Shown here piece after piece: positions 1-64,000 of a DNA stretch of 64,000 nucleotides. The position numbers were made by a program, and so were the translations under genes. How positions within the stretch are numbered: position 1 is the stretch's first letter; every line of letters begins with the position of its first letter. The notes beneath the pieces are model-generated. The model did not search any database and was not told the origin of the DNA. It saw only the letters and a program-made list of their open reading frames with translations. The DNA comes from Candidatus Heimdallarchaeota archaeon (lineage in GTDB: Archaea > Asgardarchaeota > Heimdallarchaeia > Heimdallarchaeales > Heimdallarchaeaceae), in assembly GCA_016840095.1 (NCBI GenBank), contig JAEOSZ010000031.1, forward strand, positions 1 through 64,000, written 5' to 3'.

Positions 1-617
1 TCAGCAAAAATTTCTGCTCTATCTGCTGCTTCCATAAGATATTTGATCAGTGTTTCTGTATATCGAAACACTTGAAAATCTGTATGATAATCATAGTTTA
101 GTTTCTGTAACTCCCATTGTTTTTCTCTAACTGTTCTTCTCAAATTAGTTATAGTAGTAATATTTTCTCTAGATTTATCGAAATTATCTTGAACATTGAC
201 TACCATTTCATGTAATTGAACACCAATTTTATTGTTCAGTTCAGCTATTTCTTTAATTCCATCTTTCAGATTTTCATTAATTTCTACTTGAGCAAGTAAA
301 AGTTTTCGAACTACAATCTCAATCTTATCTGTGATCTTATCTATATTTTCGATAATTTGAATACGATCAGCTCTTGAAAAAACCATTGTTTCTCTGGAAA
401 AGATTCTTTCAAAAATCTCTTCTTTCACTCTATCTTGTTTCTTCTCTAGAGCAATGGTTTCATCTGCTTCTTTCTGAGCATCAGAGAAATTGCCATCTAC
501 GTAGGCTATAACAGCTTTTTTCATTGAAAGAAATGCATCCTGTGTTAAATCACTACACTCTACAAATAGTTCTTTCAAACTTTTAGCGTGTTTTTTGCGT
601 GAAAATATCTTTATCAC
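1..617 (-). CDS. DUF47/PhoU-like phosphate transport regulator (partial, runs off window edge)
   Basis: Not in ORF track. Manual translation from GTG 617 gives MIKIFSRKKHAKSLKELF...ALEKKQDRVKEEIFERIF...SRADRIQIIENIDKITDKIE...LMEAADRAE, with the duplicated E-x3-D helical pattern of DUF47. Confidence 0.75.
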   Translation of the reverse strand, partial: MIKIFSRKKHAKSLKELFVECSDLTQDAFLSMKKAVIAYVDGNFSDAQKEADETIALEKKQDRVKEEIFERIFSRETMVFSRADRIQIIENIDKITDKIEIVVRKLLLAQVEINENLKDGIKEIAELNNKIGVQLHEMVVNVQDNFDKSRENITTITNLRRTVREKQWELQKLNYDYHTDFQVFRYTETLIKYLMEAADRAEIFA

Positions 618-699
618 CTTTATTCTCTTCTGTGATTGTTAGATATTAAGTTTTCTCTCAATTAGATTAGATTTAAAAGTAGTAAGATGTAATTTCATA

Positions 700-987
700 A
701 TGAAAGCTCTGATGAACGCTAAGAATAATCCAAGGAATCAAAAATCTGTTGTAGGACAATATAGAAAACTGCGCTACATTTCATTAGGCTTTATATGGTT
801 GTCTTTACTTTTTCTTGGACTAGGAGTAGGTTTTAGGTGGCATTATATTCTTACAATTTGCTTGGTGGTGGGCAGTTTAGTTATTGCTTTTATCCTTCCG
901 TTTACCATCAGAAGAATCAAAAGAAAAAGAGATATGGATCTAGTAAAACTAATGCATATACAAAGTGGTTATAGTGGAAGACTATAG
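700..987 (+). CDS. small membrane protein (2 TM), unknown function
   Basis: Two hydrophobic segments flanked by basic residues; TTTAAA TATA-like box about 25 nt upstream. Confidence 0.6.
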   Translation: MKALMNAKNNPRNQKSVVGQYRKLRYISLGFIWLSLLFLGLGVGFRWHYILTICLVVGSLVIAFILPFTIRRIKRKRDMDLVKLMHIQSGYSGRL

Positions 988-994
988 CTCTAAA

Positions 995-2575
995 TTATAT
1001 CTTACCTTCTAGAAGTTTATCAGATAATGCTCCTATAATTTCTAAAGATATTGTTTTTCCAATAATCTGTTTTTCAGAAAATACACTTATAGCTGGACCA
1101 CTGAAGATTGGATAACCTATGTAGGTATTTGCTCTCTTCTTATCTTTTTCTGCAATAACTACTACTATTTTTTCTCCTATCAATTTCTTCTTTTTCTCAA
1201 AATTAAACCTTATAATAGCTTCCTTAAGCTCTTCTCTTCGGATATCTAGAAGATGACGTTTCCTAGGTAATTCAACATTAGTTACTGTGAAAGGAGAACC
1301 AGGTAAAGAGAGATACTTGTATACAGTGATTTTTTCAGCAAAATCAGAAAGTTGATTTTCAACTATATCCTTTGTTATCTCAAGGGATTTAACAGTTTCT
1401 CCAGGTAAAGAGTGTATAAGATAAATTTGAGGAGATATTCTATTTTCTGAGAAAAACTTAGCAGCATTCAAAGCACTATGTGGATCCGAAGGTCTTCCTA
1501 TCCTATTACTATGTGATGCATCAAATGTTTCACATCCAATGCTTATAGATGTGTTAGGTAGATATTTACCTATTAATTCTGCTACTTCTTTTGTAACTAA
1601 GGATGGTTTTACATTTTCAATTGAAATACTACAAACTTGTTCTTGATTATCCCTGATTTCTGATAGATTTTCAAGAAGTTCTTCTATCATCTTAAAATTT
1701 ACCGGGGGTTGAGTTGGAGAAAATATCTCCTTTTCACCACCTCTAAAGTAATCCAAAAAACCAGGTGCAGAAAGAACTATTCTTCTAGCACCAACCTTAA
1801 ACAATGATTCAACTTCCTGAATAGCTAATTCTAATTCTTTACTTCTCGGAGCTCCAAATGTTGCAGAAACAGAACAGAAACCGCAACCTGCAGGGATATC
1901 TTCAGGACAATCTCCTGTATTGATAATATCTGGATCATCACATACTCCACATTCACTGCATCCTCCAGCTGTTTGAACTAAATCTCCTCTGTAATGGTTT
2001 GAACATCCTCTGACTAGTTCTACATAAACCTTCGAAAACCAGTAATCAGGATAATCTATTATTCTTTCTGTAGAAGGAAGATGATCTTCAAATAGAAATT
2101 TTCTAGCATCTTGAACTATTATTGTTTCTTTTCTTTTCTCTACAGTAAAATTGTTTGTAAATTGATCATCTTCAAAGAAATCTGCATCAAAATCATTACT
2201 AATTAAATATTCAACAATACCTTCTCCTTCTCCTCTAACACCAATATCAAATTTGATCTCCTCTGAAATTTTCTGTTCAGATAAAATTGGTCCACCAATT
2301 ATGATTTTGCTATGAGGATGATTTTTTGTTATTTTTCTAACAGCTTTTTGAGTAGCAATTTTATCGACTGACATTGCACTGATGAGAAATACATCAATAG
2401 AATCAGAAATTACATCTCTATCCTCTAGAAAATCTTCGACTCTTTTAATTCGAACAAATTGCTTGTGTTTTTCAAATATTCCAGCCAATAACCGCGGTCC
2501 CACACCTATAGCATCTCGAGAAAATTTCCTTCTGCCCTCATTAGCTGCTAAAGCATCTACGATTAGAGCTTTCAT
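995..2575 (-). CDS. B12-binding-domain radical SAM protein with Cys-rich insert and TRAM-like C-terminus
   Basis: IIIGGP and GEGE (B12-binding-like domain), ELVRGC...CGFC split radical SAM motif, SIGCET; ATG 2575 preferred over TTG 2584. Confidence 0.8.
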   Translation of the reverse strand: MKALIVDALAANEGRRKFSRDAIGVGPRLLAGIFEKHKQFVRIKRVEDFLEDRDVISDSIDVFLISAMSVDKIATQKAVRKITKNHPHSKIIIGGPILSEQKISEEIKFDIGVRGEGEGIVEYLISNDFDADFFEDDQFTNNFTVEKRKETIIVQDARKFLFEDHLPSTERIIDYPDYWFSKVYVELVRGCSNHYRGDLVQTAGGCSECGVCDDPDIINTGDCPEDIPAGCGFCSVSATFGAPRSKELELAIQEVESLFKVGARRIVLSAPGFLDYFRGGEKEIFSPTQPPVNFKMIEELLENLSEIRDNQEQVCSISIENVKPSLVTKEVAELIGKYLPNTSISIGCETFDASHSNRIGRPSDPHSALNAAKFFSENRISPQIYLIHSLPGETVKSLEITKDIVENQLSDFAEKITVYKYLSLPGSPFTVTNVELPRKRHLLDIRREELKEAIIRFNFEKKKKLIGEKIVVVIAEKDKKRANTYIGYPIFSGPAISVFSEKQIIGKTISLEIIGALSDKLLEGKI

Positions 2576-2703
2576 TAACTGCAAGCTTTATTTCCCCTAT
2601 TTATTTCTTTTTTATGACTAATTTTCCCAAAATACTAAAAATTTAGTCAAAAAAATAAGTTTAGATGAAAAAATATAAATAACATCTTAACCTTTCAATA
2701 TTT

Positions 2704-3021
2704 GTGCTTGAAGACGAATTATGTATGGTATGTGGCTTACCTCAGGATCTTTGCGTCTGTGAAGAGATAGCCAAGGAAGAACAAATTATTAGGGTGTTTT
2801 TGGAGAGAAGAAGGTATGGTAAGAATTATACTCTTATTACTGGAATTGATCCAAATGAAGTCGATCTTAGCGCTTTAGCTAAGAAATTGAAGACCAAACT
2901 TGCTTGCGGTGGAACTTATAAAGAAGGAAGAATAGAACTTCAAGGAGACCATAGGTACAAAATCAAAGGTATTCTCGAAGATTCTGGTTTTGCTGCAAAT
3001 AACATAGAAGTACAATTCTAG
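2704..3021 (+). CDS. sui1: translation initiation factor aIF1 (SUI1)
   Basis: CxxCGLPxDLCxC N-terminal knuckle, RRYGK, KLACGGT, IELQGDH. Confidence 0.97.
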   Translation: MLEDELCMVCGLPQDLCVCEEIAKEEQIIRVFLERRRYGKNYTLITGIDPNEVDLSALAKKLKTKLACGGTYKEGRIELQGDHRYKIKGILEDSGFAANNIEVQF

Positions 3022-3025
3022 TTAG

Positions 3026-3304
3026 GTGGACTCAATTAGACAGAAAAAAAAAGATACCCCTGAAGACAAAGCTTCAAAGGCTAAAGTAAAAAGAGGTTCA
3101 AGTGACGAAATTGTAAAAGTTTGTCCTGTTTGTTTTTTTCCAACAAAAATTGAAGCTGGTTTTTTTGTTCTGTATCATTTTACATGTACTAATGAAACCT
3201 GCAGCTGGCAAGGCCCAACTCCTATAGAAGTGTATCTTGAAGACTACAAAGAGTTCGTTGATGAACATCAAGAAGTTGCCCATATACTAGAATCCGATGA
3301 TTAG
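3026..3304 (+). CDS. small Zn-ribbon protein
   Basis: CPVC...CTNETC-x-W-x-G; 4 nt after sui1, probably co-transcribed. Confidence 0.7.
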   Translation: MDSIRQKKKDTPEDKASKAKVKRGSSDEIVKVCPVCFFPTKIEAGFFVLYHFTCTNETCSWQGPTPIEVYLEDYKEFVDEHQEVAHILESDD

Positions 3305-3342
3305 AAATATTTATCAAACTATCATCAACTTTAGGAATAATT

Positions 3343-4179
3343 ATGAATACTGCAATAGTTATAGATAGCTCCACTGAGATATCCCAGAAACTCTATTCTA
3401 AGTACAACATCTACCCTTTAGGTTATGTTGTAAGAGACTCTAATAATCAAACACACGTAGAGAGAACAAAAATTCAAACTCTAGAAACAAATAAACTCCT
3501 ATCAATTATTGCTAAGGACAAACAAACAGATCTTTTTGCACCAAGTATAAAGGACTTTGTAGAAATCTATACTTTTCTTGCAGAAGAATTTGATTCTTTG
3601 ATAAGTATTCATTCTTCATTAGCTACTCCAGTTGTATTTGAAAATGCATTAGTAGCAAAAAAGATGGTCTCAGAAATAAGCATTGATGTTATAGACACAC
3701 ATACTATGGGTTCTTCCTCAGGTTTGTTTGTTGAAGAATTGTCAAAATTCATTTCATCTGCTAAGAGTATCAATGAAATCCGAAAAGAAGCCATCAGTCT
3801 AGATAAACATATCAACTCATTTATAATTACTAGAAATGAGTTTTTGAATTCAGATGAACTGAAAAGAATTGAATGGAGAAAGAATCTAAATCTATCATTC
3901 AAATCGTATTATTTGTTCAATTATTTCCATACTACATGGAAATCCGTTTCCAATAGCAGATCAACTAAAAATCTCTTTAATAATATTCAGAAAAAACTAG
4001 AAGTAACAACTAGAACAAAGGATCTAAAAAACGTTTATTACACATCAAGTTCAAACTTCGCTTCTGATGCTAAAACTACTCTTAGCAAGATAAAGAAAAT
4101 TCCAAAGACTGAATCAAATCCCTCTCTAGTAGCATCATTTCTATTGGGAAATAATTACTTCGATATTTCCTATGTTTGA
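3343..4179 (+). CDS. degenerate DegV/FakB-family protein
   Basis: AIVIDSS N-terminus, PSxxDF, IDVIDT DegV pattern; lacks the GGR and HTGPG motifs. Confidence 0.75.
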   Translation: MNTAIVIDSSTEISQKLYSKYNIYPLGYVVRDSNNQTHVERTKIQTLETNKLLSIIAKDKQTDLFAPSIKDFVEIYTFLAEEFDSLISIHSSLATPVVFENALVAKKMVSEISIDVIDTHTMGSSSGLFVEELSKFISSAKSINEIRKEAISLDKHINSFIITRNEFLNSDELKRIEWRKNLNLSFKSYYLFNYFHTTWKSVSNSRSTKNLFNNIQKKLEVTTRTKDLKNVYYTSSSNFASDAKTTLSKIKKIPKTESNPSLVASFLLGNNYFDISYV

Positions 4180-4188
4180 ATAAAAATA

Positions 4189-4998
4189 CTAGATTCGATA
4201 AAAGGAACAAGTATTGTTGAAAGTTATATTAGCTAATAGTTTCTCATCAATTTCTAGAATTTCAGATGCTTTCTTACATAGAATAGGCACACTCGAAGGA
4301 TCATTGTTAACTCCTTTTTCTAGTGAATGAAAGGGACTATCTGTTTCAAACATTAAACTATCTAACGAAGTTGCTCCTAGGATTTTTTGAAAATTCTTTC
4401 TATAAACCGTACTTGTTGGAACAGTAATATACCAGGAAAGTTTAGAAATCTCTCTTGCTTGTTCTTCTGACCCACCAAAGCAATGCATCAAGACGTCTTC
4501 TGCACCTTTTTCTTTGAGAATTTCTATGGCTTCCTTTTCAGCTCCTCTGGAATGAATAACTATAGGTTTGTCTTGTTCTTGAGCAAAATCGATTAACTTT
4601 CGAAAATATTTTTCTTGTTGTTTTCTTAAAGCAGATTCCTTGATCCAATGAAAATCAAGACCTATTTCTCCAATTGCTACTATCTTTTCTTGATTTTCAT
4701 TATAGAATTCTACAAACTGATCATATCTCTCTTGAGATATCTTAGTAGTCTCAACACCAATTGAGAGATAGATTTCTTTGAACTCTGTGGTTTCTAGAGC
4801 AAATTCATATTTACCCTTCTCTAGAGCACTATTAACAATAACTTTGACATTGGCTTTTTGTGATTTTTCAACTATTATTTCAATATCTTCTTTTGAAAAC
4901 CAATCTGGAATCAGGTGGCAATGTCCGTCTGCATAGACTAACCCTTCTTTCTCTTTCCTTATCAAAGATGAATCTGTTTGAAAAACCATTATTTTCAC
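4189..4998 (-). CDS. tatD: TatD family nuclease
   Basis: DGHCH, AIGEIGLD, IHSR, MHCF, ETDSP motifs. Confidence 0.95.
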   Translation of the reverse strand: MKIMVFQTDSSLIRKEKEGLVYADGHCHLIPDWFSKEDIEIIVEKSQKANVKVIVNSALEKGKYEFALETTEFKEIYLSIGVETTKISQERYDQFVEFYNENQEKIVAIGEIGLDFHWIKESALRKQQEKYFRKLIDFAQEQDKPIVIHSRGAEKEAIEILKEKGAEDVLMHCFGGSEEQAREISKLSWYITVPTSTVYRKNFQKILGATSLDSLMFETDSPFHSLEKGVNNDPSSVPILCKKASEILEIDEKLLANITFNNTCSFYRI

Positions 4999-4999
4999 T

Positions 5000-5986
5000 C
5001 TAAAGTAATTTTTCTTTAAAAACTTGAAGCATTTTCAAACCTCTTATCTCACTATCTAAAGCTTCAATTTCTGTGATAATAGTATCTGGAAATGCTGATT
5101 TGATATATTTGATGTTTTTCCTATGCTCTTTATTCCTATGCATGCAGTAAGAACATTGATCATTTGGTGGATTTATTTGATTTACAACAGCAAACTTATG
5201 AGGAATAAGATGTTGATCCAATTCCTCTACTAGTCTTTCTGTTTCAAAAATACTCATCATGGTAGGAATTAGAACCTTAACAAACTGTGTCTGTTCTGGA
5301 TCCATTAATTTATCTCTTGCAACTAACACTTTTTCCTTCATAGCTTCGAGTGTTTCAACAGTACGATCCTTTTCTTGACCTCCGCCGAACAATGATTTCA
5401 TCATAGTCATTGCATTAGAAAGGAATGTTTTCATTTTCAGCATTCTACCTAAGAATGAATCAAGAAATTCAGGTATATTTAATAGACGCAAAGTGTGACC
5501 TGTCGGAGCAGTATCAAGGACTACTGTATCATATATTTCATCTTCAGCATATTCAAGGATTTTTGCAAAAGATAGAGCTTCATCCATACCAGGAGGAGGG
5601 ATAGATTGTAAGTCCTGCCCTAATCCTTGTTGTAATTCTCCTAAACCAGGAATTGCCGCAAATTGCGAAAATTGATCTGTACCTATAGGTTGTCCAATGG
5701 ATTTGGATATTTCATCACCAGCAGCAGCTGGATTAATTTCCAGTGCAAATAGATCACCAACTACTCCTTTAACTTTAGTAATTTCTCCTTTTGAGAAATC
5801 CTTATCAAACGAATCTGAAATACTGTGAGCGGGATCTGTAGAGATGATTAATACTCTTTTTCCTGCTTCTGCTAAAGCAATTGCTAAGGTTGAAGCAACG
5901 CTTGTTTTACCAACTCCACCTTTACCACCAACAAGGATGTATTTTAGATCCATATTCACAATTTCTTTTAAAGACATCAAAATCAC
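5000..5986 (-). CDS. Get3/TRC40-like (ArsA family) ATPase
   Basis: GKGGVGKT, STDPAH, DTAPTGH, Met-rich helix MKTFLSNAMTMMKSLFG, C-terminal CxxC (CSYC); single-domain size. Confidence 0.9.
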   Translation of the reverse strand: MILMSLKEIVNMDLKYILVGGKGGVGKTSVASTLAIALAEAGKRVLIISTDPAHSISDSFDKDFSKGEITKVKGVVGDLFALEINPAAAGDEISKSIGQPIGTDQFSQFAAIPGLGELQQGLGQDLQSIPPPGMDEALSFAKILEYAEDEIYDTVVLDTAPTGHTLRLLNIPEFLDSFLGRMLKMKTFLSNAMTMMKSLFGGGQEKDRTVETLEAMKEKVLVARDKLMDPEQTQFVKVLIPTMMSIFETERLVEELDQHLIPHKFAVVNQINPPNDQCSYCMHRNKEHRKNIKYIKSAFPDTIITEIEALDSEIRGLKMLQVFKEKLL

Positions 5987-6045
5987 TTGTTTATAGTGAT
6001 ATATAAAATATGAGATTTGTGGAATAATTGAGAAAGAAGTAGAAA

Positions 6046-6792
6046 CTATCTTCTCTTCTTAGTTTTACGTTTGACTTGTTTTTTACTCTTCTGAGCAGTA
6101 GCACCAGTTTTTGTTTTCTCTTTTTCTTTTTTCTTTCTGACCTCTTGGGGTCTCTTAAAGAGAAGGTAATCCCCTAATACTAAGGCACCTATACCAGCAG
6201 CTATTGCAAGTGAATAATATAGAATATTCAACCATAACTTTTTGTCTAAAACTACTACATTTTGAGGTTTAATTGAGATAATTACAAATCTTTGTGATTG
6301 AGCATGAAACTCTTCCTCTGTTATATTGTAATATTCTATTGTAGTTGGTTCAAGTGTAAAATTTCCTTCTTCTATAGGTTTGAAGTAATAATTGTAATAG
6401 ATGGTTGCATTGGGTTCAACAATAACATAATTCTGAGTAGTAAGATTTAAGCTTGAAATAGCCCAATCTGAAAAGCTTGGATCTACAGTAGTTAGATTAT
6501 ATGCAGTTAAATTACCAATATTCTTTATTGTAATGTTGACAAAAATCCACTCATTATTGTCAGGATTTATCTCTGTGTCATTAACATCCTTAGAAATGTC
6601 AAGAATAGGTCTATTAAGGAAAGAATCATTAACTTGGTTAAAAATTGGTGAGATATTGTTTTCAGTTGTGATAGTCGAAATTTCCACATTTTGAAGAGCT
6701 ACTCCATTTGATGAAGCGCTTGAAATTGTTAAGCCTAGAATTAGTATAATAGTCAGATATACGGCTGTTGAATTGAAGATTCTCTTAAGCAT
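6046..6792 (-). CDS. TRAP-beta (SSR2)/BatD-like single-pass membrane protein
   Basis: Signal peptide, Ig-like domain (ILDISK...VNITIKNIGNLTAYNLTTVDPSF...PIEEGNFTLEPTTIEY), one TM, basic tail; start ATG 6792 preferred (track 6837). Confidence 0.6.
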   Translation of the reverse strand: MLKRIFNSTAVYLTIILILGLTISSASSNGVALQNVEISTITTENNISPIFNQVNDSFLNRPILDISKDVNDTEINPDNNEWIFVNITIKNIGNLTAYNLTTVDPSFSDWAISSLNLTTQNYVIVEPNATIYYNYYFKPIEEGNFTLEPTTIEYYNITEEEFHAQSQRFVIISIKPQNVVVLDKKLWLNILYYSLAIAAGIGALVLGDYLLFKRPQEVRKKKEKEKTKTGATAQKSKKQVKRKTKKRR

Positions 6793-6965
6793 CGATTTCT
6801 TATTCCTTAAACTTCTAAACATGCATGAATCAGCCAACTTAAATATTTTGCTCTTCTGTATTTTTCTTCACTTATATCTGCAAACAAAGTATCAGGAGTA
6901 GTAGATATTCTCTGTTCATATAAGTAGTAAATGTTTAAAAAAAAGCTAATTTTGATAGTAAAGCT

Positions 6966-7853
6966 ATGACAGTTAAGATTATATGTGATTCTAGTGCAGA
7001 TTTAAACTTGCCAAAAGACAAAACCTTATACGAAAAATATGACGTTGAATGGGTTCCTATGCAAGTTATGTTTGGTACAGAAGCCTATAAAGAAATGGTT
7101 GATATCAGCGTTTCAGAATTTTATAAGAAGCTTTCTCATACAAAAGAACATCCTACTACTTCTCAATCAACTCAAGCTGATTTACTTGCAGCTTATGAGA
7201 AATATTCAGACAAATTTGATGAAATTATCTCAATACATCTCTCTGGTGAACTTAGTGGTGCAGTTGCTAATGCTCGAATGGCTAAGAAGATGTATGATAG
7301 AAAAAATAAAGATGGAGCAAAAATACACATTTATGATACAAGATTTGCAAGTTCACCTTTTGGTGTGACAGTTTTGAAAGCAGCAAAACTTGTCAAAGAA
7401 GGTCTGAATGCTGAAGAGATCATATCAAAACTCGAAGAGTGGAGAACAAAAAATCTCTCGTTCTACTTTACTGTAAGTGACCTGAAATGGCTATATGATG
7501 GTGGAAGATTAAGTGCAACAAAATATAGATTAGGTTCCCTATTGAAGAAGAAACCAATTCTCACATTCGATGACGGTAAAATTGTACCTTACAAAAGCAC
7601 AAAAGGTCTTGATAAAGCCGTACAAGCAATTTTTGCAAAACAACTTGAAGATTTACAAGCCAATCCTGATGAAGTAACCTTACATTTTGGTCACGCAGAA
7701 TTTTACAACGAAGTAAAAGCTTATGCTAAAAAATTCAAAGAACAGTATCCTGGATTGAAAATTGGGGAAACCCTAACGATTGGTGCTGCAATAGGTTCCC
7801 ATACCGGTCCAGGGACCATTGTTATGGTAATGACCAAAGACTTTGAGTATTAA
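6966..7853 (+). CDS. DegV/FakB fatty-acid-binding protein
   Basis: DSSAD, PTTSQ, LSGELSG, GGRLS, HTGPG. Confidence 0.93.
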   Translation: MTVKIICDSSADLNLPKDKTLYEKYDVEWVPMQVMFGTEAYKEMVDISVSEFYKKLSHTKEHPTTSQSTQADLLAAYEKYSDKFDEIISIHLSGELSGAVANARMAKKMYDRKNKDGAKIHIYDTRFASSPFGVTVLKAAKLVKEGLNAEEIISKLEEWRTKNLSFYFTVSDLKWLYDGGRLSATKYRLGSLLKKKPILTFDDGKIVPYKSTKGLDKAVQAIFAKQLEDLQANPDEVTLHFGHAEFYNEVKAYAKKFKEQYPGLKIGETLTIGAAIGSHTGPGTIVMVMTKDFEY

Positions 7854-7908
7854 GTAAAACAAGCAAAGTTTAAATTCATCTCCTTTTCTTTTCCTTTAGG
7901 TTTAAGAG

Positions 7909-8787
7909 ATGACAGTTAAAATAATGACTGATAGTGCTGCTGATATTCCTCCTGAAATCGTTAAAAAATATGGTCTGTCTCTAGTTCCAACTGTTATTAG
8001 ATTCGGAGATGAGATTTATTATGAAGGAGTAGATATTGATTTAAAGAAGTATTATGAGAAATTCTTCTCGTCAGAAGAATATCCTCAAACAGCCAACCCA
8101 ACTCTCTATCATCAGTATGAACTATTCGAAAAATTAGGAAAAGAAGCTGATGAGGTGATCAATATAGTTATCTCTTCTGGGATTTCTGGTTCCTATAATA
8201 CTGCAATAAACGCAAGACGAAGATATCAACAAAAAACTACTGATCCAGCTACAATCCACATTTATGATTCAAAACTTGCAACTTTTGGAATAGGGGTTAT
8301 TGCAATAATGGCTGCCGAATTAGCTGAAGATGGTTTAAGTGCTGAGGAAATAATGCTCCAACTTGATGAATATAGAGATAAACTTGAAGTTGGTTTTACT
8401 GTACCTGATTTAAAATATCTGCATAAAGGAGGAAGACTTAGTAGATCGAAATACTGGGTAGCTAAACTTGCAGATATGAAACCTGTAATAGTTTTTGATG
8501 AAGGAAAGATGGAAGTTGCTAAGACTGTTAGAGGTCATGAAAATGCTGTCATTGAATCATTTGAATATGCTTATGAAAAAACTGGAAGACCAGATAGTTT
8601 TAATGCTTATATTATGCATGCAAGGAATTTAGATTCAGCCAATCGTCTGAAGGATTATATTAATGATGTAATTAAGCCTAAGGAGCATAACTTATCAATC
8701 GATGAATTAGGTATGACAATAGTAACTCACACAGGACCAGGATGTATCGGTATCTGTTTGGATACTCACTACAAATTTCTTAAATAA
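7909..8787 (+). CDS. DegV/FakB fatty-acid-binding protein (tandem paralog)
   Basis: TDSAAD, PQTANP, ISSGISG, GGRLS, HTGPG. Confidence 0.93.
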   Translation: MTVKIMTDSAADIPPEIVKKYGLSLVPTVIRFGDEIYYEGVDIDLKKYYEKFFSSEEYPQTANPTLYHQYELFEKLGKEADEVINIVISSGISGSYNTAINARRRYQQKTTDPATIHIYDSKLATFGIGVIAIMAAELAEDGLSAEEIMLQLDEYRDKLEVGFTVPDLKYLHKGGRLSRSKYWVAKLADMKPVIVFDEGKMEVAKTVRGHENAVIESFEYAYEKTGRPDSFNAYIMHARNLDSANRLKDYINDVIKPKEHNLSIDELGMTIVTHTGPGCIGICLDTHYKFLK

Positions 8788-8789
8788 CA

Positions 8790-9521
8790 ATGGTAAGAAT
8801 CATGAATTTCGAAGCGTTTCTTTTTGATCTAGATGGAACTTTACTGTACTTTGATCCTGATTTATTTGTTAAAACTTATTTAGGAACTGCAGCTAGATTT
8901 TTCAGTGATTTGATACCAGATTCTGAAACTTTTTACAAAGAATTACTAAGGTCAACAGATGTAATGGAAAACAATGATAATGACGAAAATACTACTCTAG
9001 TTGATTTTATAGAAGACTTTTGTCCAAAATTTGAAGTAGATTGTGAACAGATTTTGGATAGATTTTTAAAATTCTATCATTCAGATTACAAGGTTATCCA
9101 ACCATTAATTTCTGAAATGAAAGGAGCACAAAAATTACTACAAGATTTGAAAAAATATTATCCAGAGAAAAAACTCATTCTTGCAACTAATCCAGTATTT
9201 CCATTTATTGCAGTTAGAAAACGTATGGAATGGGGAGGTGTTCCAGAAAATGTTTTTGATTTAATTACACATGCAGAAAATACCAATTATTGTAAGAACA
9301 ATCAAAAATATTGGTTGGATATAGCTAAAAGAGTATCCATTGATCCCCAAAAAAGCTTAATGATTGGAAATGATGGTTATAGAGATATGGTCGCTAAAAA
9401 ATATGGCTACAAAACCTTTCTTGTCGAAACTGCATTCGAAAATGGGGAAAACATGACTGATGATATTTTACCTGATTTTAGAGGAACTTTACAGGATCTT
9501 TATACACTAATTTTCTCTTAA
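8790..9521 (+). CDS. HAD family hydrolase
   Basis: FDLDGTL, ATN, K, IGND..D motifs. Confidence 0.9.
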   Translation: MVRIMNFEAFLFDLDGTLLYFDPDLFVKTYLGTAARFFSDLIPDSETFYKELLRSTDVMENNDNDENTTLVDFIEDFCPKFEVDCEQILDRFLKFYHSDYKVIQPLISEMKGAQKLLQDLKKYYPEKKLILATNPVFPFIAVRKRMEWGGVPENVFDLITHAENTNYCKNNQKYWLDIAKRVSIDPQKSLMIGNDGYRDMVAKKYGYKTFLVETAFENGENMTDDILPDFRGTLQDLYTLIFS

Positions 9522-9568
9522 TATCTACTTTAAATGGTAATCTATTTAAACGTCTCATCTTCTTTCAC

Positions 9569-11296
9569 TTGAGAAACATGTCTATTATACCACCAGAAGC
9601 TTCATTCATTTTTGCATATATCGCACTTCTCTATAATGCTGGAGTATCACTCAAGCTAGTTTATAATTCATTATCGAACCCTCTCTATCATAGAAAGGCT
9701 TGGAATTTAACTTCAGGAGGGCTTATTTTAGTAGGAACGGTTTTGTTATTCTTCTGGTTTAATTTTTCACTTTCCGTAAGCTTTGTATGGGGTGGTTTAG
9801 TTGGCAGTTTGCTTCTTTTTGCTAACAATTTGATAGCAACAATCTTAGCTTTCAGGAATTCGATAGAGGTAACTAAATTTGGTAAAGCTAATTACATTTT
9901 CTTTACAGTTCTAGCTTTACAATCGGTTATGTTCTTTCTCAACTTCATTGATGCTCAAACAATTTTCCGTTTACCCGGGTTTCTAGAATGGTTGATGATT
10001 ATTCCAACTGTTGGTTATTCTGCATTCCAAGCATTTCTCTATGGACCTGTAGGTTATTTCTATCCTGCACTTATCTTAATTCCACTTGTAGCTCCAATTA
10101 AATTTATTAATTATCCAGAACCTGAACCAGAGCCAAAGAAAAAACCTTCAAAGAAATCAAAAGAGAGTGTATTCACAGAAGAAATAATAGAAAAACCAGA
10201 AGAAAAGAAACCATCTATGTGGAAATCACTCCTATCTTTCCTAGATAACGGATCAAAAGGAATATTCGCAGTTTTATTTATTCTGTTATTTGTATTTAGT
10301 TTACTGAACATTGGAACATTTACATCATTTAGTGATTTCAAGAGTGCAAAATATAATCCTGTTTATCCTGAAAGAAGTGATTTTGAATTTAGTGTCTCTT
10401 TGAAAACAATCTATCAACAGACTCTTCTTACGGATTATCAAGAACAATTTCAGGAAGAGTTAGCCATGATTACAGAACTAAATGTTTCAACAGTAAGAAT
10501 AGATGTTAAAGCTGAAATTGTTGAAAATAATCTTACTGAACTAGTGGATATCACGAATCAACTACACTCAAATGGTTTTAAGATCATGATGGCAACGTAT
10601 GGATACGGTTTTCCTACTTGGAGTTACCAAATGGTGAACTTAACAGATTTCATAGAAACTATGGAGCAACAGGCTGAAACACTTATTCTGAATTGTACTC
10701 CTGAATATTTACTAATTTATCCCGAACCGTTTGGTTTCTCTTCTGCATTTCTAGATGAAATACCTACTCCAGCTCAATGGGGTTCAACAATAAATGACAC
10801 AGTAACATATCTAAATACCTTAACAAATGATACAGAAATTGGTGTTAATCTTTCTTTCAATGATTTTGAGAAATATCCAAATTATGAAACCACAGTATTT
10901 GAAGAATTAATGGCAAACACTTCTCTTGATTTCCTTGGATTGGACTTCTATATTATACATGGTAGAGATCTTGAACTATCAACGTACCTAAATGGAGTTT
11001 CAACTTCAACTAAGGATATCTGGATTTGTGAATTTGGTGTATCAGCTGTGATGTACGGAGAAAGAATACAAGCAGCAGCTTTAGCAAGATTACTTGAGAT
11101 ATGCACTAATGATGTTTTAGCTGCAGGTAATAATACCCAGATCACTGGATTTCAAGGAACAATAAAGGGACTAAACTACTTCTCATTAATAGATGACTTA
11201 TCAACTGGAAATTCTTTAGGTTTAGTTGGGGAATCTGGTCACAAAAGGCTTTCATACTACAAATATCAAGAGATTATAGCAACGGTTTATGCTTAG
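9569..11296 (+). CDS. multi-TM protein fused to a clan GH-A-like glycoside hydrolase domain
   Basis: About 6 N-terminal TM segments, PEPEPEPKKK linker, TIM-barrel-like region with YPEP (putative acid/base) and WICEFG (putative nucleophile). Confidence 0.6.
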   Translation: MRNMSIIPPEASFIFAYIALLYNAGVSLKLVYNSLSNPLYHRKAWNLTSGGLILVGTVLLFFWFNFSLSVSFVWGGLVGSLLLFANNLIATILAFRNSIEVTKFGKANYIFFTVLALQSVMFFLNFIDAQTIFRLPGFLEWLMIIPTVGYSAFQAFLYGPVGYFYPALILIPLVAPIKFINYPEPEPEPKKKPSKKSKESVFTEEIIEKPEEKKPSMWKSLLSFLDNGSKGIFAVLFILLFVFSLLNIGTFTSFSDFKSAKYNPVYPERSDFEFSVSLKTIYQQTLLTDYQEQFQEELAMITELNVSTVRIDVKAEIVENNLTELVDITNQLHSNGFKIMMATYGYGFPTWSYQMVNLTDFIETMEQQAETLILNCTPEYLLIYPEPFGFSSAFLDEIPTPAQWGSTINDTVTYLNTLTNDTEIGVNLSFNDFEKYPNYETTVFEELMANTSLDFLGLDFYIIHGRDLELSTYLNGVSTSTKDIWICEFGVSAVMYGERIQAAALARLLEICTNDVLAAGNNTQITGFQGTIKGLNYFSLIDDLSTGNSLGLVGESGHKRLSYYKYQEIIATVYA

Positions 11297-11306
11297 AAGT
11301 AATGAA

Positions 11307-11375
11307 GAATCACCTCAGTCCGCCCATCAGCGATCACAATGTATCACACGACCGTTGTTTCCTCATTGATGATTC
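11307..11375 (-). ncRNA. box C/D guide sRNA; D guide predicts 16S rRNA Cm1402
   Basis: Minus strand: stem GAAUCAUC, C AUGAGGA (11366-11360), 12-nt guide AACAACGGUCGU, D' GUGA, C' GUGAUCG, 12-nt guide CUGAUGGGCGGA, D CUGA (11318-11315), stem GGUGAUUC; 8-bp terminal stem. Confidence 0.9.
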
Positions 11376-11400
11376 CTCAAAAGAAAATAACTAGTTTCAG

Positions 11401-11412
11401 TTTAAAGGTTTC
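11401..11412 (-). promoter_or_regulatory. BRE/TATA promoter of the C/D sRNA
   Basis: Minus strand GAAACC-TTTAAA about 25 nt upstream of the sRNA 5' stem. Confidence 0.55.
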
Positions 11413-11421
11413 GATGACTAA

Positions 11422-12648
11422 CTATATTGTCATTGCTTGTGCCATTGAGATATAACCTTCAACTTCACTTTTTGCAGTTCTTACGAATTCCAATAGTTGT
11501 TCTAAATTCCCTTCAGAAGCACTCATGTGAGTCTCTTCAAGTCTTTTCATTGCTTCTTCAAATTTAGCTAGAGCCTCTTTGAATTTCTCCTGATCAAATA
11601 ATGCAATTCCTTCTGTTTCAGATGCAAGTGCTTCATAAAATGAACGTTGAGCAGTCATGTTTTTGATTAGTGATTCACTCTTAATACTGGAAAGTAATCC
11701 TAAAGCAATATCTACTGATTCAACTGCTGCTTTAAACTTAGTACTTGCATCTATTGGATTATCTCTTCTTTTATAGAGTTCATTTGCTTCCGATTCAAGT
11801 TGACTCGCTTGAGTAATTCTAGATAGAGCTAAGTATAATCGCTGTTCCATAAAATTTGCACATATAACACTTGCTCGTGCATAATATCTTGAAGCTATTG
11901 CAAATAGTCTTAGGGCTTCATTGAAATTACTTATGGCAATATTTTGAGATCCTTGATCCCAAAACCATTCAGCTCTGCCTACAATATGTAACTTAGTTAT
12001 TTCATCAACCTTGTTTTGCAAATCTTCCATTTCATCATCCAAAGATTTAAACAGAAAATTCGCCTTCATCAATTCAGTTCTTGCATTTAAAAGATGTTTC
12101 TTAGACATTCTAGTGTTATCTGTTCTAGATTCTGATAACTTCAATTCATGAACATACTTGGCATAACTGATTCTAGCTTTTGAAACACTTAAATCAATTA
12201 TATTTTCATCATGTTTTCGATTTTCAGCAAATTCCTCAAAGAATCCAATTGCTTCTTTTGCTGCTTGGATTTGTTTTTCAGTTTCGCTTTCGAGATATGA
12301 TGAACAGATTCTAAACATTCCTTCAGAATAATTAATCCATTTGACCATTTCGTTGAAAATCTTATCTCCTTCTCTCCCTCTTGAAGCTCTAGCTCTTACA
12401 AGCAATTTCAAAGCTTCCTCATAATTCTTCTGAGCATCTTCTTTTTTATCCTTTCCGAACACTTCATCTCCTTTGACAACATAGAGCATTCCCGCATAGA
12501 AGTACGATAAAACTTTGAATGCAACGTTATCATCTCCAGCTTTCTTAAATTCATTATAGAGGTCGGAATATCCATTGTAAGATGATTTTAGATTGGAGTA
12601 GATAGGTTCATAATGTAGGAATTGAAATTCGAGACTCTTTGAACTCAA
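11422..12648 (-). CDS. alpha-solenoid (TPR/SNAP-like) protein
   Basis: Repeated A-x2-Y/F-x2-A helical pattern; TTG start after GGTG RBS. Confidence 0.65.
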   Translation of the reverse strand: MSSKSLEFQFLHYEPIYSNLKSSYNGYSDLYNEFKKAGDDNVAFKVLSYFYAGMLYVVKGDEVFGKDKKEDAQKNYEEALKLLVRARASRGREGDKIFNEMVKWINYSEGMFRICSSYLESETEKQIQAAKEAIGFFEEFAENRKHDENIIDLSVSKARISYAKYVHELKLSESRTDNTRMSKKHLLNARTELMKANFLFKSLDDEMEDLQNKVDEITKLHIVGRAEWFWDQGSQNIAISNFNEALRLFAIASRYYARASVICANFMEQRLYLALSRITQASQLESEANELYKRRDNPIDASTKFKAAVESVDIALGLLSSIKSESLIKNMTAQRSFYEALASETEGIALFDQEKFKEALAKFEEAMKRLEETHMSASEGNLEQLLEFVRTAKSEVEGYISMAQAMTI

Positions 12649-12755
12649 ATAAACACCAAAATAATATTAAAAAACAAAAATAAAAGATTAACTATAGTTT
12701 TGTTCATGCAAAAAGAAATAAAAACAACAAATGAAAAGAAAACCTAACTTCCCCT

Positions 12756-13427
12756 GTGATGAGTATGACACACCACTTACCTTTAATTGTCTTTGACATG
12801 GATGGAACAGTTATTCAATCTAACATAGATTACTTCGGTATTAGGCAAAAAATGTGGGATATCTTGAAAGAAACTGTTTCAGAGGATGCCTACAAAGATA
12901 TTGTAGGATCTCCTAAGTCAATTATTGAACTTGTTAGTCTAATAGATTTGAATGACACAACAAATACAAAGGAAATGCTAGCTTGGGAAATAATAGAAAG
13001 AAGTGAAAGAGAAGGATATGAGGAGGCAACAGTTGAGAAAGATGTTTATGAGACTCTTGATTTTCTAAAGAACAAGAGCTATACTTTAATCATTTACACA
13101 AATAATTCTAGAAAATTAACTGATTTTGGACTAGAAAAGTATGGTCTCATAGAATATTTTGATTTTGTTCTAACTAGGGATGAAGTTTTGAACCCCAAAC
13201 CTCATCCTGAAGGATTGGAAGTAATTATGGAGAAATATTTGACTCCAAATACAGAAGTTATATTCATAGGAGATAGCTGGATCGATGCTGAAACAGCTGT
13301 AAGTGCAAGAGTTAAATTTGTATATTTTGGCTCAGAAGGTGCTCCTGGGACAAGGAGAAAGGTAATAGAACCAGATTTTACCATAGAGAATATGAAAGAT
13401 TTAATTCCGATTATTCAGAGTCTATGA
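12756..13427 (+). CDS. HAD phosphatase (PGPase-like)
   Basis: FDMDGT, TNN, KPHPEG, IGDSWID. Confidence 0.9.
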   Translation: MMSMTHHLPLIVFDMDGTVIQSNIDYFGIRQKMWDILKETVSEDAYKDIVGSPKSIIELVSLIDLNDTTNTKEMLAWEIIERSEREGYEEATVEKDVYETLDFLKNKSYTLIIYTNNSRKLTDFGLEKYGLIEYFDFVLTRDEVLNPKPHPEGLEVIMEKYLTPNTEVIFIGDSWIDAETAVSARVKFVYFGSEGAPGTRRKVIEPDFTIENMKDLIPIIQSL

Positions 13428-13481
13428 TTATACTTTTTAAATTTCTGCGAAAGAAATATATTCTCCCAATCAGAGTCTTAA

Positions 13482-15218
13482 GTGACTCATATGAAAATGA
13501 AAAAAATACTATTTATATCTATTATTCTTCTCTTTTTATCATCAATTTCTACTGTATCGATAACCTATGCGGTTGAAGAGACTACAGTAATTCCTGAAAT
13601 TGATGAAATTAACACAGTTAGTAGAGTAATAGTTTTCAGTATAGATGCATTTAGATATGATTACCTATCTAGAACAGGAGATGCTCCAACTTTTGAATGG
13701 TTTAAAACTGAAGGAACCGTAGCTTCAAGCTGTCAACCTTCGAACCCAACTATAACTGCTGTAAATCATGTGTCAATGATAACAGGAAACCATCCAGACA
13801 AACATGGAATAATGGGGAATACATTTTTCGATTGGGATGATACAAAAACCTATTCATTATTTGATGATCCCTATGATCCCTATAGAGATACAAATACTGG
13901 GCTTCATCTTCTAAAAACTAAGCCTTCAATAATTCATGCTGAGGAACTAGGTGTTAAAACAGCTGCTTTTGGATGGCCTTATGTTGATTACGGAACAGAG
14001 TACTTGGGTTCAGCTCCAACTTATGTTTGGGATTATGATTGGTTTCAATCAAATAGCCTATATAGTGATTATGGAATATCAAATAAATTGGCTGATACCC
14101 TAATAGACGATCCTTCTATTAAATTAGCTTTTGCCAGATTACCTGGAGTTGATTGGCCTGGACATTATGATGGAGTTAACTCACCAGAACTTCAGGATGC
14201 TATAGATACTTCTCTAGATCCAGCTTTTCGAAATTTCTTTGAAAGACTTGAGGCATCTGGTTTATTAGAAGAAACCATCGTTATTTTAACTTCTGACCAT
14301 GGAATGGCAACAGTAACAGATAGCAATTATTTCTTAGAAGACAAATCCTTTTTCCAAGATGCAGAAACAGCAACAGGGCTTACAGCTTACTTAGCTCATG
14401 ATGCACCTATAGAATATATCTATTTTCTAGGAGAAACAAATGAAACTAAGGCTGAGGTATTTGCCTCTTATTTAGAAGGTCAACCAGGAATACAAGCAGT
14501 ATATGTTAATGAAGAAAATAATGACATAGACTTACACAACGCTCCACGAGGAATTAATATCTCTGTATGGCTACAACCAGGAAGATCAAGGAATTTTGGT
14601 ACACAGTTTGTAGGAATGCATGGATATCTGAATACCAATCCTTCAATGGATGCATTTTTCATGATTGCAGGTCCTGGAATAGAGGAAGGTAAAACTATTG
14701 GAGAGATTGACATAATAGATATTGCACCAACTGCTCTGAACTTTATAGGACTCGCAGCTGGATTCGAAACTGAGGGAACTATACTGACTTCTGTTATGGG
14801 AACTAGAACAACTGCATTTACTTATCCTGATATGTATGCACCAGACATTCAATCAGTTGTATTGAATCCTACTGAACCTAGACAAGGTGTTGCTACAGAG
14901 ATAACTGTAAACAACTATGACTCTTTTACAGCAGTTCAGTCAACAGAAGTTGAGATTTCAATAGATAATGGTACTGTTACAACTGTGAATTTACAACCTA
15001 TTCCTCTTACAAACAATTACGAAGGTACTTTAGGAAATTTTGAGAAAGATCAAGTAGTATCTCTCAATATAACAATAGAAGATGGAGGAGGAAATCTAGC
15101 TTTCAAAGATGATATTAGTTTTATAGTAGAACCTAAGAAAGCGAGTTTCAGTATGATATCATTACTTGCATCTATTTTGGTTATACCGTTTATTTATAGA
15201 CGAAAGAGAAACAGATAG
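13482..15218 (+). CDS. secreted alkaline phosphatase/NPP-family phosphodiesterase with C-terminal membrane anchor
   Basis: Signal peptide, SIDAFR, PTIT nucleophile, DxxGH, TSDHGM, GMHGY, Ig-like domain, TM plus RRKRNR. Confidence 0.9.
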   Translation: MTHMKMKKILFISIILLFLSSISTVSITYAVEETTVIPEIDEINTVSRVIVFSIDAFRYDYLSRTGDAPTFEWFKTEGTVASSCQPSNPTITAVNHVSMITGNHPDKHGIMGNTFFDWDDTKTYSLFDDPYDPYRDTNTGLHLLKTKPSIIHAEELGVKTAAFGWPYVDYGTEYLGSAPTYVWDYDWFQSNSLYSDYGISNKLADTLIDDPSIKLAFARLPGVDWPGHYDGVNSPELQDAIDTSLDPAFRNFFERLEASGLLEETIVILTSDHGMATVTDSNYFLEDKSFFQDAETATGLTAYLAHDAPIEYIYFLGETNETKAEVFASYLEGQPGIQAVYVNEENNDIDLHNAPRGINISVWLQPGRSRNFGTQFVGMHGYLNTNPSMDAFFMIAGPGIEEGKTIGEIDIIDIAPTALNFIGLAAGFETEGTILTSVMGTRTTAFTYPDMYAPDIQSVVLNPTEPRQGVATEITVNNYDSFTAVQSTEVEISIDNGTVTTVNLQPIPLTNNYEGTLGNFEKDQVVSLNITIEDGGGNLAFKDDISFIVEPKKASFSMISLLASILVIPFIYRRKRNR

Positions 15219-15291
15219 TTTCTCTCCTACTATTTTTTTCTTTGAAAATGAAAGCAATATATACTAGTATGTTCACCTTTGTCTTGATACT

Positions 15292-17085
15292 ATGAAGTTC
15301 AGGATAATTTTCAGGGGAATGCTAACACTAGCTTTCCTTTGGGGTTTAGTTTATGCTGTAGTGATTGGAGCAATGTTAATAGCCGTCTATGTTGGAGGTG
15401 CTACTCTAGTATCTGAAACATTCTCGATAATTGTTTTTCCAATTCTAATAGCAGTAGGAATAGTCATTTTACAATTCTTAATCTCACCATGGCTTCTTGA
15501 TTTAAATTTCAGATGGTTACATAAGATGAGCTGGATTGATCCAATGCAATTACCACCTCATTTAGCACAGTTAATCTCTGATCAAAGTCAATTACATGGA
15601 ATCTCAATTAAGAAAGTTGGAATGATTCACGATCAAATGCCAACTGCATTAACATACGGTCGATTCAAGAAAAATGCTCGGATAGTTATATCTGATGGAA
15701 TACTGAATTTATTAACTCCTGAAGAACAAATTGGAGTTGTAAGCCATGAAATAGGTCACATTGTTCACAGGGATTTTCTATTCATGACTATAGCAGCAGC
15801 TGTACCTATGATTCTCTACACTTTCTACATCTTCTCAAGAGGATTTATGAGATCTGGAGCATTGTCTGGAGGTAGTGATAACAAAGGAGCCGCAGCTATT
15901 GCAGCAGCTGCAGTTGTAACAATGGTTGTCTCTTATATATTCTACATAGTAAGTCAATTTCTGGTAATGTTTCTTAGTAGAGTTAGGGAGTATTATGCCG
16001 ACAGATTCGCAGGAGAAGAAACAAAAAATCCTGCTAGTTTATCCAGAGCACTTGTTAAGATAGCTTATGGAATGGTTCAATCACAAGCTCAATATGCTCA
16101 AACTATGAATAACAAAGATGCTGATAGAAGAGTAAGAACAAGAGCTTACAACAGATTTGGTTTTACTAATGCTACAAGATCATTGAACATCTTTGATATA
16201 AACGCTGCAAGAGGTTTAGTGATGACTGCTTATGCTCAATCACAAGTTGGAGACATTGATCCAGATATGGTTGTAAAAGCCGCTGCATGGGATCTGGAAA
16301 ATCCTTGGGGTGGTTTCTTAGAACTCCAATCTACTCACCCTTTAGCTGCTAAAAGACTATTAGCTCTTGATGATTTAGCTGAAGAAATGAATATGAAACG
16401 AGCTTTTCCAGCTTTAGGTGAAGATCAAATCAAGGAATCTCTATGGGGTGAGTTTTTAGTAGATCTTTTCCTATTATATGCTGTTCCTTTCTTGGTTATC
16501 GCTCTACCAGCAACAATTGGTCTTCTCTACGGATTTGCTCTACCAGCTTATAATTCGATATGGATGTGGATAGGTGTAGGTTCAGGATTTGGTCTTGCAG
16601 GTCTTCTTTGGATTTGGAGAACAAGAATTAGATATCCTAAAATCGATCAAGATTTACCGCAGATACTGATAATGAATGCAGTAACCGATGTTTCAGATGA
16701 TGGATATGCAGAAGCATCACCATTCAGGGGTAAACCCATTCGACTACAAGGAACAATTATAGGTAGAGGACAACCGGGATATTACTTCAGTGAAGATGTA
16801 GTTTTACAGGATCCTTCAGGTATAATCACTTTGGATTATCATCCTGCAATAGGAATTTTCCGATTCTTTACAGCTTTGTTCAAAGTTCCTAGAATGGTTG
16901 GCACTCAAGTAACCATAGAAGGATGGTATAAACGAACTCCAAGACCAATGGTAATGATCAAGAGGTTATACACTCTTGATGGTAGAGACAAAATGGGATC
17001 TAATAGAGATATTTTCAGTTGGATCATGGTTGTGTTACTATTTGTAGCAGCTTTAGTATGTATATTCTACGGAATTCCAATCTAA
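15292..17085 (+). CDS. htpX: M48/HtpX zinc metalloprotease with extra C-terminal TM and OB-like domain
   Basis: HEIGH, REYYAD, STHP; 597 aa is about twice the usual HtpX length. Confidence 0.85.
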   Translation: MKFRIIFRGMLTLAFLWGLVYAVVIGAMLIAVYVGGATLVSETFSIIVFPILIAVGIVILQFLISPWLLDLNFRWLHKMSWIDPMQLPPHLAQLISDQSQLHGISIKKVGMIHDQMPTALTYGRFKKNARIVISDGILNLLTPEEQIGVVSHEIGHIVHRDFLFMTIAAAVPMILYTFYIFSRGFMRSGALSGGSDNKGAAAIAAAAVVTMVVSYIFYIVSQFLVMFLSRVREYYADRFAGEETKNPASLSRALVKIAYGMVQSQAQYAQTMNNKDADRRVRTRAYNRFGFTNATRSLNIFDINAARGLVMTAYAQSQVGDIDPDMVVKAAAWDLENPWGGFLELQSTHPLAAKRLLALDDLAEEMNMKRAFPALGEDQIKESLWGEFLVDLFLLYAVPFLVIALPATIGLLYGFALPAYNSIWMWIGVGSGFGLAGLLWIWRTRIRYPKIDQDLPQILIMNAVTDVSDDGYAEASPFRGKPIRLQGTIIGRGQPGYYFSEDVVLQDPSGIITLDYHPAIGIFRFFTALFKVPRMVGTQVTIEGWYKRTPRPMVMIKRLYTLDGRDKMGSNRDIFSWIMVVLLFVAALVCIFYGIPI

Positions 17086-17184
17086 TAACTGGAAAACTAA
17101 TCTCTTCTTTTTTTCTTTTCTTTTCAATAAAGTGAATAAAGCGTCAAGGTTATAAATACAGAATTGAAGTAGTTTTCAATTCTG

Positions 17185-18171
17185 GTGAAATTAATGGCTA
17201 GTGAAGAAAAGAAGACTAAAGAGGAAGTCAAAAAAGAAACTCCTGAAAAAGTCGAAGAAGAAACAGAAGAAGTTATTGAAGAAACTCCACTAGATAAATA
17301 CAAAAAGGCTGGAGAAGTCGCTAAAAGTATTTTAGCAAAGCTTAATGAAATGGTTAAACCTGGAATAAAAGCTTTAGATTTATGTGAAACAGCAGATCAA
17401 ATGATAGCTGATGCTGGAATGAAGCCAGCTTTCCCACTCAATGTAGCTGTTAACAATCATGCTGCTCATTATACATGTACATGGGAAGATGAGCTTGTTC
17501 TTAAGAAAGGAGATGTTGTTAAGCTAGATGTTGGAGTCCAATATGATGGATTTATTGCTGATACAGCTTTCACTGTGGCATTTGATGATGTTCATAGCGA
17601 TCTCATCAAAGCTAGTAAAGAAGCTACAGAAACAGCTGTAAAGGTAATTCGTGTTGGTGGATATACAGGAAAACTTGGTGATCTTATAGAAAATATCATT
17701 GAAGGTTATGGATTTACTACTGTAAAAGATCTTTCTGGTCATTTACTAATGCCTTATAGGGTTCATGGACCCAAAGCAATTCCTAATGTTTCAGGAAGAA
17801 AAGGTAGTTTAGTATTGCAAGATGAAGCATTTGCTATTGAAACATTTGCAACCACAGGAGCTGGAGAATCTGGTCAAGATCGAACCAAGCTTAATATCGT
17901 TAGATTAGCCGATGGAAGATTTCCATTAAGAACAGATTCTGCTAAACAAGTTAGAAGGTTGTTGGACAAAGAATATCACAGATTACCTGTGGCAATTAGA
18001 TGGATCTACAAAGCACTTGGTCCAGCAAAAGCTAAAATGGGTATAAGAGAATTAATCCAAGCTGGTGCTCTTTATCAGTATCATGTTCTCTCAGATACAG
18101 CAGGTTCATTTGTGAGTCAACATGAACATACAGTGTATATGACTCCAGAAGGTCCAATACAAACAACCTAA
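17185..18171 (+). CDS. map: methionine aminopeptidase type II
   Basis: AAHYT, KLDVG, IADTA, LSGH, AIETF, HEHT and type II insertion; TTATAAATA upstream. Confidence 0.95.
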   Translation: MKLMASEEKKTKEEVKKETPEKVEEETEEVIEETPLDKYKKAGEVAKSILAKLNEMVKPGIKALDLCETADQMIADAGMKPAFPLNVAVNNHAAHYTCTWEDELVLKKGDVVKLDVGVQYDGFIADTAFTVAFDDVHSDLIKASKEATETAVKVIRVGGYTGKLGDLIENIIEGYGFTTVKDLSGHLLMPYRVHGPKAIPNVSGRKGSLVLQDEAFAIETFATTGAGESGQDRTKLNIVRLADGRFPLRTDSAKQVRRLLDKEYHRLPVAIRWIYKALGPAKAKMGIRELIQAGALYQYHVLSDTAGSFVSQHEHTVYMTPEGPIQTT

Positions 18172-18263
18172 TTCTTTTTTGCTTTTCTATTTCCATTCTA
18201 TTGAAATTCTAATTACAATAGATTATTGTTTTTCATTTAATAATAATTATAAATAAGTGAAGT

Positions 18264-19454
18264 TTGTTCTTAAAACAGTGTCTATACATGGGTTTTGTCT
18301 TAGAATCACTTTACATATTTTTAGTAGTAACCTGTATAATATACTATGTAGTTCTAGTACAAAACAGTAAAAATGGAATGGAGACAATAGATCTTGAAGA
18401 TGATGATCTTCCTTTAGTTAGCATTATAGTTCCAACATTAGACGAGGAAGATAACATCAAAAATTGCCTTGAAAGCTTGATAAGATTAGATTACCCAAAA
18501 TATGAAATAATTTTATCTGATGGTGGTTCTAAAGATAGAACCGTAGAAATAGCAAAGAATATGGCAGATAAGGTAATAGTTGATTCACATCTTCCAAAAG
18601 GATGGATAGGTAAATCCTATGGATGTCAGATTGCATTCAAAGAAGCGGAAGGTTCTGTTCTCCTGTTTACAGATGCAGATACAACTCATACTCCTAATTC
18701 ATTAAAAACAACAGTCTATCATTTGTTAGCTACCGAAAGTGATTTGGTTTCATTATTTCCCTACCAGAAGGCAAAACGATGGTATGAATACTTGCTTAGT
18801 TTCTTCTACTTCTTAAGCTTCTTAGGTGGGGGACCTCTTAACAATATCAATAATCCATATGCAAAGAATTCAGTAATGGCTAGTGGTCAATATATGTTAT
18901 TCACTCGAGAAAGCTATAACAAAATTGGTGGTCATGCAGCAGTGAGTAAATCATTAGTTGAAGATTTAGCTTTAGCTCGATTATGTAAAGAGAAAAAAAT
19001 GAAATTAAATTTTAACGATTCAACAAGCCTAGTTTCAACTAGAATGTATCCTAATAGATTTTCCGATTTCTTTGAAGGTTTCAGAAAAAACATCTATGAG
19101 GGTTTTTGGCTTCTAAGTAAATTCAGAATAATGTTCATTATTTTGTGGTTAATTTATATGATTGTTTCTCCCTATTTCTTAATACGTTATTTACTGATTC
19201 CTGATACTTGGTTGTGGTGGAATTATACTATTGGTATAATCAGTAATGTAATTTTGTATCTCTTATATCCCATAATTCTCTACCTTTATTGGAGAAAGAA
19301 AGGTAGGTGGAATTTCATTATTTTTCTATTTTATCCAATAACAATGTCCATTAATCTATTAATTATCTTAGTTTCATTTCTTTACGGTTTTTTGCGAATC
19401 AAATTCTCTTGGAAAAATAGATATTATGATGCTAAGAAGAGCTCTACCAAGTGA
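18264..19454 (+). CDS. membrane GT2 glycosyltransferase (CrtQ/HpnB-like)
   Basis: SIIVP, DGGSKD, WIGK, FTDAD, GQY, VEDL, RMY, C-terminal TMs; real start probably ATG 18288. Confidence 0.88.
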   Translation: MFLKQCLYMGFVLESLYIFLVVTCIIYYVVLVQNSKNGMETIDLEDDDLPLVSIIVPTLDEEDNIKNCLESLIRLDYPKYEIILSDGGSKDRTVEIAKNMADKVIVDSHLPKGWIGKSYGCQIAFKEAEGSVLLFTDADTTHTPNSLKTTVYHLLATESDLVSLFPYQKAKRWYEYLLSFFYFLSFLGGGPLNNINNPYAKNSVMASGQYMLFTRESYNKIGGHAAVSKSLVEDLALARLCKEKKMKLNFNDSTSLVSTRMYPNRFSDFFEGFRKNIYEGFWLLSKFRIMFIILWLIYMIVSPYFLIRYLLIPDTWLWWNYTIGIISNVILYLLYPIILYLYWRKKGRWNFIIFLFYPITMSINLLIILVSFLYGFLRIKFSWKNRYYDAKKSSTK

Positions 19455-19545
19455 AAACTACTTCTACTCCTTTAGAGGTAATATTCTCTCCCAATAAAAT
19501 ATTTAAATAAGCTACTATGATTAATACTCAACTACTGATGTTGGA

Positions 19546-20793
19546 GTGTTTATTGTGCATTGGGTAATTGAATCGCTTTATTTGTTCTTAGTGATTGTCT
19601 GTTTTGTTTACTTCTTTGTACTTGTTCAAAACAGTAGAAATGGCTGGCAACTTCTTGAACTGAAGGATGATGAACTGCCAACTGTTTCAATAATCGTTCC
19701 AACATTAGAAGAAGAGAACAACATCCGTAAGTGTTTAGATAGTGTCACCAAACTTGATTATCCAAGCTATGAAGTAATTGTAGTAGATGGAGGATCAAAG
19801 GATAAAACTGTAGAGATTGCAGAATCTTATGGTGTTAAGGTGATTGTAGATGCTAATCTACCAACAGGATGGATAGGAAAATCCTATGGATGCCATGTTG
19901 GTTATACATATGCTTCTGGAGAAGTAATATTGTTCACTGATGCAGATACAAAACACAAACCTGAATCCTTGAGAATCACAGTTTCCCAATTGTTGGGTGC
20001 TGATGTTGCATTATTCTCAATGCTGCCATACTTGGAAGCTGTTAGATTCTATGAATACTTCCCAAGCTATTTATACTTCCTCAGTTTTCTGTGTGGAGGT
20101 CCAAGAGAAGATGTAAATAACAGATACAACAAGGATTCCTTTATTGCATCTGGGCAATATATGCTATTTACTAGAGATGGATATGATGCGTTAGGTGGTC
20201 ACACTGCTATCAGTAGTTCATTGGTTGAAGATGTGGCTCTAGCAAAACTTACAAAAGAGAAAGAACTGGGACTAAGCTATTTTGATGGAACTAGATTAGT
20301 TCAGACTAGGATGTATCCAGATGGTTTTGGTCAATATTTTAGAGCCTTTAGAAGAGCTATTTGGGGTGGAATTGTTACTCTTACTCCTTGGAGAATCTTC
20401 TTTATGATACTATGGCTTGTTTACTTTGTTCTTGCTCCAACATTTATGATAACATCAATTATCAATAGAGGGCCTTATTTCATCTGGTTCAATTATACGA
20501 TTGGAATTTTTATCAATACAGGTTTATACTTAGCTTATGCTGCAACAATATACTTCTACTGGCGAAAGAAAGGTGACTTAAAATGGTACATAGCATTATT
20601 CTTCCCAATTACTCAGATAATCAACTTCGTTGTGATTGGAGTTGCTATTTACTTTGGTTTACGAGGAAAAAGAGTCTCTTGGAAGGGAAGATATTACTCT
20701 ACTCAAGGTACTGAGACTCTTAAGCAGCAAAGCAAAGTTGATCTATCAGAAAAGAAAATCCCTCATTCTAAACGAACTGAAACAATTAAATGA
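19546..20793 (+). CDS. membrane GT2 glycosyltransferase (tandem paralog)
   Basis: Same motif set as the upstream gene with obvious sequence similarity. Confidence 0.88.
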   Translation: MFIVHWVIESLYLFLVIVCFVYFFVLVQNSRNGWQLLELKDDELPTVSIIVPTLEEENNIRKCLDSVTKLDYPSYEVIVVDGGSKDKTVEIAESYGVKVIVDANLPTGWIGKSYGCHVGYTYASGEVILFTDADTKHKPESLRITVSQLLGADVALFSMLPYLEAVRFYEYFPSYLYFLSFLCGGPREDVNNRYNKDSFIASGQYMLFTRDGYDALGGHTAISSSLVEDVALAKLTKEKELGLSYFDGTRLVQTRMYPDGFGQYFRAFRRAIWGGIVTLTPWRIFFMILWLVYFVLAPTFMITSIINRGPYFIWFNYTIGIFINTGLYLAYAATIYFYWRKKGDLKWYIALFFPITQIINFVVIGVAIYFGLRGKRVSWKGRYYSTQGTETLKQQSKVDLSEKKIPHSKRTETIK

Positions 20794-20841
20794 GCAATGT
20801 TTCACCTATAAAATTTTTAAACTGTCTTCATTCTTACATTC

Positions 20842-22332
20842 ATGAAGTTCATTTTGAGTATTGATCAAGGAACAACTGGTACTCGCGCAATGGTTTTCAA
20901 CAAAAACGGCAGTGAAATTTCAAAAGATTATATAGAGCATGAACAGATCTTTCCAAAGCCTGGTTGGGTGGAACATCATCCAACAGAGATTTGGGAAAAA
21001 ACCAGAATTGTTGTGAAGAATACTCTAACCAAAGTAAAATTATCCTCAGAAGATATTGCATCAATTGGAATTACTAACCAAAGAGAAACAGTTGTAGCTT
21101 GGAATACGATTACTGGTTTGCCACTTCATAATGCAATTGTTTGGCAATGTAGAAGAACAGCTGATTTGTGTATAAGGTTGAAAGAAGATGGATACTCTGA
21201 ACTTTTTACTAGTAAAACAGGATTAGTTCTTGATCCTTATTTCTCAGGAACAAAAATTAGATGGCTAATTGATAACTCTACAAAGGTACAAGAAGCATTA
21301 CAACATGGGAATCTTGCTGTTGGAACTATTGATAGCTGGTTAATCTGGAACCTAACAGGTAGGAATATAACTGATTTTTCTAATGCTTCAAGAACACTAT
21401 TGTTTGACATACATAAAGGAGTATGGGATGAAGAACTTCTTGAAATTCTGAAAATTCCTTTACATATATTGGCAGAGGTAAAACCAAGTAGTGATAAAGA
21501 GACTTATGGAACTACAAAAGAAGAACTTTTGGGGACAACAATTCCTGTAGCTGGCAATGCAGGAGATCAGCAAGCTGCTTTGTTTGGTCAAACTTGTTTT
21601 GAAGAAGGCTCAATAAAGAATACATATGGTACAGGTAATTTCATGCTAATGAACACTGGTATGAAACCAGTAAAGTCAGAAAATGGTTTGCTAACTACAA
21701 TTGCATGGAAGATAGATGATGATATCAAGTATGCATTAGAAGGTAGTGTATTTATCACTGGGGCAGTTATTCAGTGGTTAGAAGAAGGTATTGCCATCCT
21801 AGATGACAAATCTGAGCTTGAAAGGATAATGGTTGAACAAAATGATACTGAGGGTGTGTTCTTTGTACCTGCATTTGTGGGTTTAGGTGCTCCCCATTGG
21901 GATCCTTATGCACGTGGGATGATTATCGGTTTAACAAGAGGCACTACCAGAGACCATTTGATACGCGCAGCTATGGAATCAATATGCTATCAATCTGAGG
22001 ACATATTTGACTTGATGAAAAAAGACTCAGGGATACCTATTAACATGGTTCGTGTAGATGGAGGAGTTACAAACAATTCTCCTCTGTTGCAGTTTCAATC
22101 AGATATTTCTAATGTTATAGTACAAAAACCTGTAGTAAATGAAACAACTGCATTAGGTGCAGCTTATCTAGCTGGACTGGCAGTGGAATATTGGACTGAT
22201 TTAGATGATATAAGAAGTAATTTTCAAGTTGAAGAGGAGTTCACTCCTAATATGGAGGAAAATTTGAGGGGATCTATACTAAAGGCTTGGAGAAGAGCTC
22301 TAGAAAGATCTAAAAATTGGAGTGATTTTTAG
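20842..22332 (+). CDS. glpK: glycerol kinase
   Basis: IDQGTT, GITNQRET, WQCRRT, YFSGTK, GDQQAALFGQ, KNTYGTG, DGG. Confidence 0.97.
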   Translation: MKFILSIDQGTTGTRAMVFNKNGSEISKDYIEHEQIFPKPGWVEHHPTEIWEKTRIVVKNTLTKVKLSSEDIASIGITNQRETVVAWNTITGLPLHNAIVWQCRRTADLCIRLKEDGYSELFTSKTGLVLDPYFSGTKIRWLIDNSTKVQEALQHGNLAVGTIDSWLIWNLTGRNITDFSNASRTLLFDIHKGVWDEELLEILKIPLHILAEVKPSSDKETYGTTKEELLGTTIPVAGNAGDQQAALFGQTCFEEGSIKNTYGTGNFMLMNTGMKPVKSENGLLTTIAWKIDDDIKYALEGSVFITGAVIQWLEEGIAILDDKSELERIMVEQNDTEGVFFVPAFVGLGAPHWDPYARGMIIGLTRGTTRDHLIRAAMESICYQSEDIFDLMKKDSGIPINMVRVDGGVTNNSPLLQFQSDISNVIVQKPVVNETTALGAAYLAGLAVEYWTDLDDIRSNFQVEEEFTPNMEENLRGSILKAWRRALERSKNWSDF

Positions 22333-22898
22333 TTAAATATCTTTTCTTTTGGTGTGGCGTGTATCTAATTAAAATATCTGTTGTCTAAATTATGTGTTTT
22401 CCGACAAAAAAAAGTTATTTCAGTATTCCATTATTGGATTAACCTAGTTATCTCTTTAATCTACTAGGCACAATTACGTATCTTTCATATTTTAGTAAAT
22501 TTGTCATAAATTAACAAAATGTTTAGCTTTATAATTTTTCTTTTAAAAGCTACAAACGTATAATTGAACGAACAATTATGAAACTATCATGAACTGTCGT
22601 TATGCGCCTTTAAATGTGTTGATACTATTCATTTATAGCTTCTTCTTATGCTGATTCTCTGATTTATCTTACCTTCACTTATTCTTTCTTAGGTAAATTT
22701 ATACTAGTAACCTCTTGCTGAAATATAGAATCAAATGTATTAGTGACCAAGATACTTTTATCAGAATCAAAAACTTACTATACTTCAACAAATGTTTTTT
22801 TATACTAAATAATATTTCTTTCAATAAAACAACCATTTATTTAATAAACGTAATACAAAACATTTTTTAAGCGTATGAATATAACTCAGTAACGAGTC

Positions 22899-23303
22899 TT
22901 GCGAAAGGGGAAAAAATTGACAACTCTGTACGATTATATTGGGGAAAAAGATAAACAGATGGAAGAGGAAAGGGTGAAGGAAGAGCAATCACATAACGAT
23001 TTTCTAGCAAAAATGAAAAAGCAGAAACGTTTAAACATCAATTTCACAGGATTTGATGGTAAATTATCAGAATTGATAGATGGAATAAGAACAATACCAA
23101 ATTACAATAATCTAAAGGGGTATGTTCGTGAAAATATTCTTCAAGATAACCCAGAGATTTCTTATCAAAAACTATCAAATAAGACTGGAATACATGAAGG
23201 TGTTGCTTTAGTAATTCTTTATGATTTATACAATGATAAATTAGAGGAAGAACTCAAGGATCTTGATGATGAAGATATAGATTTTGACTTTCATTATGAA
23301 TGA
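22899..23303 (+). CDS. hypothetical protein with possible HTH and acidic tail
   Basis: NPEISYQKLSNKTGI resembles an HTH; acidic C-terminus; start may be a later TTG. Confidence 0.55.
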   Translation: MRKGKKLTTLYDYIGEKDKQMEEERVKEEQSHNDFLAKMKKQKRLNINFTGFDGKLSELIDGIRTIPNYNNLKGYVRENILQDNPEISYQKLSNKTGIHEGVALVILYDLYNDKLEEELKDLDDEDIDFDFHYE

Positions 23304-23308
23304 AATTT

Positions 23309-24031
23309 CTAAATACCACGGTTAAGTCTATCACTTAAAAACTTAGGAAGTTCTAATTTTTTCATTTCCTCTTGAACTGGTTTGTGGTTATATTTTAGGT
23401 GCACCATAGTTATACTCAATGGGCTTGTACTCACTATTGCATAGTATGCTCCAGGCTTACCATTACGAGGTTGTCCAACAGAGCCTGGATTCAAGAATTG
23501 ATGCTTTTTATATTTGATCTTAAATGGTATATGCGTATGACCTACCATTAAAACGTCTGTTTTGGTTATTTCAAACGCTTCTTCAAGCATTTCTTTCCAT
23601 TGTTTGTCAGTCTGATTATCCATGTAATCAAAAGTTTTGAAAGGTGATCCGTGAACTAAATAGATGCTTTTGTTATCTCTTTCGATTTCTTTTCTTCTAG
23701 AGAGAGTTGTTAACCATTTTTTGTTTTCAGAACTGATATTTTCCTGAGTCCATTGTATCATAATATATGCATTCGGATTAAAGTAAAAAGATGGTTCATC
23801 ACCAAGCACTCCTGCATCATGATTTCCGAGCATACTAATTGAGCATTCATCTTTAACTAGTGCTATACACTCGTTTGGAAATGGATAATATCCAACTATA
23901 TCTCCTAAACAAATTATCTCATCAATGTTTTTTCTTTTCTGGATGTCCTGTAAAACTGCCTCTAAAGCATAGATGTTCGAATGAATATCTGATATAACTG
24001 CTATTTTTGGCAACTTAAGACCTCCTAACAA
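23309..24031 (-). CDS. metallophosphoesterase (YfcE/MJ0936-like)
   Basis: SDIHSN, GDIVG, GNHD, HGSP, GHTH, NPGSVGQPR. Confidence 0.93.
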   Translation of the reverse strand: MLGGLKLPKIAVISDIHSNIYALEAVLQDIQKRKNIDEIICLGDIVGYYPFPNECIALVKDECSISMLGNHDAGVLGDEPSFYFNPNAYIMIQWTQENISSENKKWLTTLSRRKEIERDNKSIYLVHGSPFKTFDYMDNQTDKQWKEMLEEAFEITKTDVLMVGHTHIPFKIKYKKHQFLNPGSVGQPRNGKPGAYYAIVSTSPLSITMVHLKYNHKPVQEEMKKLELPKFLSDRLNRGI

Positions 24032-24196
24032 GGTATGATTTCTTCGCTTTTTAAATACTACTTAAAGACTTTATCCAAATCTTCTGTAGTGTATCTCTGA
24101 ATGGCATTAGTTAGTTACTTAATATAACTTATGTTGTTGAATGGAATATTTTTGATTAGTAGTAAACCTTTTCAAGAAAGATTACACTTTTTGGTC

Positions 24197-25117
24197 ATGA
24201 GCTTGACCACCAAAATCGGGAGCTTAACTCTAAGAAATCCTATGATACTTGCATCAGGTGTATTAGGAACATCATATTCTACACTAAGAAGATTGTATGA
24301 AGCAGGTTTAGGAGCAGTAGTAACAAAAAGCATTGGGGTTCACCCTACCTCTGGAAATGCTAATCCAAGCATTTTTGCATTGAACGACATTCGGAGTGTT
24401 ATTAGTTCTGTTGGATTTGCAAATCCAGGAATTCAGGTATTTCGGGAAGATTTAGAGATATTATTAGAGAGCTCAGTTCCAACAATTGTTTCAATTTATG
24501 GAAAGAACAAGGAAGAATTCAGCAAAGTTGTAAACGGATTGAAGGATCTTTCAATAAAAGCTTTTGAATTAAATTTTAGCTACTCAAGTACAAGAAAGGA
24601 TGGAGCACAAATAGGAACTGATTCCGATTTAGTTTATGAAATAGTCAAAGAAGTACGTGCAAATACTACACTGCCTTTGTGGGTGAAATTAAGTCCCAAT
24701 GTTAATGAAATAACTGAAATAGCTTCTGCTGCAGTTAAAGGGGGATGTGATGCGTTAGTAGCTGTAAATACTTTGAAAGCTATGGTTATAGATATTCAAG
24801 CTAAAATTCCTATCCTAGGGAATAAAAGAGGTGGTCTTTCAGGAGCAGCTCTAAAGCCAATAGGGGTGAGAGCTGTATATGATCTCTATGAGCAGTTTGA
24901 GAAGGAAATACCAATTATTGGAGTTGGAGGAATTTATAGAGGTGAAGATATCATAGAATACCTTCTGGCTGGTGCAACATCTGTGGAAATTGGAACATCG
25001 CTTGGGGTTGCTTATCCAGAAAATATGATCAAGTTTTTCCAAATGAAAGTCAAGAAGTATATGGAACAAAATGAATTTGTTTCCATTGATGAAATAACAG
25101 GGGGAGCTCACAAATGA
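24197..25117 (+). CDS. pyrD: dihydroorotate dehydrogenase family 1B-like protein lacking the catalytic Cys
   Basis: ASG, VTKS, VKLSPN, NT, GGLSG, GVGGI, IGT; catalytic loop reads ELNFSYSS instead of ELNxSCPN; ATG 24197 preferred. Confidence 0.85.
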   Translation: MSLTTKIGSLTLRNPMILASGVLGTSYSTLRRLYEAGLGAVVTKSIGVHPTSGNANPSIFALNDIRSVISSVGFANPGIQVFREDLEILLESSVPTIVSIYGKNKEEFSKVVNGLKDLSIKAFELNFSYSSTRKDGAQIGTDSDLVYEIVKEVRANTTLPLWVKLSPNVNEITEIASAAVKGGCDALVAVNTLKAMVIDIQAKIPILGNKRGGLSGAALKPIGVRAVYDLYEQFEKEIPIIGVGGIYRGEDIIEYLLAGATSVEIGTSLGVAYPENMIKFFQMKVKKYMEQNEFVSIDEITGGAHK

Positions 25118-25965
25118 CAAAGCAGACAATTCCCAATGATAAACCGTTGATGTGCAAAATTATTGATAAAAAAGAGGAATGTTTTGAAACTTTAACATTT
25201 GAATTACAATTACCAATAAAGGTTCAAGGTGCAAAACCTGGACAATTTATAATGCTCTGGATTCCAGGAGAAGATGAATATCCTGTTGGTATAGCTGGAT
25301 TAAAGGAAAGCATTCTTGAAGTAGGTATAGCTCGAATGGGTCCAGGAACAGAAGCTATGCACAAGAAAGAGATTGGTGATATAGTTGGAATAAGAGGATT
25401 CTATGGAAAACCTTTCACTCCTCCCGATGGGGTAAATCATTTATTAATAGGAGGAGGATTTGGAATGACTCCTCTGAAGTTACTAATTGAAACACTTCTA
25501 GCAAGTGATGAAAAGCAAGTAATTCATGTGTTTGAAGGAGCAAGATCTAAGGAGAGGTTAATGTATCTAGAATGGTTGGAGGAGTTAACTGAACAAGGAA
25601 AAATCACTTTTCATGTTTGCACTGATGATGGTTCCTATGGATATCAGGGTTTTCCAACTGTAGCTTTAGAGAAATTCTTGCAAGAAGTGAACACTCCATC
25701 TGTTATCTATGCTGCAGGTCCTGAAAAAATGATGAAATTCATATTTGGAATTGGAAAGAAATACCCTAAAGTAATAGATATGCAAATGAGCTTAGCTGAT
25801 AGGTATATGAGATGTGGGTTTGGGGCTTGTGCAAACTGTGCTGTTGATCCAACTGGGTGGAGAATATGTGTAGACGGTCCTATATTCAACACTGAGCAAC
25901 TTGAAAAAATAAGTGATTTTGGAGTCTATAAACGACTTGATACTGGAGAGAAGAAAAGGATATAA
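25114..25965 (+). CDS. pyrK: dihydroorotate dehydrogenase electron transfer subunit
   Basis: PGQF, GGGFG, TDDGS, AGPE, MRCGFGACANC...ICVDGP [2Fe-2S] motif; 4-nt overlap with pyrD. Confidence 0.9.
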   Translation: MTKQTIPNDKPLMCKIIDKKEECFETLTFELQLPIKVQGAKPGQFIMLWIPGEDEYPVGIAGLKESILEVGIARMGPGTEAMHKKEIGDIVGIRGFYGKPFTPPDGVNHLLIGGGFGMTPLKLLIETLLASDEKQVIHVFEGARSKERLMYLEWLEELTEQGKITFHVCTDDGSYGYQGFPTVALEKFLQEVNTPSVIYAAGPEKMMKFIFGIGKKYPKVIDMQMSLADRYMRCGFGACANCAVDPTGWRICVDGPIFNTEQLEKISDFGVYKRLDTGEKKRI

Positions 25966-25996
25966 GAAAATTCATTTCAAATCCTTGAATAAACTC

Positions 25997-26776
25997 TTAT
26001 TTGTAAACTTTCAAAATCTCAAGTTCAATATTATTCAACATTTTTTGTTGCTCCAGAGATGATCCAATCCCTGTGAGAACAATTATTTTTACAGGCTCAG
26101 CGATACATTTGATAGCAAGGTCAACAAGAGCTGAAAGAGTCGCTCCAGTTCTAATTACATCTTCAACAATTAGTATTTTTTCTTGCGGATGGATTGATTT
26201 CTCTGAAACTCCTATTGATTCTATCCTTCCTTGAATTGCATTTTGAATATCTGCTGTGATGAAATCATCTACACCTAGTGGTTTATGCTTTCTAGCAATT
26301 ATGCAATCAATATTGAGAATATGTGCTAAAGTCATTGCAAAAGGTACAGCATCCCCTTCTGCAGTTAAAATTTTGCTTATTTCTTTTGGCACCATTTGAT
26401 TGTAAATAACTAAAAATGAAATAGCTTTCAATATTCTTGAATCATCGAGTAAGGAAATAGTGGAAAGTCTTACCTTACCATGTACATCCTTTTCATGTTT
26501 TACAAATTTTCCAATGAGTTTCTTAAGTGATAAGTCGAATTCTGAATCTTGAGTGAGTGCTCTAAGAAGCTCGTCCTTAAGTTTAGATTTAGGGATAGCT
26601 TTACCATAGATATATCTAGAAAGATTAGCTATTGAAACATCTACACCATTTCGTTCAAGTGCTAATCGCATCCTATCATAGGTTTCAAATTGTTTAAATG
26701 CAATTTGAAGAAGGTTCAATGTCATCAGTTTTTCCTGTGCATCGATATAACTGTCTGCTGAGCTCATCTGAAACAA
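25997..26776 (-). CDS. HTH-phosphoribosyltransferase fusion (PurR-like regulator)
   Basis: N-terminal LSRYIYGKAIP HTH; PRPP loop ILIVEDVIRTGATL. Confidence 0.8.
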   Translation of the reverse strand: MFQMSSADSYIDAQEKLMTLNLLQIAFKQFETYDRMRLALERNGVDVSIANLSRYIYGKAIPKSKLKDELLRALTQDSEFDLSLKKLIGKFVKHEKDVHGKVRLSTISLLDDSRILKAISFLVIYNQMVPKEISKILTAEGDAVPFAMTLAHILNIDCIIARKHKPLGVDDFITADIQNAIQGRIESIGVSEKSIHPQEKILIVEDVIRTGATLSALVDLAIKCIAEPVKIIVLTGIGSSLEQQKMLNNIELEILKVYK

Positions 26777-26839
26777 TTCAGAGTTACTACTATATTTTTC
26801 TTGCTATTACATGTTTTCTGCTAAACAAATCGTTAAATA

Positions 26840-27673
26840 TTGTCACAAGAATCAGATTTTATGGATACCTCTTCAAATTCCTTTCTTCAAAGATATCTGA
26901 AGATTGTTTCTCAGAAGAATAGTATCTTGTGTGTAGGTCTTGATCCTGCTTTACCTTCACAAAGAAGCAAGTTTACTATGAAAGATGATGATAGACTTGC
27001 TTTTATGAAGACTGTAATAAAAGATGTAGCCCCACATGCATCAGCAATTAAGATGAACAGACAATTCTTGATTGGTCTTACAGCAGATGAAATAAGATCT
27101 CTGAATATTCTTATTCATCAAAATGATATGCTATCCATAATAGATCACAAGTTAAGTGATATAGATACTTCAAATGAATCAGCTATTTTCTGGTTTAAAG
27201 AAGAAGGATTCGATGCTTTCACTTTTTCTCCTTTTGGTGTAAACATAGAACAAGCTGCTCTTCTTGCTCATCAGAAAAATTTAGGTATAATTGTTCTAAC
27301 AATTCTCTCAAATCCAGAAGCAATCTTCTACAAAATTACACATCTCGAAGAAAATCCTATTTATCTCTACATTGCAGAGAGATGCAGAAAAGCCAAAGTT
27401 GATGGTTTTTGGATTGGAAATGCTGAGCACATTGATTCTAAAGACGTAGGTAGGATTAGAGAACGAATCGGAGATGATGTTATAGCAATGGTTCCATTAT
27501 ATGGAAAGCAACACATTATTGTAAAAAGTGCAATCTTTCATTATAATACTAAATCAATGATTACAGTTTCTGGACAAATTATCTATTCTGAGGATATTGT
27601 AGGTAAAGCAGAAGAATACAAACTGCTCCTAAATAGATTCAGAACTGAAATGGATCAAAGAAGAACAACTTAA
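26840..27673 (+). CDS. pyrF: orotidine 5'-phosphate decarboxylase-like protein (divergent phosphate-binding loops)
   Basis: CVGLDP, DHKLSDI (DxKxxD), SNP. Confidence 0.8.
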   Translation: MSQESDFMDTSSNSFLQRYLKIVSQKNSILCVGLDPALPSQRSKFTMKDDDRLAFMKTVIKDVAPHASAIKMNRQFLIGLTADEIRSLNILIHQNDMLSIIDHKLSDIDTSNESAIFWFKEEGFDAFTFSPFGVNIEQAALLAHQKNLGIIVLTILSNPEAIFYKITHLEENPIYLYIAERCRKAKVDGFWIGNAEHIDSKDVGRIRERIGDDVIAMVPLYGKQHIIVKSAIFHYNTKSMITVSGQIIYSEDIVGKAEEYKLLLNRFRTEMDQRRTT

Positions 27674-27679
27674 ATTGCT

Positions 27680-28261
27680 TTAACTTTGCTGCTCCCAACT
27701 TGTAAAAACCAGTTTTTCGTCCTTCTTTGTTAGAAACCCTCTCAACAATTTTTCCTTATCAAGTTCAGATCTACACATGGGACAGGATTTCTTCTTATCC
27801 AACCAGTCTATGAAATGTTTCACATGTCCTGCATAGTTGCAGTTTGGACATAAAATAACTTTTGTTCGTTCTTGGTCATTTGCTTTGAAGTCTTGTAAAC
27901 ATATAATACACTTTTCTCCAGAAATTGCTTCTTCAACATAGGTTGCCCATTCAGATATTTCAGAAGCTTCTTGAACAATTTCTGTTTGATCCTTATTCTG
28001 AAACTGATTTAAAATATTCAAAACTCGTTGTTTATTAACATAAGACATTGATTGTGAATTATCGACTTTTTGTTCAAGTTTTGATAAAAATTTAGATGTT
28101 TGTAACTTTAATCCACTGAGAGATTTTTGAATGCTGCTAACTACTCTTTCAGAGACATTGAGTTCATTTTGTTCTGTTTCTTCTCGTAAACGTTGTCCAC
28201 AAAAAGAACAAAAGAAGCTAATATCGGGAATTTCCTTATTACAGAAAGGACAGCTTTTAAT
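27680..28261 (-). CDS. Zn-ribbon + coiled coil + RING-variant finger protein (putative E3-like)
   Basis: Track ORF 27680-28048 holds CxxC...CxxC-x4-HxxH...W...CPxC. The frame stays open to 28276 and encodes CPFC...CSFC after ATT 28261, preceded by a GGTG RBS. Confidence 0.75.
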   Translation of the reverse strand: MKSCPFCNKEIPDISFFCSFCGQRLREETEQNELNVSERVVSSIQKSLSGLKLQTSKFLSKLEQKVDNSQSMSYVNKQRVLNILNQFQNKDQTEIVQEASEISEWATYVEEAISGEKCIICLQDFKANDQERTKVILCPNCNYAGHVKHFIDWLDKKKSCPMCRSELDKEKLLRGFLTKKDEKLVFTSWEQQS

Positions 28262-28276
28262 AAAAACACCTTCTAA

Positions 28277-29152
28277 TTATTTTGGAATTTCTTTCTTTTG
28301 TTGACATTGAGGACAGTAGAACCAGCTTCCACCAGATGGAGGATAGTATCTGTACATGCCTAAACCACATGTATCACAAACTTCTGAATGATCTTCAAAC
28401 TCAAGTGCTATTTGTAGGAAATCATGTGTTTCAAAGAAATATTTAGCAAATTTAACTGTTTCAAGGTTTGATTCCACATCTCCTATTTCGATTAAAGAGC
28501 CGTGAATTCTATGAGTTGTAATATAATCAAAAGCTTGACGTGATTTAATTCGACCTTGAGCTAATGGGTTCATAGTTATATAGACATTTTCTGAAGAATT
28601 AACAATCATTTCCAATAAGCTTCTATTCTGAACACCAAATCCTAACATATTGAAAGGAATGAGATAGACTTTGATATCAGGATTTGCTGTAATGAAAAAT
28701 GAAACAGTCCCAATTGGTTCAATACTGAAAATACCTACATTTTGAGTAAATTTAGATACGACTTTGGAATACTTAAGTACAATCTCATTGTCTCTTTGAT
28801 CTGAAATAGAATAATCTAGAAAAATCACAAAAGGTTTAAATTCCAGAGTTTCCAGTAAGGCAGTAATTTTTCCGATATCTTCGAATCGCACAATAAGCAT
28901 TATAGGAAAATTAGCTATTTCTGAATGTAAAGTATTAAGAAAACTAACCATTTCTTCATCATACAGATAGAATAAGCATCCATTAGAACCAGCTTCTTTC
29001 AGTCTTTTTAGGAGGGGGAGAAGTATGTCTTTATTCTTTATAGGAAGTGTTTCAGGAATAGCTTTATACTCAGCATATCTAACGAATCCAGAGACAACAT
29101 CAGGGATAGTATCTTTTAGTTTGTCCAAATCACTCATTAAACTCAAGAACAA
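28277..29152 (-). CDS. hypothetical protein, degenerate aldo/keto-reductase-like barrel with C-terminal Zn ribbon
   Basis: YLIPFN..G and MNPLAQGRI resemble AKR-fold motifs; CDTC...CPQC at the C-terminus. Confidence 0.55.
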   Translation of the reverse strand: MFLSLMSDLDKLKDTIPDVVSGFVRYAEYKAIPETLPIKNKDILLPLLKRLKEAGSNGCLFYLYDEEMVSFLNTLHSEIANFPIMLIVRFEDIGKITALLETLEFKPFVIFLDYSISDQRDNEIVLKYSKVVSKFTQNVGIFSIEPIGTVSFFITANPDIKVYLIPFNMLGFGVQNRSLLEMIVNSSENVYITMNPLAQGRIKSRQAFDYITTHRIHGSLIEIGDVESNLETVKFAKYFFETHDFLQIALEFEDHSEVCDTCGLGMYRYYPPSGGSWFYCPQCQQKKEIPK

Positions 29153-29211
29153 TTACGCATTCTTTATTTAAAATTTATCGCAAGGAAGTTACATTTTTTG
29201 ATGAAAAATCA

Positions 29212-30450
29212 TCATTTTTGAAAAAATATCTGAGAATTGTCTCCTTTTTTACGTAAATAGCTACTCTTTCCTGTTTGAAGAATTTCGATGATATGTCGAA
29301 AAACATGTTTTTCAAAAGGTAAAGATAGGATTTCATCCATAGACATAGAAGAAAGATCTCTTTGGTAGTTTTCCAATTCAATAGCAGTTTCTCGAAGTTC
29401 GTAAGCCTTCTTCCATGATTCTTCGTAGATTTCTCCCATAAGAAATGCAATCCTGGAGAGAATTGTAGAAATCTCAAGGTTTGATCTGATCGTTCCTTCT
29501 GGAATATATCTTGGTTCATAAAAGGATAATCCAAACTCTTTGCACATATGAAATCCTTTCTTAATAGGATTTTGTAGGTTATATTTTTCCCAAGCTTTGA
29601 TGTCTGGTTGTCCATATTCAGAATCATTTGAATAAAGCTCATGAAACTGATCATAATATTCAGGATAGAAATGATTAATTGTATTCATGAAATCTTCTTT
29701 ATTTCTACCAGGTTTGAGAGTTAATCCTCCAGTAATTACAAATTCGGCTTTAGCTTGTTTCAATCTGATGAAAAGTTTGTTAAGATTCTTATCAGTATCC
29801 CCAATCCAAGGAATAACTGGAGTTATATACACTCCCGCAGGAATTCCTTCTTCACGTAATTGGTTCAACGCTTCAAATCGTTCATCCGTTGAACTTGCTT
29901 TTGGCTCAAATATAAGCTGATCTTTCGGATTTGCAAGAGTTATTGTAAAAGCAACCCTAGCAAATGAATCTTGGTTGATCTTCTTAATCAGATCCAAATC
30001 TCGCATAACTAGTACATTTTTTGTGAGAATTCTTACAGGGAAACCATAATCATATGCAATCTGAAGTATTTGTCTTGTTATGTGTAATTCATCTTCTGCA
30101 GGTTGATATACATCGCATATGTTTCCAAAAATACTTATGATGAATTTAGGCTTAATGCTTCTCACAAAATCTCTTCTAGAACCCTTTACAAAGTCAATTA
30201 GAGTATTTGTTGTTTCTCTGTTAATAGGGAAGAATCCTTGATCAACCAAATATTTCTCAAGTAATGCAGGAGCATTAATTTTTGCTCTTATTGTTTCAGT
30301 ATAATCATCATGCATGAAGTATTCTTCAGATTTTCCATCACAATATGAACAATTATGATAACACCCTTGGTATATATTCAGATGAATATGATGAGGACTT
30401 CTCTTAGAAGTTCTTACCAGTGATTTAGCTTCATATTTCTCTATTATCAT
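29212..30450 (-). CDS. radical SAM protein, spore-photoproduct-lyase-like (COG1533/Rv2578c type)
   Basis: YQGCYHNCSYC, DVYQPAE, ILTK, RDLD, FEP, PVIP; ATG 30450 preferred. Confidence 0.85.
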   Translation of the reverse strand: MIIEKYEAKSLVRTSKRSPHHIHLNIYQGCYHNCSYCDGKSEEYFMHDDYTETIRAKINAPALLEKYLVDQGFFPINRETTNTLIDFVKGSRRDFVRSIKPKFIISIFGNICDVYQPAEDELHITRQILQIAYDYGFPVRILTKNVLVMRDLDLIKKINQDSFARVAFTITLANPKDQLIFEPKASSTDERFEALNQLREEGIPAGVYITPVIPWIGDTDKNLNKLFIRLKQAKAEFVITGGLTLKPGRNKEDFMNTINHFYPEYYDQFHELYSNDSEYGQPDIKAWEKYNLQNPIKKGFHMCKEFGLSFYEPRYIPEGTIRSNLEISTILSRIAFLMGEIYEESWKKAYELRETAIELENYQRDLSSMSMDEILSLPFEKHVFRHIIEILQTGKSSYLRKKGDNSQIFFQK

Positions 30451-30530
30451 ATTCATTAACCAAGGAATTTCTGAGAAAATGGTTATTTTTGAATATTTAA
30501 GGAAGAAAAAGTGAAACAAAGGAAATGGAT

Positions 30531-30842
30531 TTAGCTGTGCTTAAATTCTACTCCAAATCCACCTTTGGGATATTTCCAATCAACACTATCATGAGGACAT
30601 ACAATGCGACATGTTCCACATTCAAGGCAGGCTACATAATCAAAAACTACTGGCCCCTCTGCGTCTTCTCCTTCTGTAAATTTATAACAATTTGCAGGAC
30701 AAGCATATACACAATCATGTGTTGAACACTTTGCTTTACATATCTCTGGATTGATTGAGATATGAGCATAATTATGATCAGTTGTGAATTTAGTTAGATC
30801 TAGTTTTTCTTCTAGTGTTTTAGTTTTGTTTGCTTTGCTCAT
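30531..30842 (-). CDS. fixX: FixX-type ferredoxin
   Basis: CPANCY, CLECGTCRIVC, WKYPKGGFGV. Confidence 0.92.
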   Translation of the reverse strand: MSKANKTKTLEEKLDLTKFTTDHNYAHISINPEICKAKCSTHDCVYACPANCYKFTEGEDAEGPVVFDYVACLECGTCRIVCPHDSVDWKYPKGGFGVEFKHS

Positions 30843-32134
30843 AATGATCTCACTGCTCCTATTAGAAGTTTGAATAATCCAAACAGCTTACCTTTTTTCA
30901 AAACATACCAAATTAGTGACTTTACAATCCTCTTTCTTGGATGACCGTTATTCCTTAGAAGTTGTTCAAATACTCCAGTTAAAAGATCAGGAACATAGGT
31001 AAACATCATCTTATTTTCAAGAAAATGAGAAGCTCTTTTGAATGTTTTAAGATCCTTATATACGAAACTGTTTTTGAGTTTCTTCTTGTAAACTTTTGTT
31101 TGCTTCTTTGTATAATTTTCAGATTGTAGAATTTCTAAAGCTGCTTCACCTGCAATCTTACCAGATGCCAAAGCAAAGTTGATTCCTTCTATATACAGAC
31201 CAGCGTTTAGAACCATACCAGCCGCGTCTCCTGCAACTAGTACTCCATTTCCATATAATTTAGGCATGTGTTTAAAACCACCTTCAGGAATAGTGTGTGC
31301 TGAATATTCTATCAACTCGGCATCCTTGAGAAGCTTTCTTATGTAGGAATGATTTTTGAATTCCTCAAAAACTTCAGGTGCTTTTAATTTCTTCTTTGTT
31401 AAGACATCCATATTTAGAATTAATCCGAAGGAAATTGTATCTTTGTTAGTGTAATAAAAACCTCCACCAGGAATACCTCTTGAATATCCGAGGATTTCAT
31501 TGCTTATACCTTCGTTTTCTTCTAAGTGGAATCTTTCTTCTATTTGTTTCTTTGATAGTTTGTAACTTTCTTTCATTCCGAGTGCATGGTGACGAGGTTT
31601 GGGTTTTTTAGCAAGTTTAGCTTTTTCAACTAGCATATTATTAGATCCTTCTGCTAGAATTGTCAATTTAGCTTTAAGAACTTCATCTCCAGATTTTACA
31701 CCTATAATTTGTTTATCATTCCATACTAAATCCTCTACCATTGTATCTGGTAAAATCATAGCCCCTGCTTCTTCCGCTTTTTCAGCTAACCATCTATCAA
31801 ATTTTGGTCGTACAACTGTTACTCCATTATAGGGAACTTGATTGAAACTACGTAAATCTGCATCAATTGTGACACTTCTTGATTCAGAAAGTAATGTAAT
31901 CTTCTTGGTTGTAAGAAATCTTTCAAATGAATTTTCATCTTCCCAGTAATTAGGAATTAGTTCGTTCAATATTGGACCATATAATGCTGCTCCACTAACG
32001 TTTTTTGCACCAGAATACTGTCCTCTTTCCAAAACAACTGTTTCGATCCCAGCTCGAGCAAGAGTTAAAGCAGCTGCAACACCAGCTGGTCCAGCTCCAA
32101 CAATAACTACGTCGAAATCATATTCTTCTGACAT
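30839..32134 (-). CDS. fixC: FixC-type ETF:quinone oxidoreductase flavoprotein
   Basis: GAGPAG, ERG..GAKNVSG, RPKFDRWLA, YSAHTIPEGG, GDAAG. Confidence 0.92.
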   Translation of the reverse strand: MSEEYDFDVVIVGAGPAGVAAALTLARAGIETVVLERGQYSGAKNVSGAALYGPILNELIPNYWEDENSFERFLTTKKITLLSESRSVTIDADLRSFNQVPYNGVTVVRPKFDRWLAEKAEEAGAMILPDTMVEDLVWNDKQIIGVKSGDEVLKAKLTILAEGSNNMLVEKAKLAKKPKPRHHALGMKESYKLSKKQIEERFHLEENEGISNEILGYSRGIPGGGFYYTNKDTISFGLILNMDVLTKKKLKAPEVFEEFKNHSYIRKLLKDAELIEYSAHTIPEGGFKHMPKLYGNGVLVAGDAAGMVLNAGLYIEGINFALASGKIAGEAALEILQSENYTKKQTKVYKKKLKNSFVYKDLKTFKRASHFLENKMMFTYVPDLLTGVFEQLLRNNGHPRKRIVKSLIWYVLKKGKLFGLFKLLIGAVRSL

Positions 32135-32184
32135 TATGGTTTGATTTCAAAATATTTCTTTATAAACTATGCTAATTGTCAAAC

Positions 32185-32883
32185 TTATTCAGAAGAGTTC
32201 AAACCATATCCCCAATTGCCATTCTCATCATAGTTAAAAGATTTAAACATTCCACAAGCTGTCCAAATATCATCAAACCATGATTGAAGTAATCCAGAAG
32301 TGTTCTCCAATTCAGCATAATCTTCTATATAGATTTCTTCTAATTTGATGATATCCTCGACTATAGGTATTGGAGTAGCCCCTAAGATTTCTTTATTTAA
32401 TTTCATGAGATATCCTTCAACACCAACTAAGGAAAGATACATACTGAAGGGTGGTTTAACATTGATTCTCTTAAAAACCTCGATATATCCTGGAATTGCT
32501 AAAATAATCTCTTTTTCGAAATCAATGCTCGGAATTTCTTTTTTATCAACTAGTGGTTTAAGAAGACTTGCTTCCACAGCTTCAATTATACCTCTACGAT
32601 AGAGATGTGCATAAGATCTTGCTCCCCCTGAAAGGTCAGTTGTATATGTAAGAAAACCATCAAAAGTATGACTAAGCTCCATCCCCATGTATTTAATTGG
32701 CTTTAGATACTTAGGGTTGCGAGAGATAATTTCAATGTTATAATTTTTATCAATTGTAGAAGATTCTTCAGCTATCAAGTGTAAAACTATCTTAGCTGTC
32801 TCCAGTATTTTGATTGGTGCTCTGTTGTTTTTCAGCTCTGTGATTCGTTCATTCCTGAATATGCCTTTCACAGAAATAACCAA
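32185..32883 (-). CDS. hypothetical protein resembling the C-terminal domain of AlbA/Schlafen-fused proteins
   Basis: AKIVLHLI, FDGFLTY, YAHLYRRGIIEAV, FDDIWTACG..S.NYDENG.W; recognised from memory only. Confidence 0.5.
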   Translation of the reverse strand: MVISVKGIFRNERITELKNNRAPIKILETAKIVLHLIAEESSTIDKNYNIEIISRNPKYLKPIKYMGMELSHTFDGFLTYTTDLSGGARSYAHLYRRGIIEAVEASLLKPLVDKKEIPSIDFEKEIILAIPGYIEVFKRINVKPPFSMYLSLVGVEGYLMKLNKEILGATPIPIVEDIIKLEEIYIEDYAELENTSGLLQSWFDDIWTACGMFKSFNYDENGNWGYGLNSSE

Positions 32884-32923
32884 TGTATCTGTTTATTTAA
32901 ATTTATTTAAAAAAGAAGAAAAA

Positions 32924-33892
32924 TTATCCTTGAAGCTTTTGCTTCAGGATAGGAAGAATTGCGTGTAAATCTCCAACTATACCATAATCTGCATAATTGA
33001 AAATGGCTGCTCCTTCGTCTTTATTAATTGCAATCAATGTTTTGGCTTTGACACCACTAAGATGTTGAGGAGCTCCACTGATACCAGCTGCAATATAGAG
33101 ATCTGGTGAAACAGATTGTCCAGTTTGACCGATTTCATAGGTCTCTTCAATCCAATTTACATCAGTACAAGCTCTAGTTGCACCAATTTCACCACCTAAC
33201 AATTTTGCAAGGTCACGGATAATCTGGAATTGTTCTTTTCCACCTACACCACGTCCTCCAGCAACTATTACTTTGGCATCTTTTAGGTTAACAGTTCTCT
33301 CAGCTTTCTTGATTTCAATGTGTTTTACCAGTTTATCTTCTTCACTGAATGAGATATCAACAGTCTCAATATCTGGCAAACTACCTGATGGATTTTCATT
33401 TACAAAGAATGCACCCGACCGAGAAGTAGAGAATTTAATTGCACCCTCAATCTTGTAAACTTTCATTGCTTGATCATCTCTTACTGGAGTGTGGAAATGG
33501 AATTCATCACCTTCAATGGTCAAGTCTGTTATACGTTGAGCACAAGAAACTCCATGATGAACGGCTAATCTTGGGATTAAGTCCTCACCATAAACTGTGC
33601 CAGCTGCCATAACTAAACTTGGTTCAGATATTTCTATAACTTCTAGAATTGATTTAACATATGGTCTACTAAGATAGACTTCTAATTCAGGAGCTTTGAC
33701 TGTATAGACTTTGTTGACGCCATGCTTTCCAAGTTCTTCAATTAGTTCATTGCTAACATCAGCACCTAAAAGCGCACTTTCTATTTCAGTTATTCCAGTC
33801 ACACTTGTTAGTTTGTTGATAACCCCTAGAGTATTTTCCTCTATGTTACCTTCTCTAATCTGTCCAAAAACTAATACTTTCATCATAATCAC
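32924..33892 (-). CDS. etfA: electron transfer flavoprotein alpha subunit
   Basis: VAGGRG, IGATR, IGQTG, GISGAPQH, AINKD. Confidence 0.93.
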   Translation of the reverse strand: MIMMKVLVFGQIREGNIEENTLGVINKLTSVTGITEIESALLGADVSNELIEELGKHGVNKVYTVKAPELEVYLSRPYVKSILEVIEISEPSLVMAAGTVYGEDLIPRLAVHHGVSCAQRITDLTIEGDEFHFHTPVRDDQAMKVYKIEGAIKFSTSRSGAFFVNENPSGSLPDIETVDISFSEEDKLVKHIEIKKAERTVNLKDAKVIVAGGRGVGGKEQFQIIRDLAKLLGGEIGATRACTDVNWIEETYEIGQTGQSVSPDLYIAAGISGAPQHLSGVKAKTLIAINKDEGAAIFNYADYGIVGDLHAILPILKQKLQG

Positions 33893-34746
33893 GCTCCTAG
33901 TTTCACCTCATCTTCCTTCAGCTTTGCAAGAAGATTGTCTACTTTTTCTTCAGGTTCTCCTTCAGTAATCATGTAGCTCTCTTTATCTAGCACAATGTTT
34001 GAGAAAGACACTTCTATCAACGAAGCGGCTTCCTTTCCAACAACATTTGAGCTAAGTCCTAATTCAGATGCTGTCCATACAGGTACAACAGCTCGCTTTG
34101 CAGTAAGGATTCCTTTCATCGAAGTATATCTTGGAGTAAAATATTGGCTGTCACTGCAACTAATAACTCCTTTCTTAGGAATTGTTACAACCTGTCTTCC
34201 ACCTTCCAAAACATGTTCAATTTTGTAACCTGTTTCAATTACCTCAAGCTCTTCTGCATAAAGAACACTTGGTAATCCAAGTTTTTCAGCTAACATTGCT
34301 CCAATAGCATAGGAACCTGTAGCTTGATCTTCAACTCCCAATAAAACTAAATCAAACTCTCCAATTTTTTCTAGAATTCCAACGTAAACTTTAGCTAAGA
34401 GAAGAGGATCATCAGTGTGAATGGTTTCATCAGCTATTTCAATAGCATCAGTACAACCCATAGCAATCGCTTCTTTCAAAGCTTTGTTAGGTTTCAAACC
34501 TTTAGCGCACACAGCTGTAACTCTTGCTCGATGTTCATCTGTCATTTCGTCACCAAGTTCAGCTTTCATTTTTTCATCAAAGTCATCTTTTAATTTAAGA
34601 GCTCCTTCAAGAGCATTCTTACTTGTAGGATTTATGACAAAATCATCTTCACTAACTTCTGAAGAATCGAAATAATCGACTCCTTGAAGCTTAACCTGTG
34701 TGCTTACTATTTGCTCTATAAACACTATAATCTTCATATTGCTCAA
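33889..34746 (-). CDS. etfB: electron transfer flavoprotein beta subunit
   Basis: INP..NALE.AL, AIAMG, DLVLLG, PRYTSMKGI; overlaps etfA by 4 nt. Confidence 0.9.
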   Translation of the reverse strand: MSNMKIIVFIEQIVSTQVKLQGVDYFDSSEVSEDDFVINPTSKNALEGALKLKDDFDEKMKAELGDEMTDEHRARVTAVCAKGLKPNKALKEAIAMGCTDAIEIADETIHTDDPLLLAKVYVGILEKIGEFDLVLLGVEDQATGSYAIGAMLAEKLGLPSVLYAEELEVIETGYKIEHVLEGGRQVVTIPKKGVISCSDSQYFTPRYTSMKGILTAKRAVVPVWTASELGLSSNVVGKEAASLIEVSFSNIVLDKESYMITEGEPEEKVDNLLAKLKEDEVKLGA

Positions 34747-34871
34747 CGATTCTGAAAAAGTGGTGTTAAATAAAGCTTACTACCTATCAAATATTTGGTA
34801 TGAAACTAAAAGTACTGATTTCAGAGAGAAAATCTTAAGATAATGTAAAGTATCAAAGAATTTGAAATAAT

Positions 34872-35930
34872 ATGACTATAGATAAACAGAAAGTCATCGA
34901 TACACAAATTGAGTTAAGTAATCTGATAGGATGCCCAGGACATGAGGATGAAGTTACAGAATACATCCTCATGAAATTAGAAAAACTTGCAGTAGATAAA
35001 GCGTGGATTGATCCTCTTGGTAATGTTCTAGCAATCAAAAAAGGTTCTGATCCTAACGGACTTAGAATTATGCTTGATGCTCATGTTGATGAAGTTGGAT
35101 TCATGATCTCTCATATAAGTGATGATGGTTTCCTCACTATTGAGACACTTGGAGGGATTGATAAAAGACTGATGCTGGGAGCTCTTCTTCAATTTCAAAC
35201 AGAAGAAGGTAAACGAATACTTGGTGTTGTAGGTGCGTCACCTCCTCACATAACTAAACCAGAAGAAAGAGAAAAGGTTCCAGCTATAAACGAGATGTTT
35301 GTTGATATTGGTTGTGCTTCATATCAAGAAGTTAGGTCGCTGAACTTAGATATTGGTTCTGTAGGAACTTTTTATACAGAGTGTAAACAGCTAAATGAAA
35401 ATGTTCTACTCGGAAAAGCCTTTGATGATCGAACAGCGTGCAATGTTTTGCTACATGTTCTAGATCAGCTGAAGGAAGTAGAAATTCCAAATACTTTGTT
35501 AATTAATTTTGCAGTTCAGGAAGAAGTTGGGGGCAGAGGAGCTACTGTTGCGGGTTTTACACTGGAACCGAGTATTGCATTAGCTTTAGAAAACACAATA
35601 GCTAGTGACGTTCCTGGTGTTTCTTCTTCAAAGATGATAACAAAGCTAGGAAATGGTCCTGCAGTAACAGCTGCAGATAGATCTCTGATAGTTCCAAAAA
35701 AGATTCTTGATAGAATCAAGAAAGCTGCACATCTAGAAGCAATTTCTTGGCAATACAAGAAACCTACTTATGGAGGAACTGATGCAGGATATATCTCAAA
35801 AACAAGGTCAGGTGTTCCTTCTGGTGTAATCTCAGTTCCTTGCAGATACATTCATGCAAATGCAGGATTACTTCATGTAGATGATATCATAGAAACAATA
35901 AAACTTGTAGTTAATTTCTGCAAGATTTAA
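34872..35930 (+). CDS. M42 (TET) aminopeptidase
   Basis: AHVDEVG, KAFDDR, QEEVG, GGTDA, RYIH. Confidence 0.93.
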   Translation: MTIDKQKVIDTQIELSNLIGCPGHEDEVTEYILMKLEKLAVDKAWIDPLGNVLAIKKGSDPNGLRIMLDAHVDEVGFMISHISDDGFLTIETLGGIDKRLMLGALLQFQTEEGKRILGVVGASPPHITKPEEREKVPAINEMFVDIGCASYQEVRSLNLDIGSVGTFYTECKQLNENVLLGKAFDDRTACNVLLHVLDQLKEVEIPNTLLINFAVQEEVGGRGATVAGFTLEPSIALALENTIASDVPGVSSSKMITKLGNGPAVTAADRSLIVPKKILDRIKKAAHLEAISWQYKKPTYGGTDAGYISKTRSGVPSGVISVPCRYIHANAGLLHVDDIIETIKLVVNFCKI

Positions 35931-37450
35931 TCCTTTTTCTTTTGGAACGGATCTGGTCCTCTGAACCAAGAGAAGACTGTAGAACCAATCATAAAAATTG
36001 CAAATACAGCAAAAAGAACTTTCATTGCAGGTACATAGTTAGTTGCATCAGTTAAAAGCCCACCATTTCTTTTTTGGAAGAAATTCTGACTATAAATAAA
36101 GACAGCTGTTGCTAAAGCAGTTCCTATACTAAAACCAACATTAGTGGAAAGACTGATCATACTGTTTGCAACACCCAATTTATCTTCAGGGGCAGCAGAC
36201 ATAACTGATGTATTATTAGGGGCAATGAATGAACCGAGTGCTATACCTATAATAACTGCAATAATTGCAAGTACCCAGTTTTTAACAACATCTGTTGTGA
36301 AAACAGCACCAAATATTAAAGAAAGCGCCATTACACCAATTCCAAAAGTTGTGATGTACTTAGCATCGTATCGATCTGCTAAATATCCAGAAATAACAGC
36401 TGTTGCAGCCATTGCAATTGGAGTTCCTAGTATTATTAATCCCGTTTCAAGTTGAGTTAGTCCCAATATAATTTGGACAAAAAGAGGTAATTGATAAACG
36501 ATAACACACAACCCAATATAAGCTAATACACTTGAAAACACACCAACCATAAATCTTCGATTTTTGAACATTTTCAAATCAACTATAGGATGTTCCGTTT
36601 TCTTTTCCCACCAAATGAATCCTATTAAACATAAAATGCTTACTCCGAAGAATACGCCAGCTAATATCTTTGTAATGCCATTTCCAAAGATAGGTTCATC
36701 TTCAAAAATACTTGCAAAAACACTGAAGCAAAATACAAGCAAAAACAAGAATCCAGCTAGTAATACGGAACCAAGAATGTCAGCTTTTCTTCGTTGGTTG
36801 CTAATTGGAGGTGTTGCAGGTATAATGAATTGAACCCAAAATAATCCTGCTATTCCAACTGGAACATTTATCATAAATATCCAGCCCCACCTCAAGTATT
36901 GGGTTATAACACCACCTAATATTGGTCCTAGGGATACAGCAACAGCTATAATTAAGGAGTTTAAACCAATCGCAAATCCTCTTCTCTTTTGAGTAGTGAA
37001 GCGCGTTATAATTGCCATTCCATTTGCTACTAAACCTGTAGCTCCTATTCCTTGTAAAATTCTGAAAAGAATTAATGCAAGCAATGATTGCGCAAAGAAA
37101 CAGAGACCTGAAGCTAGTGTAAAAATCCCCATCCCTATCTGGAAAATTAACTTGTTAGAAATTCTATCACCTAAATCTCCGGCAATTGTCGTGAATGCAA
37201 TCATTGTTAAAAGATAACTTAAGATTACCCATTGAATTTGATTCTGTGTAGCACCAAGATCATCTTGAATAGTTTTTAATCCCAGATTGACTATTGTACC
37301 ATCTAAAGAGGCTAGAAATGCTCCTAAACCAGTAGCTGAAACCAATACCCAGATCTTAATTGGTGGCTTAGACGTTTCATTATTCTCTGTAGATATAATA
37401 TTCATCTGAATAAGGGGAATTCTTTTTACTTGAATAAAAAACTTGTGCAA
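35927..37450 (-). CDS. MFS transporter, DHA2 (14-TM) family
   Basis: LDGTIVN, GDLGDR, RILQGIG, GPILGG, WxWIFxINVP; start may be ATG 37405. Confidence 0.92.
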   Translation of the reverse strand: MHKFFIQVKRIPLIQMNIISTENNETSKPPIKIWVLVSATGLGAFLASLDGTIVNLGLKTIQDDLGATQNQIQWVILSYLLTMIAFTTIAGDLGDRISNKLIFQIGMGIFTLASGLCFFAQSLLALILFRILQGIGATGLVANGMAIITRFTTQKRRGFAIGLNSLIIAVAVSLGPILGGVITQYLRWGWIFMINVPVGIAGLFWVQFIIPATPPISNQRRKADILGSVLLAGFLFLLVFCFSVFASIFEDEPIFGNGITKILAGVFFGVSILCLIGFIWWEKKTEHPIVDLKMFKNRRFMVGVFSSVLAYIGLCVIVYQLPLFVQIILGLTQLETGLIILGTPIAMAATAVISGYLADRYDAKYITTFGIGVMALSLIFGAVFTTDVVKNWVLAIIAVIIGIALGSFIAPNNTSVMSAAPEDKLGVANSMISLSTNVGFSIGTALATAVFIYSQNFFQKRNGGLLTDATNYVPAMKVLFAVFAIFMIGSTVFSWFRGPDPFQKKKD

Positions 37451-37467
37451 TAGGTATCGAAAACTAA

Positions 37468-38040
37468 CTATTTCTCATATAATTCTTTGAATTCACTAGC
37501 CAAAATATCCATTACATAGATATCATGGAATTGACCTTGAAGAAAATAAGCCTCTCTTTTCTGACCAATTTTCTTGAAACCAACCTTTTCATAAACATGA
37601 ATAGCTCTCTTGTTGTAAGCAAACACCCATAATTCCATTCTATGCAAATTGAGTACTTGGAAACCAACCTTTAACAAACATATCGTTGCATCAGTTCCAT
37701 ACCCTTTGTTGTGATTTTCAGGATTGTGAATTGCCATTCCGATTTCGCAAGATTTGTGTGGTTGCCAGATACTATCAATACCACATGTTCCAAGAAACTC
37801 TTTGTTTTCCAGAGTTTCAATTGCGAAATTGTAACCTCTACCAGCTTTGGCTTGTTCATGAGATCTCTGGATGAAATCTTCTTCCATCATTGAGGACATA
37901 GGAATAACATTTGCTAAACCTATACGACTCTCGTAGGTGTTCCAATGTTTCATTATCTCATCTAGATCACTCTTTTCTAGAGCTCTCAATCGAACTTTTT
38001 CTCCTTCAAAAGGTGATTTTGATTGATAGATATCTGTCAT
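37468..38040 (-). CDS. GNAT acetyltransferase (RimJ/RimL-like)
   Basis: VRLRAL, NKGYGT, LHRMEL, NKRA..YEKVGF. Confidence 0.9.
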   Translation of the reverse strand: MTDIYQSKSPFEGEKVRLRALEKSDLDEIMKHWNTYESRIGLANVIPMSSMMEEDFIQRSHEQAKAGRGYNFAIETLENKEFLGTCGIDSIWQPHKSCEIGMAIHNPENHNKGYGTDATICLLKVGFQVLNLHRMELWVFAYNKRAIHVYEKVGFKKIGQKREAYFLQGQFHDIYVMDILASEFKELYEK

Positions 38041-38186
38041 AAATTTTTGTTACATGTGAGATTTTAAGAACATTTGGTTCTTTTATTTAAAGTAGAGGTC
38101 TATTTTCTTTTAGAAAATAACAATTTATATACTATATAGGGTATATGACGTCTAATTAAACATATAATGCAACACAAGGATGAATC

Positions 38187-41100
38187 ATGAACTACATTAA
38201 TAATCTACTACAAAAAACATTCAAAAGAAGGCTTGGAAAGAACATTGGTACTTTGATAGCAATTGCTCTAGGTGTTTCTTTAATGGTGGGAGTACAAATT
38301 ACAATTACAAGTTTTACATCAACAGCTATTGATTTCTTTACAGATGCAATTGGGGAAAATGACATCGTAATCAGTGGTTTGGGTTTACCAATTACTGGAT
38401 ATGAAACAATTCTCGATACAATAGAATCTTCTGATATTGAAATTGCTGCGATTAACGCGAGAATATCGCAAACAGTAGCTGTTTATAATCTTGAATCAGG
38501 AGAATTAGAGAAAGATGTAACCTTCACGGGTGTAGATATACGGGAGGATCCAGTTTTTGGTCTATTCTATGATGAAAATGGAACAAAGATGAGGAGATTA
38601 GACTTAATAAATTACTTTGAAAATGAATCACATGTTCTAATGGGTTCAGAACTAAGAAAAGAGCTGAATGTTACCGTTGGTTCTGATATCAAAATAAGAA
38701 TTGGAGAGTTTAATCCTCTAGAACTTAAATTTGATTATATAACATATGACCTAAAAGTCGTTGCTTTCCTCAATGATGAAGGTAAAGGGAAAGAATTTGG
38801 CGGTTGGACAATGTGGACAGATATTGATAACCTCCGTTCAATTGCAGGATTTGCTCCAGATCAAGTTACAGATATAAACATTGCACTCAGTGCTAATCAT
38901 GATGAAGATCCTGTAGATAATGATTATGCCACACAAGTTGAAGAACAATTGAAAGTGCTTCTAAATGCTGAAGCAAATGGGTTGATAATTCTAGCTTTTC
39001 GAGCTTTACTTCTAGAGACAGCTGATGAGGTGTTAGCTGATGTTCTTCTTGCATTCAATCTTTTTGGTGCACTAATTATTTTTTCAGGTATCTTACTACT
39101 AGTAAATATTCAGCTTATACAAGTTGAAGACAGAATTCAACAGTTAGGAATATTAAGAGCAGTTGGAGCTAGAAGAAGAGAAATTGTCAGATTGTTCATG
39201 GTTGAATCAGTAATTTTAGGATTTATAGGTTCATTTCTTGGGGTTGCTGGAGGATATGGGATGTCTGTATTTCTAGTAGATAGAATAGGAAAAACATTCT
39301 TTGATACATCATTAGGATTAACACCTACAGTAACTGGAGGAGCTATAGGATATTCAATTGCTCTAGGTTTGATATTGTCAGTAGGAGCGGGAGTATTTCC
39401 TGCAATAAGAGCTGCAAGAATTGATGTAATTGAAGTTATTAGAGGAATTAAGAAGGTAGGAAGAAAAAGGACTGGTAAGGTAACTTTGGGTCTAGGTTTA
39501 GCCTTCCTATTAGGTGGAATAGGAATCTTAGCAGCTCAATATGTTATGTTTGATTCATTTTTCACAAAGGCAGGTTGGGATCAATCTTTAGAACAATGGA
39601 TGTTTATGGGAGCAGCTGCAGCGATTCTAATAGGGATTAGCTTATTACTTGGTTATCTATTCTCAAAAAAATTTGTAGGGAATGGTATAGGTCTTACTTT
39701 TATAGGAATTGCAATAGCCATGTTAATTTTCAGTGTTCCTCAACTTAAAGAAGTTCGACAAAATATGCAAATTCTTGTTACACTTGCTGTAGTATTGGCA
39801 CTAGGTTCAATAATTTGGGTAGGAGTGAACTTGAAATCAGTAACCAATTTCATAAGAACAGTCCTATACAGAACTAGATTGAAGAAAGGTGTTTCTTTAG
39901 TTTCAAGCAAATATATGACTTCTAAAACCATGAGAAGTTCTTTGACATTTGGAATTTTTGCACTTGTTTTGACTATGAATATTTTCGCTGCTGTCTATCA
40001 ATCAACTTATGCTTACAATACATTAGAATCAGTTGAATTCTTAAGCGGGGGTGCTCCAATATTTATTGAATTAGACACACCTATTGCAAATGAAACACTC
40101 GTCAATGTAGAACAAGATCTTTACAGTGTTGATTCTGCAATAACCAACGTTAAGGGGATCAATTCAACTATTGTAATTATACAAACGGATAAGGAAATAG
40201 ATCTTGAAATCCCCACGGATATTTTTCCCTCATATGTTCATTTGATTTACAATGACACATTCAAAGATGGGAATGACTATCAGTTCGATTTCATGCTAGA
40301 TGCATCCATTCCATTCTTTTTCGATGATTATAAACCAGGAGGGTCAGAAAATTATCAAAGAGAATATAGTCATAAAATCTGGGATTTCTATTATAACAGA
40401 ACAAGATTCAATAGAGAAGGTACAGGAATAAACAACACTCATGGATTACCTACAGTATTAACAACAAGTCCATTTCTATTACCAGGAGATATATTCAATA
40501 TTACTAGCTTTATTGGAACTCCAGAGGAGGTAATAGTCTTAGCTAATGTTAGACAGTACCCCTTCAGTCAAACAGGAATGTTACCGTCACTTCTAATTAC
40601 TCCTGATTTGTATCCTAAGCTTATTCCTAACTTTGCTCTCTATCCAAAGCACACTAGATATCTAGTCAGCACAAGTGAAGATTTCAAAGAAGGAAGAAAC
40701 ACAGAAATTGCTAGTGAAATTGAAGAATTCTTCAATGGAAATGATTCCCTACTTGTTCAAAGCGAGGATTTTGTAGCAGCATCAGCATTCAATGTTTGGG
40801 AAGTGATGATTGAGTTAGTAGATTTTCAAGTAAAAACATTTGATTTCCTTCAATATTTTGTAGGTTTCGGGTTGATAGTTGGAGCTTTAGGAATGATAAT
40901 TATTGCAGTGAGAAATGTTGCTGAAAGAAGAAGAGAAATAGGAATGATGCGAGCTATAGGTTTCACGAAAAGACAAATCCTAGGAACGATAATGATAGAA
41001 ATATTCATTCTTGCAATTTTAGGATTGGTTATGGGATTCCTTAATAGCTTGATGCTAGGATGGGCGTTTGCGAATATTTATGATTGGATATTAATTCTTC

Positions 41101-41222
41101 CAGGAATTAGAATTTTGATTTACACGGGAATAATGATTGGAATAGCATTAGTGGCGTCCATTGTGCCGGGCATAAGAGCGAGTCAAATAACTCCAGCAGA
41201 AGCAATAAGGTATGTAGGGTGA
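38187..41222 (+). CDS. double FtsX/MacB-type ABC permease
   Basis: Two repeats of (D/E)RxxxxGxxRAxG followed by TM bundles; two large extracellular domains. Confidence 0.9.
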   Translation: MNYINNLLQKTFKRRLGKNIGTLIAIALGVSLMVGVQITITSFTSTAIDFFTDAIGENDIVISGLGLPITGYETILDTIESSDIEIAAINARISQTVAVYNLESGELEKDVTFTGVDIREDPVFGLFYDENGTKMRRLDLINYFENESHVLMGSELRKELNVTVGSDIKIRIGEFNPLELKFDYITYDLKVVAFLNDEGKGKEFGGWTMWTDIDNLRSIAGFAPDQVTDINIALSANHDEDPVDNDYATQVEEQLKVLLNAEANGLIILAFRALLLETADEVLADVLLAFNLFGALIIFSGILLLVNIQLIQVEDRIQQLGILRAVGARRREIVRLFMVESVILGFIGSFLGVAGGYGMSVFLVDRIGKTFFDTSLGLTPTVTGGAIGYSIALGLILSVGAGVFPAIRAARIDVIEVIRGIKKVGRKRTGKVTLGLGLAFLLGGIGILAAQYVMFDSFFTKAGWDQSLEQWMFMGAAAAILIGISLLLGYLFSKKFVGNGIGLTFIGIAIAMLIFSVPQLKEVRQNMQILVTLAVVLALGSIIWVGVNLKSVTNFIRTVLYRTRLKKGVSLVSSKYMTSKTMRSSLTFGIFALVLTMNIFAAVYQSTYAYNTLESVEFLSGGAPIFIELDTPIANETLVNVEQDLYSVDSAITNVKGINSTIVIIQTDKEIDLEIPTDIFPSYVHLIYNDTFKDGNDYQFDFMLDASIPFFFDDYKPGGSENYQREYSHKIWDFYYNRTRFNREGTGINNTHGLPTVLTTSPFLLPGDIFNITSFIGTPEEVIVLANVRQYPFSQTGMLPSLLITPDLYPKLIPNFALYPKHTRYLVSTSEDFKEGRNTEIASEIEEFFNGNDSLLVQSEDFVAASAFNVWEVMIELVDFQVKTFDFLQYFVGFGLIVGALGMIIIAVRNVAERRREIGMMRAIGFTKRQILGTIMIEIFILAILGLVMGFLNSLMLGWAFANIYDWILILPGIRILIYTGIMIGIALVASIVPGIRASQITPAEAIRYVG

Positions 41223-41226
41223 TAAA

Positions 41227-41931
41227 ATGAGTGATGAAATAATACTAAAAACAGAAAACTTGCATAAGAAGTATGCAGAAGGTACTCCGATGGAAGTTCA
41301 TGCACTTAGGGGAGTAAATATAGAGATTAAAAAAGGAGAAATGGTCGCAATAATGGGACCAAGCGGTTGTGGAAAAACAACTCTTCTCAATCTATTAGGA
41401 GGTATTGATCAGCCTACAGAAGGAATAATATATATCAACAATCAAGATATAAATGAATTATCAGATATTGAAGTAACTGATTTCAGATTGCACAATATCG
41501 GATATATCTTTCAATTGTTTAATCTATTTGAGTTCCTCCCAGCTTTAGATAATACTGTACTACCATTATTACTTACAAAAACTACTCGCTTGGAAGCTGA
41601 AGAAGAAGCTAAAATGATGTTACGTCAGATGGGTTTGGGTGACAAAATCTTTCACCTACCAAATGAACTGAGTGGTGGAGAACAGCAGAGAGTTGCCGTA
41701 TCTCGTGCTCTATTGATGAACCCAGCAATTATCCTTGGCGATGAGCCTACCGGTGATTTGGATAGAGATACTTCAACAGATATAATGAATCTATTTGTAT
41801 CAATCAACGAAAATTACAATCAAACATTTCTTGTTGTAACTCATTCTGAGTATATAGCACAGTTTTGTCATAGAATTATTAGAATTGTTGATGGGGAGAT
41901 AGTAGATGATGGGAAAGAGGTGTCAAAATGA
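41227..41931 (+). CDS. LolD/MacB-type ABC ATPase
   Basis: [24 protein letters not shown]. Confidence 0.95.
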
Positions 41932-43784
41932 GTGAAACTGTATTAACAATGAAAACCTTTGAAAAAGTTGAATTAACACTTGGAGTTCTGATTAACAAAT
42001 TGAACAGAGACTCACTTGAAGTATTAACCAAAAGAGTCAGCAGGTTTCTCAAATTTAGATTAAAAGCTTTATCAGTTGATGTTCTAGAAGTAAATACATT
42101 TCTATTCTTTACTTGTAGTTTTCCACTTACAGAAGTTGAAAATGAAGAACAAAGAAAATTGGTTGTTAACAAAGTTGAGCAGATAATACAAGAATACTGT
42201 AAGAACGAATGCGGTATGTATGCGAGACAAATCAGGAAGAATGTGGAAATTAGAGATATAACAAAAATGATAATACAGCTAGTTAAAAGCTCATCATCTG
42301 AAAAAGATAAATCTCTGATTGAAAATATAGTCAAAACAGCAGAAGATATAGATGATAGAGTCATACATCATGTAAGTGATGTACTCCAAAACAGCTTTAT
42401 TGCTATCTGGGACTTTCCTGATGATTCACCCGATATCATTATGTTTCCTGACCTAATCTTGAAAAGAGAAGTTAGTGATAAGAAACAAAACTATCCTCTT
42501 AGGTTAATAGCTGAAAACTTACTTATTATGCAATTTGGAAAAGCATGTTCTAACAATCTTTCGCCTATATTGAAATCTCTGGAAGAAGCCATACAAATGC
42601 TAGAAACTATGCTTCAAGATTCTGAAAAGATTAATTATATTGAAGACATGATGAGTAATAAGCTATGGAGAACACTAAGAGTGATTTTTGGCTTGCTATC
42701 TTCAACTCAACAAGTTGTTTCAGTGCAGTTGAAACAAATAACTAGAATAGCTCAAGTAAGAGATGATCTAGTTGATGAGGTTAAAGAACTTGATTACCCC
42801 CCATTGTTGGACTATTTGATGCTTTTGGATACAATAATGAACTGTTCAGACCATATTGAGCGTTTGAACTATCTTCAGAACAAAGTCAAACAGAACTATC
42901 AAACATTGTTGAATATTATAAACAAGTTCAAAGATGTACCAGACAAGGAGATTGAAGATGTAGAAGACATTTCTTTGATTTTCATCAAAGTATTATCAGA
43001 AATACAACTTATGAAATTCTTCTCAGATAAATTTAGAGATTTAGCTTATTTCCAAACAATTCCTACAGAAGTGTCTTTAGAAAAAGTTGAACAGATTGAC
43101 ATAGATAAGAACATCATTCTCAAGGGAGTAGCACTGTTCAAAACTTATCGTTTAGTTGGATCAACAGTTTATGCTCTGAGAGGAATAGATATAGAAATCA
43201 AAGAGGGAGAAATGGCTGCATTAGTTGGTCCGTCTGGAAGTGGCAAAACAACATTGCTAAACCTTCTATCAGGACTTGATACACCTAACAGAGGTGCAGT
43301 ATTTCTTTTAGGTAAAAACATAGATACAATGACAGATGCTGAAGTTTCTATGTTCAGAAGAAAAAACATGGGTTTCATTTTCCAATATTATAATTTGATA
43401 CCTCAGCTAACAGTACTTGAAAATGTTATGTTACCAGCTTTAATGATAAAGCGTCCTAGGAAAGAAGCGAAAGAAGAAGCAATAAAACTTATTAAAGAAG
43501 TAGGTTTGGATAGATTTCAAAATCAGTTTCCAATTAAACTATCTGGTGGACAAATGCAACGAGTTACAATTGCAAGAGCCATGATAAATGATCCAGCAGT
43601 ACTTTTCGCTGACGAACCGACTGGAGACTTAGACTCACAGACAGGTGAAGTAGTAATAGACTTAATCAAAAGATTTGCTAAAGAGAAAAACACAGCTGTA
43701 ATCTTAGTGACTCATGATCCAGATGTTGCAAAAATCTGTGATAGAGTAATCACAATGGGAGATGGAAGAGTAGTTGAAGCTTAA
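41928..43784 (+). CDS. LolD-type ABC ATPase with about 390-aa N-terminal helical extension
   Basis: C-terminal GPSGSGKT, LSGGQMQR, DEPTG, VTHD; N-terminal region unassigned. Confidence 0.88.
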   Translation: MSETVLTMKTFEKVELTLGVLINKLNRDSLEVLTKRVSRFLKFRLKALSVDVLEVNTFLFFTCSFPLTEVENEEQRKLVVNKVEQIIQEYCKNECGMYARQIRKNVEIRDITKMIIQLVKSSSSEKDKSLIENIVKTAEDIDDRVIHHVSDVLQNSFIAIWDFPDDSPDIIMFPDLILKREVSDKKQNYPLRLIAENLLIMQFGKACSNNLSPILKSLEEAIQMLETMLQDSEKINYIEDMMSNKLWRTLRVIFGLLSSTQQVVSVQLKQITRIAQVRDDLVDEVKELDYPPLLDYLMLLDTIMNCSDHIERLNYLQNKVKQNYQTLLNIINKFKDVPDKEIEDVEDISLIFIKVLSEIQLMKFFSDKFRDLAYFQTIPTEVSLEKVEQIDIDKNIILKGVALFKTYRLVGSTVYALRGIDIEIKEGEMAALVGPSGSGKTTLLNLLSGLDTPNRGAVFLLGKNIDTMTDAEVSMFRRKNMGFIFQYYNLIPQLTVLENVMLPALMIKRPRKEAKEEAIKLIKEVGLDRFQNQFPIKLSGGQMQRVTIARAMINDPAVLFADEPTGDLDSQTGEVVIDLIKRFAKEKNTAVILVTHDPDVAKICDRVITMGDGRVVEA

Positions 43785-45136
43785 ATTCTCTTCTTCTCAA
43801 TTTTCTTTATTTTTTTAACCCACTTTTCGAATTTATCTGGTGTTTCTGGATACTTTTGTGATAACCTTTTGATTCTTTCAGCAAGTAATAATCCCTTAGC
43901 AACTTTGAAGAGTAATTTAGGTTTTCTCATCCCTTTGATAATTTTCTTAAATATTGGTAATTTCACAGAATAGTCATACATTATAGCATCTACATCATCT
44001 TGAGAGATTATGCCTTTTTCAAACAGAAAAGAAAAATCACTGAAGGGAACGGAATTGAGTAATTTATGAACTGCAATTCCCAATCCTCCGTCGTACCCAT
44101 ATTCTTTCCAGATCCTGATATTATATCTCCATAGAAAACTTTCACTTACATCTTCATTCCTGATAGCTAACTCAATTGTTTCTGCAGCAAAATAAGCACT
44201 AATTAGTGCGGGACCATGTCCTTCGCCACTTATTGGATTAACAAGAGTTGCTGCATCTCCACATGTAACAAAACCATCACAGACCATTGAATACTGAGGT
44301 AAGCGTCCAGATAAAGTATCTCCAGCTCCATCTAAAACTTTAGAATCTGGAAAGATTTTATTTCTAAGTTGAGCCAAAATGAGTTTTGTATTTGAATCTT
44401 TATTCGTTTCATTAAGCAACCATCCAACACCAATATTAAGAGTATGTTCTCCTTTAGAGAATATCCAGAAGTAACCTGGTGGAGGCATCTCATCATGATA
44501 TTCTATTCTCATTTGTTTTTGATAGTTGTGAGGAGATGGAGTTTCAATTATTTCTCGATAAGAAACTATAGTCTCATATTTTGGTAATTTTGTTTGGAAC
44601 TTGTTACTTACTGATTCTGGTATTGTCCTTCTGACTATTCCAGTTACTCCTGAACAATCTGCAACAATCTTTGCATAGATATTAATGATTTTACCATCAT
44701 ACTGACGGACTTTACATCCAACAACTTTGTTATTTTCAACTATTGTTTCTACAGCTTTATGTTTGGATTTGAAAGAAACACTTGCATAATCTGTTAAGGA
44801 TTCTAATAGTCTTTGACCATATTCTAATCTGTCTACAGTTTGTGATTTGAAGTCGATTGAAAGTTCAAAATCACTTACAGGACGAAAATGTGCTGTAGCA
44901 AGATTCTCAGAAATTTCTTTACCTCTTGGTTGTTTTATTCCTGAGAGTTCGAATAGCCTTCTGGTAGAATTTGGACTTAAAGCATCTCCACAAGGTTTGT
45001 AACCAACATTCTTCTTAGGTTTCTGATCAATTAGTATTGTAGAGATATTCTTTTTACCAAGATTAATAGCTAAACAAATTCCAGCTGGACCAGCTCCAAC
45101 AACTAGTACATCAGTTTCCATATCTTGTTTCAGCAT
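43781..45136 (-). CDS. geranylgeranyl reductase (DGGGPL reductase family)
   Basis: GAGPAG, KPCGD, GYFWIF, GDAA..VNP..GEG. Confidence 0.88.
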   Translation of the reverse strand: MLKQDMETDVLVVGAGPAGICLAINLGKKNISTILIDQKPKKNVGYKPCGDALSPNSTRRLFELSGIKQPRGKEISENLATAHFRPVSDFELSIDFKSQTVDRLEYGQRLLESLTDYASVSFKSKHKAVETIVENNKVVGCKVRQYDGKIINIYAKIVADCSGVTGIVRRTIPESVSNKFQTKLPKYETIVSYREIIETPSPHNYQKQMRIEYHDEMPPPGYFWIFSKGEHTLNIGVGWLLNETNKDSNTKLILAQLRNKIFPDSKVLDGAGDTLSGRLPQYSMVCDGFVTCGDAATLVNPISGEGHGPALISAYFAAETIELAIRNEDVSESFLWRYNIRIWKEYGYDGGLGIAVHKLLNSVPFSDFSFLFEKGIISQDDVDAIMYDYSVKLPIFKKIIKGMRKPKLLFKVAKGLLLAERIKRLSQKYPETPDKFEKWVKKIKKIEKKRI

Positions 45137-45234
45137 TGAAGTATCAATGAATTTAATGGATTAAAAATCTTTCATACGGATATAATTTCAACTAATGATA
45201 TATCTTAAATATACAAATTGATACACATCCTCAA

Positions 45235-45696
45235 ATGGAATCAAATTCAAAAATGCAGTTCTACCAAGACATTATTAAAAAAGCTCATGACGCTTTTCGA
45301 GAATTTCTTACACATCTACCTGAAGATATTCTGGATTGGACTATACATGAATCATTGAATTCTGTTAGATGGATAGTTGAGCATGTGATTCATGATCAAA
45401 TGTGGATAGCCAATGTGATAATGGATAATTCAGAAGAAGGTTATCATTTTGAGAAAAGTATTAAACAGTATACCTTGGATGAACTCATTGAGAAATATGA
45501 TGATGTATTTATCGAAATTGAAGAGAAATTTACAGATCTCAAACGAGAGCATTTACTCGAAGCAAGAATGTATAAAGACTTCAGCATGACAGTAGAAGAT
45601 TGGCTCTATGAATATATCCATCATCTAAATCAACATAGTGGTGAGTTAGGACTGATTCTTTCTGCATGGAAAAGAAAGAAGAGATCACTAAAATAA
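45235..45696 (+). CDS. DinB/YfiT family protein
   Basis: S-x-x-W-x3-H and HxxxH(SGE) metal-site pattern. Confidence 0.85.
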   Translation: MESNSKMQFYQDIIKKAHDAFREFLTHLPEDILDWTIHESLNSVRWIVEHVIHDQMWIANVIMDNSEEGYHFEKSIKQYTLDELIEKYDDVFIEIEEKFTDLKREHLLEARMYKDFSMTVEDWLYEYIHHLNQHSGELGLILSAWKRKKRSLK

Positions 45697-45703
45697 GTTA
45701 TTT

Positions 45704-46612
45704 CTATTTCTCAAGAAACTCTTCTGGTAATGCAGGTTCAATGTGAATTATTAAGTCACGAAAATCATCATCTTCTTCCAATTCAGCTTTAACTTCTTCA
45801 GAGATTTCATGGGCTTTGATTATTGACAATTCTGGATTAACTAAAATATGGAAATCTCCTGTATAAGCACCTAAACTTAATCTTAATCTAATGATATGAA
45901 CTTCTTCAACATGTTCAAACTTAAGTGCAGTTTTCTTTAGCTTTTCAACAACTTCCTGAGGAGGACCTTTGTCTAGTAACTCTGGTAGAGAGCTTTTTGT
46001 TATCTCAAAACCCGTATATAAAATCAGAACTACTATAACTAATGCAAAAGCTGGATCTAGCCACCATACATTAAGTTTAACTCCTAGATATGCAAATCCA
46101 ACAAACACTGAAGATATTGCGTCTGTTCTATAGTTTTTTGCATTTGCAATAAAAACAGGAGAATTCAACTTTTTTCCAATAGTCATCAATCCAAGATATA
46201 GTAGAATCTTTCCAGCAAAAGAAATAATAGCAGCAACTAAAATTAGAATGTCTAAATCATAAGATACTCCGGTAATTAGCTTCGAAATGGCATCATCAGC
46301 AATGAAATATGAAGAAAGCAACATTGTCGTTACTATAGCTAAACTCGAAATTGTTTGAAATTTGTGATGACCAAATGGGTGGTCAAAATCCGCTGGTTTC
46401 CTGCTTTTGCGTTCTCCAAAACCAGCAACAGTTGCAGAAACAAGGTCTAGTACAGAATCGAATCCATCAGCTATTAAACTGATTGAACCAAAAATGAAAC
46501 CTATGACTAATTTAAGAGTCATGAGAATTAGGTTTCCACCAATTGAAAGAATATTGGCCACTGCAGCTAAACTAAGTTTTACCATTAGAAACCAAATTTC
46601 ACTATTAAGCAA
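45704..46612 (-). CDS. cation diffusion facilitator transporter
   Basis: SLIADGFDS.LD, HPFGH, RTD, AHEI, IHIEP. Confidence 0.92.
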   Translation of the reverse strand: MLNSEIWFLMVKLSLAAVANILSIGGNLILMTLKLVIGFIFGSISLIADGFDSVLDLVSATVAGFGERKSRKPADFDHPFGHHKFQTISSLAIVTTMLLSSYFIADDAISKLITGVSYDLDILILVAAIISFAGKILLYLGLMTIGKKLNSPVFIANAKNYRTDAISSVFVGFAYLGVKLNVWWLDPAFALVIVVLILYTGFEITKSSLPELLDKGPPQEVVEKLKKTALKFEHVEEVHIIRLRLSLGAYTGDFHILVNPELSIIKAHEISEEVKAELEEDDDFRDLIIHIEPALPEEFLEK

Positions 46613-46674
46613 TAAACGTTTTGCTTGAACTGTAAGTTAGCGGTATTTAAAAATAATAAGAGAAGAAAAGAAAA

Positions 46675-48024
46675 TTATTTTCCTCCACTTATTCGAAGTG
46701 GAGAAAGCAACATCCATGGAGCTTCATGACCGCTACGACTTTCTGTTTCCTTACTCATATTCTCTATTTTATTAAAGAGTTCAAATATAGTACATCCAAT
46801 TACAGCATTCTTGATAGGATACTTTAATTCTCCATCTTTCACATAAAATCCTTGATTTATTTGTGCTGAAACTTGAGGATTGTCTCCACTTGAATGAATT
46901 GATGAAGACATCAAATATATGCCTTCTTTCATATCTGCAAGAAGTTCATCTTTTGACACTGCACCAGCTTTAATTTTCATTGTATATGGAGCTGGACGAG
47001 GTCTAGACGCAAATGAACCTCTTGATGCATGACCTGTGTTCTCTAATCCTACTAAAGGAGCAGAATATGAGTCTGTAATGTAGGTTTGAAGAATACCATT
47101 CTCTACAAGTGTAAGCTTCTTTGGTACAACTCCTTCGTCGTCAAAACCTGCTGAATCTGTTCCTTCTGGTATAAAGGGGTCATCAATTATAGTAAGCTTG
47201 TTTGAAGCTATTGAATCACCTATCTTATCAACAAAGAAAGCTGTTCGGTTAAACACACTAAAAGCACTAATTCCGCTTGAAAGAATCGGATCAATAGTTC
47301 CATAAGTACTATCAGGATCAAGCAGAATCGGTAATGAAGTTGTGTCGATTTTTTGAGAACCTAACATCTTTTTAGCCCTACTTCCTGCTTCTTTTCCAAT
47401 TTTCTTGTGTTTAAAATTCTTCATCAAAGTTGCTGCATCATAATAATAAGCATTACCAATGTCTTCTCCATTTTGGATTTTGACTCCTAGATATCCACTT
47501 ACTGATGTTTGAGAAGCAAATCTGTCAATACCTTCTGAATTAACGATATATCTCTCTCCAATACCTGCAGTAAAACTTCCACTTACAATAGCATCATCGG
47601 TTATTGTTGCTTCTTGTATAGCTTCAAGAATAAGTTCTGTAAACTCTTCAACGGAGATTTCTTCAATCGTACTATCATATCGTCCAATAATTGTAGGAGC
47701 TTCTCTAGTGTCAATTGGTAACGATTTGAAATTTGGATCTGGAGGGCTGACCTTTGCTAAAGCATAAGCATCTTTAACTGTTTTTTCGATGGAATCTTCT
47801 GTAAAAATTGTAGTAGATGCCATACCAATAGCCTTATTCTTAACGACTCGAATTCCTAAACCTGAATTACTTGTATCTGTAAAACGTCTAATTGAACCTC
47901 TTTCAATCTGAACACTTTTTGCAGATCCAAAAATAGTATAAGCTTCAACTTGATCAGCGCCAAGTGATTTACCTGAATTTATAACATGTTCTGCTAATGT
48001 ATGAAGATCATCTTTTGAACTCAT
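46675..48024 (-). CDS. TldE/PmbA family protein
   Basis: GLGIRV, FDDEG, TGHA; no HExxH; paired with tldD. Confidence 0.9.
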   Translation of the reverse strand: MSSKDDLHTLAEHVINSGKSLGADQVEAYTIFGSAKSVQIERGSIRRFTDTSNSGLGIRVVKNKAIGMASTTIFTEDSIEKTVKDAYALAKVSPPDPNFKSLPIDTREAPTIIGRYDSTIEEISVEEFTELILEAIQEATITDDAIVSGSFTAGIGERYIVNSEGIDRFASQTSVSGYLGVKIQNGEDIGNAYYYDAATLMKNFKHKKIGKEAGSRAKKMLGSQKIDTTSLPILLDPDSTYGTIDPILSSGISAFSVFNRTAFFVDKIGDSIASNKLTIIDDPFIPEGTDSAGFDDEGVVPKKLTLVENGILQTYITDSYSAPLVGLENTGHASRGSFASRPRPAPYTMKIKAGAVSKDELLADMKEGIYLMSSSIHSSGDNPQVSAQINQGFYVKDGELKYPIKNAVIGCTIFELFNKIENMSKETESRSGHEAPWMLLSPLRISGGK

Positions 48025-49418
48025 TATTTTGTCCCTCCTACAACAAGATTAGAAACACCGAGATCAGGACCACCTGCAGAAACAGGAACCCATTGTCCGC
48101 CTTTACCACATGTACCAAGAAATTCCGGTTTCCATGGTTTACCAATTGCAAAGGTATTTTGTAAAACTTCCAAAGTCATTCCTGACATTCCAACATTTCC
48201 CATCATGTCTGTAATCTCTCCTTTTTCAATGAAATAGCCCATTTGACAAGAGAAGTAAAATTGACCTTTAGCTGGAATAACATAGCCACCATAAGATTTC
48301 TTCAAATATACCCCTTCTTTAGCAACTTCAGCAATTTCATCAATATTCATGTCTCCTCCATCAACATAGGTGTTAGCCATTCTTGCTTGTGGAGTAACGT
48401 TGAAGTTCATCGCCCGACCAGAACCATTTGGTTCCATACCCAAAGCAGTTGCAGTCTCCAAAGTGTGGAAGAATTCCTTTTGAATACCATCTTCAACAAG
48501 AACACGTTTTCGAGCTTTAGTTCCTTCGGAATCAAAATCAAAGGACCCTCTTAGACCTTTGAGTGTGGGATCATCATATACATTTACTCCCTCTACACCA
48601 ACTCTTTCCCCAATTTTATCTTCAAGTATCGAGGTTTTGGCAATAACACCATCAGCTTCACAAGCATGTCCAAAAGCTTCATGAATGAAAACGCCAGTAA
48701 GTGAGGGGTCCATAATAACATTCATTTTGCCAGAAGGAGGTTCCTTTGCAATCAATAGTTTTTCAGCCATAATTGCAGCTTTTAATCCTTCTTCTTCTGG
48801 ATCCCAATGCTCAACTAATTCCCATCCTCCAGCTCCTCCTGTTGAATCAAAAACACTCTGCATTTTTGTACCGTCTCTTCCAACTACATTTTTCATAAGC
48901 CGAATAACATGTGTTTCATTCTCAACTTTAGTTCCTTTGTTATTGATGATTATTTCTTTACCATGAGATTCTTGATAAGTGGAAGAGGACTCAGCAATTG
49001 AATCAGAATATTCTCTTGCTGATTTTTCTGTATTAACAACCTTTTCGAATTTTGTTTCTTTATCAATTTCTCTTGGATCAATTTCAACTGTTGTGGTTCC
49101 TTTTCCTTCAAAAACCCAACCATCTCCAATAGTTCTTTCCTGCTTTGCGTATTTTGAGCCAGCTTGTGCCATTTTAATTGCTTTATTAACAGCCTGCAAA
49201 ACAGAGTCCTTATCAGTTTTGACTATTGTTGTAAATCCCCAAGCATTATCAATTAAAGCTCTAATAGCTATGCCACCTGTAGTTTGATTACTCACACTAT
49301 CAAACCTACCATTTCTAACAGTGAAAGATTCTCCCATAGCATAAGCATATCGAACATCAAGAAAATCTTTAGATGAGATTGACACTTTGTTGATTACTTG
49401 TTCTAAAATGTCTAACAT
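48024..49418 (-). CDS. tldD: TldD metalloprotease
   Basis: HEAFGHACEAD, DSEG, RMANT, CGKGGQ. Confidence 0.93.
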   Translation of the reverse strand: MLDILEQVINKVSISSKDFLDVRYAYAMGESFTVRNGRFDSVSNQTTGGIAIRALIDNAWGFTTIVKTDKDSVLQAVNKAIKMAQAGSKYAKQERTIGDGWVFEGKGTTTVEIDPREIDKETKFEKVVNTEKSAREYSDSIAESSSTYQESHGKEIIINNKGTKVENETHVIRLMKNVVGRDGTKMQSVFDSTGGAGGWELVEHWDPEEEGLKAAIMAEKLLIAKEPPSGKMNVIMDPSLTGVFIHEAFGHACEADGVIAKTSILEDKIGERVGVEGVNVYDDPTLKGLRGSFDFDSEGTKARKRVLVEDGIQKEFFHTLETATALGMEPNGSGRAMNFNVTPQARMANTYVDGGDMNIDEIAEVAKEGVYLKKSYGGYVIPAKGQFYFSCQMGYFIEKGEITDMMGNVGMSGMTLEVLQNTFAIGKPWKPEFLGTCGKGGQWVPVSAGGPDLGVSNLVVGGTK

Positions 49419-49487
49419 ATGAATTTTTCGTTTAAATTTGATATTATAAAGTTAATTGTAAAACAATAAACAAATCATCTTGTTAAG

Positions 49488-50513
49488 TTACTGCTTAATA
49501 GGAGCTTGAATCCCGCAATTTTTACATTTACCAATCTTTGAAAGCTGCTTGATTTTAACATTATAATATACTCTCTCAATTAGAGTTTGACCACAGTTCA
49601 AACAGAAAGTTGTGTTTATTTCTGAGTACGGAAGATTACCTGTGAAAACGTAGTTTAATCCCTCCTCTTCTGCAATTCTTCTAGCTTCAATTACAGTATC
49701 CACAGGTGTTGGTTTTACATGCTGCATTTTGTAATGGGGATAAAATCTGCTAAAATGAATAGGAACGTTTTCATCCAATTCGTTAAGAACCCACTGTGAA
49801 AACTGTTTAATTTCATCAGGAGAATCATTATAATCAGGAATGAGTAACATTGTTAATTCTATATGAACGCCTTCAGACCACATCTTAATAACATTCTGCA
49901 GAATATATTTCAGTCCAGGAAATCCTGCTACTTCTTTGTAGAAATCATCTGTAAAAGCCTTGATATCAACATTTGCAGCATCAATAATCGGCAATAACTC
50001 TTCAAGAGGTTTTGAATTAATCAAACCATTAGAAACAAGAATATTACCAATATTATTTTCATGAGCTAATTTACCTGTGTCTCGAATCCATTCCCAGTTT
50101 ATGAGTGGCTCATTATATGTGTAAGCAATTGTATCACATCTGTTTTTTCGAGTCATTTCAATTGCATTCTGAGGTGTAACCTGAATCAAATTATTGCTTT
50201 CTGCTGAGATTTGACTGATGTTCCAGTTTTGACAATGAGCACAATGAAGATTGCATCCTGCTGTCCCAAAACTCATTGTAGATGTTCCAGGTTTATAATG
50301 ATATACTGGCTTCTTCTCTATTGGATCAGCATGAACTGAAGTAAATCTGTTGTATCCAAGAGCGTAAAGTTTTCCATCAATATTTTTCCTAGCTTGACAA
50401 TTTCCTAAGCTATTTGGTTGAATAACACAATTTCGTGGACAAAGCACACATTGAACTTTCTTTCCCTCTTTTTTATCGTAATATTCTGCTTCAAATAATG
50501 ACAAATGAATCAC
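49488..50513 (-). CDS. amrS: AmmeMemoRadiSam system radical SAM enzyme
   Basis: CVLCPRNC, DPIEKKP, GCNLHCAHCQNW.ISQ, YNEP, HFSRFYP, C-terminal Zn ribbon. Confidence 0.92.
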   Translation of the reverse strand: MIHLSLFEAEYYDKKEGKKVQCVLCPRNCVIQPNSLGNCQARKNIDGKLYALGYNRFTSVHADPIEKKPVYHYKPGTSTMSFGTAGCNLHCAHCQNWNISQISAESNNLIQVTPQNAIEMTRKNRCDTIAYTYNEPLINWEWIRDTGKLAHENNIGNILVSNGLINSKPLEELLPIIDAANVDIKAFTDDFYKEVAGFPGLKYILQNVIKMWSEGVHIELTMLLIPDYNDSPDEIKQFSQWVLNELDENVPIHFSRFYPHYKMQHVKPTPVDTVIEARRIAEEEGLNYVFTGNLPYSEINTTFCLNCGQTLIERVYYNVKIKQLSKIGKCKNCGIQAPIKQ

Positions 50514-50694
50514 TTAACACCCAATATGCCGATAGGTGAATAACGAGAGGTAAATTTGACTTTAAATCTGTCGATGATTGATGTTTTCTAAAATCTATAT
50601 TTTTGGTAAAAGATTAGTCTTAAAAAGATAAAGCACTCTATTTACAATTAAGATTAATTTGCTTTTAATCATTTTAAAATACAGAGGTATGAAA

Positions 50695-51063
50695 ATGGCA
50701 AAGACTAAAGAAATAAAGAAACGAAAATATTGGATTAATCCACATGTTCATTGTGGATGTGATTGTGGAACTAAAACCGAAGAACACGAAGAAGGATGTG
50801 CTGATATTGAAGATGAATATCGTCTGATATATGAGTTACCTGGAGTGAAGAAAGATAATATCTCAATCAAGGTAGTTAAGAACGGTCTAAGGTTAAATGC
50901 TATAAGAGACGAACATTTCGAATTCGTCAATGAATATCCTTTCTTGACAGAAGCTGATCCTGATGGAACTGTTGCACATTATAATGAAGGATTACTAGTT
51001 ATTCATGTTCCTATTATTGGTGATGATCCGTTCAAAAAAGTAGAATCAATTGATATAGGTTAA
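50695..51063 (+). CDS. small heat-shock protein (Hsp20) with Cys/His insert
   Basis: ELPGVKKDNI, AHYNEGLLVIHVP; GAGGT RBS before ATG 50695. Confidence 0.85.
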   Translation: MAKTKEIKKRKYWINPHVHCGCDCGTKTEEHEEGCADIEDEYRLIYELPGVKKDNISIKVVKNGLRLNAIRDEHFEFVNEYPFLTEADPDGTVAHYNEGLLVIHVPIIGDDPFKKVESIDIG

Positions 51064-51155
51064 TCAATTTCTACTCATCTTTTTCTATTTTTCTTGTTAC
51101 TCTAATTTGAAGAACTGTAACCAAAAACTACAAAAGGCAGAGAATTGAGTAAACC

Positions 51156-51845
51156 ATGGTTACGGGTAGCATGACTGAGGATAAATCAGAAGCAAAAGAT
51201 TTGAATATTATTAAACTGAAGAAAGGGGAGACTGTAAATATCAGTAAAGCTTTAGGTTCAAATAAAAGGCTTGCTATTCTAAGAATCCTTTCTGAAAGTG
51301 AATTCAATTTATCTGAAATTGCACAAAAAATTGATAGTACTCCTCAAGCTGTATACCACCATTTGCAGATACTTGAGAAATCAAAACTAATCTATGTAGT
51401 TAGAGAAGAGAGCATCAAAAATATGGCTAAGACTATCAAGTATTACCGCGCAAGTTACCAACCTGATTCAATTAATCTTCTTCTTTGGGCTCCTCTTGAT
51501 GAATTAGAAACTACAGAACTTGAAGAAAGAGTGCCAATACCAGAAAGACCTGTTCAACGTATTGTTAGAAAGATGGCAGATAAGGTTTTCAAAGATGTAA
51601 ATGATTTCAAGATTGAACTACTTACAACTGTAGTTAAAGATATGATTGATTTGACCCATCACTCAATGAACACTTTAAAAGATGACTATGGATTAGAAGT
51701 AGATGAAAAACTTTGGAATTTAATGTTACTATTTTCAAATCTTTCAGTTCTAAATTCCGCAAAGAAAATGGCAGAAGATGGAGAATACAGAAGTAAAGTT
51801 AACGATTTACTATCTCTATTATATGAGGAAATAGAAGATATGTAA
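51156..51845 (+). CDS. ArsR-family winged-helix regulator
   Basis: KALGSNKRLAIL...LSEIA...VYHHLQILEKSKLI...KYY. Confidence 0.88.
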   Translation: MVTGSMTEDKSEAKDLNIIKLKKGETVNISKALGSNKRLAILRILSESEFNLSEIAQKIDSTPQAVYHHLQILEKSKLIYVVREESIKNMAKTIKYYRASYQPDSINLLLWAPLDELETTELEERVPIPERPVQRIVRKMADKVFKDVNDFKIELLTTVVKDMIDLTHHSMNTLKDDYGLEVDEKLWNLMLLFSNLSVLNSAKKMAEDGEYRSKVNDLLSLLYEEIEDM

Positions 51846-51853
51846 AAAATTTA

Positions 51854-54484
51854 TTACTCTTGTTTTTCGTCTTTATTCTTGTTATTTGTCAAAGATAATG
51901 AGAAATCTAAGGTTTTTTGACTAGATGTTTGAATATCTTTGAGTTCTACCTTGACTCCTATTCGTTTCACATCTCTTATTGCTTCTTCCAAATAATGTTC
52001 TCTGTCAATTTTTTGAACATCAACAATTGAAGGATGTTTAGCTCTTTTGTATAATGATGAACTTCCTTCTAAAATTATGAATGGAAATCGTTCATACTCT
52101 TTCCAAATCTCGTTTAAGTTTAGATCCATTCTCATAGAATAATCTTCAAGCGCCCCTATTGCAGGAGTTTTTGACTTGTAATCTTTTGGATTCCTTCTGA
52201 CTGGACCAAGAATAGTTGTTTTCTGAATAAGTTCTTCTCCAGAAATTTTTTTGAATTCAAGACAGAGCTCTATAACTTTCTTTCTAGCTTTTTCAAGATC
52301 TCCATCTTCAAGAACACAATGTAATGCAGCTGTTTGAACTTCTTTCGCAAAAGGTGAAGTGTCACTCCTAATTGCCTCAAAACCAACTATTGAAAGGTCA
52401 TTTGTGACAACACTGATGTAACTATACCGTTTCTTAGTTTCAGGAGCAAAAACAATTCTTAATGCTAAATCTACAAATTCTAGTTCCATTTCTTTTGGTA
52501 GTTTAGATTCATAAAACTCAAGTAATTCTTGGACTTCTGGAACTTCGGATAATGAGAACGTTTGTCCTTCCTTTATTTTTTCAAATAATTCAAACACAGA
52601 GTTTTTATCAGAAAGTTTGACGAAAATACTATCAGTATCTCCATATATCACCTGACATTTGTTCTCAGATATTTCTTGAGTCCATTTATCAATTTTCTTG
52701 ATATAATCCTTTGCTATACTTGTGATGGCATTTGAAATTTCAGTATTGTAAAAACGGCTTCCAACATAGTTGTGACTGCCATAAAGGGAATTAGCTGTTA
52801 CTTTTAATGCACTGGATTTTATTTTAAATTTATGAAGGTCTTTCTTGAGTTCACTTATCGTCTTTTGATCTGTATCTGTCCTTAAATAAGTTTCAAGGTC
52901 AGAAATCTTCTTTTTAACTTCCTTTCTCTCATCTAGAAGACCTTTCATCATGATTCTGAGGCCACTGTCAGGTTCATTAAGGAATTTTTTCTCAGGTAAT
53001 GCCATAGACCCATCATAACTTTCACCTCCAATGTTGAAAGCTACCATAATAGAAGGGAACATAGATCTAAAATCAGCTATTAAAACAGCTTCATGGAGAG
53101 TTCCTTTAGGAACCAGAACAAATCCACCAATCGCAAGAGATCGAGTGCTTTTTCTATAGGCTAACTCTTCTCTAGATGGCTCTGGTGGAACTAATGTATC
53201 TTTGTCTTTTAAAACTCTAAAGAGCTGAAATTCTCCAATGTGTCTTGGTGTCGAATAAATACCTTCTGATGGACGAATTCCTACAAATTTAATTACTTCA
53301 ACCCATTCTTCCATTCCCATTTCAAAGAATAAATTATAGATTATCTTAGCATCCAGAGAACAAGCTGTTGTGAGTTTTTTCTTGTGATTTTTCTCATTAT
53401 GTTTGTATGTTTTATTCCATAATTGATTGATTGACCCATAATCATCTTTTCTCTCAATTTTGAGAAGTTCTTTAGAGAACTCGGTTAGATTTTTCTTTCC
53501 AGATTTAGTTCTTAACCATCGAGTGCTTTTAACAAGATCATATGTTATGTAACCTGGAATTCTAAAACCAAGATATCCAATAGGAGGTTTTATTCTAGCA
53601 TCTTGAAATGGTCCTAGTTTTTCAGGATCTAGACCTAGATTTTCCATCCGAGCAAAAAGATAGGGGAGTGTAACCAGATTTCCGTTAAAGGTAACTAGAA
53701 TGTCAGGAGAGACAGAATGAATTTGAGCAATTAAATCTTTGATTAATGTTCTCTCACTATCATTATCTTCTTTCTCAAGAAAGAAGTTTCTTGTTTCCAA
53801 ATCACTTCCATCTTTGCTCCAGCATACTGATGCAGTAACAATTCTTTGTGTCTTATCTTCTAGAATGCTCGAGAAATTCTTAATTTTCTTACCTTCATCA
53901 GTAAGAGAGTTTATAACTAGATTTAAGCTGAGTATGGTAAATTGAAATGAATTTTTCTTTTCTATGTTTTTGATATCGTGAAAATCAACTTCAATTACTT
54001 TTCCAAACTCGTGAGATTCTTTTTCTTCATAGTTTGCTATTTCAATCCAATTTAAACATCTTAAATTATTATCTATCAGAAAACGAGAGACATAAGAAAT
54101 ATCATTTTCATAACTTTGTATGCCTTTTTCTTTCAGATTATTACTATATTTCTGAATACGCCAGGGATTTCTCCCAAGTATTTTGTAGAGAAAAATTGGT
54201 TTGTTCTGATAATATCTGTATTTAGTTACTTGATAATGATCTTTTATCCAATCTCCAAACTCTTTGTCTGTATAAAGAAGGCTTTGAATAGCGTTAGTAG
54301 TCTCCGCAAGGTCGTCAATATAGAAATAGGGATAAAATCCAGTTACATGAATAATTAGTGTTTGATTTTCAGAAGTCTTTCCTCTAATTCGAATTACTGG
54401 TTCCTCAACTTCATTCTTCTTTTCTCGTATGAAAAAATCTAAATCAATCAATACGCATTCTAATGGAGTGGGAGTGTCATTCAT
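51854..54484 (-). CDS. polB: B-family DNA polymerase with degenerate 3'-5' exonuclease
   Basis: DFRSMFPS, KVTANSLYG, YGDTDS and KKRY intact; ExoI and ExoII carboxylates absent. Confidence 0.93.
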   Translation of the reverse strand: MNDTPTPLECVLIDLDFFIREKKNEVEEPVIRIRGKTSENQTLIIHVTGFYPYFYIDDLAETTNAIQSLLYTDKEFGDWIKDHYQVTKYRYYQNKPIFLYKILGRNPWRIQKYSNNLKEKGIQSYENDISYVSRFLIDNNLRCLNWIEIANYEEKESHEFGKVIEVDFHDIKNIEKKNSFQFTILSLNLVINSLTDEGKKIKNFSSILEDKTQRIVTASVCWSKDGSDLETRNFFLEKEDNDSERTLIKDLIAQIHSVSPDILVTFNGNLVTLPYLFARMENLGLDPEKLGPFQDARIKPPIGYLGFRIPGYITYDLVKSTRWLRTKSGKKNLTEFSKELLKIERKDDYGSINQLWNKTYKHNEKNHKKKLTTACSLDAKIIYNLFFEMGMEEWVEVIKFVGIRPSEGIYSTPRHIGEFQLFRVLKDKDTLVPPEPSREELAYRKSTRSLAIGGFVLVPKGTLHEAVLIADFRSMFPSIMVAFNIGGESYDGSMALPEKKFLNEPDSGLRIMMKGLLDERKEVKKKISDLETYLRTDTDQKTISELKKDLHKFKIKSSALKVTANSLYGSHNYVGSRFYNTEISNAITSIAKDYIKKIDKWTQEISENKCQVIYGDTDSIFVKLSDKNSVFELFEKIKEGQTFSLSEVPEVQELLEFYESKLPKEMELEFVDLALRIVFAPETKKRYSYISVVTNDLSIVGFEAIRSDTSPFAKEVQTAALHCVLEDGDLEKARKKVIELCLEFKKISGEELIQKTTILGPVRRNPKDYKSKTPAIGALEDYSMRMDLNLNEIWKEYERFPFIILEGSSSLYKRAKHPSIVDVQKIDREHYLEEAIRDVKRIGVKVELKDIQTSSQKTLDFSLSLTNNKNKDEKQE

Positions 54485-54521
54485 CTCTCAAACACTTTCA
54501 CGAACTGTATATAGTACCTCT

Positions 54522-54608
54522 TTCCACCCGTATTATTTAAACCCTTTTTAAATACTGGGGGGAATTTTAGTGACTATTTAGAAAAACAACAAGATTTCAG
54601 TATTTAAA
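54522..54608. promoter_or_regulatory. divergent promoter region with inverted repeats upstream of polB
   Basis: TTCCACCCGTATT / AATACTGGGGGGAA imperfect IR around TTTAAA; perfect 11-bp IR TTTAAATACTG (54547-57) / CAGTATTTAAA (54598-608). Confidence 0.45.
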
Positions 54609-54666
54609 CAGCCTTTCTATACGTTAAATTTTTAATCTATAAGATACAGTTTTATTATGTTGTTAT

Positions 54667-55044
54667 ATGTCTTCTAGAAGAATACCTCCAGATGTATATA
54701 AAAATAAGAAGAAATTAGAGCTATCAGCTGAAACTAAAAGTGGAACAATTGAAGAAACAATTACACTTACAAAACCATCAGATGATGATGATCCTAGACC
54801 ACATTATTGGTTTGTTCTGATGCTGTCTTTCGGGCAAAGATCAGGTTATGTGTATGATAGAAGCGGATTACATATCCCTGAACCAGATGCCTATGTATAT
54901 AGTGTTGAACTTTGGAAATTCAAGGGATCATTACTAAAGGGTGTGGAAACTGTTTCAAATAAAGTTGATTTTGATACTGCAGTTAAGACCTTTCAGAGTC
55001 TACAAGACGATTTAGTAAAACAAACATTCAAAATAATTAATTGA
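54667..55044 (+). CDS. hypothetical protein (possibly WGR-like fold)
   Basis: Beta-rich region followed by DTAVKTFQSLQDDLVKQTF helix; weak resemblance only. Confidence 0.5.
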   Translation: MSSRRIPPDVYKNKKKLELSAETKSGTIEETITLTKPSDDDDPRPHYWFVLMLSFGQRSGYVYDRSGLHIPEPDAYVYSVELWKFKGSLLKGVETVSNKVDFDTAVKTFQSLQDDLVKQTFKIIN

Positions 55045-55049
55045 GCTAT

Positions 55050-55613
55050 TTAAATAAAACTCGCAAGAATTGTAGCTGCTGCGGGAATTAAAAAACTTAA
55101 TGTAATAAAGAGTATTTTTTTAGGCTGGTAGAACGGTTTCTTAAGATCAGCAAGTCTTGCTTCATCTTTCTTCATTGTAAAGATATTGAAGTAGAGTAAT
55201 GCAGCAAACATAACCAAAACAACTACAGTTACTATCAAAATCTTCCAAAAAGCTAATGATTTTTCAAAATAGACAATGGCAAAACCATAGACTGGAAGAA
55301 AACCTATATAAAAATACATAATTTGTAAAGCAAATTGTGCTGAAATAGTTTTTGTAGGTTCAAGTTTGACCATGAACATTGATATTTTGGCCGATAGAGA
55401 AACAGCTGCTATCACGAATACAGTTGATAATACAAGTAGTATTATTCCTAGAGCTCCCAGTCCTACATGTAAGATATGTTTTGCGAAACTATTTAGTATC
55501 AATGCTTGACTTCCCCCAAGAAAGCCAGCAAAAAAAATCGCACCTAATGGATTTAGAGTTTTTGGTTTCTTTACAACAGGTTTGGATAGTAGATCCTTTT
55601 CAGATAATGCCAC
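55050..55613 (-). CDS. hypothetical membrane protein (about 5 TM)
   Basis: Multiple hydrophobic segments; abuts the NUDIX gene. Confidence 0.7.
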   Translation of the reverse strand: MALSEKDLLSKPVVKKPKTLNPLGAIFFAGFLGGSQALILNSFAKHILHVGLGALGIILLVLSTVFVIAAVSLSAKISMFMVKLEPTKTISAQFALQIMYFYIGFLPVYGFAIVYFEKSLAFWKILIVTVVVLVMFAALLYFNIFTMKKDEARLADLKKPFYQPKKILFITLSFLIPAAATILASFI

Positions 55614-56063
55614 TTAGTTCCCCTCTAGAGGTTCTTTTGCGAGTTCATTCTCACGTAAATACCTTTCTGCTGCTCTTATAACTTTTCTTGTGTTTTCAAA
55701 AGTTAATGTCTTTAATGCATCTTCATATGTACACCATAAGTAACCTACATGTTCTTTGGAGATGTGTACTTCAGTTACTGCCGATATTCCTATCAGATAA
55801 ACAACAGTCTTCTTAATTTTCTGGGAACCTCTTTTGAAGTAATATGTAATCTTATGTTGAAATTCTTCTAAAATAGAAATGTCTTTGATTCCTGTTTCCT
55901 CGTATGCTTCTCTTAATGCGGCTTGCATTATTGTTTCATTATTTTCAATTCTACCCTTTGTCAGTCCATACCTGTTTTCAGTGATTCTGCTTCGTCCATA
56001 GTTAAGCAGCAAATATCGGCCAGAATTATATATCACAATACCTGCAGAAGTTTCAAGTTGCAT
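55614..56063 (-). CDS. NUDIX hydrolase, Ap4A-hydrolase-like
   Basis: SAG, KGRIENNETIMQAALREAYEETG Nudix box, SKEH. Confidence 0.88.
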   Translation of the reverse strand: MQLETSAGIVIYNSGRYLLLNYGRSRITENRYGLTKGRIENNETIMQAALREAYEETGIKDISILEEFQHKITYYFKRGSQKIKKTVVYLIGISAVTEVHISKEHVGYLWCTYEDALKTLTFENTRKVIRAAERYLRENELAKEPLEGN

Positions 56064-56168
56064 ACAATCATCGACGTTTTTATTAAAGATTTACAATATT
56101 ATTATTAAGCTTATTGTATTCGTCCAACAAGGGATAATTTTATCAAGAATCAATTAGATAAGGAATCA

Positions 56169-57014
56169 ATGATACATCTCGTGGCCTTCATGGATATAGA
56201 GACAGGTTTAGGAAGAACTATCTATCAGGATAACACACTCAAAGTAAGCGAAATACTCATCTGGCCTATGATAAGCGCTCTGAATAACTTTGTTATTGAG
56301 TGTACAGCTAGTGAAAGAGGATTAGTAAATGCTGCTCTTGAAGACATCAAAATCTATTTGTACTCACCTTTAGGAGAATCTAATCCACTTAGAGTTGTCT
56401 TTTTCACTGATCTTTTTGATAATAACGAGTATTTAGAGAAAAAAGGACAAGCAATCTTTAGTGTTCTCTCACAGCATATCAGTTTTGAGACTTTTGAACC
56501 ACCTATCGATATGCTTGGTAAAGCAGTTGAAATAGCGAAGTATACTCAGATTTTTCCATCAGATTCTCTTGATTCCAATTTTCTTGACATCTTGAGAAAG
56601 AAATTGATTAACTTAGAAAGATCAGGTAGTATTTACGTTGCAGATTTATTTATTGGAGATATAGATCAAGGGAAGGTCTTCACTTTTCTAGAAAGTGCTG
56701 AACTACAGGAAAAAGACAGTGTGTTGCTATTCTCTGAATTACTAACTGCTTTTTCTATTGATAGCGAAATATTTGTCAAATCCTCATTATCTGAAAAAGA
56801 AATGGCTAGTTTGAAAAAACTTGAAATTCAAACTGAGAATCTGATTGAAGGATGGTTTTTAAAGCAATTATCTGACGTTGAAAGCGATTTTTGGTTAGTA
56901 GGGTATTTCTATTTTACTAAGCAAAAGGAAGAAGAAATTGTTCAGTATCTTAATTGGGCAGCAGAAGGAATTAAGGCACGCTTAGGTGATTTCAATCAGG
57001 GAAGACCTTTTTGA
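56169..57014 (+). CDS. putative tandem longin-like domain protein
   Basis: Two repeats of beta-beta-G-(helix LIxxMISAL / LFSELLTAF)-beta3 topology; pattern recognition only. Confidence 0.5.
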   Translation: MIHLVAFMDIETGLGRTIYQDNTLKVSEILIWPMISALNNFVIECTASERGLVNAALEDIKIYLYSPLGESNPLRVVFFTDLFDNNEYLEKKGQAIFSVLSQHISFETFEPPIDMLGKAVEIAKYTQIFPSDSLDSNFLDILRKKLINLERSGSIYVADLFIGDIDQGKVFTFLESAELQEKDSVLLFSELLTAFSIDSEIFVKSSLSEKEMASLKKLEIQTENLIEGWFLKQLSDVESDFWLVGYFYFTKQKEEEIVQYLNWAAEGIKARLGDFNQGRPF

Positions 57015-57023
57015 TTGTTTCAA

Positions 57024-58532
57024 TCACTCTGCTTCTTCATTTACATCTTCTTCCTCTTCTTTCTGAACAGGAAACTTCCAAGCCATAAGAAGATTAAATG
57101 GAAAGAGGATCATACTGATTACAAAAACGGTTAAGAAATTAACTCGAGAGATGATAAGTCCAGCAAGGAAGGAAGTTGGAAACCAACCTACTTGATGCAA
57201 TCCTTGAACCATACCATAAGTTTCAGCTCTTCTTTTCTTATCAAAGTTTGTTAGTATAGACATTATTCCAGGCATCCAGAAAGCAACACTTGCACCTAAC
57301 CCTATCCAACCTATCATGATGATGTATAATCTGAATTGTGGAAGTGTAAAATAAGCAATTATATTTGCAGTAAAAAATAAACCTCCTGTAAGTTGGCTTA
57401 GTAGAAGAAGTTCACTTTTCTTCAATTTATCAGATATTTTAGTTACTGGAATGAAGAATAATAATGTACTTACATTGAAAATTAGTTGAAGTATCGCAAT
57501 GTTACCCTCATTGAAGTTATATTGAGTTACTAAACTTCCCCAAAAGATGCTTAAGCTTAACCCCCATGTTAATGCATCAAGTATAAAGAATACTATAGCA
57601 TAGGGAACTCCAGGATTCCGGAATATCTCTTTGAATAAATTGAGATTTGTTTCAATTTCATTATAATAGTTGTTTTTTTCAGATTGTTGTCTTCTTCTTA
57701 TGAAGTAATAGGGAATTGAAAGATAAAGAAGAATTGACTTAAACATCTGTAGGAACATCTGATATATAGCTTTGAGCGATTGAGTAAATTGTTTAAGGAA
57801 ACTAGAAGAAAAATCCTTGACTACATGTGATTCTTTCAATGCGAATAACTGATATAAAAACATGAAAATTCTAAGAGCAGCTAGGATGTAGAAATATACC
57901 CATAACTCTATTTTATCTGTTAATACTCGAATGACTAATGGACCTATTAAACCTGTAGCATAAAATGCTAAGCTAATTATACTAAAAGATGAAGCTGTTT
58001 TCTTTTTTTCTGCGCTTTCAGCTACTAATGCACTATTTGCAGGATCACCAAAACCAAAGGCAAGAGACGTACATGACAAACCAAGGAAAGCAACAGCTAA
58101 AGCATAGGTGATTGGAAAACTACTCGCTACGCCTTCAGATAGTGATACTAACTCTAAAGGAAATTTAGCTCCAAAAGAATAATACTGAAGAGGAAAAACA
58201 ACAGAAAGGAGTCCAGATGTTCCCAATAACACCATTGATATTGGTAGGAATATGAAACTACCTAGCATAACTCGTTTTCTACCTATTCTATCACTTATTT
58301 TTGAAGCAAAAATCATTGGTATGATTTGAACAACAGAAGCAACTGTCATGATCATTCCTAAAGTTTCTTCTGGCTTGACATGTTTTCCAGTTAATTCTAT
58401 TAATTCAACTAAGAATGGTTGGATGATTACATTATAAAACCCATAAATCAAGCCAGAAAAGAGGTTAGCTATTGCTAGAACACGTATGTTTACCTTTCTT
58501 GAAGGATGAAGCTTAACCTCATGAAATGCCAT
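57024..58532 (-). CDS. MFS transporter
   Basis: SDRIGRK motif A; two 6-TM halves with a long central loop. Confidence 0.88.
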   Translation of the reverse strand: MAFHEVKLHPSRKVNIRVLAIANLFSGLIYGFYNVIIQPFLVELIELTGKHVKPEETLGMIMTVASVVQIIPMIFASKISDRIGRKRVMLGSFIFLPISMVLLGTSGLLSVVFPLQYYSFGAKFPLELVSLSEGVASSFPITYALAVAFLGLSCTSLAFGFGDPANSALVAESAEKKKTASSFSIISLAFYATGLIGPLVIRVLTDKIELWVYFYILAALRIFMFLYQLFALKESHVVKDFSSSFLKQFTQSLKAIYQMFLQMFKSILLYLSIPYYFIRRRQQSEKNNYYNEIETNLNLFKEIFRNPGVPYAIVFFILDALTWGLSLSIFWGSLVTQYNFNEGNIAILQLIFNVSTLLFFIPVTKISDKLKKSELLLLSQLTGGLFFTANIIAYFTLPQFRLYIIMIGWIGLGASVAFWMPGIMSILTNFDKKRRAETYGMVQGLHQVGWFPTSFLAGLIISRVNFLTVFVISMILFPFNLLMAWKFPVQKEEEEDVNEEAE

Positions 58533-58629
58533 ATTTCTTGAGTAGATGAAGCAATTAAAAATTAATTGGTGTAATCCAGTTTTTTGTCCAAAGGATATAT
58601 TTTATATACACTTTAAGTGTGAGAAGCTT

Positions 58630-60012
58630 ATGACAGAATATTTGGATACACCAATATCTTGGGGTTCAGAGATATTGAATCACTTTGTACCAATTGAGTA
58701 CAAAGATCAAACAAAATTCTTACATCCTCCTGAATTTTCCAAGCAACCAATGTTCGAGGGAACAGTCAAGGAAGCTTTAATGAGAAAGCTAGATGACCCA
58801 ATTGGTTATAATCTCACTTTTGATGAATTAGTCAAAGAAAAATACGAAAGCGGAAAACCAATCGTATTCGTTATTGATGATTACACTAGGCCTAATATTC
58901 ATACAAAGATTATCCTGCCAATGATGATTGAAAAGATTTTATCATTAGACGTTGCAGAAGATGATTTTAGAATTCTAATCGCAACTGGAACACATAGACA
59001 ACCTAAGGAAGAAGAATATCCAAAAATGGTTGGAGATCAAGTCTATGAAAAATACAGATCACAGATTGTATCACATGATTGTGATGTAGAAGGTGTTTAC
59101 GTTGGTGAAAGTGATGCAGGAACTCCTATGGAATTTGATAAATTGGCTTTTGAAGCATCAATTCTAGTTCCTATTACTGATAGTGAACTTCATTACTTCG
59201 CTGGTGTTGCTGGAACAATCAAAGAGATGTGTCCAGGAATTGCTAGTAGAAAAACAGTTCGACAAAATCATCCAAAAATGTTTAACAGAGAATTAGGATT
59301 TGATCCTGGCTGTAAATTGGGTGGAACAAAAGAAAACCCAGTAATTACAGATATTAAAAATATGGTAAATATACTAAAAACTAAAGTTTCAATTTTTGGA
59401 ATAGATACAATTGTTACTGAAGGAGAAATAGTCCATATTAGCACTGGTGATTTAGTAGAATTACATGATGAAGCAAAGAGACATATTGTTGAAATGAGAA
59501 CAGTAAGGCTTCCTAAGGCTGCAGGAATTGTAGTTAGTGGAATGCAAAGCTGGGGTATCAATCTATACCAAGCTGGTAAAGGCATTCACGCTGCTTGGAA
59601 TGCAACTAAACAAGACGGGAAAGGTATAATTATTGCAGTTGCACCACTTCCAGATGGTGTTGGCAATGCTAATTATGAACAAGTTATGAAAGAAACTGGT
59701 GACATGCCTCTTCAAGAAGGACTTGAATACATCCTTGATAATTACTGTACTACTGAGACTTTCAAAATTGGAAATCAGAAGCCTGTAGATACAATGAGAA
59801 TTGTTAAAACTATTGGTAAAGGAAATCTGAAGATGATTTCTGACTGGGATGCTGAACAATTAACAAAATATTACAGAGTTACACCAATAAAACAACCTGA
59901 TGAATCTCCTGTAGACGCACTTCGAAAAGAAATCAAATCATATATGGCAGATAATCCAGATGAACTAATTTACATAATGGATGATCCTGGCTTATACGTA
60001 ATAATTGAATAG
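58630..60012 (+). CDS. larA: LarA-superfamily nickel-pincer racemase/epimerase
   Basis: DDYTRP, ATGTHR, HDC, HYFAG..GTIK, NH, NLYQAGKG; ATG 58630 preferred. Confidence 0.88.
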   Translation: MTEYLDTPISWGSEILNHFVPIEYKDQTKFLHPPEFSKQPMFEGTVKEALMRKLDDPIGYNLTFDELVKEKYESGKPIVFVIDDYTRPNIHTKIILPMMIEKILSLDVAEDDFRILIATGTHRQPKEEEYPKMVGDQVYEKYRSQIVSHDCDVEGVYVGESDAGTPMEFDKLAFEASILVPITDSELHYFAGVAGTIKEMCPGIASRKTVRQNHPKMFNRELGFDPGCKLGGTKENPVITDIKNMVNILKTKVSIFGIDTIVTEGEIVHISTGDLVELHDEAKRHIVEMRTVRLPKAAGIVVSGMQSWGINLYQAGKGIHAAWNATKQDGKGIIIAVAPLPDGVGNANYEQVMKETGDMPLQEGLEYILDNYCTTETFKIGNQKPVDTMRIVKTIGKGNLKMISDWDAEQLTKYYRVTPIKQPDESPVDALRKEIKSYMADNPDELIYIMDDPGLYVIIE

Positions 60013-60017
60013 ATTTC

Positions 60018-60275
60018 TTACAATTCAAGGGCTTCTTCAGGCCACATTTTTTCTTCTACTTCATTATTACATTTCATACACAGATTCTTCTTTTGAATAA
60101 TCCCATCTTTATCTGTTGTAAAATTTTGAATTAAACCACGATCACAGAGAATGTCTGATTTACAATCAGAACAATAAAAATATCTTCCTTTTTGTTTGGG
60201 TGACCACAAATATTTGCTGCAGGAGGCACATCTATCTCTGAAGTCACACTTTAAGTGCTGAGCAATGATTGTCAT
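60018..60275 (-). CDS. small binuclear Zn-finger protein (FYVE/C1-like spacing)
   Basis: 8 Cys: C10, CxxC16-19, CxxC35-38, C44, CxxC66-69. Confidence 0.65.
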   Translation of the reverse strand: MTIIAQHLKCDFRDRCASCSKYLWSPKQKGRYFYCSDCKSDILCDRGLIQNFTTDKDGIIQKKNLCMKCNNEVEEKMWPEEALEL

Positions 60276-60502
60276 TACTTTTCCTCCTTCTTTAGATACC
60301 AGTCATGGTATGCTCTTTTTCGATCTCGTTCCTTCTTTTCAGTTTCTTCAGTGGATTCTCCAATGACTTTTTTCTGCTCCGCTCGAACTTCAGTTTTAAC
60401 TCTATCGAGCTCTCCTCTCCTGAACGAAAGACCACAATCTAAACAAACCATAAAAGGAGCCTTATATTTCACTTCACCGCCACAATCTGGGCATCTTGCC
60501 AT
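60275..60502 (-). CDS. small Zn-ribbon + charged helix protein
   Basis: CPDCGG...CLDCG; GGTG RBS; TAATG coupling to the next gene. Confidence 0.75.
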   Translation of the reverse strand: MARCPDCGGEVKYKAPFMVCLDCGLSFRRGELDRVKTEVRAEQKKVIGESTEETEKKERDRKRAYHDWYLKKEEK

Positions 60503-60603
60503 AAATACACCTTCTGTTAATGATTAATAAGTGATTGTATTTTAAAAGTTAGTCTATTGTGTCAAATAAGTGATTTTAGGTTAAAGAGAAGTCAAGAAGT
60601 TCT

Positions 60604-60677
60604 TGGTGCACGCACCGGGATTCGAACCCGGGTTGGAGGCGTGGGAGGCCTCAGTCCTACCACTAGACTATGCGTGC
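60604..60677 (-). tRNA. tRNA-Gly (CCC), intronless, CCA encoded
   Basis: GCACGCA/UGCGUGC acceptor stem, GAGGC-CUCCCAC-GCCUC anticodon arm, GGUUCGAAUCC T arm, ACCA end. Confidence 0.98.
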
Positions 60678-60744
60678 TGAGTTATACGAAGGTTAATTTT
60701 CCAATTTTTATCTCTTTCTTTACATTCTAATCATGTCTTTGAAA

Positions 60745-61941
60745 TTACACATCTAAAATTGATGAAAGTGTTTCTAAGAAGATTAGTATCTCCTCTTCAG
60801 TGTTGTATATATGAGTAGAAACTCTAGCTATATCGTTGTATTTCAGTTCATACATATACAAATGGGAACACAAAGCTCCACTTCTAATCTGTATACTTCT
60901 AATATCATCTAAAACAAGAGCTAAGTCATGAGCTTCAATCTTGTCACACCCGAAGGAAAGTATTGGTCCATACTCAACCCCTTCTATTTCATTGATTTCT
61001 ATGGAAGAGATATCTTTTAGATTCTTCCTTAATTCTTCATGTAACTTTTTCTCATGATCTTGAATCTTAGACAAACCAAAGTTTGACAATATTTCAAGAC
61101 TATTAACCATAGCATCAATATTAGCTACATTGACTAAACCTGTTTCAAATTTGGAACCTGAGGAATTTAGAAAATATGAATATTCTTCAAGTGCTATAAT
61201 TGAACCTCCTCCTACAATCAGAGGATCCATTGATTCATAGATCTCTTCACAAGTAATCTGAAACGCGGTCCCTAAGGGACCTAAAGCACCTATACAACCT
61301 GATGAAACAACAATATCTGGTTGAATAACATCAAAATTAGTAACTTCATGACCAACTGAATAACTGATATCAAGGATGAATGTAGCATTAACTTCTTTAC
61401 AGATTTGTGCTATTTTACCCCAATCTCTCTTCACTCCATTAGTAGCGGTTAAAGAAGAAAGGAGAACAACGTCCTTAGATGTTTGAATCTTTTCACTTAA
61501 TTTCTCAATTATATTCATTTCATCTTCTAAATTAAGATAATCTATATTTGTACCAAAAGAATTGTTTACTCGAATTGCAGGTGCAAGCACAGAGTGCTCT
61601 TCTAGAATACTTGTTGTTATTCTTCTTTCCTTAATATTGGGAATTGAGTGAAAAACATTTGTTAGAAGTGTTTCTCTTGTAGGAAAAAATGAAATCTGAT
61701 TAGGAGATATTTTGAAAATATCAGCAAGAGATTTTCTATTCTTATTCAAAAGTTGATTACTTGCAGATATTTCACTATGGATTCCTCTAACTGGAACTCC
61801 TCCAGTGGAAGCATAATAATCGATCATCTTCTTAATGGAAGAGACTGGAAGTTTTCCTACTGTTGCAGAATCTAAGTAAATTTGTTCTTGTTTTAGGTTG
61901 AATTCAATTCCGAATCTTGTAGAAGTTGTCATAAATCCCAT
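60745..61941 (-). CDS. SufS/cysteine desulfurase-like class V PLP-fold protein lacking the Schiff-base Lys
   Basis: IYLDSAT, EEHS, SSGCIGALGP (expected SGHK), FETG, RSGALCSH, RVS.HIYN. Confidence 0.85.
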   Translation of the reverse strand: MGFMTTSTRFGIEFNLKQEQIYLDSATVGKLPVSSIKKMIDYYASTGGVPVRGIHSEISASNQLLNKNRKSLADIFKISPNQISFFPTRETLLTNVFHSIPNIKERRITTSILEEHSVLAPAIRVNNSFGTNIDYLNLEDEMNIIEKLSEKIQTSKDVVLLSSLTATNGVKRDWGKIAQICKEVNATFILDISYSVGHEVTNFDVIQPDIVVSSGCIGALGPLGTAFQITCEEIYESMDPLIVGGGSIIALEEYSYFLNSSGSKFETGLVNVANIDAMVNSLEILSNFGLSKIQDHEKKLHEELRKNLKDISSIEINEIEGVEYGPILSFGCDKIEAHDLALVLDDIRSIQIRSGALCSHLYMYELKYNDIARVSTHIYNTEEEILIFLETLSSILDV

Positions 61942-61987
61942 TTGTTTTACAATAAGGAGATATTAAAATTTTCCTTGTTCAGAAATC

Positions 61988-62001
61988 AAAAGGTTTGAAT
62001 A
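61988..62001 (+). promoter_or_regulatory. putative BRE/TATA promoter for the K-turn RNA
   Basis: AAAAGG-TTTGAATA about 22 nt upstream of the RNA's 5' stem. Confidence 0.4.
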
Positions 62002-62022
62002 GTATTGAAATAAATGTACATT

Positions 62023-62120
62023 AGGGAAAATCTAGAGGATGATCGTAAGGCATTTGGTAAAGCATTTGGTAAAGCATTTGCTAGGCCAGAAAGAAGCTAA
62101 GGTGACCTATGATTTTCTCT
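62023..62120 (+). ncRNA. atypical box C/D-like K-turn RNA with triplicated LSU-rRNA-complementary guide
   Basis: 10-bp terminal stem AGGGAAAAUC/GAUUUUCUCU; C box AUGAUCG (62039-45) paired with D box GUGA (62102-05) through a compensatory C-G; internal 3x12-nt repeat. Confidence 0.7.
62045..62080 (+). repeat. 3 x 12-bp tandem repeat GTAARGCATTTG
   Basis: GTAAGGCATTTG GTAAAGCATTTG GTAAAGCATTTG read directly. Confidence 0.97.
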
Positions 62121-62121
62121 C

Positions 62122-63312
62122 TCATATTTCTGACATTATTGAATCAAGAGTTTCTAAAACAGTATTAATGTCATTTTCTGTGTTATACAAGTGAGTAGAT
62201 ATCTGTACTAAAGATTCTTTCTTTATTTCATCCATAAAGAGGTGTGAACATAACGCACCACTTCTAACATATATATTTGATAAATCTTCAAGAATTATTG
62301 CAATATCATGAGAATCAATTTCGTCACTGAAGAAGGATAAAATGGGTCCAAACTCAAGTCCTTCTTTTTCAATAATCTCTATATTCTTAATCTCTTTTAG
62401 ACCATCATAGAGAATCTTTCTTAAATTTTGTTCATGTTTTTTTATTTTTTCGAATCCAACATTTGATAGCAATTGTAAACTATTGGCTAAACCTGAAATT
62501 GCTGCAAAATTAAGAGAACCTGGTTCAAATTTATAAGGTGAAGATGACAGTTTGTAATCTGATTTATTAACTGAAACTACTGCTCCTCCGCCAATCAATA
62601 TAGGATGGAGATTATTGTTAGTTTTATCATTAACAATTTGGAATGATGCCCCATAAGGACCAAGCGCTCCGATATTCCCTGATGAAATCGTAATGTTAGG
62701 AGAAACATCACTAAAATCATAGTTTGTATGACCTATACTATTGGATAAATCCAAAACAAAGAACAATCCATTGTCTTCAGCAAGTTTAGTAATGGCTCTC
62801 CAATCTCGTAGAACACCTATACCTAAGGTTAATGAAGAAAGAACTATTGCCTTTGTTTTAGGGTTTATTCTTTCTTGTAGAGAAGCTACCAAATCAACTT
62901 CATCTTCAATTCCAGTGAAAATGATTTTGGATCCGAAATATTTGTTTACATTCAATAATGGAGTTATCACAGAATGATCATCTAGTGAACTCGAAATGAT
63001 TTCATCATCGCTCTCAAAACGTTGAGAAAATAGAGTATTAATCATTGCAGTTTCTCTGGATGGAAGAAAAGATATTTGAGAATTTTCAACAAAAAATATT
63101 TTACTAATTATAGAACGAGATTGTTCCAGAGAGCGACTGGCATAAAGTGCTATTTTATGAGTACCTCTATTAATACCTCCACCATGTTTAGAGTAAAAAT
63201 CACTCATTGCTTTAACAGAGGATTGTGGAAGCTTACCAGCAGTTGCTGAATCTAGATAGATTTCATTCTCTTCAATGATAAAATCTATGCCAAAGTGGTT
63301 TTTGACAGTCAT
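62122..63312 (-). CDS. SufS/cysteine desulfurase-like paralog lacking the Schiff-base Lys
   Basis: IYLDSAT, RGTH, SSGNIGALGP, FEPG, RSGALCSH; ATG 63312 preferred. Confidence 0.85.
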   Translation of the reverse strand: MTVKNHFGIDFIIEENEIYLDSATAGKLPQSSVKAMSDFYSKHGGGINRGTHKIALYASRSLEQSRSIISKIFFVENSQISFLPSRETAMINTLFSQRFESDDEIISSSLDDHSVITPLLNVNKYFGSKIIFTGIEDEVDLVASLQERINPKTKAIVLSSLTLGIGVLRDWRAITKLAEDNGLFFVLDLSNSIGHTNYDFSDVSPNITISSGNIGALGPYGASFQIVNDKTNNNLHPILIGGGAVVSVNKSDYKLSSSPYKFEPGSLNFAAISGLANSLQLLSNVGFEKIKKHEQNLRKILYDGLKEIKNIEIIEKEGLEFGPILSFFSDEIDSHDIAIILEDLSNIYVRSGALCSHLFMDEIKKESLVQISTHLYNTENDINTVLETLDSIMSEI

Positions 63313-63397
63313 TGACGATAGTGATAAAAATAAGATTGATTTAAACATTTGTTTCAGAACACCATTTTTTTATATATCTTCAAAATTTCAAGCATGC

Positions 63398-63853
63398 ATG
63401 GACAATAATCTAGGTAAGTTAGAAGAAAACATAGAGAAGGAAATTAGGGCATATATTAGTAATTTCAACGAAATATTGGACAATTTAACAAGCTTATCTA
63501 GCAGTATCATCAATAATAAATTCTGGAAATTACGATCTGATTTAGAGTTACTTATAATCGAGATGAAATTATATCTAAAGAAGGAAGATCTAACCGAAAG
63601 ATGGCAAGCTTCTTTTAAAAATGAACTTAAAGGAACGTCCTCTAGAAGTAAAGCTGGGATTATACTAAAGGAGTATAGGGTGAGTGTTGAAGATTCTATT
63701 AGTGTTTTCAAGAAAAAACCTGAGACAACTTATAAATATCTTTGGAAATTAAAAGAAACTATTTCCTCAGTGCTATCAGCATTTCCTGTTGAGAGAATAG
63801 AATTGTTTTATGGTGAGAAAAAACAGGTTTCAGAAGATGTGTTCGAAATCTAG
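63398..63853 (+). CDS. hypothetical helical protein
   Basis: ATG 63398 follows a TTTATATA TATA box and avoids overlap with the divergent gene. Confidence 0.6.
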   Translation: MDNNLGKLEENIEKEIRAYISNFNEILDNLTSLSSSIINNKFWKLRSDLELLIIEMKLYLKKEDLTERWQASFKNELKGTSSRSKAGIILKEYRVSVEDSISVFKKKPETTYKYLWKLKETISSVLSAFPVERIELFYGEKKQVSEDVFEI

Positions 63854-63901
63854 TTACACCTAACACTAAATATAAATTGGACCAACACTCTGAATACTTG
63901 T

Positions 63902-64000
63902 ATGAGTGCTCATTCAGCTGAGTTCCTTGAAGATAAAGATAAAATCAGGAAAGCTCTTAAGCTTGAACGATATGTCTGTCCACACAGGGAGATTAACTAT
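63902..64000 (+). CDS. hypothetical protein (partial, runs off window)
   Basis: ATG AGT GCT...: MSAHSAEFLEDKDKIRKALKLERYVCPHREINY, open to the edge; TATAAAT upstream. Confidence 0.5.
   Translation, partial: MSAHSAEFLEDKDKIRKALKLERYVCPHREINY

Follow-up and report, generated by a model that had tools for sequence, protein, structure and literature searches.

The window analysed here, a stretch of DNA of 64,000 nucleotides, contains a short gap between two convergent open reading frames (ORFs) in which a first-pass annotation had placed an unannotated box C/D sRNA, at 11307-11375, with a proposed role in guiding 2'-O-methylation of C1402 in 16S rRNA. The question that this locus raises is whether a guide RNA is really encoded here and, if so, which rRNA positions its two guides would address. 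The gap is as it had been described, with an ORF on the plus strand ending at 11296 and an ORF on the minus strand ending at 11422. The latter, upstream of the sRNA gene and on the same strand, encodes 408 aa with weak TPR hits, and the sRNA gene lies 47 nt past its stop codon; the plus strand ORF facing the sRNA gene encodes 575 aa and has no Pfam hit.

The box C/D sRNA gene occupies 75 nt of the minus strand, from 11378 to 11304, so the extent first proposed was slightly too narrow. The four boxes and the two 12-nt spacers that had been claimed are present on that strand. Read from the 5' end, the 5' strand of the terminal stem (11 nt, 11378-11368, pairing with 11314-11304) is separated by 1 linker base from box C (AUGAGGA, 11366-11360, a variant of RUGAUGA whose UGA core and last A are invariant in the orthologues described below). 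Box C is followed by the 12-nt D' guide AACAACGGUCGU (11359-11348), which has an invariant core and complementarity to 23S rRNA, and by box D' (GUGA, 11347-11344, a variant of CUGA whose GA is kept in all orthologues). After a D'-C' loop of 6 nt (11343-11338) come box C' (GUGAUCG, 11337-11331, a variant box whose UGA core is kept in most orthologues), the conserved 12-nt D guide CUGAUGGGCGGA (11330-11319), which pairs with both 16S and 23S rRNA, and box D (CUGA, 11318-11315, its GA invariant in the orthologues). The 3' strand of the terminal stem (11 nt, 11314-11304) is the complement of 11378-11368. The stem thus has 11 bp, where 8 bp had been described, including one G.U near the 5' end and one U.G near the boxes, and the minimum-free-energy fold closes it (z = -2.5 relative to shuffles).

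Three of the four boxes depart from the consensus, namely box C (G for U at position 5), box D' (G for C at position 1) and box C' (CG for GA at positions 6-7). The C at position 6 of box C' is able to pair with the G at position 1 of box D', and degenerate D' and C' boxes are common in box C/D sRNAs. The presence of a TATA box belonging to the gene, another element of the first-pass annotation, holds up as well. The terminal stem is preceded at a distance of 22 nt by a TATA-like TTTAAA (11406-11401), which directly follows a BRE-like purine-rich CGAAACC (11413-11407), and most orthologues from two genera (g1 and g10) carry the motif GAAAAC(C/T)TTAAAC at the same upstream distance. The motif fits an archaeal BRE/TATA promoter, from which we infer its use as one. 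A scan for sigma-70 promoters and terminators was set aside as not applicable to archaea.

Elements of this kind can be assembled by chance from a short sequence, and conservation was decisive in judging the sRNA to be real, since complementarity alone is weak evidence. BLAST retrieved 10 orthologues within the same genus. A covariance model built from the same-genus orthologues was then run on other genomes of the family and order, and it found a single-copy orthologue in 25 of 30 other family genomes, spread over 5 genera; 16 genomes of the order's three other families (f2-f4) gave no orthologue. The orthologues, 26 in number, are single-copy and syntenic across the 5 genera. In the resulting alignment of 26 sequences, the guides and boxes C and D are the most conserved segments, with majority fractions of 0.90 for box C, 0.91 for box D, 0.87 for the D' guide and 0.89 for the D guide; the linker scores 0.36 and the internal loop, the least conserved of the features delimited above, 0.46. 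The conservation of boxes C and D that had been expected in relatives was thus borne out by the covariance-model search. Position 5 of box C, where the window's sequence deviates from the consensus, varies freely among the orthologues (U, G, A, C), and position 1 of box D and position 6 of box C change together in one genus (U with A in L063). The D'-C' loop is longer in many relatives, in which it forms a small hairpin.

The terminal stem provides further support. Across the 26 orthologues, 98.2% of its cells are paired and 9 of the 10 modelled pairs show compensatory changes, a level of covariation that none of 500 shuffles matched. The 26-sequence alignment was fitted to the covariance model, which favours the structure; in the smaller orthologue set the stem is 100% paired. 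The locus thus combines C/D boxes, D'/C' boxes, 12-nt spacers, a covarying stem and complementarity to rRNA that is Watson-Crick at N+5 (the rRNA nucleotide facing the fifth guide base before box D or D'), and a genuine, conserved box C/D sRNA is confirmed.

One could still argue that the boxes are chance motifs or the remains of a decayed, non-functional gene. Three of the four are off consensus, as noted above, and a scan of the locus against Rfam returned no family at the gathering threshold, the top match being the Pyrococcus sR20 family (RF01140) at 22.5 bits and E = 0.011, below its gathering score of 44 bits. The 26 single-copy syntenic orthologues in 5 genera, with their invariant guide cores, covarying stem and conserved promoter motif, already contradict such a reading, and we consider it highly improbable. 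The locus was also rejected as a member of the sR20 family itself, as the match is sub-threshold and only the boxes and their spacing align, while the guides differ.

The genome holds two of the protein components that a guide RNA of this class would work with, fibrillarin (308.9 bits) and Nop5 (225.4 bits), whose genes are neighbours on contig C1. RsmI, whose absence had been proposed as a check, was not found: a search with the RsmI model gave no match in six genomes of the family, namely this one and five relatives, of which two are closed. This is consistent with RNA-guided methylation and is not proof of it. A full-length actin match of 447 bits in this genome agrees with the Asgard origin that had been thought probable, and the match, together with the long 23S rRNAs of the relatives, fits an Asgard archaeon. 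The profilin Pfam model, used as a further Asgard marker, had no match anywhere and was uninformative. The 23S sequences of the family run from about 3.37 kb to 4.14 kb (G046, L068; also L065-L067), against 2.99 kb for the archaeal model, which points to large expansion segments or introns.

A search with the RF02540 family reported no 23S rRNA in this genome. BLAST located a 624-nt 3' fragment of 23S at one contig end (G000 contig C3:1-624) that carries both of the 23S guide sites discussed below. The contig opens with this fragment, the terminal 624 nt of 23S, which holds a 158-nt insertion (C3:128-285) after GUGAGA, at about E. coli 2600. The insertion is also present in G013, a relative with 96.8% identity across the entire fragment, and missing from two others, G005 and G045. 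This probable rRNA intron follows the target of the D' guide at a distance of only a few bases. A separate stretch on the plus strand of another contig (G000 C122, about 140553-140620) reads ATGATGT, a 12-nt spacer, CTGA, a short loop, TGATGA, a second 12-nt spacer and TGAG, and resembles a further unannotated box C/D sRNA, whose guides are different.

With the sRNA established, we turn to its guides, of which the D' guide is the simpler. Its core CAACGGUC is the same in all 26 orthologues and, in the window's sequence, forms 9 contiguous Watson-Crick pairs with 23S GACCGUUGU (E. coli 2588-2596), within the segment GGGUUUAGACCGUUGUGAGA at the foot of helix 93 in the peptidyl-transferase centre. 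In relatives the guide forms 10-11 pairs with 23S, and the substitutions seen in orthologous guides (C to U opposite G2595, A to G opposite U2596) all keep wobble pairing. The target is invariant in seven 23S sequences of the family and is also present in this genome's own 23S fragment (C3:113-124). The first-pass annotation had suggested 16S at about 1059 as a weak target of this guide. That pairing amounts to 8 bp, 2 of them G.U, with no partner for the invariant 5' half of the guide, and we rejected it in favour of 23S 2588-2596. Among shuffled D' guides, 3.5% reach 9 Watson-Crick pairs in 16S plus 23S.

Given the 12-nt spacer of the window, the N+5 position of the D' guide falls on 23S C2590 (E. 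coli numbering) through a G-C pair; this nucleotide of the peptidyl-transferase centre is the one that the guide would mark for 2'-O-methylation. The spacer between box C and box D' is 11 nt in most relatives, as against 12 nt in the window, which shifts the predicted site to C2591; shifts of a target by one base through guide indels are known in Pyrobaculum (PMC6009581). The same position can be traced to eukaryotes. Yeast U2921 corresponds to E. coli U2552 (PMC11542601), and a gap-free count from there places yeast Am2946, Cm2948 and Cm2959 on A, C and C, respectively. By this count C2590 is therefore the equivalent of yeast Cm2959, which is the snR73 site (PMC5199042) and has Cm4536 as its human counterpart.

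The D guide presents a more difficult case, as it fits two sites. Its segment GAUGGGCG is kept in 25 of 26 orthologues. Because this genome's own 16S rRNA is absent from the assembly, pairing with 16S was scored on the 16S sequences of 11 relatives, which read GUACACACCGCCCGUCGUUGCAA and have G at 1408 in 11 of 11 cases. On these sequences the guide pairs with 16S 1399-1408 over 10 bp with its N+5 position on C1402 through a G-C pair, as had been claimed. Two G.U pairs are involved (G1405 and G1408), and not the single one described, because position 1408 is G in this family. The second site is 23S UUCGCCCAUUAA (E. coli 2554-2565), on the 3' strand of helix 92 beside the A loop. This genome's own copy contains it (C3:81-92), 32 nt upstream of the D' target, and there the guide forms 11 bp with 23S 2554-2564, again with 2 G.U and with N+5 on C2558 through a G-C pair.

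The two sites are themselves much alike. Between 16S 1399-1408 and 23S 2555-2564 there are four differences, all transitions, and the guide can also pair at C2558 because at each of the four it carries a G or a U, which pairs with both rRNAs. The computed duplex energies are -19.6 kcal/mol on 16S and -16.8 kcal/mol on 23S. Of shuffled D guides, 10% have an equal or better site in 16S plus 23S and 1.3% have two such sites. The proposal that C1402 is the target thus stands as a plausible pairing and loses its exclusivity; because 23S 2554-2564 fits the guide equally well, 16S C1402 would be one of two candidate targets.

Searches for other targets and other guides gave little. The tRNA search returned no convincing target, the best being 8 bp with 3 or more G.U, and no other box-plus-guide candidate for C1402, C2558 or C2590 was found in the 3.44 Mb assembly (89% complete). 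The remaining candidates in the genome for these sites were rejected, as they lie in apparent coding sequence and have no full box architecture. A pattern scan of genome contigs with both guide cores was too loose, and it produced chance hits in bacteria only. In family f3, the box-plus-guide pattern picked out two sRNAs with a related D guide and other D' guides. These complete-looking box C/D sRNAs (L218 in G040 and L219 in G037, about 1440-1525) have the D guide (A/G)UGAUGGGCGAA followed by CUGA; with A at positions 1-2 their D guides fit 23S better, and their D' guides are unrelated to that of the window. A related D guide thus appears to be used in different sRNA contexts.

Whether the D guide serves 16S C1402, by itself or together with 23S, we judge to be about evenly balanced. 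It is possible, if somewhat unlikely, that the sRNA is a linked double guide for 23S only, with D' on C2590 and D 32 nt away on C2558, in the 3' strand of helix 92; together, the guides would clamp the region of the A loop and helix 93 as the large subunit folds, and the 16S match would be a by-product of the similarity between the sites. The 11 bp formed with the genome's own 23S, as against 10 bp with 16S, speak for this arrangement, as does the fact that the two U residues of the guide that wobble on 16S G1405 and G1408 form Watson-Crick pairs with 23S A2561 and A2564. So does an insertion of 3 nt (AAC) in two relatives (G004 and G006), whose C'-to-D spacer is 15 nt; it extends the 23S match to 13 bp, with N+5 on U2555 in the A loop, and loses the 16S register. 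Two further relatives (G023 and G016) have, like the two f3 sRNAs, A at guide position 2, a Watson-Crick match to 23S U2555 and a mismatch to 16S C1399. The 23S site is also favoured by the dual rRNA guides of Pyrobaculum, 72% of which have targets within 100 nt of each other (PMC6009581).

Other orthologues point the opposite way. N+5 lies on C1402 in 23 of the 26, and guide positions 2 and 10 stay G in nearly all of them, Watson-Crick with 16S and wobble with 23S. The D guide of genus g12 (L063), UCGACAGGCGGG, has C at both wobble positions and so forms Watson-Crick pairs with G1405 and G1408; it has one A.C mismatch on 16S, and its 23S duplex energy drops to -8 kcal/mol, i.e., this orthologue gains fit to 16S and loses fit to 23S. 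The 23S of one relative (G041, L066) has A for U at E. coli 2555 in the helix 92 loop, in an otherwise invariant A loop (UUGUACGCCC), a difference that may be a real change or an assembly error. The G041 guide does not track this U2555A change, which again counts against a guide devoted to 23S.

Published guides from distant archaea bear on the same choice. Guide GUGAUGGGCGGA of Methanopyrus kandleri sR114 is one base (position 12) off the window's D guide and the same as the D guide of four relatives (G021 and G041-G043) (PMC4644070, Dennis et al. 2015, Additional file 1). Sulfolobus acidocaldarius Sac-sR122 carries the near-identical guide GCGAUGGGCGGC. At positions 11-12 each follows its own 16S at 1408-1409: the U and G of one form Watson-Crick pairs with Methanopyrus A1408 and C1409, and the C and G of the other face the G1408 and C1409 of Sulfolobus, a guide that mismatches the organism's own 23S. 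All three guides, i.e., these two and that of the window, place U opposite 16S G1405. The 2015 catalogue marks the sR114 and Sac-sR122 guides as 'NP', i.e., with no predicted target (PMC4644070), and our reading of the sequences printed in its supplement suggests C1402 as a possible assignment for both. Methanopyrus has a separate predicted guide, sR64, for 23S C2558 (alignment C2832; PMC4644070 supplement). This sRNA can be cited on either side, as it marks C2558 as a guide target in an archaeon, in line with a purely 23S role, and as it shows Methanopyrus keeping the sR114 guide beside a dedicated C2558 guide, which argues against such a role. In sR114 and Sac-sR122 the shared guide occupies the D' position and the partner guide is a different one, and the genes are therefore not orthologous as wholes.

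More doubtful still is the idea that the 12-nt D guide is deliberately bispecific, with a single sRNP methylating both C1402 at the P site and C2558 on the A loop side. If it were, the arrangement would be ancient, since nearly the same guide occurs in Methanopyrus, and individual lineages would have drifted towards one target, genus g12 towards 16S and G004 and G006 towards 23S.

The mechanism that we propose keeps 16S C1402 as the principal D-guide target. The 75-nt double-guide sRNA would be transcribed from its own promoter on the minus strand and would assemble with L7Ae, Nop5 and fibrillarin on the C/D kink-turn and the C'/D' kink-loop. Each 12-nt spacer would pair with rRNA, and fibrillarin would methylate the 2'-OH of the nucleotide at N+5. 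The D guide would most likely direct methylation of C1402 in the P site of the decoding centre; its second pairing, at C2558 on the A loop side and 32 nt away from where D' would act, is probably used too and appears to have taken over in the two relatives with the AAC insertion. Which of the sites receive the methyl group, and which of its two targets the D guide uses, we infer from pairing and its conservation.

A further possibility is that the sRNA acts mainly as a folding chaperone, with one or both guides holding nascent rRNA and no productive methylation, as has been proposed for guides with a mismatch at N+5. Pyrobaculum sR25 and Thermoproteus tenax sR35 are relevant here, as they are predicted to pair at the equivalent of C1402 (alignment C1389, flagged; C1368 in Pyrobaculum) (PMC4644070, PMC6009581), and the sR25 family has a conserved N+5 mismatch at that position (PMC6009581), so that pairing there need not mean methylation. 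Tolerance of register shifts or mismatches with complementarity kept, as seen in G004, G006 and genus g12, and the movement of the D' site by one base between clades would also suit a chaperone. The window's guide differs from the sR25 family in having a G-C pair at N+5 and U opposite G1405, where the sR25 family has C. More generally, N+5 and its neighbours are Watson-Crick at all three candidate sites in the window, both spacers have the optimal length of 12 nt, fibrillarin is present and other organisms carry methylation at these positions (PMC11542601, PMC5199042, PMC5389701). A role mainly as a chaperone accordingly seems to us quite unlikely.

Taken as a guide for methylation, the sRNA is a well-supported and family-wide addition to the Asgard non-coding RNAs, whose catalogue is still sparse, and it predicts ribose methylation at two or three central rRNA positions, namely C1402 in the P site, C2590 in the peptidyl-transferase centre and possibly C2558. 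Two published 'orphan' guides, the D' guides of Methanopyrus sR114 and Sulfolobus Sac-sR122, would thereby gain a suggested target, and archaeal Cm1402 a candidate type of guide. A guide with two possible targets would in addition be a small point on the evolution of guide RNAs. The kind of sRNA is already known, as near-same guides occur in Methanopyrus sR114 and Pyrobaculum sR30 and archaeal equivalents of Cm1402 have been published (PMC4644070, PMC6009581, PMC5389701, PMC11542601).

Among known systems, the closest relatives of the D' guide come from hyperthermophilic Thermoproteota and not from Asgard archaea. The D' guide of Pyrobaculum calidifontis sR30, AAAAACGGUCUG, shares AACGGUC with that of the window, and sR30 and Ignicoccus hospitalis sR27 are predicted to act at alignment position C2864, which is E. 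coli C2590 with an offset of 274 (PMC4644070 supplement). The D' guide of Sulfolobus Sac-sR105 is predicted at C2865 and flagged (PMC4644070). The hosts of these three sRNAs are all Thermoproteota, and the partner D guides, where they can be compared, differ from that of the window, the D guide of P. calidifontis sR30 being directed to C2606 and that of Sac-sR105 to A2565.

For the 16S site, 2'-O-methylation at the equivalent of C1402 is documented or predicted in all three domains. In bacteria it is made by RsmI, as in E. coli, and in eukaryotes it is represented by yeast Cm1639 with snR70, human Cm1703 and Arabidopsis Cm1645 with AtU43 (PMC11542601, PMC2794176). In archaea, Cm1369 of P. abyssi is listed as the equivalent of E. 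coli Cm1402 (PMC11542601), and Cm1402 was detected by RiboMeth-seq in Nanoarchaeum equitans, for which no sRNA candidate was found, with Ignicoccus sR11 as a candidate guide (PMC5389701).

The eukaryotic snoRNAs are the nearest functional comparison. Yeast snR70 and plant AtU43, and yeast snR73, use the same chemistry and the same N+5 rule, and the first two act at the position that the D guide addresses under the 16S reading, the third at that of the D' guide, so that eukaryotes have a separate snoRNA for each site. The earlier suggestion of an Asgard counterpart of snR70 and U43 therefore holds in a functional sense and under the 16S reading only. Homology between the genes cannot be shown, because a shared target forces the guides to be similar, and since the same guides occur in distant archaea the likeness would not be a special link between Asgard archaea and eukaryotes and has no bearing on the origin of eukaryotes. 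Bacterial RsmI (TIGR00096) places the same 2'-O-methyl group on 16S C1402 and differs in being a stand-alone protein enzyme that uses no guide RNA.
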